DNA from: Octopus sinensis
Taxonomy: Eukaryota
NCBI RefSeq assembly: GCF_006345805.1
Contig: NC_043026.1
Span: forward strand, 7,316,001 to 7,380,000
Length of the DNA: 64,000 nt
Direction: 5' to 3'
This document shows positions 1-64,000 of the stretch, one piece after another (positions within the stretch are counted from its first letter, which is position 1; every line of letters begins with the position of its first letter). Below the pieces are notes generated by a model. The model was not told the DNA's origin and searched no databases. It saw only the letters and a list, made by a program, of their open reading frames with translations. A program made the position numbers and the translations under genes.

Positions 1-538
1 TGAGGCGCCACACAATAGATTACCAGCAGCAGGGTATCAATAATGGCACAGATCTGAAGTATAGTATTGATTGGCCAAGTTGAGTTTTAATAAATGAGAT
101 AATGCCATGAAGATTTTTTTCCCCAATTGAAAGAAAAATTGAATTCCAGTAATAGTTACTAATCAGTTTTATCAATTTAAATCTGCCAGGGATGGTCTAT
201 ATATTCACCCATTATTTCTTTTGTCATAGAATAAAAGTTTTAGGTTTTGATTAAGGGAAGTTTGCAGGTTGTTACATTGATTGAAATTTCACCTCTCCAG
301 CATGGCCACAGCCTCAGAGCTGAAGTGTATAAAAGAATTGAAGAAGGTGAATTGGCATGCTAGGCAAAATGTCCAGTGGCATTTCATCTGTCTCTATGTT
401 CCGAGTTCAAATTCTGCCAAGGTTGACTGCCTTTCATCCTTTCAGGGGCCAATGTAATGGACTTATCCCCACCTCCAAAATTGCTGGCCTTGTGCCAACA
501 TTTGAAACAAAGGTTTTAAGTATATTCGAAGCAGCCAT

Positions 539-960
539 TCATCATCATCATCATCATTTAACATCTGTTGTCCATGGGTTGGATGATTTGACTGGGCTGG
601 CATGTTGGAAGGCTGCACCAGAACCTAGTCTGATTTGACATGGGTTTCTACGGCTGGATGCCCTTCCTAATGCCAACCACTCAGAGTGTAATGGGTGCTT
701 TTATGTGCCACTGGCATGGGTGCCATTTGCGTGACACTGGTATCTGCCACAACTGATTTTGCTCAGCTTGATGGACCTTCTCAAGCACAACATAATGCCA
801 AAGGTCTTTGCCATTGCCTCCGTGAGGCCCAGCACTCAAAAGGAGCACATGGCCACTTTGCCTCCACAAGGCCCAACACTTGAAAGGAACTCCGCTACCT
901 TGCCTCCATGAGGCCCTCTTGAAAGGAACCCAGCCACCTCGCCTGCAGTCAACTGTGCCT
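539..960 (-). mobile_element. SINE/retroposon family C (GGCGTTAGGAAGGGCATCCAGC body, (GAT)n tail), degraded copy
   Basis: Starts with (CAT)n and contains ctggatgcccttcctaatgccaaccac; the same motif recurs >15 times in the window. Confidence 0.8.
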
Positions 961-1304
961 TTCATCATTTCAAGGCTGGTAAAACAAGTACCAGTTGAGT
1001 ACTGGGGGTTAATGTAATCAACTTAGCCCCACCCCCACTGAAATTGCTGGCCTTGTGCCAACATTGAAAGCAACATTTTACCTATATTTAAAATTCAAAA
1101 GAACCACACTTTTTTTCCCACCAAAACCCTTAATTCTTTCCACCCGCCATTTTTCAATGCTACAATGTGTTCACATTTCATTTATGCCACCATATTTAAT
1201 TAACCCTTTAGCATTTATCTGGCCTCTCACACCTATCCTACAATGTCATTTTAAAAATAAACAATCAGATCATTGAAATCTGAAAGCTATGAAATAATGC
1301 ATGG

Positions 1305-1640
1305 AAGGTGCATGGCTCAGTGGTTAGAGCATCAAGCACACAATCATGAGGTAGTGAGTTTCGATTCTCAGACCGGACATTGCAGTTTCGATTCTCAGAC
1401 CGGACATTGTGAGTGTTTATTGAGCGAAAACACCTAAAAGCTCCACGAGGCTCCGGCAGGGGGTGGTGGCGATCCCTGCTGTACTCTTTCGCCACAACTT
1501 TCTCTCACTCTTTCTTCTGTTGGCCTGCATGCTTAGCTAGCAGGGTAGCATCATTTGAGGACTAAAACAATGCAAAGCGCATTGTGATCAGCGATGTGTA
1601 GCAACATTTGATAACCTGGTTGGTCACGGTGATCACGGTA
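1305..1640 (+). mobile_element. tRNA-derived SINE family D with RTE-like 3' tail
   Basis: A-box-like tggctcagtggttagagc, B-box-like gtttcgattc (26 bp segment duplicated internally); colinear with 41893-42203; ends ggtcacggtgatcacggt. Confidence 0.85.
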
Positions 1641-1672
1641 ATATATATATATATATATACATATATACATGT

Positions 1673-1915
1673 AAGGCAGTGAGCTGGCAGAAACGTTAGC
1701 ATGCCGGGCGAAATGCGTAGCCGTATTTCGTCTGCCGTTATGTTCAGAGTTCAAATTCTGCCATGGTCGTCTTTGCCTTTCATCCTTTCGGGGGGGAGGG
1801 GGGTCGATAAATTAAGTACCTGTTACGCACTGGGGTCGATGTAATCGTCTTAATCGGTTTGTCTGTCCTTGTTTGTCCCCTCTCTGTTTAAGCCCCTTGC
1901 GGATAGTAAAGAAAT
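1673..1915 (+). mobile_element. SINE family B, near full length
   Basis: aaggcagtgagctggcagaaacgttagc...tttgcctttcatcctttcgggg...gccccttgcggatagtaaagaaata; matches 10774-11003 and 45922-46154. Confidence 0.85.
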
Positions 1916-2139
1916 ATATATATTTATACATGTCCCATAAAACATAGATCCAGAGAATCATGTAACTATCACAGAAAGCTCCTCCGATGGATCCAGTGAG
2001 AGGGACACATGAGTATGTGGTTGGGATTGCTTACCAACTATGTGACCTTGAGGTCATTTCCACTGAATGACACCTTGGACTAATGTCTTTAACTAAAGCC
2101 CCGGACCAACCGAAGCCTTAGGAATAGATATATAAGGTG

Positions 2140-2748
2140 AGCTGGCTACATCTACCTGGGATGTAGCCAGCCCACCTATGCATACCTTTCCTTCTTGGGA
2201 CACAAAGACTATGCTTGCGAAGACCTGTTGAGGCAAGTGAAATCAGAAACGAAATCGAAATCGCTCAAAAATCAATGGAAATTGTAGTTGTGATACCAGT
2301 GCCGGTGGCACGTAAAAGAACTATCCGAACATGGCTGTTGCCAGTGCCGCCCCGACTGGCCTCCGTGCTGGTGGAACGTAAAAAGCACCAACCGAGAAGC
2401 TGCACCAGGCCCCAGTCTGATATGGCAGTGTTTCTACAGCTGGATGCCCTTCCTAATGCCAACCACTCCGTGAGTGTAGTGGGTGCTTTTTACATGCCAC
2501 CAGCACAGGGGCCAGAGGAGCTGGCATCGACCATGATCGGATGGTGCTTTTTAAGTGCCACCAGCACGGAGGCCAGTCAAAGTGGCACTGGCATCGGCCA
2601 CGTTCGGATGGTGCTTTTTATGTGCTACTGGCACAGGGGTCACAACTACATTTCCATTTGATTTGATATTGCTGTTGATGCACTTGACTCAATAGGTCTC
2701 CTCCAGCACAGCAGATCACTCTACGATCCAAGGTACTTTTGAGTAGGT

Positions 2749-2750
<2 letters not shown>
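2140..2750. mobile_element. Family C fragments in opposite orientations
   Basis: 5' part (shared with 37704-37885) on +, then body on - from about 2395. Confidence 0.7.
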
Positions 2751-2800
<50 letters not shown>

Positions 2801-3118
2801 TTATGTATTTATTTGTGTTTGTCCCCCACCATTGCTTGATAACCAATGGTGTGTTTACGTCCCTGTAACTTAGCAGTTTGGCAAAAGAAACCAATAGAAT
2901 AAGTACTAGGCTTACAAAGAATAAGTCCTGGGGTCGATTCATTTGACTAAAGGAGGTGCTCCAGCATGGCCGCAGTCAAATGACTGAAAAAAAATATCAG
3001 AATAAAAAAAATATCGTTAATTATTTCTGGATGTAGCCCCAGAAATACAATTTCATTCACCAGCAGCTACCATGACAGCAACAACAACAAGAGAATGGCA
3101 AAGCAAACTTTAAAACAA

Positions 3119-3510
3119 CTAGCAGTATCGCCCGGTGTTGCTCGGGCTTGTTTCGACCCTTTAGAATTGGAATTTTTGAAAAGTAAAAATTTTGCATTAT
3201 GTAGCTTGTTATTCTCTTTAAGTGAACATTTTTCTGGTTGAAATACACCGAAAAATGGCGACACAGCAGTCATAAAATCGTAAAAAATCGGGATTTTCAT
3301 AGAAAAAAAGCACCTTTTTGATGTAAATAATTTTTGGTGTTAACATGGTCTGATTTGAATTTTTTCTTCTACGGAAGGAAGAGCAAGCCTTCTTCTATCA
3401 TACTCTCAATTTTGGTCAACTTGCACCGCAGGGTCTCGGAGGAGACAGTGTTAGTTGAAGGCTACCAAACCTGCCACACACACACAACTTCAGCTTTATA
3501 TATCGAGAGA
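3119..3510 (-). mobile_element. Non-autonomous Helitron (family H1)
   Basis: Minus strand starts A|TC..TATATAAAGCTGAAG and ends with hairpin CCCGAGCAACACCGGG followed by CTAG|T, the Helitron terminal signature; partial copies at 22150-22450 and 30308-30530. Confidence 0.8.
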
Positions 3511-4124
3511 TTATGAAATAAAAAAAAAATAAAACCAACAAAGCGTTTTAGTAAAAATGTGGCACAGTTATGATAGAATTTGTACTTACCCAAGGCTAAT
3601 GTGGGACAAAACTGGGCTAAATAAAGGGTAACTCACATTTTCAGATGTGGGGATGATAAAAGAGGTATGTCAGGTGGTATGGTTGTAGGACTGAGGTAGG
3701 GGTTGCTTCTCATTCAAGTTTAAGGGTGACGCCTCTTATTAAGGTCGACCCCCAGGGAGGGAGAAATGATAAGACGAGGGGGTTTGTCAACAGTGTTTTC
3801 TGTTAGAAACTAGCTGAACGACTGGACAGACTAAAACAGCGGCAAAAGTATACAGCATACTATATGTAGGTGTGTGTGTGTGAGTATAGAGAAGGGGGAG
3901 GAGGAGGAGATGGTGGGGTGGGGGACACACACAGGTAATTACTAGCAAGGAGGGTATCATTATACGGAATAACAGCTGACGAAAAATACACACACACACA
4001 TGTAAGCATGGTTACCAGGGTATAAAATTCTTACTTAGACATGCTGGTTCACTAAGAAATGTGTGTGTAGAGAGAGAGAGAGAGACAAGCAGGCAGACAG
4101 AGTGTGTCTGTGTGTGTGTTTACA

Positions 4125-4195
4125 CTGGAATCGAACTTGGAATCTTGGGGTTAGTAGCCTGTGCTCTTAACCACTACACCATGTGCCCATGGGCA
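4125..4195 (-). mobile_element. tRNA-like SINE head
   Basis: Minus strand tggtgtagtggttaagagc...gttcgattccag (A/B boxes); no complete cloverleaf. Confidence 0.55.
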
Positions 4196-4699
4196 ATTAT
4201 GGAGTGAATTTTAGGGCTTACAAATCTAATATTCTCCTATTTCCCATCAGCTGTTCATATCTGCACTGGGGTCTGCTCAAGGGGTTATCATGTCCTAGTA
4301 TCTGTGCTGCTGCTCCTTTTAGTTTTCGTATTTCCCAGTGGTAGTTCTCTCTCTATTATTTCAACTTCATCCCACAGGGGGAGGTGGTCTCCATTTTTTC
4401 ATACATGGTCAGCTATACCCGATTTATCAATATCTCCTCATGTCACAGATTTGCAATGTTCCTCTACCCTTATTTTGAGGGAGTAGAGAAACATACAAGG
4501 AATAAGTCCTGGGGTCAATTTGCTCAAAGTAAAGGCAGTGCTCCAGCATGGCTCACAGTCAAATGACAGAAACAAATTAAAGAATACACACATACACACA
4601 GTTACAGGAATAGTTCAAGGTGGAGAAGGTCAGAGAGAAATAGAGAGACAGATATAACCCGTGCTAGCGCGGAAAACGGACATTAAACGATGATGATGA

Positions 4700-4902
4700 T
4701 GATGAGAGAAATAGAGAGAGATTGAGAGACAGAGATATATATAGAGAGAGAAATAGAGAGAGATTGAGAGACAGAGATATATATAGAGAGAGAAATAGAG
4801 AGAGATTGAGAGACAGAGATAGAGAGACATATATATATAGAGAGAGAGAGAGATTGAGAGACAGATATATATATATATAGAGAGAGAGAGATTGAGAGAC
4901 AG

Positions 4903-4933
<31 letters not shown>

Positions 4934-5050
4934 TTGAGAGAAATAGAGAGACAGATATATATAGAGAGAGATTGAGACAGAGAAATAGAGAGACAGATAT
5001 ATATATAGAGAGAGACTAAGAGACAGAAATAGAGAGACAGAGAGAGAGCA
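4700..5050. repeat. Compound AG/AT minisatellite
   Basis: Repeated gagagaaatagagagagattgagagacagagatatat units. Confidence 0.9.
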
Positions 5051-6419
5051 AGTGTTTGCCAAGTTAGCTGTTGTATGAACAATGGAAGTTTAGGTCAAAC
5101 ATTCACAAACCTAGAGACACAGAGAGAGAGAGATCTGGAGAGGGAGAGGGAGAAGGAGAGAGATCCAGCCACTTGACAAATGAAAGGAGCTTGAAAACCA
5201 AGAGAGAAAAAAAGCAGTGACTAAGTGCAAAGTGAAAGACCAGACTAGTGACAAACACACACACACACACACGGGTCCATACATACACATTGTCCAAAGA
5301 GCTGCGAAAAAAGTGGATAGTTAGCTCTCTGACGGAATAGAAGCGGAATGTGGAGACGAAGGTGACAATATGCAAATGCAAACACACATGCATCAGTCTC
5401 TCTCTCTTCTTTTATTTGTTTGTTATTTGATTTGACAGCAGCCATGCTGGAGCACCACCTTTTAGTCAAACAAATCGAACCCAGGACTTATTCCTTGTAA
5501 GCCTAGTACTTATTCTATCGGTCTCTTTTGCCAAACTGCTAAGTTACGGGGATGTAAACACACCAGCATCGGTTGTCAAGTGATGTTGGGGGGGACAAGC
5601 GCAGACACACAAACACATATATATATACTCTTTATTGCAGATAAATTCTATGAACTCAAAGGTCATGTGGATCCCAGATAAGAACCACTGATTTAACGTG
5701 TCCTTCTTTCAGATTTTACCCCCAGGTCAGTTCTGATCCTGCAGCAGACATTCCACCTACAACCAGAATGTCTTTCATTCTAAAACAACACAGTTCAATG
5801 TGTCCTCCTTTTCAAAACAGCAGGAGACAAACTAAATGCAATTTGACTGCTATGTCTAGCGGGTCAAGTGACCACACATTGAGTAATGTCAGGGAGTTGT
5901 TCTCAAAAGATCCCAATTGTAAAGTGGTTTTATTTCACATGCAGGGTGGTAATGATGACATTAAAAGGTCACAGAAGCAAGTTGCCTCTTAACAGAGATG
6001 TGGGTGTGAAAGTGAGGCTGGCCTAATTACATAATTGCTTAATTAAACAGAAAAAAGCATGTTTGCTAATCAACTTTCTTGTGCCTAGATTGTGTTAAAT
6101 AAAGTTAACGAGTAAACATGTGAAAACAGAAACACACACACATACACACACACATCTATATATATCTTGGATATATATAGTGATATTGGATGGTGGGGGT
6201 TTCTCAATCATCCACAGAGGTCCTTATGTATCAGGGGGGGGCCCCTCATCACAAATTTTCTTTTTATGCATATTGCTGTGTACTTTGTATACTTTACTTT
6301 TTCATTTTTAATCATTCCATAATATGTAAACCCCTAAACTTTGTTGTATTGCCCCCGGGGGGGGGGGTAAATCATTATTATAATTTTTATTATTATTTTT
6401 ATTATTATTATTATTATTG

Positions 6420-6935
6420 AGTGAGAGAGCAGTTCATGCCATCAAAGTGACACTGGGGTAAAATATACGAAGCCCAGTATACCCATCATGATTACCCGTC
6501 TGATAAGGGTACACCAGGCACAAGCATCACAACCATATGTGTGCAGCAGGTGGGGCCCAGTTAAAATTTTCTTCTGGTCGAGTAGCCCATCTTGCTCAAA
6601 AGGTCCTCAAATAAGGGTTGTTTAAGGATGTTGAACAAAACAACCATGTTTCCAGAGGTGAATTATCCAAACCCCAAAGAATCCCTCTCAACACATGGCC
6701 ATGATGCTCCCCCACTACTTCTGCTCGTGATCAGAGATGCACATATTGTCAGCCACTAAGGGACATGCTCAACTCGTTATGGTCAAACAACTGACAAGCA
6801 AATCTGTGGTATTGAGCAGAATATTTGCTGTAGGCCATCTTTTATACCAAGACAAAACAATGTACATGATAACACTTCCAATTAGTTAAGATCAGAAGCC
6901 ATGAGAGCCACTGCCTGGAACTGCATCAGGGCATT
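6420..6935 (-). mobile_element. Probable non-autonomous retroposon embedded in (TAA)n
   Basis: Complex ~515 bp block flanked on both sides by (TTA)n; no ORF; single copy in the window, so family assignment is inferred. Confidence 0.45.
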
Positions 6936-7189
6936 TATTATTATTATTATTATCATTATTATTATTATTATTAGTGGCCTGGGAACATTCCCTGGCCTAA
7001 TTGATGGGGCGTGATTAATAGTCAAAATTATTAGTAACATTATGTGAACAGTTTAAAAGACATTTAGGTCAGATGAATAAAGGCTACTTTTGTATAAGTG
7101 GTCTCCTGCATGTGCTAGAAAAAACAGTCAAATTTCTATTAAATCATATATCTCCTCTGTTTTAACACAAAATAAGAAGGAAAAATAAA

Positions 7190-7800
7190 AAATTAAGCAG
7201 GAAATATAGGATAATGAAGTCCTAGACTATGTTTGAATAAAAGATGGGATGGTCATGGCTAGAACACCTTTGATCATAGATTTGTAGGATCATAACTGAC
7301 TTGGGGTTGAACAGCAACAGTAACATGGAGGGACACGTTAAATGATGTAGTCCACGATACACAATGCCTGATTACAAAAATGTAATGGTCATGGCTGGAA
7401 GATCTTTGATCATAGTTCTGCAGGATCAAGGCTGACCTAGGGCTAAATAACAACAACAAAGAAGGACACATTAGGTGATGTAGTCCAAGATACACAATGC
7501 CTGAAAACAGATGGGATGATCACAACTGGAATAGTATCTGATGATGAGAGACACATTAGATGATGTAACCCTAGATACACTATATTCCAATAAAAAAAAA
7601 TGGGATGGTCATAAATGGAATAGCTTCGATCAACCGAATTAAGGCTGAGTAGGGGCTAAACAAAAGAAGAGCAACAAGGGACACATTACACAGTGTAATC
7701 TGAGATACACTATGTCTGAATGATAGATGGGATGGTCATGGCAGGAACATCTTTGTTTATAGGTTGTCTACAGGATCTTGACCAACCCAGGGCTAAACAA
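7190..7800. repeat. Degenerate ~110-120 bp tandem repeat (about 5 units)
   Basis: Recurrent ggacacatta..gatgtagtcc..gatacac..gatgggatggtcatggct..ggctaaacaa. Confidence 0.75.
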
Positions 7801-7814
7801 TATAAATTTGACTT

Positions 7815-8315
7815 TTATTTTACTCATTTCAGTCACTAGACCGTGGCCATTCTGGAGCATCACTGTGGAAAGGTCTTAGTTGAAAGAAATGACCCTGGTA
7901 CTTTTCTTCTAAGCTTGGTTCTTCTATCAGTCTCTTTTGCCAAACTGCTAGGTTATGGGGACATAAACACACCAACACACACATATATGATGGGCTTCTT
8001 GCAGTTTCCATCTACCAAATCTACTCACATGGCTTTGGTTAGCTTGAGGCTATAGTAGAAGACACTTGCCCAAGGTGTCACACAGTAGGACTGAACCCGG
8101 AACCATGTGGTTGGTAAGCAAGCTAATTACCACGCAGCCACTCCTGCACCTATATACGACAGGCTTCTTTCAGTTTCCATCTACCAAATCCACTCACATG
8201 GCTTTGGTTAGCCCGAGGCTATAGGAGAAGACACTTGCCCAAGATGCCACGCAGTGGGACTGAACCTAGAACCATGTGGTTGGTAAACAAGCTAATTACC
8301 ACACAGCCATGCCTT
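7815..8315 (-). mobile_element. Two tandem family A SINE copies
   Basis: Reverse complement of the family A consensus (43601-44010). Confidence 0.8.
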
Positions 8316-8904
8316 CATCACCACCACGGCCATTAATGCTGACACCACCACCCCCTTCCCAACTCCATCCTTGTTCTTACCTTGATTGATCTTAACCCGT
8401 TAATCAGCCTAATTCACAGAATAATTAAAGTCACTGCACAATACAAATACATCAGTTGTTATTAGATTTGAGATTTACAGCGTAATTAACACCTGAAGTA
8501 GATAATCTGGGATTGTGTGTGTGCATACATGATGTGTATATATGTACATACATACATATATATACACACACACACACATAAATATATATATACACACACA
8601 CACATAAATATATATATACACACACACACATAAATATATACATACACACAAATGGAGAAATACATCGAAATCAAATATCAATTACCAGATAATACTCAAT
8701 CACATACTTTATTAAACCACCACATAAGAGACTGTAGGGTTACATATAAAAAGCAGAAGAAATCAGTGTACATAAAGGAATGTACATAAAAAAGTGTACA
8801 TAAAAGAGTAATGTTGTATAATAAGTAGAATATATATAAAAAAGAGAATATACATATAGGAGGGTTGCATTTACAACCCCTATCTCAATTTGTATATATA
8901 TACT

Positions 8905-9270
8905 CTTTACTCTTACTCTTTTACTTGTTTCAGTCATTTGACTGCGTCCATGCTGGAGCACCGCCTTTAGTCGAGCAAATCGACCCCAGGACTTATTCTA
9001 TCGGTCTCTTTTGCCGAACCGCTAAGTGACGGGGACATAAACACACCAGCATCGGTTGTCAAGCAATGCTAGGGGGACAAACACATACACACACGTATAT
9101 ATATACATATATACGATGGGCTTCTTTCAGTTTCCGTCTACCAAATCCACTCACAAGGCATTGGTCGGCCCGGAGCTATAGTAGAAGACACTTGCCCAAG
9201 GTGCCACGCAGTGGGACTGAACCCGGAACCATGTGGTTGGTAAACAAGCTACTTACCACACAGCCACTCT
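8905..9270 (-). mobile_element. tRNA-derived SINE family A
   Basis: Colinear with 43601-44010. Confidence 0.88.
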
Positions 9271-9374
9271 AAATTTATATAAATAAGGATAAGATCGTTA
9301 ATTTAAAAATAAAATAACGATCTCATCAAGTGGCCAGCATGGAAAAAAATAATCTTCAAAGGTAATAATTATTT

Positions 9375-9533
9375 AAATTATAAATTAGGGTATCTACGAG
9401 ATAACACCATGCTGAAAATAGCAGCCATGATCTGACTCTGAAACCACCTTAATTTTCCATTAATTAAGGTGGTTTTAGGGTCAGATCATGGCTGCTATTT
9501 TCGGCATGGTGGTATCTCATAGATACCCTAATT

Positions 9534-9541
<8 letters not shown>
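9375..9541. repeat. Long imperfect palindrome (~80 bp arms, 7 bp spacer)
   Basis: aattagggtatct...ccaccttaatt / aattaaggtgg...agataccctaatt. Confidence 0.9.
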
Positions 9542-9593
<52 letters not shown>

Positions 9594-10154
9594 GTAGTTA
9601 TATGTTTATATATGTATGTGTGTATGTATAACTAATATAGGATAAAAAAATTTTCGGGAAAAAATTTTTATCAATGGCCAGCATATCAAAAAATACCTTT
9701 AAAGGTTAAATTTATAAATAATTTACAAGATAAGGGCAAAATAAAAATTCTAATGCCAATTGTCTTTCTTTCGGCATATATGTGTGTATGTAGGTATATA
9801 TGGTTAGCCAAAAGCCACCTGACAGTAAATGAAAATTCCAAGATTTATTTCTGTTTAACAACTGAATGAATTTAATGAAAGCATCTAAACAGGAAACATC
9901 ATGAAGGTTGTTGAAATTTGAACTCCTTCTTGAATGACACCATTCATCCATTCAAGTCAATACAGAATTACAAACGTTATGGTATTTAAGGTATTTGATT
10001 TACTGACTTCTAGCCAACCTTGTATACCTGCCCACACCTGACCTGTGACTAATTTTCCCATCTCCCTGTCTTTTGTCACTGGACGCTTAGCTTTGCCGGT
10101 CAACATCTGTCTCCTCTCTTGCTATTTCTTTTTCTATGTCCATTCAGGATTTCT

Positions 10155-10590
10155 TGCAAGTGAAATTGTAGTCGTGGCTGATGCCAGTACTGCCTGATTG
10201 GTACCTGTGCTGGTGGTACGGTACGTAAAACACACCAATTGAGTGTGACCAATGCCAGTGCCACCTGACTGGCACATAAAAGGAACCTTTCGAGCGTGGC
10301 TGATGCCAGTACCTACTGACTGGCACATATGCTGTTGGCATGTAAAAAGCACCATTCAAGCGTGGCCAATGCTAGTGCCACCTGTCTGGCCACCATTGCT
10401 GTTGGCACATAAAAAGCACCCACTACTTTCTCGGTGTGCTTGGCATTAGGAAGAGCATCCAGCTGTAGGAACCATGCCAGATCAGACTGGAGCCTGGTGC
10501 AGCTTCCTGCTTTGCCAGTCCTCAGTTAAACTGTCCAACCCATGCCAGCATGGAAAGCTGACGCTGAATGACAACGATGATGATGAGGAT
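10155..10590 (+). mobile_element. Family C SINE with internal tandem units
   Basis: Repeated ggcac(a/g)taaaa..cacc units, then ggcattaggaagagcatccagc and (GAT)n tail. Confidence 0.8.
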
Positions 10591-10773
10591 ATATATATGT
10601 GTATATGCATACATACATAAATACAGACCCACATGTGTGCTTACATACATTCATTAACATGGGGACATATACACACACACACAGGTACATACAAATCTAA
10701 ATACACCTATGTGCATATATATATATACATGAGCATATATGTGCATACATGCATATATATATATGTATTTATG

Positions 10774-11003
10774 AAGGCGGCGAGCTGGCAGAAACGTTAG
10801 CATGCCGGGTGAAATGCGTAGCCGTATTTCGTCTGCCGTTACGTTCTGAGTTCAAATTCCGCCGAGGTCAACTTTGCCTTTCGTCCTTTCGGGGTCGATT
10901 AAATAAGTACCAGTTATGCACTGGGGTCGATGTAATGGACTTAAATCCTTTTGTCTTTCCTTGTTTGTCCCCTCTATGTTTAGCCCCTTGTGGGCAATAA
11001 AGA
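10774..11003 (+). mobile_element. SINE family B, full length
   Basis: aaggcggcgagctggcagaaacg...gccccttgtgggcaataaaga. Confidence 0.88.
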
Positions 11004-11019
11004 ATTAATATATATTTGC

Positions 11020-11228
11020 CAGACCCCCCCGGCACCTGTGCAGGTGGCACGTAAAAAGCACCCACTACACTCGCGGAGTGGTTGGCGTTAGGAAGGGCAT
11101 CCAGCTGTAGAAACTCTGCCAGATCAGACTGGAGCCTGGTCGAGCCTCTGGCTTCCCAGACCACGGTCCAACCGTCCAACCCGTGCTAGCGCGGAAAACG
11201 GACGTTAAACGATGATGATGATGATGAT
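11020..11228 (+). mobile_element. Family C SINE 3' part
   Basis: ggcgttaggaagggcatccagctgtagaaac...ggacgttaaacgatgatgatg. Confidence 0.85.
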
Positions 11229-12069
11229 ATATATATGTATTTATGTATGTATGTATGTATGTATGTATGTGTGTGTGTATATACAGATATGCAAACATAC
11301 ACTCGTGTGCAGGCAGTGAATCTTATAAAGCTGTCACATCTACACATGGATGGCGCTCAAGAGTAAACAGCTTTGCTCGGATAATGTGTCAGATTGAAAT
11401 TAAGCTTGAATAATGATGAGAAAAATGTTGTTTATGAAGACTTGACACTAAACCAATGAATGGGACCTACACAAAGGTATACAGGTTAATCATGTTTGTA
11501 TATGTATACATACATTTATAAATAGTGAATTAAAAATAAATCAGTACCAATTGAAGGCCAGGTGTCAATTCATTGTGGCCGTTTCTAATAGATTTTTTAA
11601 TTAACTGAGTTCATTATTTTGTTATAAAAAACTTTCTGCAGATAAATAATTCATGAATTTCAAAACCAAGGGCATCTCCTCTCCCTTTCATATGTATGAG
11701 TGTATATATATATTGCCTGGATATTTATGGTGTGAACACACTACTGATACTTTGTCGTAATACTGCCTGGATTTACCTTAGATTTTTACCTAAGGTCATT
11801 CACATCCATACCCTCCAGGAAATGAACGGTGAACTTTATTTCCTTACTCTCTCCTTTTCGATTTCATTGCTTATTACCTGTGAATTTTCCAAGTCTAGAT
11901 CTTTCATATGTTCCCAACTTGTCTCTGATGTTGGCATACCCCTTATTCAGGCATTTTCACCTATCACAGAAACAGCTGTAAGACCTCTACTAGTTTAATA
12001 ATAATAAAAAATAATGTATATAACTCGAGATGCTTGTCTTGCCTCAGTGTTTGTTGTCCTCTTCACAAA

Positions 12070-12490
12070 TACCATCCGTTCGTGTTCGTTGTCAGCCTCG
12101 GCTGGCCCCCGCGCCGGTGACACGTAAAAGCACCGTCCGTTCGTGGCCGTTTGCCAGCCTCCCCTGGCCCGTGCCGGTAGCACGTAAAAGCACCATCCGT
12201 TCGTGTCCGTTGCCAGCCTCACCTGGCCCCCGTGCCGGTGGCACATAAAAGCACCATCCGTTCGTGGCCGTTTGCCAGCTCTGTCTGGCACCTGTGCAGG
12301 TGGCACGTAAAAAACACCCACTACACTCACGGAGTGGTTGGCGTTAGGAAGGGCTTTCAGCTGTAGAAACACAGCCAGATCAGACTGGAGCCTGGTGCAG
12401 CCTCCTGGCTTCCCAGACCCTGGTCGAACCATCCAACCCATGCTAGCATGGAAAACGGACGCTAATGATGATGATGATGATGATGATGAT
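12070..12490 (+). mobile_element. Family C SINE with four internal ~60 bp tandem units
   Basis: caccatccgttcgtg..cgttgccagcctc..ctggcccc.gtgccggtggcacgtaaaag repeated four times; (GAT)n tail. Confidence 0.88.
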
Positions 12491-12710
12491 AGTTAATCCA
12501 AACATGGAAACACAAAGAGAAAACACAACAACGGGAGGATGTGGAACCAGTATAGTGTTATTGGACGGAAAGGAAAGAAAGAAAGGAAGATTTAACGTTT
12601 CAAGCAGAGCTCTTCGTCAGAAACAGGAAAAGGAAAGGTCCAAGGAAGGGAAGACGAAGGAAAAAAAAAAAGAAATCGTCAGCAGTACACACGCGGTCAC
12701 ATTTTGAAAA
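12489..12710 (-). mobile_element. ~200 bp element carrying a minimal hammerhead-like motif (Penelope pLTR/retrozyme-like)
   Basis: Three colinear copies (also 30645-30830, 38218-38420); minus strand GTTT-CTGACGA-AGAGCTCTGCTT-GAAA-CG-TT-AAAT at 12590-12624. Confidence 0.65.
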
Positions 12711-12711
12711 T

Positions 12712-13040
12712 ATGCTCAGTGGTTAGAGCGTCAAGCTTACAATCGTGAGGTTGTGAGCTCGAATCCCGGACCGGGCTGCGTGTTGTGTTCTTGAGCAAGA
12801 CTCTTTATTTCACGTTGCTCCAGTTCACTCAGCTGTAGAAATGAGTTGCGACGTCACAGGTGCCAAGCTGTATCGGCCCCTTTTCCTTTCCCTTGGATAA
12901 CACTGGTGGCGTGGAGAGGGGAGGCCGGTATGCATGGGCGACTGCTGGTCTTCCATAAACAACCTTGCCCGGACTTGTGCCTGGGAGGGTAACTTTCTAG
13001 GTGCAATCCCATGGTCAGTGTCGTGACCGAAGGGGGTCCC
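12712..13040 (+). mobile_element. tRNA-derived SINE family E (CORE/V-like central domain)
   Basis: gctcagtggttagagcg, gctcgaatccc, then gtgttcttgagcaagac...cactcagctgtagaaatgag. Confidence 0.7.
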
Positions 13041-13646
13041 GACCCAATATATACACACATACAGTAGGAGAGAACCCAGAACCATGTGGTGAGGAAACAA
13101 ACTTCTTACCACACAGCCACACCTATGCCAATAATATAAATCTAAAGGCCATGCAGAATCACCCTGGGTCCTACATGCCTTGTTGTGCATATCCCACAGG
13201 CTAATCCTTCCTCAATACACTAAAACCTCTTTGCCTTGATTATCTGCTGCTAAAATTGGAGTGTATATGTGTCTGTGCGTCTTTTATGCCTTTAAATATG
13301 TGATTATATGAAATGAATGTACATAAGTAATGTATTTATACATGTTCATATGAATGTATATACATGTGTGTGTATATATATATATATATACATGTGTGCG
13401 TGCGCGCATGTATATGTGTATATATTTATGGCTATACATCTATGTTGTATAAATGTCAAAACAAATCTATTTGTCCCAATTCTGGCTAAGCTCAATGAAA
13501 CAAGCAAAATCTTGACTCTGAGATATGTTTTTCGGTTGTGAGTGTCTCTCCTGGTGCCACCAGTTGTGTCTGAACCAACACAAGGGAAAGGTTACGGTTG
13601 AGTTGCATGATATCCAGTATTTTGCAGATGGAAATATTCTTGTCCC

Positions 13647-13877
13647 TTAACCCTTCAGTGTTCACATTATTCTGCCAAAATGAATGCTTTTTTTATCCAA
13701 ATTGTTTTGAACTAATCAGGCATTATCTTGTAGCGATGAGATTTTGAAGAGGTAGCTGTTAATTTTTAAAATGATATTGTAGGGTTGGTGTGAGAGACCA
13801 GATCTGGCCAGTTTGAACATAAAACAGGCAGAATACTTTTGGCCGGATATGGCCAGTTTAAATGCTAATGGGGTTAA
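13647..13877. mobile_element. TTAA-flanked MITE (piggyBac-type ends)
   Basis: TTAA-CCCTTCAGTGTT ... AATGCTAATGGGG-TTAA; related ends at 1200, 19030-19210 and 49453. Confidence 0.65.
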
Positions 13878-14479
13878 CCAACCAACCAACCAACCTTAGA
13901 CAGTACCTGGTTCCTTAGACAGTAGCTGGTGGTACCAGGTTCAGTTTCACTGCATGGCACCTTGGGCAAATGTCTTCTACAGCCTTGGACTGACCAGAGC
14001 TTTGTGAGTGGATTTATTAGAAGGAAACTGAAAGAAGCCCATCGTATGTATAGACCCCTCGTATATATAAGTGTGGCTGCATGGTAAGAAGCTTGCTTTC
14101 CAACCACATTGTCCCAGGTTCAGTCCCACAGCATGGCACCTTGGGCTTACTATAGCCTTGGGCCAACTAAAGCTTTGTGAATGGATTTTATGAAATTCTT
14201 TGTTATTTTTGAAATTAATTGAACCAAAGACAGTGGATTTCCACAGAAGTATCCTTTTACTTGTTTCAGTCATTTCACTGTGGCCATGCTGGAGCATCAC
14301 CTTTAATTGAAAAAAATCGACCCCAGGGCTTATTCTTTGTAAGCCTAGCACTTATTCTATCGGTCTCTTTTGCCGGACCGCTAAGTTATGGGAGTGTAAA
14401 CACACCAGCATTGGTTGTCAAGCGATGTTGAGGGGACAAACACAGACACACAAACATACACACACACACATATATATAT

Positions 14480-14905
14480 ATCACCTTGATCACCTTGACC
14501 GACCAGTCCGTCAGGTGTCCATTTGACACCGCTGGTCACAGCACGCTGTCCACTCCTCTCTGGATCGCGCCTTTCTCATCCACATGATCCTAATCGTCCT
14601 CCTGAAATCGTAACTCCACTGTCGTAGAGGTCTTCCAGGTGGTCTTTTCCGCTCACGCGGGTACCACTTGACAACTGCGTGCGTCCACCGATTATCGGTG
14701 AGCCGGGCGACGGTGTCCAGCCCATCTATACTTGCTGCGTGTATACTCTGCGATGACATCTCCCACGCCGGACTTCTTTCTGATGATCTTGCTACTTATG
14801 TGCTCTCTCAACGAGATACCAAGCATTGACCTTTCCATGGCTCTTTGAGCCGTTACCAGTCTTTGCTCTTCTCTCTTTGTGGTAGCCCATGTTTCACATA
14901 TGAAC
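14480..14905 (-). pseudogene. 5'-truncated RTE-clade LINE 3' end (frameshifted)
   Basis: CETWATTKREEQRLVTAQRAMERSMLGISLREHISSKIIRKKSGV..WAGH / VARLTDNRWT..WYPRERKRPPGRP..W, typical RTE C-terminus, with short tandem tail. Confidence 0.9.
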
Positions 14906-14917
14906 ATAGTGAAACAC

Positions 14918-14948
<31 letters not shown>

Positions 14949-15859
14949 TGCATATGCAATTTTCAGTTTCTGTCTACCAAATCCACTCACAAGACTTTGA
15001 TTGGCCCGAGGCTATGATAGCAGACACTTGCCCAAGGTGCCACACAGTAGGACTGAACCTGGAACCATATGGTTGGGAAGCAAGCTACTTACCACACAGC
15101 CACTCCTGCGCCTATATTAATTGAAACAAAGGCAGCGGATTTTGAAAGAAATATGGTAACAAAAGGATTAAATAACAAGTTTATCTTTACTGGGACTAAC
15201 AAGGGCTTAATCCTTTTGATACCAATCCACTTGAGGCCATCACTCCTGGTTCTATGACATAAACTTCCTCTTTTAAGGTGATCTCATTTAAAACATCTCA
15301 TCAAAATCTCACATTAATTTAATGTTCCAACCAACAAACTTAGTAACGACCGTTGTTTTACTGAATTCTTTCTTATTTTTCAAATTAGTCGAAACAAAAG
15401 CTGAGGATTTCAAGAGAAATATAGAAACAAAAAGATGAGGCAACCATTCACTGTAACAAAACCATTTTGCTGTTCTAAATTCTTTGAAGTAATTTCGTGC
15501 CATTAGTGGGTCTATTACTGGTCAAAGTTAGTCAATCATCAAGTAATTAGTGCCTTTTAATACCATTGTTAAGAATGAAGCCATTATTACACTCTGTGAA
15601 ACAGCAAAAAAGACTATCAACATGATATTTTTAACATTCATAGTTTTGTTTTTCCATGCTTGCATGGATCCGATAGAATTCACCGAATTCGGTTAATTTT
15701 CTACGGCTGGTTGCCATTCCTGTCGCAACACTTCACCTGCTTCTTGACAAGATAATGTTTCCGCATGGCTGGATATGTATAACAGTGATGTTCCTTTACA
15801 TCTGTTCTATGATGTCAACACAAAGACACACACACACATGTATATGTATACAAATACCC

Positions 15860-16166
15860 TTGTTGTCTGTTCCTTCTCGAGCCATGCCTGGCTCATAAGG
15901 GCCGGTTTCCCAGTTTCTTGGCGTATAGGTTTCCCACCTGGACAGGATGCCAGTCCGTCGCAGGTGACCTGCAAGATGCAGGAGGAAAGAATGAGAGAAA
16001 GTTGTGGCGAAAGAGTCAGCAGAAGTCCCGCCATTACCTTCTGCCGGAGCCACATGGAGCTTAGGTGTATCGCTCATAAACACACACATTGCCTGGTCTG
16101 AGATTCGAACCTGCGTTCCCTCGACCACGAGTCTACTGCTCTAACCACTAGGCCATGTGTCTCCAC
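15860..16166 (-). mobile_element. tRNA-derived SINE, family D head/body with a different 3' tail
   Basis: Head matches 41893-42070, then cctgcgacggactggcatcctgtccagg tail. Confidence 0.8.
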
Positions 16167-16524
16167 ATACAAATGCCCTTCCAAAAGCCAAAGTGGTTGG
16201 CATTTGGAAGGGCATCCAGCTATAAAAATAATACCAAAACTGACTTCCCTTGTGCTGGTGCCACGTAAAAAGCACCCAGTCCACTCTGCTGGGTGGGTGG
16301 TGTCAGGAAGGGCATCCAGCTGTTAAAACCCTGCCATAACAGATGTCTGGTGCAGGCTCCTGCCTGGCCGGCTCTTGTCAAACTGTCCAACCTTTAGGCA
16401 GACATTAAATGATGATGATTACATGTATGAGACACGATAGAGTTACAAAGACCAATTTACAACGCTATCCAAAGGAAGGACTATCCTGTCGGGTACATCA
16501 AATGGATGTCAGAACCTGGAGGTG

Positions 16525-16940
16525 TTAACACCCTTAAGAACAAGAATTTGTCTTATGAAGAAAGGCTGAAGATGCTCGACCTTTATTCTCTAGAAAAACG
16601 ACGACGCCGTGGTGATCTCATTCTTGCTCACAACATCATAAGCGGAAAGTGTAACCTCTCGAAAGAGCTATTCTTCACTCCTGCTCCAGAGCGTCGGCTG
16701 CGGGGTCATTCCGAAAAGCTCTATCTGCGACGATTTCATCTCAATCGAAGGAGAGGGGCTTTCTCCGTGGAATAAGCTGCCGGACGAGATGGTGAAGATG
16801 CCGACGACCGCTCGGTTCAAAGTCTCCCTTGACCACAAGTGGCCTGAACTCTTTACATGAACACCACCCTGTACATAACTCCATGTCCCCCTACATGGCC
16901 TTGCTTTTTTGCTTTTTGAGCAAAAAAATTAACTAACTAC
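16525..16940 (+). pseudogene. 5'-truncated CR1-like LINE 3' end
   Basis: LSYEERLKMLDLYSLEKRRRRGDLI...RLRGHSEKL...AFS then WNKLP after a frameshift; short (AACT)-type tail. Confidence 0.9.
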
Positions 16941-17494
16941 TGGTGGAACACCTTGATTCTGTGCAAACATAAGGGACCAGATATTGTTCGGGAAGGACAA
17001 GGAACAAATGTCATGGACTGTAGTAGAGGAATATACAATAAAAAGTCCAGGAGAAAAAGGGAACATTTTTGGTAAATAAAAGTGGAACTTACAGCTCTTA
17101 TACCCTGGTTATGAATTTTCATTTGTACCTATCATCATCATTTAGTGTCTGTTGTCCATGCTGGCATGGGTTGGACGGTTTGACCAAAGCTGGTAAGCTG
17201 GAAGGCTGGGCGCCCTTCCTAACGCCAACCACTCTGAGAGTGTAACGAGTGCTTTTATGTGCCATTTGCGTGACACCAGTATCTGCCATGACTGTGGTTT
17301 CATTTGGCTTCATGGATCTTCTACTCAAGCAGGACATAATGCCAAAGATCTCGGTCATTGCCCCATGAGGCCCAACATTCAGAAGGAGTTTTCTTGCATC
17401 CAACCGGCATTGGCTACTTTGCCTCCATGGGGACCAACGCTCGAAAGGTGCAGTAGGTCATTCACCAACAAAAACCTAGAAATACTCGGTTTCA

Positions 17495-18000
17495 CATACA
17501 TACATATATATACACACACACATATACAAACACATACACACAAATACATGCATATATATACACACACACATATACAAACACATACACACACACGTGTACA
17601 CACACACAAATACATACATATACGCACATACATATATGCACATACATACATATACGCACATACATATACGCATATACATATATACACACACACATATACA
17701 AACACATACACGTGTACACACACAAATACATACATATACACACATACATACATATGCACATACATACATACATATGCACATACATACATATACGCACATA
17801 CATACATATACGCATATACATACATATACGCATATACATACATATACGCACATACATACATATACGCATATACATACATATATGCACACATACATACATA
17901 TACGCATATACATACATATATGCACACATACATACATATACGCATATACATACATATATGCACACATACATACATATATATATATACACATGCACACGCA
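17495..18000. repeat. Compound (CATA)/(TACG)/(CA) microsatellite
   Basis: Direct observation. Confidence 0.95.
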
Positions 18001-18433
18001 TGCTTATGGGCTGTGACACAGTTTGCCATCTATGACATTCACTCACAAGGCATCGGTCGACCTGGGGCTATAGAAAACAACTCTCTCCAGGCACCACGCT
18101 GTGAGACCAAAGCCAAACAAAAACCCATGTAGCTGGGAGGCAAAACTGTAGCACACCTATATTGTATTACAAAGGAAGCAAGAGAAAAGAAAAGACTTAA
18201 ATTAAATCCCAACAGACAAAACCCAAACAATCTACAACTGCTACTACAACAACACCAACAACAATAAACACTGACTAATTTTAAATGGAAGAATATTTTG
18301 GCAATTGAAACGCAAATTTTGGGTTAGAATTCTCTCTGACCTGATTATGGGCAACCACGAGATCAAATTTGATATGGGAATCAGAAAATGCTGTGTTTGG
18401 TTTTCATTATTGAGATTTTAGCAGATTTGCAGG

Positions 18434-18925
18434 CATGGCTGTGTGGTAAGAAGCTTGCTTCCCGACCATGTGGTTCTGGTTTCAGTCCCATGGCTGTGTG
18501 GTAAGAAGCTTGCTTCCCGACCACGTGGTTCTGGTTTCAGTCCCATGGCTGTGTGGTAAGAAGCTTGCTTCCCGACCACGTGGTTCTGGTTTCAGTCCCA
18601 TGGCTGTGTGGTAAGAAGCTTGCTTCCCGACCACGTGGTTCTGGTTTCAGTCCCATGGCTGTGTGGTAAGAAGCTTGCTTCCCGACCACGTGGTTCTGGT
18701 TTCAGTCCCATGGCTGTGTGGTAAGTAGCTTGCTTCCCGACCACGTGGTTCTGGTTTCAGTCCCATGGCTGCGTGGTAAGAAGCTTGCTTCCCGACCACG
18801 TGGTTCTGGTTTCAGTCCCATGGCTGCGTGGTAAGAAGCTTGCTTCCCGACCACGTGGTTCTGGTTTCAGTCCCATGGCTGGGTGGTAAGAAGCTTGCTT
18901 CCCGACCACGTGGTTCTGGTTTCAG
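18434..18925 (+). repeat. Tandem array of 9 x 55 bp units derived from the family A SINE tRNA-like head
   Basis: Unit catggctgtgtggtaagaagcttgcttcccgaccacgtggttctggtttcagtcc starting at 18434, 18489, ... 18874. Confidence 0.95.
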
Positions 18926-20089
18926 AACCACATGAGCCAATAAGGGAGCTTTTTCTGTAGTCACTTGGCCTCACTCAATTTATCAGCCAAATCTCCCCTC
19001 AACAAACTCCCCACTGTCTTTAACTAGCCATATCCCAGCCCAAATATTCTACCTGTTAGATGTTCAAATGAACCAGATCCAGTCTCTCACACCTACTCTA
19101 CAATGTCATTCTAAAAATAAACCTCAAAGCTATGAGATAATGGATAATTAATTCAAAACAATATGAATAAATAAGGCTTTGATGAATTAATCCGAATGCT
19201 AAAGGGTTAACTTTAAGAGAAAAGAGGGAGCACACTAGGGGAGTATATACTGCCAAAGCCCTGCCACCTGTGTCAGTCTCCAATTTTACTAAGTTTAAAA
19301 AAAAGTAGAAACAGAATTTATATTGATCAGTTCTTTGTTGTTTGTGTAAATAGAGCATTTGTTTGTTTATGGCTATCATCTTGGGGACATGAAGTCAAAT
19401 CAAGGCAATTATTTGTTTAACTGTTTAAACGGTGGCTTCTCTGATGAGTAAACAGATGAGATCAGATCAGTGGTGGAGTGATATTTGTCCTGCCCATTCC
19501 CCCATCCGCCTCTGGCTCTCAATCTTGCCACGTTCCATTAGCTGCTATCATTCTAATTACCCCCAACATCTGTGTGGTAATAACTGAGCTTCTAGGTGAT
19601 AAATGGGGTCGACATAACTGATTTGCCTCCCCCCCTCTAAAATTGCTGGCCTGGTGCAAAAATTAGAAAGAATTATCACCATCATCACAAAATGGATTTG
19701 TTGTTGTTAAGCAACAAGATGGGTAAGGGTGATTAGGTGACAGTCTAGGGCTTAGGGTGGGGAGACCCAAGACCTTGGAAAAAAAAAAAAAACTTTGGTT
19801 GTCTTGTTGTAGTCGAGGGCTCTTCGTTGACGCCCAACACCACTGGGAGGTGGCCCTCAAAGTCGCTGGAAATGGAGATCTCCAGGTCCAAATTCTTGAA
19901 CAGCTCACAAAATGGATGACATGCTTAGAAGAATTTCTTCCGACTCTTTTACATTTCCAGTTAAATACCTTTGAAGTGAACTTTGCTTGCATCCTTTTTC
20001 GGGAGGCGAGGAAATAAAGTACCAGACGAGTACAGAGGACGGAATAATTGAATTCCCCCTCCTCTCAAAATCGATGGCCTGATGCCAAA

Positions 20090-20550
20090 ATTAGAAGCAC
20101 CTCCTCCAAGCAAATTTGTTGAAAGTTGGGTTGAATGTGATAAGAATGCTCCAAGAAAACAGGCTTGCTTTAAGCATTCACCTGCAGATTGAAGGAAGGG
20201 GATAAGAAGAGGGCACTCGCCCTAGTGGTCAGGGTGACTGTGGCCTTGTGGGGGGAGGCTCCATGAACAGCCCTCAAAATTGTTGAAATTTCTATTTACT
20301 GTTCTTTTTACCTGATCCTTTATGTAACCCCTGGACTGTCCTCAATGTTTTGTGAATCCATGGACTGCCTCGTTATTGGGGATTCTAATTATTTATTTCT
20401 CTAATTTCTAATTATATATCGTTTGTTATATCCTTTAATGTGGTAGGATCTCCCTTTGATTGATGTAAACCCCACCTGTTTTTGTGTGTTCTAACTTGTC
20501 CTTTGATATTGTCTTCCAAGACTTGGGCCCTTGTGGACAATAAAAGAAAT
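20090..20550 (+). mobile_element. Probable LINE 3' end/3' UTR (Tx1/L1-like, tentative)
   Basis: SKFVESWV-like ORF end, T-rich UTR, ends gcccttgtggacaataaaagaaat before a microsatellite. Confidence 0.4.
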
Positions 20551-21452
20551 CATCACCATCATTATTATTATTACTATTTAAACGAGAATTAATTATTATT
20601 ATTATTATTATTACTATTATTATTATTATTACTACTGTTATTACTACTATTATTATTACTACTATTATTATTATTATTATTATTAATATTAAGGTGGTGA
20701 GCTGGCAGAGTCGTTAGCACACCAGGCAAAATGCTTAGAGGCATTTTATCTGTCTTTATATTCTGAGTTCAAATTCTGCCAAGGTCAACTTTGCTTTTCA
20801 TCCCTATCAGGGCTGATAAAATAAGTACCATTATTCACTGGAGTTAATGTCTAACTTTTATTTCACGCCTTGTGCCTAGAATAGAAGAAATAATAATAAT
20901 AATAATGATGATAATGATTATTGCTGTTGATTTGAATATCTCTTCTGTTTATTTGGAAGATAAACTGTTATATCATTGAAGTGCAAAGAAAACAAAACAA
21001 TATAAAACTGGTACAATAAAACAAAGCAGGTTAATGTATTTTTTCTATTTGAGATCATGACGCCAGCAAAAAAGAGTACAAAAACGATAAAATATATATC
21101 GTTATTTATATTGATGTCAGTAATGTGTGAATGTGGGTGTGTACGCATGCATAACGAGAATCATCACCATGCTAGCATGGGTTGGACGGTTCAACTGGGG
21201 ACTGTGAAGCCGGAAGGCTGCATCAGGCCCAGTCTGATCTGGCAGTGTTTCTACGGCTGGATGCCCTTCCTAACGCCAACCACGCCGTGAGTGTAGTGGG
21301 TGCTTTTTACGTGCCACCCGCACAGGTGCCAGACGGAGCTGGCAAACAGCCACGAACGGATGGTGCTTTTATGTGCCACCGGCACGGGGGCCAGGCGAGG
21401 CCTTTATATTTTTTGTCCATTTATGTCATGGTACATACATACGAGACATGTA

Positions 21453-21915
<463 letters not shown>

Positions 21916-22149
21916 GTTAGCACATCAGGCATGTTTTAAAAGCACCCACTACACTCTGTAAAGTGGTTGGCATTAGGAAGGGCATCCAGCTGTAGAAACC
22001 TTGCCAGATCAGATTTGAGCCTGGTGCAGCCTTCTGGTTTGGCCAGTCCAGGTCAAACTGTCCAAGCCATGCCAGAATGGACAACGAACTTTAAATGATG
22101 ATGATGATATCTCATATAAAGTTTATAAAGACATGTGTTTATAAAGATA

Positions 22150-22450
22150 CTAGCAGTATCGCCCAGCGTTGCTCGGGTTTGTTCCGACCCTTAAGAATTG
22201 GAATTTTTGAAAAGTAAACATTTTGCATTATGTAGCTTGTTATTCTCTTTAAGTGAACATTTTTCTGGTTGAAATACACAGAAAAATGGTGACACAGCAG
22301 TCAAAAATCGTAAAAAATAGGGATTTTCATAGAAAAAAAGCACCTTTTTGATGTAAATAATTTTTGGTGTTAACATGGTCCGATTTGAATTTTTTCTTCT
22401 ACGGAATGAAGAGCAAACCTTCTTCTATCATACTCTCAATTTCGGTCAAC
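22150..22450 (-). mobile_element. Helitron H1, 3' part
   Basis: Near-identical to 3119-3420 including the CTAG end and hairpin. Confidence 0.8.
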
Positions 22451-22557
22451 AAGCTGGCCTCCATGCTGATGGCACGTTAAAAGCACCATTTGAGCGTGAT
22501 CGTTACCTGCATCGCCATACTAGCACTTGTGCTGCTGGCACGTGAAAAAACATTCAA

Positions 22558-22944
22558 GTTAGATGCCATGAGAATTTCACCAAAAGGAAGAGAGTATGGG
22601 AGTTTGAGAGCGTCTTCCCTTCCAAAGTGGATCAGTTCGAATTTGTCTTCGTTTAGTAACATGTTGTTCTTTTCCGCCCATTGGACAACAGCCAGTAGGT
22701 CTGACTGAAGGCTTATCCGGTCATCCACGCCATTGATGACTTTCTGGAGCTTGGAATCATCAGCGAAGATTCTGATGTTACTGTGTTTGATGATATCAGT
22801 GATGTCATTAATGTAGATGATGAAGAGAAGTGGGCCCAACACAGTGCCTTGTGGGACACCACTACTGACTTTGGTTGGGCTGGATTTGACTCCTTCGACT
22901 ACAATATGTTGGGTTCTGTTTGAAAGGAAGCACTTGATCCACTT
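22558..22944 (-). pseudogene. LINE reverse transcriptase fragment (CR1/L2 group)
   Basis: WIKCFLSNRTQ..SGVPQGTVLGPLLFIIYINDI..IFADDSKL..LQSDL..W..N.MLLN..K. Confidence 0.93.
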
Positions 22945-23429
22945 CTGCTGAATGCAGGTCATTGATTGGTTGAAATTATTGAAATACGACAACTTTAAAA
23001 CGAAATAACTTCATAAATATAAGCTTCTCTCAAAAACGCTAAGAGTAAAAGATGTTTTATATGACACATTCTACCAGTGTCCGAAGTTTGAAAGTGTCGG
23101 TCAAAAGGAAAATATCCAACAAACTTCGTACCACGTCTATAACACCTGCCCCTATATAGTAAACAAAACACGTGAACACGTGCTGGGTGTATTCATTCTG
23201 ATACAGGAGAACTTCCAACTAGAAGCAATCAAGAAACCCCAAAGATCCACCCTGGCCTCCACGGGCGCAAACCTTCGTCAAACTGTTCTCTAATTCCCAA
23301 ATGAAACTTCGTTTACGTTGACGATTTTCACAACAGCCATACATAGCTCTTGACGAAAATCGTCTCGGGAGAACGCATCCGTCTGCACCCTCAATAACAG
23401 GCGGAAGTTGGTCGATTCCATGACCGCAG

Positions 23430-25890
23430 TACTTGACAGGTGTTTTTATTATATTTTATCGATTTGGGAAGGATGAAAGAAGTATAAAAATTGAACCTCG
23501 GCGACAGGTACAAAACCTGAAACGTTGAGGAAGGGAAAATTTCAGCTCATTACATCGCCCCATTCCAACCCAATTCGTTCGGTGCCTTATTTCAAGAGTT
23601 GAAAGATTGCGTTCATATCATCAGAATTGGAACTCAGAATATAGAATTGTTACTAATCATTTGAATGGGAACGCTAAGGTCCAAGAGGGCGAAAATGGGA
23701 AGGTGGGAATAGACGCTATAAACTACCATTACTGCTTCCGTTGGCTAAAAAAAAAGGTGGTGGACGAAGCCCTCTGCGTAACCTATCCCCACATCGTTTC
23801 CCCTCACTGGTTCAAATACAAGATATTTTTGTCCGTAATAATTGACAAAAGGTACAAGGCCTGACATTTTGTGGGAGCAGGTTTGTCGATTACATCGACC
23901 CCCCAGTGCTCAACTGGTATTTATTGTAACGACTCGGGTGGAATTTGAGTTCAGAACATAAAAAAAAACGGTACTAAGCATTTTGTCCGACGCATGAATG
24001 ATTCTGAGATCGTCACCTTAATAATAATGGCTTCAAAATTTGGCATTGGGCCTGAAATTTGGGAGAAGGGTTCGAGACAACAGATCCCGAGAGGATGGGA
24101 GGCAAGTCGACCTCGGCGGCATTTGAACTCAGTACGTAAAGAACCAGAAGCCAAGCGTTTTTGTCCCGACGCACAAACAATCTTGCCAGTCTGCCAATTT
24201 CGCAAGAGGTCAAGGCCAGCATCGACCCCATATTTGACAGGTGCTTACTTTATCCACCTTGAAAGGATGAAAGGCAAAAATCAACCTGGACGTGATTTGA
24301 ACGCAGAATATAGAAAGATGGAACATTTGTTGCCTCGATGTGCAAATGTCTCTGGCAAAGAGAAGAAGAAGAAAGCGGCATAATTAAAATTAAGAGCAAC
24401 ATTTACGGGAAATGTTAAAAATTGGTTTGGCTTTCTTCTTGGAATTGTCGAAACGAATAAAAGGAACATTTAAAAAAAAAACCACAACTACCTCTACACC
24501 ATCATATTCTTAATTTTGGTTCTCGGTTTATTTTTCAAAGGGGAGTTCTCAGGGGACCTCTCACCCAGAGGGGGAAGAAAATAAAAATAACAGCAGAGAA
24601 GGGGGATCTACACGATGCTCAAAAATGTCTAGCAACTTAAACTTGGGAAATTCGAAGCGGACAGCTCTCATAGAGAACTGTGGATACACTAAAACAAGGA
24701 CCCTTTATTATTTGTATTGCCGCCACGCCAACCATGCCAACGTCGCTTATGTGGGAGCTCACAACATGGCCAATAGGGTAAACAGAAATAGCAACCAAAT
24801 CTCCCTCTAATCATAACATATCGCATTAGAAAGAAACATTTATACCTTAGATCACCTGGGATAATGTAGGATTATGTATGTACAAGACATGTAGAGAAAA
24901 ACAGACGGCATGGCCAAGGATGGATTGAATAGTTTCTACCAGGTTTATTCAATAAGGGTTGAATGGGGATGAACAAGCTTTTGTAACAATTAGCAATGGT
25001 TTGATTTAGGCAGAAAGGGGACAGTGTCGGTTGATATCATCGACACCGACTTAACTGGTACTTTGGTCATTTTTGCCCTTTATTTTCTCGACCCCAGAGG
25101 GATAAAATGTAAGGACGACCTGGGAACGATTTGAACACAGGAAGTGAAGACCCAGAAGAGGGGGAAGGGCAGCAATTTTGAAGGCAAGGGAGTTAATCGA
25201 TACCCTCGACCCGTGTACATAACTGGTACATCCTTTTTATCGGACCCTCGGAAGGACGGGAGTTAAAGTCAACCTCGGCGGAATTTGAACTCAGGATGTA
25301 AAGGAGCTGCAAGAAATACCTATTTCTTTACTACCCACAAGGGGCTAAACACAGAGGGGACAAACAAGGACAGACAAACGGATTAAGTCGATTACATCGA
25401 CCCCAGTGCGTAACTGGTACTTAATTTATCGACCCCGAAAGGATGAAAGGCAAAGTCGACCTCGGCAGAGTTTGAACTCAGAACGTAACGTCATGTTCTT
25501 ATGATTGTGTCAATAAATTTAACCTTTGTAATTAATAATAATAAGACCTGAAATTTGAAGGGGGGGGGGCTAGTCGATTACATCGATGCCCCACCCCCGT
25601 GTTCAGCTGGTATTTAATGGGTCGATAAATTAAGTACCAGTTACGCACTGGGGTGGTCGATGTAATCGACTTAATACCTATGTCTGTCCTTGTTTGCCCC
25701 CCTCTGTGTTTTTAGCCCCTTGTGGGTAATAAAGAAATAGGTATTTAATTTTATCGAAGCCCAAAAGGACGGAGATGCGAAGTCAAAACCTGGGAGCGGA
25801 ATTTGAACTCGGGGGCATTGAAGACGGACGAAATGCCGCCAAGCATTTCGTCCGGCATGCTAACAATTCCGCTCGGTTCGTCACCTTTCT
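23430..25890 (-). mobile_element. Cluster of old and young family B SINE fragments, mostly on minus strand
   Basis: Repeated gtcgattacatcgacccc / ggatgaaaggcaaagtcgacctcggc / gaatttgaactc motifs; a + strand copy at 25619-25739 is nested with a 10 bp TSD ggtatttaat. Confidence 0.75.
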
Positions 25891-26006
25891 TATAACAACA
25901 GAAATAACGGATAAATTACGTACCTGCTCCGTATTGTAATATAATTCCTATAATATATCCACATCCATCTGTAAACTTTATGCTCAGGTTATCCATACAA
26001 ACGTGA

Positions 26007-26041
<35 letters not shown>

Positions 26042-26322
26042 TATTATACACGCGCGACTGAATGTATTTAATAAGCTATTGGCGTATTAAATACTTTTTA
26101 ATTGACCCCAAAGGTAGGGTATATATGAACCGTTCACCGTATATATTGATGTAGATGGGTGTAACATATATGTGTGTGTGTATGAAACAGGATTTTGTAT
26201 TATCCAGAGGATGTATATAGTTAAAACGAACGTTCTTACATACCGTTATGTGTATATATATATGATGAAATCCACAAAGCGTGTATATTACACACTTGGG
26301 TTGTGTCTGTTATGAAGTTCAT

Positions 26323-26359
<37 letters not shown>

Positions 26360-26862
26360 TACATATATACATACATCTTTTGCAGTGTGTATAAAATTAA
26401 TTAAAGCTTTACCAATGCATGGTGTTGCGTTTGTGAATATACATTGTGAATATACATATCTTTTTGGGTGTGTAGAAATGTGTCTATATACAGATTTGGG
26501 TATGTTTGTAATTCTAGTGTTTAAATTCATGTGAAATATGTATATTTAAAAACACACTATACATACATACATACATATATATATATATATAATGTGTGTG
26601 TGTGTAGAAATTCAGTGGTATGAAATAACCGTTACATGTCTGTATATTATGTGAGTGTATATATGGACATATATGTATATATAAGCAAACACATAGCTTG
26701 TGTTTCAATTAATTACATACATACGAAAATAATGTTTGTACAAATCATGCGACGTATAGGTATGTGTATAATACATATATATATATATATACATATATAA
26801 TATATATCTATATATACACACACACATATATTATATATATGTTAGCATGTGCTGCGATTTAC

Positions 26863-26901
<39 letters not shown>

Positions 26902-27837
26902 ATGATTAAGAGTGTCTCACGTGTGTATGTGTGTGTGTGTGTGTGTATATTACATATATACCATTTATATTCCTGGTTGTAACCTTTAAAATCGTGTTTA
27001 TGTTACATCAATGTTGCTTGTCTGACGATCCCTCACAAGCCATTATTCGGGCGTATATATATATGTATACACACACACATAGAATAAATATATATATATT
27101 ATATATATATATATTATATATACACACACATAAAATATATATATATGTGTGTGTGTGTGTGTGTAGGTATGTATATATATAGACTGGTCTTTGTGTGATG
27201 CAGTATTTAGTCCGGGAAATGCTCGACGCGGCGGCGGTGATCGTGGTGGTGGATGCGGCGGTGATAGTCACAACGGTGGTCGCGGTGGGAGGTATAATTG
27301 TAACGGGCGAGACGCGATCGAAGAGGGAGGCTGGCGTATTTCAGTCTCCTCTTCCTGCTACCACTGCTGCTATTATTATTACTACTACTACACGTGCGCG
27401 CGCGCGCGTTCATGCTGGCACATACATATATAGACACACACACACACACACAAGGCTTACTCACTCAAACACGTATACAGACACGCACACGCACTCGCAT
27501 GTTCTCACACTTACACCTACTTACAGTCTCTCACGCACACACTCACACTCCTATCCACGCGCACTCACACACATACATGCCCAGACCACACACACACACA
27601 CATTCGCACGCGCTCATGCTTTCACTCAGTCACACACACGTGCAACAAACACACTCACACACACACACACACTCACACACATACCCAGACCACACACACT
27701 CACACACAGACACACACACACACTCACACACACGACATACCCAGACCACACACACACACTCACACACAGACATACCTAGACCATACACACAAACACACGT
27801 GCAAACTCATTTCTCGATTCACTCACACACGAAGCAC

Positions 27838-28350
27838 CTGACATTTTCCCCGGGTTCGCTTCACGCTCGTTCCAGTCCGAACCACCCGTTGTACAGTCGA
27901 CCCTGTCCGTCGGGCAAACGGCGCTAAAATTTCACTCCGATTTGTAAATCCATGGACAGAATAAAGTTAAACACACAAAAAAACAACAACGGGAGTTGAT
28001 ACAAAAATAAATAGATTAATCGCCATATCCTATATAAAAGGATGGGTCCCTTTTAGAAAGAGCTGAAGAGAAAGGATCGTTATGGTGTTTGTCTTAATAC
28101 AAACCTCTTCTCGTTTGGTACTTTGGCTCTCTCGGAGACCGTCTGGCAGTAAATATGGGCTTTGTGCGATGGTTTCCAGTCATAATTTCGTCTTTTTTCG
28201 CCTCGCTTCAGTCTTCCACATGTCCATGGAAGTCGCTTGAATGGGTTTGCGACGGTAGCGCTTGTTGAACGAGAAAACATTCACCGGCTGCCGGTTCGAA
28301 TCCCTGTCGTACCCCTTCGCTTCATGCTGCTTCCACGATACCAACGTCTC
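27838..28350 (-). promoter_or_regulatory. Candidate CpG-rich first exon/5' UTR of a minus-strand gene
   Basis: Unique CpG-dense sequence downstream (minus) of a (GA)n/(GT)n block, ending at a possible donor CAG|GTGCTT; inference only. Confidence 0.35.
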
Positions 28351-28859
28351 TCTCTCTCTCTCTCTCTCTCTTGCAAATACACGCACATCCCCTCTCTCTC
28401 TCACACACATCTCTCTCTCTCTTTCACTCTCTCTCGCAAGCACACATCCTCTCTCACTCTCTCTCTCTCTCTCGCAAACACACATCCTCTCTCTCACACA
28501 TACACACACCCTGAATCTTTCTCTCATACACACACATCTTCTCTCCCTCACACACACACACACACTGTCTCTCCCACACTTATACTCTCTATCTTTCTCT
28601 CTCACATGCGCTGTCTTTCTCTATGACACACACACACTTTCTCTTTTTCTTTCTCTTTTCTCTCTCTTTCTCACTTTCCTTTTTAGCACCTTCACTATTG
28701 CTCTCCCTCTCTTTCTCTTTCCCTCCCTCTCTCTCTTTCTATCTCTCTAACGCGGTGGTTCCCAAAGTGGGAACAACTGCCCCCTTGGGGGAGGTGGAAA
28801 GACATGGAGGGTGAGGGGCGTTGAAGAAAAGTGGGATGGCCAAAATGGAGTGATGTCTC

Positions 28860-29073
28860 TTTTACTCTTTTACTTGTTTCAGTCATTTGACTGCAGCCAT
28901 GCTGGAGCACCACCTTTTAGTCGAGCAAATCGACCCCAGGACTTATTCTTTGGAAGCCTAGCACTTATTCTATTGGTCTCTTTTGCCGAAGCGCTAAGTT
29001 ACGGGGATGTAAACACACCACCATCGGTTGTCAAGCAATGTTGGTGGGGACAAACACAAACACACAAACATAT

Positions 29074-29124
<51 letters not shown>

Positions 29125-29303
29125 TATATATATATTTATACGACGAGCTTCTTTCAGTTTCCGTCTACCAAATCCATTCACAAGGCATTGGTCGGCCCGG
29201 GGCTATAGTAGAAGACACTTGCCCAAGATGCCACGCAGTGGGACTGAACCCGGAACCATGTGGTTTGTAAGCAAGCTACTTACCGCACAGCCACTCCTGC
29301 GCC
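28860..29303 (-). mobile_element. SINE family A, full length
   Basis: Colinear with 43601-44010. Confidence 0.9.
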
Positions 29304-30038
29304 TATGTAAAAAAACAGGTTAATATTGACATAATTACCTAGAAACGAAATCAAAAACAAAAAATAGTACAGCAGGTGTAAAAAAAAGGGCTGGGGGTAG
29401 GAAACGAATATAGAAACAAAAGTTTGCTCAAAGCAACGGCAGGGAGGAGAAAGGACTCACAAGATCTGAGTTTTTGCCTCATAACATTTAGGAAAATGGA
29501 ATTTTTTAATGAAATTTTATATAAATACCTTTCAAACAGCATACATTACGATTATAATGAAATTTCTGGGTAAAATCTTTTCCGAAGTGGGATGGGAGAA
29601 GACTTTGGAAGATTCACACGATACAGTTTTTTCCCTCGTAACTTTAAGGAAAATGGATATCTTTTAATGAAATTGTATATAATACCTTTCAAACGACATG
29701 CATTACGGATGCCTAATGAGCCGTAAACCCCTTATTTTTGTTCGGAAAAGGCGAGGGACCCCAATAAATGCGTTTTTGAAGGTGAGACATAAAACTGCAT
29801 TAACGACTTTTCTTTACGCAGATTTTAAGACAACATTTTTCAGAAATACCTTTTCTAGAGTGTGAATTACATTCGATTGAAAAATTCAAACGAGTTTGAA
29901 AAGAATAATAAGTGAAAATGCAGAAGTTATAAGAATTAGGGGTAACGAATCCTTACAAAAACACGTTAGTGTTTGTGTGTGTGTGAAACAAGTAAAATTA
30001 AAATATGAAAACAAAATATCTTTTACATACATATTATA

Positions 30039-30278
30039 GGCGCAGGAGTGGCTGTGTGGTAAGTAGCTTGCTTACCAACCACATGGTTCCGGGTTCAGTC
30101 CCACTGTGTGGCATCTTGGGCAAGTGTCTTCTGCTATAGCCTCGGGCCGACCAAAGCCTTGTGAGTGGATTTGGTAGACGGAAACTGAAAGAAGCCTGTC
30201 GTATATATGTATATATATGTGTGTGTATGTTTGTGTGTCTGTGTTTGTCGCCCTAGCATTGCTTGACAACCAATGCTG

Positions 30279-30280
<2 letters not shown>
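30039..30280 (+). mobile_element. SINE family A, 5' two thirds
   Basis: ggcgcaggagtggctgtgtggtaag... head. Confidence 0.88.
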
Positions 30281-30310
<30 letters not shown>

Positions 30311-30644
30311 TGCTTGGGTTTGTTTCGACCCTTTAGAATTGGAATTTTTGAAAAGTAAAAATTTTGCCTTATGTAGCTTGTTATTCTCTTTAAGTGAACA
30401 TTTTTCTGGTTGAAATACACCGAAAAATGGCGACACAGCAGTCAATAGAATACATATATATTCTTATTATTTACATCAAAAAGGTGCTTTTTCTCTATGA
30501 AAATCCCTATTTTTTACGATTTTTTTAAGGTTCTCATTTTGTTAAATGAATAAATAATCCAACATTCTAATATCAGAAAGTTGATGAACAAACTAAATTT
30601 CTTTCTCCATTTTCTTATTTATATATATGTATATATAGATATAT

Positions 30645-30830
30645 ATAGTTAATCCAAACATGAAAACACAAGGAGAAAACACAACAACGCGAGGACGCTC
30701 AGGAAGGAAGGGAAGAAGGAGGGTTTAACATTTCGAGCGGAGCTCTTCGTCGGAAACAGAAGGAAAGATCCAGAGAAGGGAAGACAGAGGAAAAAACATC
30801 GCCAACGTTACACACGCGGTCACATTTTGA
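30645..30830 (-). mobile_element. Second copy of the hammerhead-like element
   Basis: Minus strand GTTT-CCGACGA-A-GAGC-TCC-GCTC-GAAA-TG-TT-AAAC at 30723-30757. Confidence 0.65.
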
Positions 30831-32021
30831 ATATATATATAAAATACAAAATATACATTAAGTGAAAACTAAATACTATAATTTAATCTATATACATTAA
30901 ATTAAATTATTAATTAATTTATTTATTTTATAAACATCTAAATAAAAACTTATAATCATTAAGTAATTTATATTAAAAACCTTAATGTTAAGTAATATAC
31001 ATAATGTTAGTACAAGCTATAGATATTAGAATTAAAAATAGGAAATTGTTCAAATATATACACACCTATTAGATAAACTAGCTATATTATTAATATATAT
31101 GTAGTATCTATAGATTTAATGTTTTACTCAATTATATAGTTGACCAAAATATCAATTAATATTAATCTAATTTACTTAAATGTAATACTAGGTAATAAAT
31201 AGACCACCTAACTATTAAATAATATATTGTCTTACAAAACTATTTCTCAAATTCAATTATATGTAATACCTTAAATCACATTATAAAAATAATAAGAAAC
31301 ATAATAAAGAAATAGATTTACGTATCGTCACTAATAATTATCAAGAAATTATATATAAATGAATATTTTAACAACAATAATAATAATAATAATTGAACTT
31401 AATACAATTCAAACGTCAAATAATATTGTTAAATAAAAAACATTACTTAGCTTGCTGATGAAAATAATATGACTGAATTTTAAACATAAAAATGTAGGTC
31501 TTAGCATTTGTAAGAAATTATACTCGTGAAGACACTGTGTGAATATATTATTTAACATTAAGGTTTTTAATATAAATTATTTAATGTGTTACGTTTTGAG
31601 CCTATGCTCTTCAGCGGAAAGGAACACAGAAATAAACAGGGAGAGAAATTAAAACAGGTTTAGTGACCAGTGATCTATCATGTCTATATGTATATATATA
31701 TATATACATATGTATAAATGCATATATATGCTTCTACGTACACAAACACAAAGGTCGGGCACGGATCATCTTACATGTGGCTGTATCAAATATACTGCAG
31801 GCATGTCAGGAATTAGAACTCACTGCAATAGCATTTGCCAAGGATATATTTTCAGTCTTTGCAGGGTGATGAATCAATGTTGACGTGTCAAAATCTGCTG
31901 AACTTTATAGATTGTACATACGATATGAGGACTTGAGTTCTGCATTAATAGAATGAGGTCAAAATAAGGAGAAAACACACACACATTTTCAAATATGCAT
32001 TTATGTGTGTATTTTTATATA

Positions 32022-32866
32022 TAGGGTGCAATGGGTAAATTGTCGCGATTTTGTATTTTAAATTTCACACATGCACATTGTTTGTTTTTGATTTTGTCGA
32101 CTACACAGTATAGTAGGGTCAGTTGGGCACCGTCTGTGAGGAAAACAGCACCATGATGCAAATTTACTCTGCCAGACATTTGGAAATGACATGCTGTACT
32201 GCTTGGCATCAGAGCGTTTGGGTGTCAATCTGAGGACACGTAAAGAGAGCGATAAAAATCAAACATCCAGTCAACATCATGGTGTTTGTAGTGATCACTA
32301 GTGATGGTGACATTATGCATCGATTCATCTTCCCACATGGCCTCAGACTCAACACGGAGGCCTACATCAAGTGCCTGGAGGAAGTAGTGCTGCCCTGGGT
32401 CAAGAGAGTGGCTGCTGGTAAACCCTATGTCTGGCAACAGGACTCTGCACCATGTTACATAAGCAGGAGAACCCAGTCATGGCTGTCAGACAATTTCTGC
32501 GACCACGTCACCCCAAACATCTGGCCACCTAACTCCCTAAACAACAAAACCCCTGATTATTATGTGTGGGGCACAGTTGATCAAGAGACCAACAAAACTC
32601 CTCGTAACACCAAAGGTGAACTGAAGGCAAGGATTATGGCAGCATTTCACCAACTGTAAAAAGGAGACCATCCTGAAACTTGCAGGATATTCCAAAATCG
32701 TCTGGAGGCCATGGTTGAAGCCAATGGCAATTTTATTGAATAAATTTACTCTTTAGTATTTCAAGATATTTTTATGTAGTTTTGATAAATGTATCTGTTA
32801 AAATGAGATGTCTGTGTTATTTTCATTTTTGTGTAATTTAGACAACAATTTATTCACCACACCCTC
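32022..32866 (+). mobile_element. Internally deleted Tc1/mariner element, DD37D (maT-type) transposase relic (ORF 32279-32659)
   Basis: YVWQQDSAP...WPPNS...DYYVW with 37 residues between the two Asp; imperfect TIRs agggtg..gggtaaattgt / acaatttattc..caccct. Confidence 0.85.
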
Positions 32867-32883
32867 TGTGTGTGTGTGTGTAT

Positions 32884-33269
32884 ATATATATAAAAGTGAA
32901 GTTGTGTGAGTGTCTGTCTCCTACGATTTAGATTCCTAACTACTCCCACATTTTGCGGTGCAGTTTAACCAAAACCGGGTATCTTATAGTCGTGATTCAT
33001 ATTGAGCACTTCTGGGTATTAGCGCACGTCTACGATTTAAAAAAAATTACCATCATTTTTTTCCATTTTAATGCATTTTTTCGCTATTATATAAGGGAAG
33101 TAACTCTCTAAAAATGTCTACGATGAGTCAACGATTAAAAAAAAAATTTACCATCATTTTTTTTCCATTTTTAATGCATTTTTTTGCTATTTTTTGGCTA
33201 TAACTCTCTAAAAATGCTTATATAGTTATTTCCCTTACAAACCCGAGCAACGCCGGGCAATACTGCTAG
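32884..33269 (+). mobile_element. Non-autonomous Helitron (family H2)
   Basis: 5' TATATAAAAGTGAAGTTG, 3' hairpin CCCGAGCAACGCCGGG + CTAG|T; same ends as H1 with a different interior. Confidence 0.8.
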
Positions 33270-33429
33270 TATATATATATAAATTTAACTAAATCAAGGA
33301 TATAAATCCTCTGAAAGGATGTTGTACAGTGAAACTCTACACCCTTCCTGGTAAACAGGAGCAGTAAGCAACCCTTACAAAGAGACGAGCAGAAGGGGAT
33401 CTTTTCACTTTGACCGGCAGATTTCAAAA

Positions 33430-33600
33430 ATAATTTTTTGTAACTAAACACTTTTAAACTTCGTATTCTGGTAGAATGTGTCACATAAAACATCTTTTTC
33501 TCTTGGCATTCTTGAGAAAATTCTGTAGTTTGTAAGCTATTTCTTGTTTAATTTTTCATATTTCAGCAATTTCAACCAATCAATGACATCTATTGAGGTG
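33430..33600. mobile_element. Unclassified repeat fragment
   Basis: Reverse-complement similarity to 22960-23100. Confidence 0.55.
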
Positions 33601-33604
33601 AATA

Positions 33605-33618
33605 CAGATAGATAGAAT

Positions 33619-33668
<50 letters not shown>

Positions 33669-33860
33669 CATTGATAGATAGTCAGACAGACAGACAGACA
33701 GATGGGCAGACAGATAGATAGATAGATTAGTAGATAGATAGATAGGTTGACTGACAGACAGAGAGACAGACAGGCAGACAGACAAACCGATAGACAGATT
33801 GACAGACAGACAAACAGACTGGCAGACAGACGCATAGATAAATAGATAGACAGCTAGACA
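33605..33860. repeat. (GATA)n/(GACA)n microsatellite
   Basis: Direct observation. Confidence 0.95.
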
Positions 33861-34193
33861 AACAAGCAATTAGAAAGATAGATTGCCAGAATGGCAGAAT
33901 TAAAGGATGAGGGAGGGGGGAGGTACGGAGGAAGAGGGTGAAGAGACTTGAGAGACGTTCTAAAGAATAACAGAATATAAAAAACAAACACTAAGAAAGA
34001 AAGCGGAGCAATAGAATATGTTTGTGGAAATGTGAGAGCAACAACAGCTGTGTGAGGTGCGGTGGGAGGTAGAAGACAATAGAGGTTGTGGAATGTCTGA
34101 GAGAGAGAGAGAGAGAAAGGAAGGGAGGGGAGGTGAAGTAGAGATATCATGAGAGGGAAAGAGAGAGTGATAGATATTTTACACACATATGCA

Positions 34194-34233
<40 letters not shown>

Positions 34234-34756
34234 GGTCCCGGGTTGAGTCGGGGTTAACCACAGTAAATAAGGTACTCAATACATTGCAGAGTAAAGTAAT
34301 TTATCCAGAAAAATGCATGTGCACTTTGTACCAAAAAAGCCAGCTGGCCTGAAATAATGCCACAAAATGGGACGGTCGGACAGGTTGTTTTGAGAAAATT
34401 TGGTTTAAATGTTTGACAACTCAGCACTGTCCATTGGGCCGGGGGGAGGGGCCTTTTGCTCGTAATATATATTAGTGACAGAAGCTGCATTAATATCAAG
34501 AAGTAATATCTATCCCCACTTAAACGTAGATGTCCTGTTAGAACAAACTATACTGTGGTAGATACCAAACTTACATATTGGCTTTTGGTGTAAAATGCAC
34601 TCTTGTTTCTATTGATCCCATCAATGATGGACCCCTTACTGCCAGAGATAACAGTGACACGTTACCCGGCCAGCAATACATAAAAGTAAATACTAGTAAA
34701 TACTTTTGCTGCCATTTCGACTTCGTATCTCATGGAGATTATAATTCATTTAATGG

Positions 34757-35345
34757 TGATACGTAAAAGCACCAACCGGTCGTGGCCGTTTGCCAACCTG
34801 CTCTGGCCCCTGTGCCGGTAGCACGTAAAAAGCACCCACTACACTCACAGAGTGGTTGGCATTAGGAAGGGCATCCAGCTGTAGAAACACTGCCAGATCA
34901 GATTGGAGCCTGGTGCAGCCTCCATGGCTTACCAGACCCCGGTCGAACTGTCCAACCCATGCTAGCATGGAAAATGGACGTTAAATGATGATGATGACTG
35001 CTAATATAATTATATCGCCATTTCATCATCATCATCATGATCATCGTTTAACGTCCGTTCTCCATGCTAGCATGGGTTGGATGGTTCGACCGGGGATCTG
35101 GGAAGCCAGTAGGTTGCACCAACTCCAGTCTTATCTGGCAATATTTCTACAGCTGGATGCCCTTCCCAACGCCAACCACTCCGTGAGTGTAGTGGGTGCT
35201 TTTTACGTGCCACTTGCACAGGTGCCAGGCGAGGCTGGCAACGACCACGGTCGGATTGGTGTATTTTACGTGCCACCGGCATGGAAACCAGTCGAGGCGG
35301 CGCTGGCATCGGCCACGAGTCGGATAGTGCTTTTTACGTACCACT
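34757..35345. mobile_element. Two family C SINEs tail-to-tail (+ 34757-34997; - 35023-35345)
   Basis: (GAT)n tail followed ~25 bp later by (CAT)n and the reverse-complement body. Confidence 0.88.
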
Positions 35346-35992
35346 AGACCAGGGATCCTGGCTGGTTCAATTCGATTATATTATATAATTAGTTAAACAC
35401 AGTAGATATTACAAATAGAAAGAAAAAACAAACAACCTCAAAACTGAATATTACAAGTATTCGGTTGAATTACACAAAAACATTTTCTTAATTTAACAAA
35501 TGAAATTATCTCTAAATTTCCTTTTTGTAGTGGTGGGGAGTTTCATATATACTTTAGATCACTTTCTTTTTATTATGAAATAAAATTTAGTCATGTTATA
35601 TACCAATAACCTAATGACACAGTGACCTTCAGACTAAACAAAATGTTAGGTGCTCATAGGAAAGAGATATAGATAACTAAATCAATTGGTGCTTCTTTTC
35701 TTGACTACAGGAGAATGAACCGAAAAATGGATCATGGCAAGATTTAAATTCAGAACAAGGACAGATAAAACTAAATAATTAAAAGCAATTAATTCAAGAT
35801 TTTCAGCCAACTTGTCACCCCCAGTTATTTACTTAGTTTAAATTATTTAATCTGATATTTTATTTAAGACATTTATCATACATAATATAACAAAGAAAGA
35901 TATAGGCATGACTGTGTAGCAAAGACATTAGGTTTATATGAAAGGATTAAAGTAATTGGGATTATCTTTTATGCCACAGTTAAGCTAATATA

Positions 35993-37220
35993 TTGGATCA
36001 TCCCATAAATAATGTGGGTTTTTTTATGCTTCTCTAATCTTTCAAAACTAAGATAAAGAAATTTCTTTTTTAATCTAAAATATACTCTCCTTCATTTTCT
36101 ATAATGCTTTTCCATCTATCTAGTAGACTAGCAAAGCCCCTCCTCCAAAATTCACTTGTCAGTGATTAAAAATACTCCTCCAGTGCTGTTCTGACTTAGT
36201 CTACAGAATTCATATTTTTTCTGTCCAAATGATTTTGAAGACTGAGGAATAAATGATAATCAGATGGGGCAATGTCCAGTGAACACAGTGGGTGGTGCAT
36301 CGTTTCCCATTCAAACTGCTCCAGCCTTTGGAATGTCATCCTCACTGTATGTGGCTGAGCATTACCCAAAAATGGTTGTTTTTCTTCTAGCACAGACTTA
36401 AGCCGCTCAAGCTGCTTGCAGTAGATCTCCTTTGTTATCATTTGGTTTGGGTTTAAAAGTTGAAAGTGAACTGAACCTTTCATATCCCACCAAACAGATA
36501 ACACTTTAAGTGAGAGAAAACCTTCAAAAGTCTAAGGTGCCGGTGTTTCTCCTTTCCCTACCCACTGTCTTCAGTGCTTCACATTTTTATAGAGAACCCA
36601 TTTCTTTTCACCAGTTACTATTCATTCCAAAAAAAGGCTCATTTCTGAGACATGACAGCAAAGAACACACATTTACTCTCTGTGTGTGATTAGACTCGGA
36701 AAGTTTGTAACAAACCCACTGACCCAATTTGCTAACTTTTTCGATGGCACACAGGTGTCACTGAATGGTTGAATGACCAAATCCAAGCTTCTCTGCTAGT
36801 TCCTCAACAGTTACGATGGGACTTTGTTCCACCAGGGTTTGCAGGACGTCCTTGCCAAGCTCTACAGATCTTCCAGGACGAGGCTCATCTTCCAGGCTGT
36901 AGTTTCCGGCTTGAAATTTCTGGAACCGCCGTTGACACTGGCTTACGCTTATTGTCCGATCTCCATATACTACATTAATAATCCTTGCACTTTCCGTTGC
37001 GATGTTGCCTTTATTGAACTCATAAAGCAAAATATGCTCCTTTGTCACTTTCGTTATAGCTTTGAAAAAGTAACTTAAAATTGAACTGCACTAAGAATAA
37101 GTACAAAGTAAAATTACTATCTGCTTTTATAGCAAGTTGATGCAGGTAGTTTATCCTGTCCCCCTCCGAGTTTTAGTTCATGCAATTGAAAAAAACTGCA
37201 TTATTTATGGGATGGCCCAA
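35993..37220 (-). mobile_element. Near full-length degenerate mariner element
   Basis: TA-flanked TIRs ttggatcatcccataaataatg / cattatttatgggatggcccaa; LLYEFNKG..VYGD..LEDEPRPGR, MLSVWWDMKG, LDIAPSDYHLF; multiple frameshifts. Confidence 0.92.
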
Positions 37221-37440
37221 TATATAATTTACAAAACAGGATATTCCATAAAGTAAAATATAAACATAGAAACATAGAAACCAGTCCTTTCAGTGCATGG
37301 CACCTTGGGAAGTTGTCTTATACCATACCATAGTCTCAGGTCAATCAGAGCTTTATGAGTGGATTTGGTAGGCAGAAACTGAAAGAAGCCTTGTGTGTAT
37401 GTGTACACACATGCACATGTGCATGGTATGTAGGCCTTTG

Positions 37441-37703
37441 GGGTAGAAAGGGCTCCTTAGCCGTAGTGAAGGCAATCTATCTAGGGAGATAACCTTACAA
37501 TAAATCACTGGGTCCGTAGCTTAGAAATACTGGGTTGACGTCCAGCGGGAACAGCTTTGTTTCATGGAGGAGGAAAGATCTTCTTTAGTACTTGGTTGTA
37601 CAATGCTTTCCAATGTGTGTAGTAGTGGCGCGCACACACATTATTAGCCATTTGAAAAGACTATGAAAGTCTCGACCACGGTCGAACAATGATGATGATG
37701 ATG
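37441..37703 (+). mobile_element. Young ~260 bp non-autonomous retroposon, copy 1
   Basis: TSD aggcctttg (37432-37440 / 37704-37712), (ATG)n tail, near-identical to 40933-41180. Confidence 0.9.
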
Positions 37704-38009
37704 AGGCCTTTGGAAGTATGCTGTGCATGAGAAGACCTGGCAGGACAAGTGAGACCATAACCCATGGCCTCTACCTGGGATGTAGCCAGCCCACTTATGC
37801 ATATCTTTCCTTCTTGGGACACAAAACTCTGCTTGCGAAGACCTGTTGAGGCAAGTGAAATCGAAATTGCTCAAAATCAATGGAAATATTTTTGCATTCT
37901 CTTCTAATAAGAAACATTCTGTCATTCACTCAAAGACTCAAAGACACTTTTGCTGCCTGCCAAGTAATTTATAAAAATTGCTAGCAAGATATATATATAT
38001 GTGTGTGTG

Positions 38010-38056
<47 letters not shown>

Positions 38057-38126
38057 ATATTAGGGAGTAAATCCAAACTTACAGGGAAAAACTAGATTTA
38101 GTATTAAATCAAATTTCACAGTATAA

Positions 38127-38199
38127 ATATAAATTAAATTAGAGATAAAACCACTATTGATTTGCCTAATAGTGGTTTTATCTCTAATTCAATTTATAT
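38127..38199. repeat. Short palindrome (~32 bp arms)
   Basis: ataaattaaattagagataaaaccactatt / aatagtggttttatctctaattcaatttat. Confidence 0.85.
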
Positions 38200-38217
38200 A
38201 TATATATATATATATAT

Positions 38218-38420
38218 GGTTAATCCAAACATGAAAACACAACAACGCGAGGACGTGGAACAAGTATAGTGTTATTGGACGCTCAGGAAAGGAAAGAAAG
38301 AAGGAGGATTTAATGTTTCGAGTCGGAGCTCTTCATCAAAAACATAGGAAAAGGAAAGATCCAAAGAAGGGAAGACGGAGGAAAAAAAATCGCCAACAGT
38401 ACACACGCGGTCACATATTG
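38218..38420 (-). mobile_element. Third copy of the hammerhead-like element
   Basis: Minus strand GTTT-TTGATGA-AGAGCTCCGACTC-GAAA-CA-TT-AAAT at 38308-38343. Confidence 0.6.
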
Positions 38421-38526
38421 AATGACCAGAAGGGAATGGGTGAATAAAAAGTTCTTTCAAAGACAGGAGAGTGCAAGAGGACGTATGTGTGTGTAAGTGT
38501 GGATATGTGCGTGCGCTCAGGTCTGC

Positions 38527-38562
<36 letters not shown>

Positions 38563-38956
38563 TCATCATCATCATCGTTTAACGTCCGTTCTCCATGTTA
38601 GCATGGGTTGGACGGTTCGACCGGGGATCTGGGAAGCCAGAAGGCTGCACCAGGCTCCAATCTTATCTGGCAATGTTTCTACAGCTGGATGTCCTTCCTA
38701 ACGCCAACCACTCCGTGAGTGTAGTGGGTGGTATATATATACATATATGTGTGTGTGTGTTGGTAAATGTAATATGTGACAATTATTTGGTAGCAAAGAT
38801 AAAACTCTGAGTTTTGGATGTCGAGGTGGAAATCCATGCCACCATCTCTTCAGTTATCTGGCCATCGGAAAAATGCTATGAAAAATGACCATTATACATA
38901 CATAAGTTAATAATCTATGAATGCTTATGAATAAAAGTATAACTTTTTATATATAC

Positions 38957-39345
38957 GTGGCTGTGTGATAAGAAGCTTACTTCTCAACCACATGGTTCCG
39001 GGTTCAATCCCACTGCGTGGTGCCTTGGTCAAATGTCTTCTATTATAGCCTCAGGTCAATCCCTGTAAGTGAATTTGGTAGACAGAAACTGAAAGAAGCC
39101 CAACTTATGTGTATGTGTGTGTGAGTGTGTTTGTGTGTCTGTGTTTGTAGCCCCACTATGGCTTAACGACCGATGTTGGTGTGTTTACATCTCCATAACT
39201 TAGCAGTTTGACAAAGGTGACCGATAAAATAATACTAGGCTAGGGTTACAGAGAATAAGTCCTGGGGTCGATTTCTTCGACTAAAAGGCAATGCTCCGGC
39301 ATGGCCACAGTCAAATGACAGAAACAAGTAAAAGAATAAATGAAT
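38957..39345 (+). mobile_element. SINE family A, diverged
   Basis: Colinear with 43601-44010. Confidence 0.82.
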
Positions 39346-39685
39346 AAAAGAATGCACACACACACACACGTGCACACACATGTATATCGAAGCACACACA
39401 CACACACACACACACATACAAATATATCAAAACACCAACGCACACGTATTAATCAAAACACAAAGATGTCCACTCCTATACGCAGTTAGTAAATACCATC
39501 TGAGAGAGAATGAGTCGGTAGAATCTAGGATTGGTCTATTGATGCAATCAGGAGACTCGAGACATTTAGATCTCGACAAAGAAAATGCCAATGTTTGTTT
39601 CTGTGCTATATTTCTAGAACATTCCATTGCTATATGTTGAAGCTGAGATGCAGATTACTTTGAATACAGTGTAAAATTAAAGGAA

Positions 39686-39911
39686 CAACCCTTTCGTTAC
39701 CAACCCGGCTGAAACCGGCCATAGCTCTGAGTACAAATGTTTTGTTTTCATAAGTTTTGAATTAAAATCTTCCACCAAACCTTAGTCACAATTTATGTTC
39801 CTAACACTAGCTGAATGATAACGAAGTTATTTTACTAAATTCTTTCTTATATTTAAAAGTAATTGAAAGAAACACAGAATCTCAACAGAAATAGGGTAAC
39901 AAAAGGGTTAA
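39686..39911. mobile_element. TTAA-type MITE
   Basis: Terminal inverted repeats aaccctttcgttacc / ggtaacaaaagggttaa; related pieces at 15120-15445. Confidence 0.65.
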
Positions 39912-40754
39912 GAAGAAAAATAATCAGCAGAAGACATGAGAGAAAGAGACCTCAATGTGGTCACTGTATATGCTAGAAATTTGGTTTAACTGTTTTAGGT
40001 TCAATTCTATAGCATCGAGATATATATACACACACACACACATATATATATTCATATATACTTATACATACATGGTGGCTGCCCCCTCGTTATCGAGTAT
40101 GGCCATTGCACGAAGCTTAATCAATGTTGTTATTGTGCAATGCCTGTGCAAGAAGATTTTTTTTTAAGTGAGGAAAGGCTGTGCACTGAGTCAATCCCAC
40201 TCACTAAGCAACAGCAGCCATAATCCGAAAAGAAGAACAAGTCAGCATCATCGGTAACCACTGAGCCGCAGGTTTTATGTCAGTTATCCCAGTTACCTGA
40301 GTTACTTTCTCCTAGAAGGATGCCCTAACAAAGGCTATGTACATACATATATACATATATATATACTCTTTTACCTGTTTCAGTCATTTGACTGTGGCCA
40401 TGCTGGAGCACCACCTTTAGTCAAACAAATCGACCCCAGGACTTATTCTTTGTACACCTACGTCAGACGGTTATATATATTTAAATAAATTTGCTTTATT
40501 AAGTGAGAAGAAACCTTCTCATATCAGGGGCAGAAATTTACATTTTTATATGCTTGTGGAAAATAAAATGTGACGATGCGTGTAAAGTGCATGTTTGCCA
40601 GATAATGTGTGTGGGAGTTAAAAGACAGTGTAATGGCTGGCGAGATGTTGTAAGAAGCCATGAGTTGCTTGTTACGTGACTGTAGAGTGATATCGTTGCA
40701 TGTGTGTTACGAAACACACGCAGCTAAACGACAAAGTTATTAACTGGTCGAAGT

Positions 40755-41460
40755 CATCATCATCATCATCATCATCATCGTTTAACGTCCGCTTTCCATG
40801 CTAGCATGGGTTGGACGATTTGACTGAGGTCTGGCGAACCAGATGGCTGCACCAGGCTCCAATCTGATCTGGCAGAGTTTCTACAGCTGGATACACTTCC
40901 TAACGCCAACCACTCCGAGAGTGTAGTGGGTGGGGTAGAAAGGGCTCCTTAGCCGTAGTGAAGGCAATCTATCTAGGGAGATAACCTTACAATAAATCAC
41001 TGGGTCCGTAGCTTAGAAATACTGGGTTGACGTCCAGCGGGAACAACTTTGTTTCATGGAGGAGGAAAGACCTTCTTTAGTACTTGATTGTACAATGCTT
41101 TCCAATGTGTGTAGTAGCGCACACATTATTAGCCATTTGAAAAGACTATGAAAGTCTCGACCACGGTCGAACAATGATGATGTAGTGGGTGCTTTTATGT
41201 GCCACCAGCACGAGGGCCAATCAGGCAGTACTGGCAACGGCCACACTCAAATGGTGCTTTTTATGTGCCACCTGCACAGGAGCCAGTCCAGCAGCACTGG
41301 CAACGACTTTGCTTGAATGATTTTTCACGTAGCACTAGCGTAAGTACTAGTAAGGCGACACAGGTAACGATCACGCTCGAATGGTGTTTTTATGTGCTAC
41401 CGGCACGGAGGCCCGCTTGTTGCCCTGGCAACGATTTCACTCGTATGGTACTCTTAGCGT
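40755..41460 (-). mobile_element. Family C SINE interrupted by the 260 bp retroposon
   Basis: Body resumes after TSD tgtagtgggtg. Confidence 0.85.
40933..41180 (+). mobile_element. Young ~260 bp non-autonomous retroposon, copy 2
   Basis: 11 bp TSD tgtagtgggtg (40922-40932 / 41181-41191); same first nucleotide as copy 1. Confidence 0.9.
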
Positions 41461-41513
41461 AAAGCACATAGATATGAAACAAGGTGTGTAAAAATTGTAC
41501 TCGGTAGAGTGAT

Positions 41514-41646
41514 ATACTTTATTAAAATGCAGCAGAAATATAACAAAAACTGTCACTCAGAGATTCGTGTTGCTGTTCAATGAAGTGGAACGTGAATTTC
41601 TGAGTAATAGTTTTTGTGATATTTCTGCTGCTTTTTAATAAAGTAT
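41514..41646. repeat. Fold-back palindrome, same family as 44761-44874
   Basis: atactttattaaaatgcagcagaaat... / ...atttctgctgctttttaataaagtat. Confidence 0.85.
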
Positions 41647-41831
41647 GTGTGTGAGTGTATAATATAGATATATATAGAAAAGCTTCTTTGTTTATGATAT
41701 GGGCAGTAGTCAGAAGCCTCAGATAAAGGAGTGAGACACAAAGCTATAAAAAGATGTCAAGGAGAATTTCAGATAAGTTCAACAATTTATTTATACATAT
41801 ATTCTGCAATAGAACAATGCATATCAGTTGC

Positions 41832-41892
<61 letters not shown>

Positions 41893-41896
<4 letters not shown>

Positions 41897-42203
41897 CAAT
41901 GGCCCAATGGTTAGGGTAGCAGACTCACGGTCGTAGGATCGCGGTTTCGATTTCCAGACCGGGCGATGTGAGTGTTTATTGAGCGGAAACACCTAAAGCT
42001 TCCAGAGGCTCCGGCAGAGGGTGGTGGCGATCCCTGCTGTACTCTTTCGCCACAACTTTCTCTCACTCTTTCTTCTGTTGGCCTGCTCGCTTAGCCAGCG
42101 GGGTGGCGCCATTTGAAGGCTAAAACACAATGTGAAACGCATTGTGACCAGCGATGTGTAGCAACATCTGATAGCCTGGTCGGTCACGGTGATCATGGTG
42201 ATA
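41893..42203 (+). mobile_element. SINE family D, full length, young
   Basis: ggcgcaatggcccaatggttagggtagc...ggtttcgatt...ctggtcggtcacggtgatcatggtgat. Confidence 0.9.
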
Positions 42204-42208
42204 TAATA

Positions 42209-42240
<32 letters not shown>

Positions 42241-42242
42241 CA

Positions 42243-42304
<62 letters not shown>

Positions 42305-42305
42305 T

Positions 42306-42358
<53 letters not shown>

Positions 42359-42984
42359 CGTAAAAGGCACCATTCGAGCGTGATCGTTACCAGCGTCTCC
42401 TTACTGGCACTTGTGCTGGTGGCACATGAACAAAACATTCGAGCGAGGTCGTTGCTAGTACCGCTGGATTGGATCCTGTGCAGGTGGCACATAAAAAACA
42501 CCATTTGTATATATTTATACGTATATATGTATATATATATATATTAAGGTATGTAGAAAAATACAACATGGACAAGAACGTATAACTCTTAGAAGACGAT
42601 ACAATAAACACGGACAGGACATTCGAAACCCTCAGTCTTCAGTCAAGAACCGGATCATCGTAGTAATTTCGGCTGATTAATCTTGAGATTACTAGATCAC
42701 GGCCAGCCCTCCAAGAAAAACTAAGCAACGAGCATTAGAAAAACTAAGCTGGGAGCGTAGATTTCCTGGAAGAAGGATTGAATGCATATGGACACCAGGA
42801 CAGCAAAAGGGACGAATATAAAAAAACAAAAAACAATAATGGAATACAGAAACAAGAAATACAGAAGCATTAACGGTGAAAACAACAACAAGTGTCTTAC
42901 GACTGATAACAAGCAAACAAATTTTTTCTCTGGCGCATTGGAAAGGAGCCTTATCGGCGATGCCTATAGCGGCGGACGAAAAAC

Positions 42985-43082
<98 letters not shown>

Positions 43083-43349
43083 GTATATATATACATATGT
43101 ATATATATACATATATATATATATGTATATATACATATGTATATATATACATATGTATATATACTTATATATATATTATATATATATGTATATATACATA
43201 TTTATATCATCATTATCATCATCATCATCATTTAAAGTCTGCTTTCCATGCTGGCATGGGTTGGACGGTTTGAGTGGGCACTGGTGAGGCAGGAGGCCAC
43301 ACCAGCCTCCAATATGATCTGGCAGAGTTTCTACAGCTTGATGCCCTTC

Positions 43350-44586
43350 TCAAACATTTAATCACAAAATGCTTTTTCTTTCACATAGAATATAGATGCA
43401 TAGAATCACGGAAGATGAAACACAACCCACCAATACAAGCATATAAGAAAAATATAGGGAAAATGTGTGAATACAGTCCATCGCGGTCAAAAGTTGATGA
43501 TTAATAATTTAGTGACTTAAAAGAATATATTTTTTAGCATTACAACATCTAGAATAATAAATACATAAAAATATAAAGAAATATATAAATATATAGATAT
43601 GGCGCAGGAGTGGCTGTGTGGTAAGTAGCTTGCTAACCAACCACATGGTTCCGGGTTCAGTCCCACTGCGTGGCATCTTGGGCAAGTGTCTTCTGCTATA
43701 GCCCCGGGACAACCAATGCCTTGTCAGTGGATTTGGTAGACGGAAACTGAAAGAAGCCTGTCGTATATATGTATATATAAGTGTGTGTGTATATGTTTGT
43801 GTGTCTGTGTTTGTCCCCCTAGCATTGCTTGACAACCGATGCTGCTGTGTTTACGTCCCCGTCACTTAGCGGTTCGGCAAAACAGACCGATAGAATAAGT
43901 ACTGGGCTTACAAAGAATAAGTCCCGGGGTCGATTTGCTCGACTAAAGGCGGTGCTCCAGCATGGCCGCAGTCAAATGACTGAAACAAGTAAAAGAGTAA
44001 AAAGAGAGAGAGTATATATAAAAAGATATAAAAATACATATATATATAGGAAACATATAAATAAATAATATATAAGGTAAGGTAAAAGTTCATCGTTTAG
44101 AAATTCTTTCAATTAAAAATTACTTTTCAAGATAAGGGAAACCTATTGTTAAAAGCCAGTGTCCAAGCAAAAAAGAAGAAACCATATTTACATTCCCTAT
44201 GGCCATTTCAGGGGTTCATCACTGTACTTAATGCCCGAGGGTGCACCACAATATTTACTCCTTCGTCATGGGAAAAATAAAGAAACGCACATCATGTACC
44301 AGGGTGTGACCTCCTTAAGCAGAAGAAGTTTTATATCTGTATATTTATATATTTCTTTATATTTTTATGTATTTATTATTCTAGATGTTGTAATGTTAAA
44401 AAAAAAAAATATTTTTTAGTCACTAAATTATTAATCATCAACTTTTAACCGCGATGGACTGTAGTCACACATTTTTCTTATATTTTCCTTATATGCTTGT
44501 ATTGGTGGGTTGTGTTTCATCTTCCGTGATTCTATGCATCTATATTCTATGTGAAAGAGAAAGCATTATGTGATTAAATGTTTGAG
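43350..44586. repeat. ~250 bp inverted repeat pair (43350-43600 / 44333-44586) enclosing a SINE and unique spacer
   Basis: ctcaaacatttaatcac...atatagatat versus its reverse complement. Confidence 0.9.
43601..44010 (+). mobile_element. tRNA-derived SINE family A, full-length reference copy (CORE-like cttgggcaagtg)
   Basis: A-box tggctgtgtggtaag, B-box gggttcagtccc, internal TA/TG tract, tail gactgaaacaagtaaaagagtaaaa; >12 copies in window. Confidence 0.92.
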
Positions 44587-44715
44587 ATATGAAATGTTAC
44601 GTGGATGACCTTGTATTTGTTTGTTCTGCAACCATCGTTTTATATATTTGTCTCATTTAATTTTAAAACATTTTGTTCCTGATAAGAAACAATCACTTTA
44701 TTATTGATATGTTTG

Positions 44716-44760
<45 letters not shown>

Positions 44761-44765
<5 letters not shown>

Positions 44766-44874
44766 TTTATTTAAAGCAGCAGAAAATTCAACAAAATCTG
44801 TTACTCTGAGTGGCAACGAGAAACTCAGAGTAACAGATTTTGTTGAATTTTCTGCTGCTTTTAAATAAAGCATA
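44761..44874. repeat. Near-perfect fold-back palindrome (~50 bp arms)
   Basis: tactttatttaaagcagcagaaaattcaacaaaatctgttactctgagt / actcagagtaacagattttgttgaattttctgctgcttttaaataaagca. Confidence 0.92.
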
Positions 44875-44942
44875 TTACTCTACCACTGATTTGAGTACTC
44901 TTTCTTTCCACCTTGTTTCACATTTATGTGTTTACTCCGGTG

Positions 44943-45006
<64 letters not shown>

Positions 45007-45261
45007 AGTGAGGTAGGGGTTATGAGTGTAACCCACTATGGGATATCAGTTACCAATATACTACCAGTGAAGTACCCAAAAAGCTAATGTATATATATGT
45101 ATATATACATATATATACATATATATGTATATGTAAAAAAATACAAACTGGGACAAGAACGCGAAACATTTAGAAGACGATACAAAAAACATGGATGGGA
45201 CATTTGAAGCCTATATATATGTATATACATGCATATATACATATAAATATAAATGAATATA

Positions 45262-45735
45262 CAAGGTCTGATCATTAAGTATCCAGATTGTTGCCATAGT
45301 AACGAAGCTAAAGCACACAAAGTGAAGCCACTTGGCACAGATTGACCTTCACCTCTGCTGTATATGCACACTAAGTTTTAATGTTCTAGCTCACTTCCAC
45401 TGTTTACAGCAGTGCTTGGAAGGAAGGTGTGTAGCGTGTGATCATCACATTGACCATGGCAGAGAAAGTTGTCAAGGCAATACCTGCTCAGAGGCCTTCG
45501 CAAAGTTGCAGAAAAAGTATGGAGAGGAGTGTACAAGCTGCACACAAGTGCATGAGTGGTTCTGATGTTTGCAAGATGGCTGGAAAATGTCGATATTGAC
45601 AAACGTCCTGGAAAACCTGCAGCTAGCAGAACGGAGAAAACCATCAGAGATATGTGTGTGCAGTTGTGAGGGGAAATCATTGATTCACCATCCGTGAGTT
45701 ATCAGAGGATGGACAGATTAGTTACAGTTCAGTCC
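45262..45735 (+). mobile_element. 5' fragment of a mariner element
   Basis: TA|CAAGGTCTGATC end; AFAKLQKKYGEECTSCTQVHEWF..DKRPG HTH region. Confidence 0.75.
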
Positions 45736-45816
45736 ATTATCAATAAAATAATAAATAAATATAGGTTGACTTACAGATTTTAAAACAAAATCATAAAACG
45801 AGGTGAGGGTCTAGAA

Positions 45817-46250
45817 CAGCATTTCCCAACCAAGGGAGCTTGCACTCCTTGGGGGTGGAAGCAGAGCCGGATTTATAGGGGGTCAAAGCAGGCAATTGCC
45901 CTGGGCACCTCTATTCTTATATATATTTCTTTACTACCCACAAGGGGCTAAACATAGAGGGGTCAAACAAGGACAGACAAACGGATTAAGCCGATTACAT
46001 CGACCCCAGTGCGAAATTGGTACTTTATTTATCGACCCCGAAAGAATGAAAGGCAAAGTCGACCTTGGCGGAATTTGAACTCAGAACGTAACGACAGACG
46101 AAATATCGCAAAGCATTTCGCCCGGCATGCTAACGTTTCTGCCAGCCCACCGCCCACCTCTATTCTTATACAGATTATTACTTTAAGGGGTGTGAGAACA
46201 TATTAAAAGTTTTTAGGAGTGCAGGGCATAAATATGGTTGGGAACCACTG
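45817..46250. mobile_element. hAT (Charlie-like) MITE with nested family B SINE
   Basis: TIRs cagcatttcccaacc / ggttgggaaccactg, imperfect 8 bp TSD gtctagaa/atttagaa. Confidence 0.65.
45922..46154 (-). mobile_element. SINE family B, full length, with 16 bp TSD
   Basis: TSD cacctctattcttata on both sides. Confidence 0.9.
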
Positions 46251-46587
46251 ATTTAGAAGATAAAAAGTTTGGGTCTTACTAACCTAGCTTGTAATCCGAT
46301 GACTATTTCTGGGTGTCTGGTTGTCCAGTCATATAAAAGGTGTTTGCATCCATTATTGGACACCACCTCCTTCATCAGGGAAAATATGCATTTACACAGT
46401 TTGATGTATTAAATACCCTTTTACATGTGTGTAGAGAGTGTGTATGTATATATGGTCAAGTGTTTACTTGCTCTGTTTTCCATTTTTTCCCTCATTATTT
46501 ATGTATTTAACTCGTTTGTTTACGTATTTCATATTGTTTGCACTGTTGGTGTTGTCCTGTACCCATATATGCATATATATATATATA

Positions 46588-47878
46588 CGAGGGACGTTCA
46601 ATAAGTAATGCCTCTGACCCACTTGTAGTTGTTTGATCAAGCTGAAATTTTGCATGTGCAATCATTTATATCTCTATAGATTACGTGGCAAATTACAGCT
46701 CTGAACTAATTGTGGTTTCTGATTTACAGGTGTTTGAACTGAGTCAAGTGTGAAATGGAGCCTGTTGAGTGTCGAGCAGTGATCCAGGTTTTGTATTTGA
46801 AAGGACACACACCACGGGAGACTTTTGATGAAATGAAAGTAACTTATGGTGATGATGCCCCATCATATGACCTTGTGAAACGCTGGCATCGTGAATTCAA
46901 ACATAGTCGGAACTCTGTGGAAACAGCCCCAGATCTGGTCACCCTCCTTCTGCCATTGATGAGGCATCTGTCCGTCAAGTTGAGGCTACCATTTTGGAAG
47001 ATCGACGCATAACTATTCGCCAAATAGCCCATGAGGTCAAGATTAGTACCGGGTCTGTGGAAACTATCATTCATGACCATTTGCATATGCAAAAGGTGTC
47101 TGCCAGATGGATTCCCAGGTTGCTCACACCTTTCCAGAAGCAAGAATGCGTCGAGTGCTCGAGGATGAATTTGGAGATGTGCTAAGAAGATGAGTCAAAA
47201 TTTTTCAAAAGACTGATTACACAGGATGAAACCTGGGTCCATCACCAAGATCCAGAGACCAAAGCCCAGTCAATGCAGCGGAAGCACCGTGATTCACCTC
47301 CTCCAAAGAAGGCAAGGGTGCTGCCCTCCACTGGCAAGGTCATGCTCACAGTCTTCTGGGACCAGGACAGAGTAGTGATGACAGATTTCCTGGCAAAGGG
47401 TACCACAATTACAGGAGCCTATTATGCTTCACTTTTGAGGAAATTAAGAGAAGCTATGAAAATCAAGAGGCGGGGCAAGATCAGCAAAGGCATCCTCCTC
47501 CTGCAGGACAACGCTCCGGTCCACAACTCGATGGTTGCCAGATCAGAAGCACAGGTGTGCGGCTATGAACTCCTCCCCCAACCCTCTACTCTCTTGACCT
47601 TGCACCCTCGGATTTTCACCTCTTCCCAGCCATGAAGTTGTTTTTGAAAGGAAAGCGTTTCCCAGATGATGCAGCCTTGATTTCTGAAGTCAGGTCGTGG
47701 TTGGAGGACCAAGCTGGTGTCTTCTACAAAAACGGTCTCCAGAGCTGCATCAAACAATGGGAGAAATGCGTAACTCTGGGTGGTTCCTATGTAGAAAAAG
47801 ACTAATAACTGTGCCAAGTTTCGTTGCTCTACTGCTATGGGAAGTGGGTCAGGGGCATTACTTATTGAACGCCCCTCG
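46588..47878 (+). mobile_element. Full-length mariner element (~1.29 kb), defective transposase 46755-47805
   Basis: TA-flanked TIRs cgagggacgttcaataagtaatgcc / ggcattacttattgaacgcccctcg; WIPRLL, ITQDETWVHH, LLLQDNAPVH, frameshifted DLAPSDFHLF; one stop and two frameshifts. Confidence 0.95.
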
Positions 47879-47994
47879 TATATGTGTGTATGTATGTAGG
47901 TATGTATATATTGATTTCAATTTCGAATCAAATTTGCTCCACTGGCACGGGTGCCAGTCATTGAATTTGATTCAAAATCAAAATCGAATCAAAA

Positions 47995-48611
47995 TTCGAT
48001 GACTGGCACCCATGCCAGTGGGGCGCTAAGAGCACCACCCGAGCATGATCGTTACCAGAGCAGCTGACTAGCTTCCATGCCAGTGGCACGTAAAAAGCAC
48101 CATTCTAGCCTCACTGTTACCAGCGTCGCCTTACTGACACATGAAGAGACATTTGAGCGAGGTCGTTGCCAGTGCCACTAGATTGGCTCCTGTGCAGGTG
48201 GCACATAAAAAAACACCATCTGAGCATGGCCATTGCCAGTACTGCCTGACTGGCCCTTGTGCTGGTGGCACATAAAAGCACCCACTACACTCTCAGAGTG
48301 GTTGGCGTTAGGAAGGGCATCCACCTGTAGAGACTCTGCCAGATCAAGATTGGAGCCTGGTGCAGCCATCTGGTTCACCAAGCCCTCAGTCAAATCGTCC
48401 AACCCATGCTAGCATGGAAAGTGGACATTTAAACGATGATGATGATATATTTATATACATTACGTGCCACCTTGGAGTGGTTGGCGTTAGGAAGGGCATC
48501 CAGCTGTAGAAACACTGCCAGATCAGACTGGAGCCTGGTGCAGCCCCTGGCTTCCCAGACCCCGGTCGAACCGTCCAACCCATGCTAGCATGGAAAACGG
48601 ACGTTAAACGT

Positions 48612-48650
<39 letters not shown>
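47995..48650 (+). mobile_element. Two family C SINEs in tandem
   Basis: Two ggcgttaggaagggcatcc bodies each with (GAT)n tail. Confidence 0.85.
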
Positions 48651-49123
48651 CGACATACAGAATTGAGGAAATATCCACACGAGGGATGGTTAAAAGCAAT
48701 CCTGTGTAATCAAATATATTGATAGGACGATCGTCAATGTCTATGTGTACAAACAGTCTCATAAAATTTAAAATGTCAATAAAGGGAAATGGAGGAGAAC
48801 AATTTAAACGAGTAATTTTTCTTCTCCATTTTCTTTTATTGACTTTTTAAGTATATATATATGTATATATATTTGTGTGTATACATATATATATATGCAC
48901 ATTAAAAATCTGGTACAGTCTTCTGCATGTCAAATTGTTCCAACCATAGAAGGTGGACATTAAACGACGATGATACACACACGCACACACACACACACAC
49001 ATATATTATCATCATCATCATCACCATTATCGTTTAACGTCTGCTTTCCATGCTGGCATGGGTTGGACGGTTTGACTGAGGACTGGTGAGCCAGATGGCT
49101 GCACAAGGCTCCAATCTAATATA

Positions 49124-49162
<39 letters not shown>

Positions 49163-49251
49163 TATATATATATAATAGATAAGAAGTTTGTTTGGTAAAG
49201 CACGTGGGTGAATATATAAGAAAATAGTAAAGTGTGAAAAACGACAGAAGG

Positions 49252-49351
49252 NNNNNNNNNNNNNNNNNNNNNNNNNNNNNNNNNNNNNNNNNNNNNNNNN
49301 NNNNNNNNNNNNNNNNNNNNNNNNNNNNNNNNNNNNNNNNNNNNNNNNNNN
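49252..49351. other. Assembly gap (100 N)
   Basis: Run of n. Confidence 1.
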
Positions 49352-50109
49352 AAATTTCTTCAAGGGATACCAGATAAGCCATCTCTACCTGGATACATCT
49401 CAGTCAATGACAACTCCTGACTTGAATGGGTCACGATACCACAAAATTAAACTTAACCGTTTAGTGTTCAGATTAATTTGTCAAATGTAATGCTTATCTG
49501 TTCACATTAATTTTGATTTATTCACGTTCAAGAGGGGTGGCCACAATATTTACTTGTAAATTTGTTAATTTTCCACATACAGATTTAAAACTTTGTAAAT
49601 AGGTGCTTATATGCCAGTGGTTTATAATTACATAATTTTAGCTGATCTTTCTGACTAAATTTGACTTTTATGGGCAGTAGTAATTTAATTAACAGGTGTT
49701 AACAACAATAACATTATGAATAAACGCTAAAATTATATTCTAATACATCTTACCTGTTTGATTTGTTACTAAAATGATCCCAGATGTCAACCGCAAACAA
49801 TTTACATTTTTCAAGATGAAGTAAAGTACATTAATTTGAATTAATTAAAAAAGGTGTAATCGGTAGAAGATTTTATTCTTTTTCTATATTTCATTCAAAC
49901 GTCATCATTGAAAAGAAAGTACAAAACTCTTTTACTGGTCAGTATACCATCGGCTGTGCACTCTTATACATGACTTAGCAGATTCTATCAAGTGTTGCTA
50001 TTAAATCAGACATGGTCGGGGGCCAATGTTTGACTGATACATACCCAACTTTATATCATTTTACACGATTAATATGTTACGTCATGCTGCATTTTATTCT
50101 GTTTTCCAG

Positions 50110-50295
50110 GAACAACACGAGAGCAAGTCTGGGAAAATGCCAAAGCAAGTGTCCAGTAAAATAAGCAGCAAGGGCCGGTCACAATACCCGAGAGTTTGGC
50201 AAGGCCAGGTGAAGCTGACCAAACTCAAGACGGTTGTTGCTTTCTCAAAGAAAAGACCAAAACCAAAAAAAGGCAGCAAGAAATTAGAAGATTAG
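50110..50295 (+). CDS. Candidate terminal coding exon, Lys-rich, unknown protein
   Basis: Acceptor attttattctgttttccag|, open frame EQHESKSGK...KLKTVVAFSKKRPKPKKGSKKLED*, GC higher than flanks; no homology recognised. Confidence 0.35.
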   Translation, partial: EQHESKSGKMPKQVSSKISSKGRSQYPRVWQGQVKLTKLKTVVAFSKKRPKPKKGSKKLED

Positions 50296-51332
50296 ATTAA
50301 TTTAGATTAATTTGAAGAAGACACAATATATATATATTATTGAAAACACTTTGGTCTGGTTCCATGCGACTAAATGTTCAGCTGGCCCCTAACAGAAGCT
50401 CATTTCTTTCAGGCTTTTGATTACCACATGGGACTGAATCAAACCGTTTTAAATAGTACATGATGTAACCCCTACAAAATATGTTGAGTGCCTTTTTTCT
50501 TTCGTTTGTCCACCGCTTGGTGATTCCTTTTTCTTCTTAGGACTTTTCCCCTTCTCCTTTCCAACAAAGAGCTAAGCTCAAAACATCAAACTCTCTCTTT
50601 TCACCAAACCTCAGCATAACACACTTCTTGTGTATATATATATATTATATATATATATATACACATATATATATATATCATTCAAAGAAATTCCAACTCT
50701 GTTTTTTACATGTTTTATTTATATTCTTTATAATATTAATGTAGAATATAGAATATATAGTATAAATAGTATATATATATAGTAAAAAAAGAAATGAAGT
50801 ATTGATTGTCATATTGAATAGATGAAATATCGAATATCAAATATTAAGGGACTAGTATACTTTCTTGCATTTAAGCAGTCTTCAAGGTCCCAGGTTGTGA
50901 CAGGAATGTTGCAACTGTCTATATACACACATATATGAGACCGTAGTCACACATATATATATATATATATAACCCTATCTACATACTGTATATATATATA
51001 TATATATACAAATATTAAATGAAACAGAGAAACAAACCAAAAATTTATTTACATTATAATACTATAAAAGAATATAAGATAACATGACAAATAAAAAAAA
51101 AACACATATAAAGCCAACAATTTGTTTCAACTTATATACACAACTGAATTTATTAAAAACTCCTATCTATGTATATAAGCTTCTTCGGTTCAAAAAAAAA
51201 TCAGATGAAATTCTATGTAAGGACTGCTTGATTTATATTTACATATATATATATATATATAATATTATATATATTACGGAGATGTTACTCGCATAGCAAG
51301 TAATTTGATCTGAGATCGGGTGGCTGAAACGA

Positions 51333-51603
51333 AAACAATTGCAGCGTGGAAGGGGTTTATAAGCCATTAAGAAACACCAAAAGCCGTTCGATTCACTTCA
51401 ACATTTAAGTTTAATTTGTCAAATATTTTCGTCGTCGCTAAAATCCGCGACCTGTTCACTGACAAACATCCGTAGTAGTGAACAGGTCGCAGATTTTAGC
51501 AACGAAAATATTTTGACAATTAAACTTAAATGTTGAAGTGAATCGAACGACTTTTGTGTGTTTCTTGAATGGCTTACAAACACCTTCTACGCTGCAATTG
51601 TTT
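51333..51603. repeat. Long fold-back palindrome (~125 bp arms)
   Basis: aaacaattgcagcgtggaagg...cgacctgttcact / agtgaacaggtcg...ccttctacgctgcaattgttt. Confidence 0.92.
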
Positions 51604-51624
51604 ATGTATGTATGTATGTATGTA

Positions 51625-52145
51625 ATCAAAAACTATATGTACATTGTATGCAGAAAAATTCATTTGAATAAAATTATATTTCCGTCAAAATATATATACA
51701 CACTCTATGTTGAAGAAGTTCTTTGTGTAAAATTAAGAGTAATTCAATCAAAGTTATATACACACTCAACGAAGAAAAAAAATCATTTGAATAAAGTTAT
51801 TTGTATTTTAGTCAAAAAAACACTGTATGTAGAAAAAGACCTTTGAATAAAATTATATATTTTAGTCAAAAATATATATACACTGTGTAGAAAAAGTCTT
51901 CTGAATAAAATTAAATTCGTTTTAGTCAAATATATGTCCATACACTTTATATAAAATGTGTACTTTGAATAAAATTATGTGTATTTTAATCAAAATCTTA
52001 TACAAACTTTATAGAAAAATTATTTGAATAAAATTTTGTGCTTCAGTCAAAAATATATACACACTGTATGTAGAAAAATTCCTTTGAATAAAATTGTTGT
52101 ATGTATTTCAGTCAAATATACATTCACAAACTTTATATAGAAAAA
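51625..52145. repeat. Degenerate ~60-65 bp AT-rich tandem repeat (about 8 units)
   Basis: Recurrent agtcaaaa..tatacacact.tatgtagaaaaa...tttgaataaaatt. Confidence 0.8.
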
Positions 52146-52154
52146 GCGTCCATG

Positions 52155-52400
52155 TCAGTGACACGTAAAAGCACCAACCGATCGTGGCCGTTTGCCAGCC
52201 TCCCCTGGCCCCTCTGCAGGTGACACGTAAACAGCACCCACTACACTCTCAGAGTGGTTGGCGTTAGGAAGGGCATCTAGCTGTAGAAACACTGCCAGAT
52301 CAGACTGGAGCCTGGTGCAGCCATCTGGTTCGCCAATCCTACGTCAAAATCGTCCAACCCATGCTAGCATGGAAAGTGGACGTTAAACGATGATGATGAT
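52155..52400 (+). mobile_element. Family C SINE 3' part
   Basis: Family C body and (GAT)n tail. Confidence 0.85.
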
Positions 52401-53129
52401 ATGTAAAGGTTTTTTTATTTTCATTTCTGTATCGTTAGAAGCTTTCCTCATTTCTTATTCTATTAATGGGAAACAAATTAACCTCAAATTCAGTTGACTT
52501 AACCAATTTTATGTCAGTCTCAGTAAAGATATTTAGAAGTGAAAACATTCCAAAACAAAAACTTAAAAACCATTACAAAAGTGGAAGATCCATGTCTGAA
52601 ATCACGCGTAAATATACACAGACACGCACCTATACGTGTATACATACATACATCTGTGTTAACTACATCACAAAGATGGAACCATGTATCTTTGTTGGAA
52701 ACAGGGTCCCTCCTCAGTGGAAGATTTATAATAGTCAAAAAAATAGAAGACACCATACATACGTACATACATATATACAAACATGCATTCATACATACAT
52801 AAATAAATGCATACATATATACATACATACACACATACATACATATATACATACATACATGCATGCATACGTACATACATACATATATACATTCATACAT
52901 ACATACATATATACATACATATATACATAAAAACATACATACATTACATACATACATGCATTCATACATACATGAATGCATATATACATATTCTTATATT
53001 TCACTCTGCAGTTGTAAAACGTGACGCAGTGGATAATGTAGTGCAGCTTTCGTTGTAGGGAAAACACCAGATGGTCATGGTTGGAATGACAGCGGCAAAA
53101 ATAAACGCAAACTATATCACAGGAGTTAT

Positions 53130-56100
53130 TACATGTATGTATGTGTGTATGTATGAATGTATGTATATATGTATGAATGAATGTATAACATGCATGCATG
53201 TATGCATGTGTGAATGTATGTATATATGTGTGAATGTATGTATGAATGTGTGAATGTATGTATGTATACATGCATGCATGCATGTATGTGTAAATGTATG
53301 TATGTATGTATGAATGTATGTATGTATGTATGTGTGAATGTATGTATGTATGTATGGATGTATGTATGTATGTATGAATGTATGTATACATGCATGCATG
53401 CATGTATGTGTGAATGTATGTATGTATGTGTGAATGTATGTATGTGTGAATGTATGTATGTATGTGTGAATGTATGTATGTGTGAATGTATGTATGTATG
53501 TATGAATGTATGTGTGAATGTATGTATGTATGTATGAATGTGTGAATGTATGTATGTATGTATGAATGTATGTGTGAATGTATGTATGTATGTGTGAATG
53601 TATGAATGTATGTGTGAATGTATGTATGTGTGAATGTATGTATGTGTGAATGTATGTATGTATGTATGAATGTATGTATGTATGTGTGAATGTATGTATG
53701 TGTGAATGTATGTATGTATGTGCGAATGTATGTATGTGTGAATGTATGTATGTATGTATGAATGTATGTATACATGCATGCATGCATGTATATGCGAATG
53801 TATGTATGTATGTATGTGTGAATGTATGTATGTATGTGTGAATGTATGAATGTATGTATGAATGTATGTATGTATGTATGAATGTATGTATGTATGTGTG
53901 AATGTATGTATGTATGTGTGAATGTATGTATGTATGTGTGAATGTATGTATGTATGTGTGAATGTATGAATGTATGTATGTATGAATGTATGTATGTATG
54001 TATGTATGAATGTATGTATTTGTGAATGTATGTATGTATGTGTGAATGTATGTATGTATGTATGTATGAATGTATGTATGTATGTATGAATATATGTATT
54101 TGTGAATGTATGTATGTATGTGTGAATGTATGTATGAATTTATGTGAATGTATGTGTGAATGTATGTATGTATGTGTGAATGTATGTATGTATATATGTA
54201 TGTATGTGTGAATGTATGTATGTATGTATGTATGTATGTATGTATGTATGTATGTATGTATGTATGTATGTATGTATGTATGTATGTGTGAATGTATGTA
54301 TGTATGTATGTGTGAATGTATGTATGTATGTGTGAATGTATGTGTGAATGTATGTATGTATGTATGTGTGAATGTATGTGTGAATGTATGTATGTATGTG
54401 TGAATGTATGTATGTATGTGTGAATGTATGTGTGAATGTATGTATGTATGTATGTATGTATGTATGTATGTATGTATGTATGTATGTATGTATGTGTGAA
54501 TGTATGTATGTATGTATGTGTGAATCTATGTATGTATGTATGAATGTATGTATGTATGTGTGAATGTATGTATGTATGTGTGAATGTATGTATGTATGTA
54601 TGTGTGAATGTATGTATGTATGTGTGAATGTATGTATGTATGTGTGAATGTATGTGTGAATGTATGTATGTATGTGTAAATGTATGTATGTATGTATGTA
54701 TGAATGTAGGTGTGAATGTATGTATGTATGTGTGAATGTATGTGTGAATGTATGAATGTATGCGTGAATGTATGTATGTATGTGTGAATGTATGAATGTA
54801 TGTGTGAATGTATGAATGTATGTGTGAATGTATGAATGTATGTGTGAATGTATGTATGTATGTGTGAATGTATGTATGTATGTATGTATGTGTGTGTGTG
54901 TGTATGTATGTATGTATGAATGTATGTATGTATGAATGTATGTGTGAATGTATGTATGTATGTGTGAATGTATGTATGTATGTATGTATGAATGTATGTA
55001 TGTATGAATGTATGTATGTATGAATGTATGTATGTGTGAATGTATGTATGTATGTGTGAATGTATGTATGCATGTGTGAATGTATGTATGAATGTATGTA
55101 TGTATGTATGTATGAATGTATGTATGAATGTATGTATGTATGTATGTATGAATGTATGTATGTGTGAATGTATGTATGTATGAATGTATGTGAATGTATG
55201 TGTGAATGTATGTGTGAATGTATGTATGTAAGTCTGAATGAATGTATGTATGTATGTGTGAATGTATGTGTGAATATATGTATGAATGTATGTATGAATG
55301 TATGTGTGAATGTATATATGTATGAATGTATGTATGTATGTATGTATGTATGAATGTATGTATGTGTGAATGTATGTATGTATGTGTGAATGTATGTATG
55401 TATGTATGTATGTATGTCTGTATGTGTGAATGTATGTATGTATGTGTGTATGTATGTATGTGTGAATGTATGTATGTATGTGTGAATGTATGTATGTGTG
55501 AATGTATGTATGTATATGTGAATGTATGAATGTATGTGTGAATGTATGTATGTATGTGTGAATGTATGTATGTATGTGTGAATGTATGAATGTATGTATG
55601 TATGTATGAATGTATGTATGAATGTATGTATGTATGTGTGAATGTATGTATGTATGAATGTATGTATGTGTGAATGTATGTATGTATGTGTGAATGTATG
55701 TATGTACATGTGAATGTATGTATGTATGTGTGAATGTATGTATGTATGAATGTATGTATGAATGTATGTGTGAATGTATGTATGTATGTGTGAATGTATG
55801 TATGTATGTATGAATGTAGTATGTATGTATGTATGAATGTATGATGTGTGAATGTATGTATGTATGTATGAATGTATGTAGTATTGTGAATGTATGTAGT
55901 ATGTGGATGTATGGATGTATGTATGTATGTATGTGTGAATGTATGTATGTATGAATGTATGTGAATGTATGTGTGAATGTATGTGTGAATGTATGTATGT
56001 ATATGTGAATGTATGAATGTATGTGTGAATGTATGTATCTATGTGTGAATGTATGTATGTATGATTGAATGTATGTATGTGTGAATATATGTATGAATGT

Positions 56101-59100
56101 ATGTGTGAATGTATGTGTGAATGTATGTATGTATGAATGTATGTATGTATGTATGAATGTATAAATGTATGTGTGAATGTAAGTATGTATGTGTGAATGT
56201 ATGTGTGAATGTATGAATGTATGTGTGAATGTATGTATGTGTGAATGTATGTATGTATGTATGCATGAATGTATAAATGTATGTGTGAATGTATGTATGT
56301 ATGTATGTGTGAATGTATGTGTGAATGTATGAATGTATGTGTGAATGTATGTATGTATGAATGTATGAATGTATGTATATATGTATGTATGTATATATGT
56401 ATGTATGTATGAATGTATGTATGTATGTATGTATGTATGTATGTATGTATGTGTGAATGTATGTGTGAATGTATGTATATATTTGTGTATGTATGTATGT
56501 GTGAATGTATGTATGTATGTGTGAATGTATGTATGTATGAATGTATGTATGTATGTATGAATGTATGTATGTATGTGTGAATGTATGTAAGTATGTGTGA
56601 ATGTATGTGTGAATGTATGAATGTGTGTGTGAATGTATGTATGTATGAATGTAAGTATGAATGTATGTATGTATGTGTGAATGTATGTATGTATGTATGT
56701 ATGTATGTATGTATGTATGTATGTGTGAATATATGTAAGTATGTGTGAATGTATGTGTGAATGTATGTATGTATGAATGTATGTGTGAATGTATGTATGT
56801 ATGTGTGAATGTATGTATGTATGTATGTATGTATGTGTGAATGTATGTATGTATGTGTGAATGTATGTATGTATGTATGTATGTATGTATGTATGTGTGA
56901 ATGTATGTATGTATGTGTGAATGTATGAATGTATGTGTGAATGTATGAATGTATGTGTGAATGTATGTATGTATGTATGTATGTATGTGTGAATGTATGT
57001 GTGAATGTATGTATGTATGTGTGAATGTATGTATGTATGTGTGAATGTATGTATGTATGTATGTATGTATGTATGTATGTATGTATGTATGTGTGAATGT
57101 ATGAATGTATGTGTGAATGTATGTATGTATGTGTGAATGTATGTATGTGTAATGTGTTGAATGTATGGTTTGATGTGTGATGTATGAATGTATGTGTGAA
57201 TGTATGAATGTATGTGTGAATGTATGTATGTATGTGGGTATGTATTTTGTGAATGTATGAATGTATGTGTAATGTATGAAGTATGTGGAATGTATGTATG
57301 TATGTGTGAATGTGAGTATGTATGTATGTATGTGTGAATGTATGAATGTATGTGTGAATGTATGAAGTATGTGGAATGTATGAATGTATGTGTGAATGTA
57401 TGTATGTATGTGTGAATGTATGTATGTATGTGTGGATGTATGTATGTATGTGTGAATGTATGTATGTATGTGTGAATGTATGTATGTATGTGTGAATGTA
57501 TGAATGTATGTATGAATGTATGAATGTATGTGTGAATGTATGTATGTATGTGTGAATGTATGAATGTATGTGTGAATGTATGAATGTATGTGTGAATGTA
57601 TGAATGTATGTGTGAATGTATGAATGTATGTGTGAATGTATGTATGTATGTGTGGATGTATGTATGTATGTGTGGATGTATGTATGTATGTGTGAATGTA
57701 TGAATGTATGTGTGAATGTATGATTGTATGTGTGAATGGATGAATGTATGTGTGAATGTATGAATGTATGTGTGAATGTATGTATGTATGTGTGAATTAT
57801 GAATGTATGTGTGATGTATGAATGTAGGTGTGAATGTATGAATGTATGTGTGAATCTTTGAATGTATGTGTGTGAATGTATGTATGTATGTGTGGATGTA
57901 TGTATGTATGTGTGAATGTATGTATGTATGTGTGAATGTATGAATGTATGTGTGAATGTATGAATGTATGTGTGAATGTATGAATGTATGTGTCAATGTA
58001 TGAATGTATGTGTGAATGTATGAATGTATGTGTGAATGTATGTATGTATGTGTGGATGTATGTATGTATGTGTGAATGTATGAATGTATGTGTGAATGTA
58101 TGAATGTATGTGTGAATGTATGAATGTATGTGTGAATGTATGAATGTATGTGTGAATGTATGTATGTATGTGTGAATGTATGAATGTATGTGTGAATGTA
58201 TGAATGTATGTGTGAATGTATGTGTGAATGTATGAATGTATGTGTGAATGTATGAATGTATGTGTGAATGTATGTATGTATGTGTGGATGTATGTATGTA
58301 TGTGTGAATGTATGAATGTATGTGTGAATGTATGAATGTATGTGTGGTTGTATGAATGTATGTGTGAATGTATGTATGTATGTGTGAATGTATGTATGTA
58401 TGTGTGGATGTATGTATGTGTGAATGTATGAATGTATGTGTGAATGTATGAATGTATGTGTGAATGTATGTATGTATGTGTGAATGTATGTATGTATGTG
58501 TGAATGTATGAATGTATGTGTGAATGTATGAATGTATGTGTGTGAATGTATGTATGTATGTGTGAATGTATGTATGTATGTGTGGATGTATGTATGTATG
58601 TGTGAATGTATGTATGTATGTGTGAATGTATGTTATGTATGTATGGGTGAATGTATGAATGTATGTGTGAATGTATGAATGTATGTGAATGTATGAATGT
58701 ATGTGTGAAAGTATGAATGTATTGTGTGTGAAGTATGAATGTATGTGTGAATGTATGATGTATGTGTGTGAATGTATGTATGTATGTGTGAATGTATGTA
58801 TGTATTGTGAGTATGTATGTATGTGTGAATGAATGTTATGATGTGTGAATGTATGTATGTATGTGTAATGTATGAATGTATGTGTGAATGTATGAATGTA
58901 TGTGTGAATGTATGAATGTAGGGTGTGAAAGTATGAATGTATGTGTGAATGTATAATGTATGGTGAATGTATGAATGTATGTGTGAATGTATGTATGTAT
59001 GTGTGAATGTATGTATGTATGTATGAATGTATGTATGTATGTGTGGATGTATGTATGTATGTGTGAATGTATGTATGTGTGAATGTATGTATGTATGTGT

Positions 59101-62100
59101 GAATGTATGAATGTATGTGTGAATGTATGAATGTATGTGTGAATGTATGAATGTATGTGTGAATGTATGTATGTATGTGTGAATGTATGTATGTATGTGT
59201 GAATGTATGTATGTATGTGTGAATGTATGAATGTATGTGTGAATGTATGAATGTATGTGTGAATGTATGAATGTATGTGTGAAAGTATGAAGGTATGTGT
59301 GAATGTATGAATGTATGTGTGAATGTATGAATGTATGTGTGAATGTATGAATGTATGTGTGGATGTATGTATGTATGTGTGAATGTATGAATATATGTGT
59401 GAATGTATGAATGTATGTGTGAATGTATGAATGTATGTGTGAATGTATGTATGTATGTGTGGATGTATATATGTATGTGTGAATGTATGTATGTATGTGT
59501 GAATGTATGAATGTATGTGTGAATGTATGTATGTATGTGTGGATGTATATATGTATGTGTGAATGTATGAATGTATGTGTGAATGTATTTATGTATGTGT
59601 GAATGTATGAATATATGTGTGAATGTATGAATGTATCTGTGAATGTATGAATGTATGTGTAAATGTATGAATGTATGTCTGAATGTATGTATGTATGTGT
59701 GGATGTATGTATGTATGTGTGAATGTATGAATCTATGTGTGAATGTATGTATGTATGTGTGGATGTATGTAGGTATGTGTGAATGTATCAATGTATGTGT
59801 GAATGTATGAATGTATGTGTGAATGTATGAATGTATGTGTGAATGTATGTATGTATGTGTGGATGTATGTATGTATGTGTGAATGTATGTATGTATGTGT
59901 GGATGTATGTATGTATGTGTGAATGTATGAATGTATGTGTGAATGTATGAATGTATGTGTGAATGTATGAATGTATGTGTGAATGTATGAATGTATGTGT
60001 GAATGTATGAATGCATGTGTGAATGTATGTATGTATGTGTGAATGTATGAATGTATGTGTGAATGTATGTATGTATGTGTGGATGTATGAATGTATGTGT
60101 GAATGTATGTATGTATGTGGGGATGTATGTATGTATGTGTGAATGTATGAATGTATGTGTGAATGTATGAATGTATGTGTGAATGTATGAATGTATGTTT
60201 GAATGTATGTATGCATGTGTGAATGTATGTATGTGTGGATGTATGTATGTATGTGTGGATGTATGTATGTATGGGTGAATGTATGAATGTATGTGTGAAT
60301 GTATGTATGTATGTGTGGATGTATGAATGTATGTGTGAATGTATGTGTGGATGTATGTATGTATGTGTGAATGTATGTATGTATGTGTGAATGTATGTAT
60401 GTGTGAATGTATGTATGTATGTGTGAATGTATGTATGTATGTGTGGATGTATGTATGTGTTTGAATGTATGTATGTATGTGTGGATGTATGTATGTATGT
60501 GCGAATGTATGAATGTATGTGTGAATATATGAATGTATGTGTGAATGTATGAATGTATGTGTGAATGTATGTATGTATGTGTGGATGTATGTATGTATGT
60601 GTGAATGTATGAATCTATGCGTGAATGTATGTATGTATGTGTGAATGTATGTATGTATGTGTGAATGTATGAATGTGTGTGTGAATGTATGTATGTATGT
60701 GTGAATGTATGAATGTATGTGTGAATGTATGTATGTGTGAATGTATGTATGTATGTGTGAATGTATGAATGTATGTATGAATGTATGAATGTATGTGTGA
60801 ATGTATGTATGTATGTATGAATGTATGAATGTATGTGTGAATGTATGAATGTATGTGTGAATGTATGTATGTATGTATGAATGCATGTATGTATGTATGT
60901 ATGTATGAATGTATGTGTCAATGTATGAATCTATGTGTGAATGTATGAATGTATGTGTGAATGTATGTATGTATGTGTGAATGTATGAATGTATGTGTGA
61001 ATGTATGTATGTATGTATGTGTGAATGTATGTATGTATGTCTGAATGTATGAATGTATGTGTGAATGTATGTATGTATGTGTGAATGTATGTATGTATGT
61101 GTGAATGTAGGTATGTATGTGTCAATGTATGAATGTATGTCTGAATGTATGAATCTATGTGTGAATGTAAGAATGTATGTGTGAATGTATGTATGTATGT
61201 ATGTGTGGATTTATGTATGTATGTGTGAATGTATGTACGTGTGAATGTATGAATCTATGTGTGAATGTATGAATGTATGTGTGAATGTATGAATCTATGT
61301 GTGAATGTATGAATGTATGTGTGAATGTATGAATGTATGTGTGAATGTATGTATGTATGTGTGGATGTATGTATGTATGTGTGAATGTATGTATGTATGT
61401 GTGAATGTATGAATGTATGTGTGAATGTATGAATGTATGTGTGAATGTATGTATGTGTGTGTGAATGTATGAATGTATGTGTGAATGTATCAATCTATGT
61501 GTGAATGTATGAAAGTATGTGTGAATGTATGAATGTATGTGTGAATGTATGTATGTGTGAATGTATGAATCTATGTGTGAATGTATGAATGTATGTGTGA
61601 ATGTATGTATGTATGTGTAGATGTATGTATGTATGTGTGAAGGTATGTATGTATGTGTGAATGTATGTATGTATGTGTGAATGTATGTATGTGTGAATGT
61701 ATGTATGTATGTGTGAATGTATGAATGTATGTGTGAATGTATGAATGTATGTGTGAATGTATGTATGTGTGTGTGAATGTATGAATGTATGTGTGAATGT
61801 ATCAATCTATGTGTGAATGTATGAAAGTATGTGTGAATGTATGAATGTATGTGTGAATGTATGTATGTGTGAATGTATGAATCTATGTGTGAATGTATGA
61901 ATGTATGTGTGAATGTATGTATGTATGTGTAGATGTATGTATGTATGTGTGAAGGTATGTATGTATGTGTGAATGTATGTATGTATGTGTGAATGTATGT
62001 ATGTGTGAATGTATGTATGTATGTGTGAATGTATGTATGTATGTGTGATTGTATGTGTGAATGTATGAATGTATGTATGTATGTATGTATGAATGTATGT

Positions 62101-64000
62101 ATGTATGTATGAATGTATGTTTGAAAGTATGTATGTATGTGTGAATGTATGTATGTATATGTGAATGTCTGTATGTATGTATGAATGTATGTGTGAATGT
62201 ACGTATGTATGTGTGAATGTGTGAATGTATGTGTGAATGTATGTATGTATGTGTGAATGTGTGAATGTATGTGTGAATGTATGTATGTATGTGTGAATGT
62301 ATGTACGTATGTATGAATGTACGTATGTATGTATGAATGTATGTATGTATGTATGTATGTGTGAATGTATGTATGTATGTATGTGTGAATGTATGTGTGA
62401 ATGTATGTATGTATGTGTGAATGTATGTATGTATGTATGAATGTATGTATGTATGAATGTATGTATGTATGTATGTATGTATGTGTGAATGTATGTATGT
62501 ATGTATGTGTGAATGTATGTGTGAATGTATGAATGTATGTGTCAATGTATGTATGTTTGTGTGAATGTATGTATGTATGTATGAATGCATGTATATATGT
62601 GTGAATGTATGTATGTATGTGTGATTGTATGTATGCATGTGTGAATGTATGTATGTATGTGTGAATGTATGTATGTATGTGTGAATGTATGTATGTATGT
62701 GTGAATGTATGAATGTATGTGTGATTGTATGTATGTATGTGTGAATGTATGAATGTATGTGTGAATGTATGTATGTATGTATACATGCATGCATGCATGT
62801 ATGTGTGAATGTATGTGTGTATGTATGAATGCATGTATGTATGTGTGTATGAATGCATGTATGTATGTATGTATGTGTGAATGTATGTATGTTTGTGTGA
62901 ATGTATGTATGTATGAATGTATGAATGTATGTGTGAATGTATGTGTGAATGTATGTATGTATGTGTGAATGTATGAATGTAAGTGTGAATGTATGAATGT
63001 ATGTTTGAATGTATGTATGAATGTATGTGTGAATGTATGTATGAATGTATGTGTGAATGTATGTATGTATGTGTGAATGTATGAATGTATGTGTGATTGT
63101 ATGTATGTATGTGTGAATGTATGTATGTATGTATGAATGTATGTATGAATGTATGTGTGAATGTATGTATGTATGTGTGAATGTATGTATGAATGTGTGA
63201 ATGTATGTATGTGTGAATGTATGAATGTATGTGTGAATGTATGTGTGAATGTAGGTATGTATGTGTGAATGTATGTATGTATGTGTGAATGTATGAATGT
63301 ATGTATGTATGTGTGAATGTATGAATGTATGTGTGAATGTTTGTATGTATGTATGTATGTATGTGTGATTGTATGTATGTATGTATGTATGTGTGAATGT
63401 ATGTATGAATGTATGTATGTATGTATGTATGTATGTATGTATGTATGTATGTATGTATGTATGTGTGAATGTATGTATGTATGTGTGAATGTATGTATGT
63501 AGGTATGTATGTATGTATGTATGTATGTATGTAGTATGTATGTATGATGTAGTGTGTGATGTATGTATGTATGTATGTATGTGTGAATGTATGTATGAAT
63601 GTATGTATGTATGTATGTATGTATGTATGTATGTATGTATGTGTGAATGTATGTATGTATGTGTGAATGTATGTATGTATGTATGTATGTATGTATGTAT
63701 GTATGTATGTATGTATGTATGTATGTATGTATGTATGTGTGAATGTATGTATGTATGTGTGAATGTATGTATGTATGTGTGAATGTATGTATGTATGTAT
63801 GTATGTATGTATGTATGTATGTATGTATGTATGTATGTATGTATGTGTGAATGTATGTATGTATGTATGTATGAATATATGTATGAATGTATGTATGTAT
63901 GTATGTATGTATGTATGTGTGAATGTATGTATGTATGTGTGAATGTATGAATGTATGTATGTATGAATGTATGTATGTATGTATGTATGTGTGAATGTAT
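53130..64000. repeat. Giant simple-sequence satellite of TATG/AATG/TG units with a 20 bp higher-order period in parts
   Basis: Direct observation; gaatgtatg(a/t)atgtatgtgt stays in register over 59100-60200. Confidence 0.98.

Follow-up and report, generated by a model that had tools for sequence, protein, structure and literature searches.

A short retroposon present twice in the 64,000-nt window of Octopus sinensis DNA analysed here raises the question of how an element without a recognisable promoter comes to have a fixed 5′ end. The original prediction held that a multi-pseudoknot leader releases the element from host transcripts by self-cleavage at G37441, the base of a stem P1 opened by a G-U pair.

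Anatomy of the retroposon and its parent LINE

The two copies (37441-37690 and 40933-41175) are 95.6% identical to each other, and each has its own TSD and (TGA)n tail, in agreement with the original prediction. Copy 1 is a bipartite non-autonomous RTE-type retroposon, the true extent of which on the forward strand is 37439-37704. Its TSD, AGGCCTTT[GG], lies at 37432-37439 and 37704-37713; the final T of the 5′ TSD doubles as the first base of the element (microhomology), and the (TGA)n tail occupies 37690-37704. Copy 2 (40931-41180, forward strand) has the same start and deletion junction and is flanked by the TSD TGTAGTGGGT[G] at 40922-40931 and 41181-41191. The host of copy 2 is another abundant interspersed repeat (window 40820-41400), which is frequent in the retrieved loci too.

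A first look at the 2.72-Gb genome gave 406 candidate matches to the element. The best 40 of these 406 are 99-100% identical, hence the family is young. The claim of a young, LINE-mobilised, RTE-linked element holds. The stretch is also present in other samples (contigs from 4 of 24 sequencing runs, which carry no information on starts or expression). A tRNA scan of the element found no tRNA, and no Pol III A or B box was found near its start with up to two mismatches allowed, as had been claimed. No Rfam family matched over the element at E ≤ 10. A tRNA- or 5S-derived Pol III SINE was considered and rejected: there is no small-RNA head with A/B or A/IE/C boxes, and the head of the element is a LINE 5′ UTR.

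The element consists of the 5′ UTR of an RTE-type LINE, through the ATG, joined to the final 24 nt of this LINE and the (TGA)n tail. The 5′ UTR part (37439-37668, forward strand), which runs from the boundary of the leader fold described below (domain 2) through the start codon, is about 97% identical to LINE loci L210-L229. No ORF is present, as predicted, but the LINE start codon is still in place at 37663-37665. The 3′ part (37669-37692, forward strand) is identical to LINE 3′ ends; it comprises the final 24 nt of the LINE ORF (codons V-S-T-T-V-E-Q-stop) and contains a short hairpin, probably the site recognised by the RT.

The parent was traced through a LINE fragment in L139, one of 20 chromosomal RT-family matches, which shares the 24-nt end and the tail of the element. 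In L139 these 24 nt are the last codons of the LINE ORF, and its homologues are single-ORF proteins of about 1045 aa. A search with an N-terminal LINE piece led to full-length copies, several with open frames above 1000 aa; L310 has one 1046-aa ORF with APE endonuclease and RT domains. In a protein tree built without named reference sequences, L310 groups with three genome rows (support 100/99), which we take to be RTE/BovB-like. Bases 1-230 of the element are LINE 5′ UTR and its 3′ end and tail are common to the LINE; therefore, judged by its sequence, the element is an internally deleted, non-coding, bipartite derivative of a LINE that is probably of the RTE type. At least six further deletion junctions were found within the same LINE family.

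Independent internal-deletion derivatives of the parent LINE, about 250-700 nt long from the domain-2 start, were observed at L281, L282, L284, L285, L293, L298, L300, L301, L303, L307, L358, L364, L366, L367, L376 and L377; several of them break at the start codon. Protein scans of a viral contig set and a genome contig set revealed no relatives. The best RT-family matches (L091-L120) are confined to small unplaced contigs; they are near-identical LINEs that differ in type from those on the chromosomes and may be DNA from a different organism that entered the assembly. Elsewhere in the window, a long strand-skewed low-complexity tandem array with 4-12-nt units and a GC skew near +1 spans 53100-64000. 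Open frames at 32234-32656 and 47186-47632 on the forward strand and at 22480-23010 on the reverse strand resemble Tc1/mariner transposase fragments and a CR1/L2-like RT fragment.

Starts of the SINE copies and the predicted leader fold

The SINE copies begin at a reproducible position, as predicted, although at T37439 and not at G37441. Among 65 distinct insertion sites, obtained from 90 loci with the best 40 matches taken per search, 51 begin at the T equivalent to 37439, 4 at G37440 and 10 are truncated. Since 60 of the 90 loci were chosen by their 5′ end, the fair figure is that from copies chosen by the 3′ end alone, 21 of 29 of which begin at this T. The start consensus is (C/A)TGGGG, upstream of the G1 of the original prediction. 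Upstream flanks are unique to each copy except for one duplicate pair. An apparent domain-1 motif (see below) upstream of SINE copy L085 proved to be a 10-nt chance match outside its TSD. In 26 copies with strict TSDs, the start T is common to the target in 16, and 10 carry non-target bases ending in T. The RNA start therefore lies at least 2 nt 5′ of G1, and cleavage at G37441 is not supported.

Covariation and models predict that domain 2 folds into a three-stem H-type pseudoknot, accompanied by a hairpin and by another pseudoknot, all on the forward strand. Stem S1 (37440-37444 with 37452-37456) would form a pseudoknot bracing the 5′ end, and stem S2 pairs 37445-37451 with 37476-37482, with one A-A mismatch in the SINE. 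In 25 hand-anchored instances, the boundaries of which were set on the S1+S2 fold and so lean towards it, 111 of 125 cells are paired in S1 and 157 of 175 in S2; Watson-Crick pairs number 78 against 64.1 in shuffles for S1 and 142 against 101.6 for S2 (0 of 20,000 shuffles), the shuffles ignoring relatedness. Hairpin P3 (37460-37462 with 37471-37473, loop 37463-37470) has near-invariant A's on both sides and a permutation p of 0.006, which becomes 0.13 once the set is thinned to 13 lineages. Hairpin P4 lies at 37483-37496 (permutation p = 0.002). The 3′ strand of the second pseudoknot, 37505-37510, pairs with the P3 loop (permutation p = 0.006, 17 instances with boundaries hand-set in the same way).

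Five helices had been proposed, and all of them can be written on the sequence. Two, P3 (element positions 20-22 with 31-33) and the loop pseudoknot (24-29 with 65-70), are supported by homologues. The helix 13-16/45-48 is at best weakly supported (p = 0.015; 0.13 thinned), and homologues do not support the helix 8-11/53-56 (p = 0.06). The proposed P1 (1-7 with 36-42) fails to covary: 84 Watson-Crick pairs compare with 86.4 in shuffles (p = 0.82), and position 7 is unpaired in 13 of 25 instances. In a plain MAFFT alignment of 16 leaders, S1+S2+P3 gave 89.5% of cells paired and a covariation of 0.298, against 70.1% and 0.175 for the five helices. MAFFT misaligned the domain-2 row L236 and a GGTCA tandem in domain 1, hence the hand-anchored counts used here and the four-sequence model of domain 1 used below.

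A metagenome scan yielded 43 loci, 11 of which contain the leader according to the covariance model R1. In the genome of the window, R1 also detected it in 5 of 20 loci that belong to more distantly related LINE families outside its training set, and the leaders found there show new pair types in S2. A search of these 20 loci against Rfam gave nothing relevant. The 5′ UTR of another distant RTE-like family (L126:1500-1600), unscored by R1 and R2, resembles the domain-2 start by eye.

In the SINE itself the stem energy sums favour the five-helix fold (−10.7 versus −8.3 kcal/mol for S1+S2), whereas the S1+S2 fold is energetically better in 21 of 25 instances. These sums, together with the A-A mismatch in S2, indicate that two folds may compete in the SINE lineage. 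In a calculation of nested folds only, the leader did not fold more stably than shuffles (z from +0.5 to +1.0). Position 37510 is G in 51 of 62 SINE copies and C in the LINE; the G lengthens a possible alternative pairing with 37450-37455 and is a possible lineage marker or fold change. In several other lineages domain 2 occurs twice in tandem (a+b). The start of domain 2 is partly duplicated in L244:60-100, and tandem 5-nt repeats lie at the 5′ edge of domain 1 in L239:40-90; these duplications suggest repeated re-priming at the 5′ junction.

An xrRNA-like domain and two classes of 5′ ends in the parent LINE

In the parent LINE, a 74-nt domain (domain 1) lies just upstream of domain 2; it is absent from the SINE and from the window. 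LINE copies chosen by protein search continue upstream of TGGGG in 18 of 19 cases, and two LINE subfamilies have exactly 77 nt in common there before they diverge. Domain 1 was located at L217:1203-1277, L239:79-150, L240:126-197, L243:31-102, L249:64-126 and L328:420-481 and, cut, in L236. Its fold predicted at the sequence level is a three-way junction of P1, P2 and P3 with one unpaired C between P2 and P3, the letters of a U.A-U triple, a PK1 of 1-3 bp and a PK2 from L3 to just 3′ of P1. A three-way junction, a junction C, a U.A-U triple, a short PK1 and a PK2 are the features described for subclass-1a xrRNAs (PMC8374639, PMC12081666, PMC5760640, PMC7749634). On alignment A5, 80 of 80 cells of the subclass-1a pairs are paired. 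L328 has C at the triple U. The likeness to flavivirus class-1 xrRNA was noted before a weak Rfam match of L240 to Flavivirus_SLIV appeared (22.9 bits against a cut-off of 54.5, E 4.8, one of 7 matches).

A subclass-1a descriptor that fixes only these feature letters, and that was written with the target known, matches domain 1 in the LINE family, L239, L240, L243 and L249. Its background was 6 unrelated matches in 2.43 Mb of real sequence (both strands) versus 5 in shuffled sequence. Applied unchanged, the descriptor matches 13 of 28 flavivirus-like 3′ UTR loci, in no case on the minus strand. A covariance model built from the four LINE sequences gave 33 matches (E ≤ 1) in 23 of the 28 viral loci, all on the plus strand, the best with a rough E-value of 4.5e-4; the model thus finds viral xrRNA positions though built from LINE copies only. 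With E 1e-7 and 5e-5 it further detects the domain in an older LINE family of the same genome, in which P2 and PK2 are altered on both sides (for PK2, in L336). Covariation among the four model sequences themselves was not significant (117 of 500 shuffles). Domain 1 is predicted to have the subclass-1a pattern, and we think it quite probable that it is Xrn1-resistant. The domain-2 covariance model had no match in the 28 flavivirus-like viral loci (best E 0.78), and pattern scans for domains 1 and 2 in viral contigs gave no match.

The older RTE-type family (L328:480-870, L336, L338, L344, L346) carries domain 1, a spacer of about 390 nt and two tandem copies of domain 2. The spacer contains an extra hairpin-rich segment just before domain 2; homology of L344 begins there, and the segment may be a third 5′ boundary.

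Genomic 5′ ends were numbered from the T of TGGGG, which places the G of PK1 at −74 and the base of domain-1 P1 at −72. Of the starts in 30 loci chosen by domain 1, 11 lie at −75 to −78 and 6 at −70 to −72, although two of these six share flanks and some loci repeat earlier ones; none lies at −79 to −91 and 13 lie further upstream (clustering p = 6e-7). In six copies, junctions between −72 and −77 are borne out by TSDs; the TSD is unclear or was not found in L281, L285, L301, L303, L315, L317 and L320. The distance at which class-1 xrRNA halts Xrn1 is given as 4 nt upstream of PK1 in PMC12081666 and as 5-6 nt before P1 in PMC5760640, so that −77/−78 equals the class-1 halt site. The genomic ends, which serve as a proxy for RNA ends, cluster 1-4 nt upstream of PK1.

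Loci chosen by domain 2 alone show the second class. Of 30 loci, 29 could be parsed, 10 with the SINE junction and 19 without it. In the latter group 9 starts lie 0-2 nt upstream of the T, 4 coincide with the domain-1 boundary, 3 are far upstream and 3 intermediate; the 67 positions beyond the 0-2-nt zone hold 3 starts against 9 inside it (p = 1e-10). At domain 2 no leftover exceeds 4 nt before the first paired G, a length reached in L370, which has the SINE junction; the same limit holds at domain 1. In this family, genomic 5′ ends cluster 1-4 nt upstream of either domain. Both classes occur within single deletion families (L307 versus L376/L377; L293/L300 versus L364), which argues that the end is set by the element and not by one host promoter.

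Three copies have TSD-flanked upstream extensions of 102, 273 and 615 nt, which show 5′ processing to be partial. Within LINE copies the leader is found intact with 70-800 nt of upstream sequence still in front of it. Two groups of loci, A (L213, L214, L216, L222, L228, L231, L234) and B (L227, L233, L297, L306), carry different host-like upstream sequence. It reaches at least 800 nt, has ragged ends, is TSD-flanked in three cases and is 5′ transduction from two master loci.

The long extensions show untrimmed RNA as a substrate, and the 5′ junctions are rich in microhomology. Both points accord with another reading, in which the structures serve the LINE protein as binding sites, or act as elements of translation, and integration itself fixes the 5′ ends: reverse transcription would end, or second-strand joining would fire, just after each structure is copied. 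The R2 protein, moreover, binds a 5′ pseudoknot (PMC6765202). However, this reading accounts neither for the xrRNA core letters of domain 1 and the match to viral xrRNA positions nor for the sharp 4-nt limit before the first paired G in both domains, and we consider it unlikely.

The sharp domain-2 ends of independent derivatives would also fit an undescribed ribozyme fold, slow or partly inhibited in its self-cleavage, with a cut 1-4 nt upstream of G37440; this would be the original prediction with another site and another fold. The G-U pair in S1 and the near-invariant unpaired A's could belong to such a fold. Six LINE clades including RTE carry 5′ ribozymes (PMC5786205, PMC6765202), and a twister is described in Perere-3 (PMC8501958). 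Against this, a single T is the only conserved base near the supposed cut, and the linkers lack a conserved unpaired C or G. The sequence upstream of domain 2 is kept in the 18 of 19 LINE copies mentioned above, tandem a+b copies persist in several lineages, and the equally sharp domain-1 ends and the 4-nt offset are left unexplained. Rfam searches at E ≤ 10 of the element, L217 and 10 homologous contigs gave no ribozyme match. Such a ribozyme therefore appears rather improbable.

The bases before the start T bear on an internal Pol II promoter over the leader, with the start at the A of CAT/CAGT and perhaps an additional RNA structure as in L1Tc Pr77. The base at −1 is A in 36 of 51 copies (p = 4e-8) and that at −2 is C in 18 of 51 (p = 0.003), which resembles the pyrimidine-purine initiator motif (Inr). 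Pr77 itself is promoter and ribozyme in one (PMC3383444). However, selection on the leader acts on pairing rather than on sequence, the domain-1 ends are at pyrimidines, and lineages differ in the four bases before PK1. G at −2, the expected trace of a copied cap, is found in 4 of 51 copies only, a weak point, and two separate promoters would be required. A promoter origin of the ends is accordingly very improbable.

Possible origin of the 5′ ends and comparison with known systems

We regard it as on balance probable, by analogy, that the fixed 5′ end of the SINE is made by a host 5′-3′ exoribonuclease stalling a few bases before the predicted domain-2 pseudoknot and not by self-cleavage. Domain 2 matches no described xrRNA class, hence its role as a roadblock rests on position and analogy. 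In the proposed sequence of events, promoterless copies would be read through from host transcripts, e.g., from introns, and the RNA would be uncapped by decapping or intron release. Xrn1 or Xrn2 would then trim it 5′-3′ up to a roadblock. The LINE protein would bind the 3′ hairpin and tail and start target-primed reverse transcription, and the 1-4 leftover bases would anneal to the target at the 5′ junction (microhomology joining). The long ragged 5′ extensions would stem from RNAs copied before trimming. An RNA trimmed to the second roadblock would be the ancestor of the SINE family, which keeps only this second one of the tandem roadblocks. A slow ribozyme, or 5′ joining guided by protein, would likewise lead to two classes of ends. 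The broader proposition, that an RTE-type LINE lineage defines and protects an uncapped 5′ end with tandem xrRNAs, first one of the subclass-1a type and then a new class represented by the SINE-head pseudoknot, has in our estimate a little under an even chance.

According to a 2021 review, viruses were the only source of characterised xrRNAs, and the same review raises the question of their presence in eukaryotic genomes (PMC8374639, section 7); the classes listed in a 2025 paper are still three, all of them viral (PMC12397905). A full-text literature search, with most subscription papers outside its reach, found no report of an xrRNA in a retrotransposon; the leader could figure under another name in the RTE 5′ UTR alignments of Kojima 2018. 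If true, stalling at these structures would mean chromosomally encoded xrRNAs and, beside promoters and ribozymes, a third route for the release of LINEs from host transcripts. It would explain the precise ends of promoterless RTE elements without a ribozyme, a question left by Kojima 2018, and would tie the RNA structure of LINEs to that of flaviviruses, through either capture or convergence. A mobile element that records the Xrn1 halt distance in its genomic 5′ ends would be a short, ready test substrate. RTE-type systems are employed for gene insertion (PMC13708176), where protection of the template-RNA 5′ end matters. Should the anatomy alone hold, the SINE would be a bipartite RTE derivative of the ordinary kind, with a conserved leader fold that is new to description.

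Bipartite non-autonomous RTE LINEs include RTESINE1/2, WALLSI3, RTE-N2_Lch and Bov-A (Kojima 2018, PMC5786205). Like them and like R2 SIDEs and NARTc, the element combines a LINE 5′ part with the LINE 3′ end by internal deletion, has a microsatellite tail and no small-RNA head, and was moved in trans. Unlike the bipartite RTE LINEs, it starts 78 nt inside the main 5′ end of its parent, at the second structural domain. The 5′ ends of the bipartite RTE elements, R2 SIDEs and NARTc have been ascribed to HDV-like ribozymes or internal promoters (PMC5786205).

HDV-like ribozymes, as in R2, L1Tc/NARTc and some RTEs, resemble the leader in being compact double pseudoknots that travel with the element and define its 5′ end, and in having a 7-bp stem that closes a 3-bp hairpin. 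They are described as cleaving just 5′ of +1, the element beginning at the first base of P1 (PMC3383444), whereas in the elements studied here 6-9 nt precede the covarying 7-bp stem, and at least 2 nt precede the originally proposed P1. The leader lacks P1.1, a downstream P2 (p = 0.84, 17 instances) and a conserved C in the last linker. The catalytic C of HDV lies in J4/2; in the leader an A, not GG, follows the stem, and the linkers of L242, L243 and L249 have no C before the A-run. An HDV-like ribozyme was thus rejected on the 51 of 65 starts 2 nt upstream of G1, a P1 that fails to covary and the absent P1.1, P2 and C. The view of the leader as a conserved multi-pseudoknot outside canonical HDV holds. 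Twister, hammerhead, pistol and hatchet were rejected by eye and because Rfam gave no match at E ≤ 10 on the element, L217 or 10 homologous contigs, a search which divergent variants can escape.

Flavivirus subclass 1a xrRNAs (MVEV, ZIKV, WNV; RF01415) share with domain 1 of the parent LINE the predicted three-way junction, the junction C, the U.A-U triple letters, a G-C PK1, a loop-to-downstream PK2 and the tandem layout; the genomic 5′ ends at domain 1, a proxy for RNA ends, fall at the halt distance. Domain 1 differs in lying in the 5′ UTR of a genomic retrotransposon and not in a viral 3′ UTR, in having two U-A core pairs where most viral matches have C-G, and in a resistance that is putative. 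Viral xrRNAs occur in tandem (PMC8374639), as do the domain-2 copies of other lineages.

Domain 2, the one present in the window, falls outside flavivirus subclass 1a. It was also compared with class 1/2 xrRNAs (three-way junction, PK1, PK2) and class 3 (stem-loop, loop pseudoknot; PMC12397905), and both assignments were rejected since the structures differ; its PK1-like partner comes after the 5′ strand of the closing stem and before the hairpin. With the SARS-CoV-2 frameshift element, a three-stem H-type pseudoknot, domain 2 shares its predicted strand order S1-S2-S1′-hairpin-S2′. It differs from that element by a far shorter S1, an extra hairpin, a second pseudoknot and a non-coding context. 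Three-stem H-type pseudoknots are described as packing in a ring-like manner (PMC8374639).
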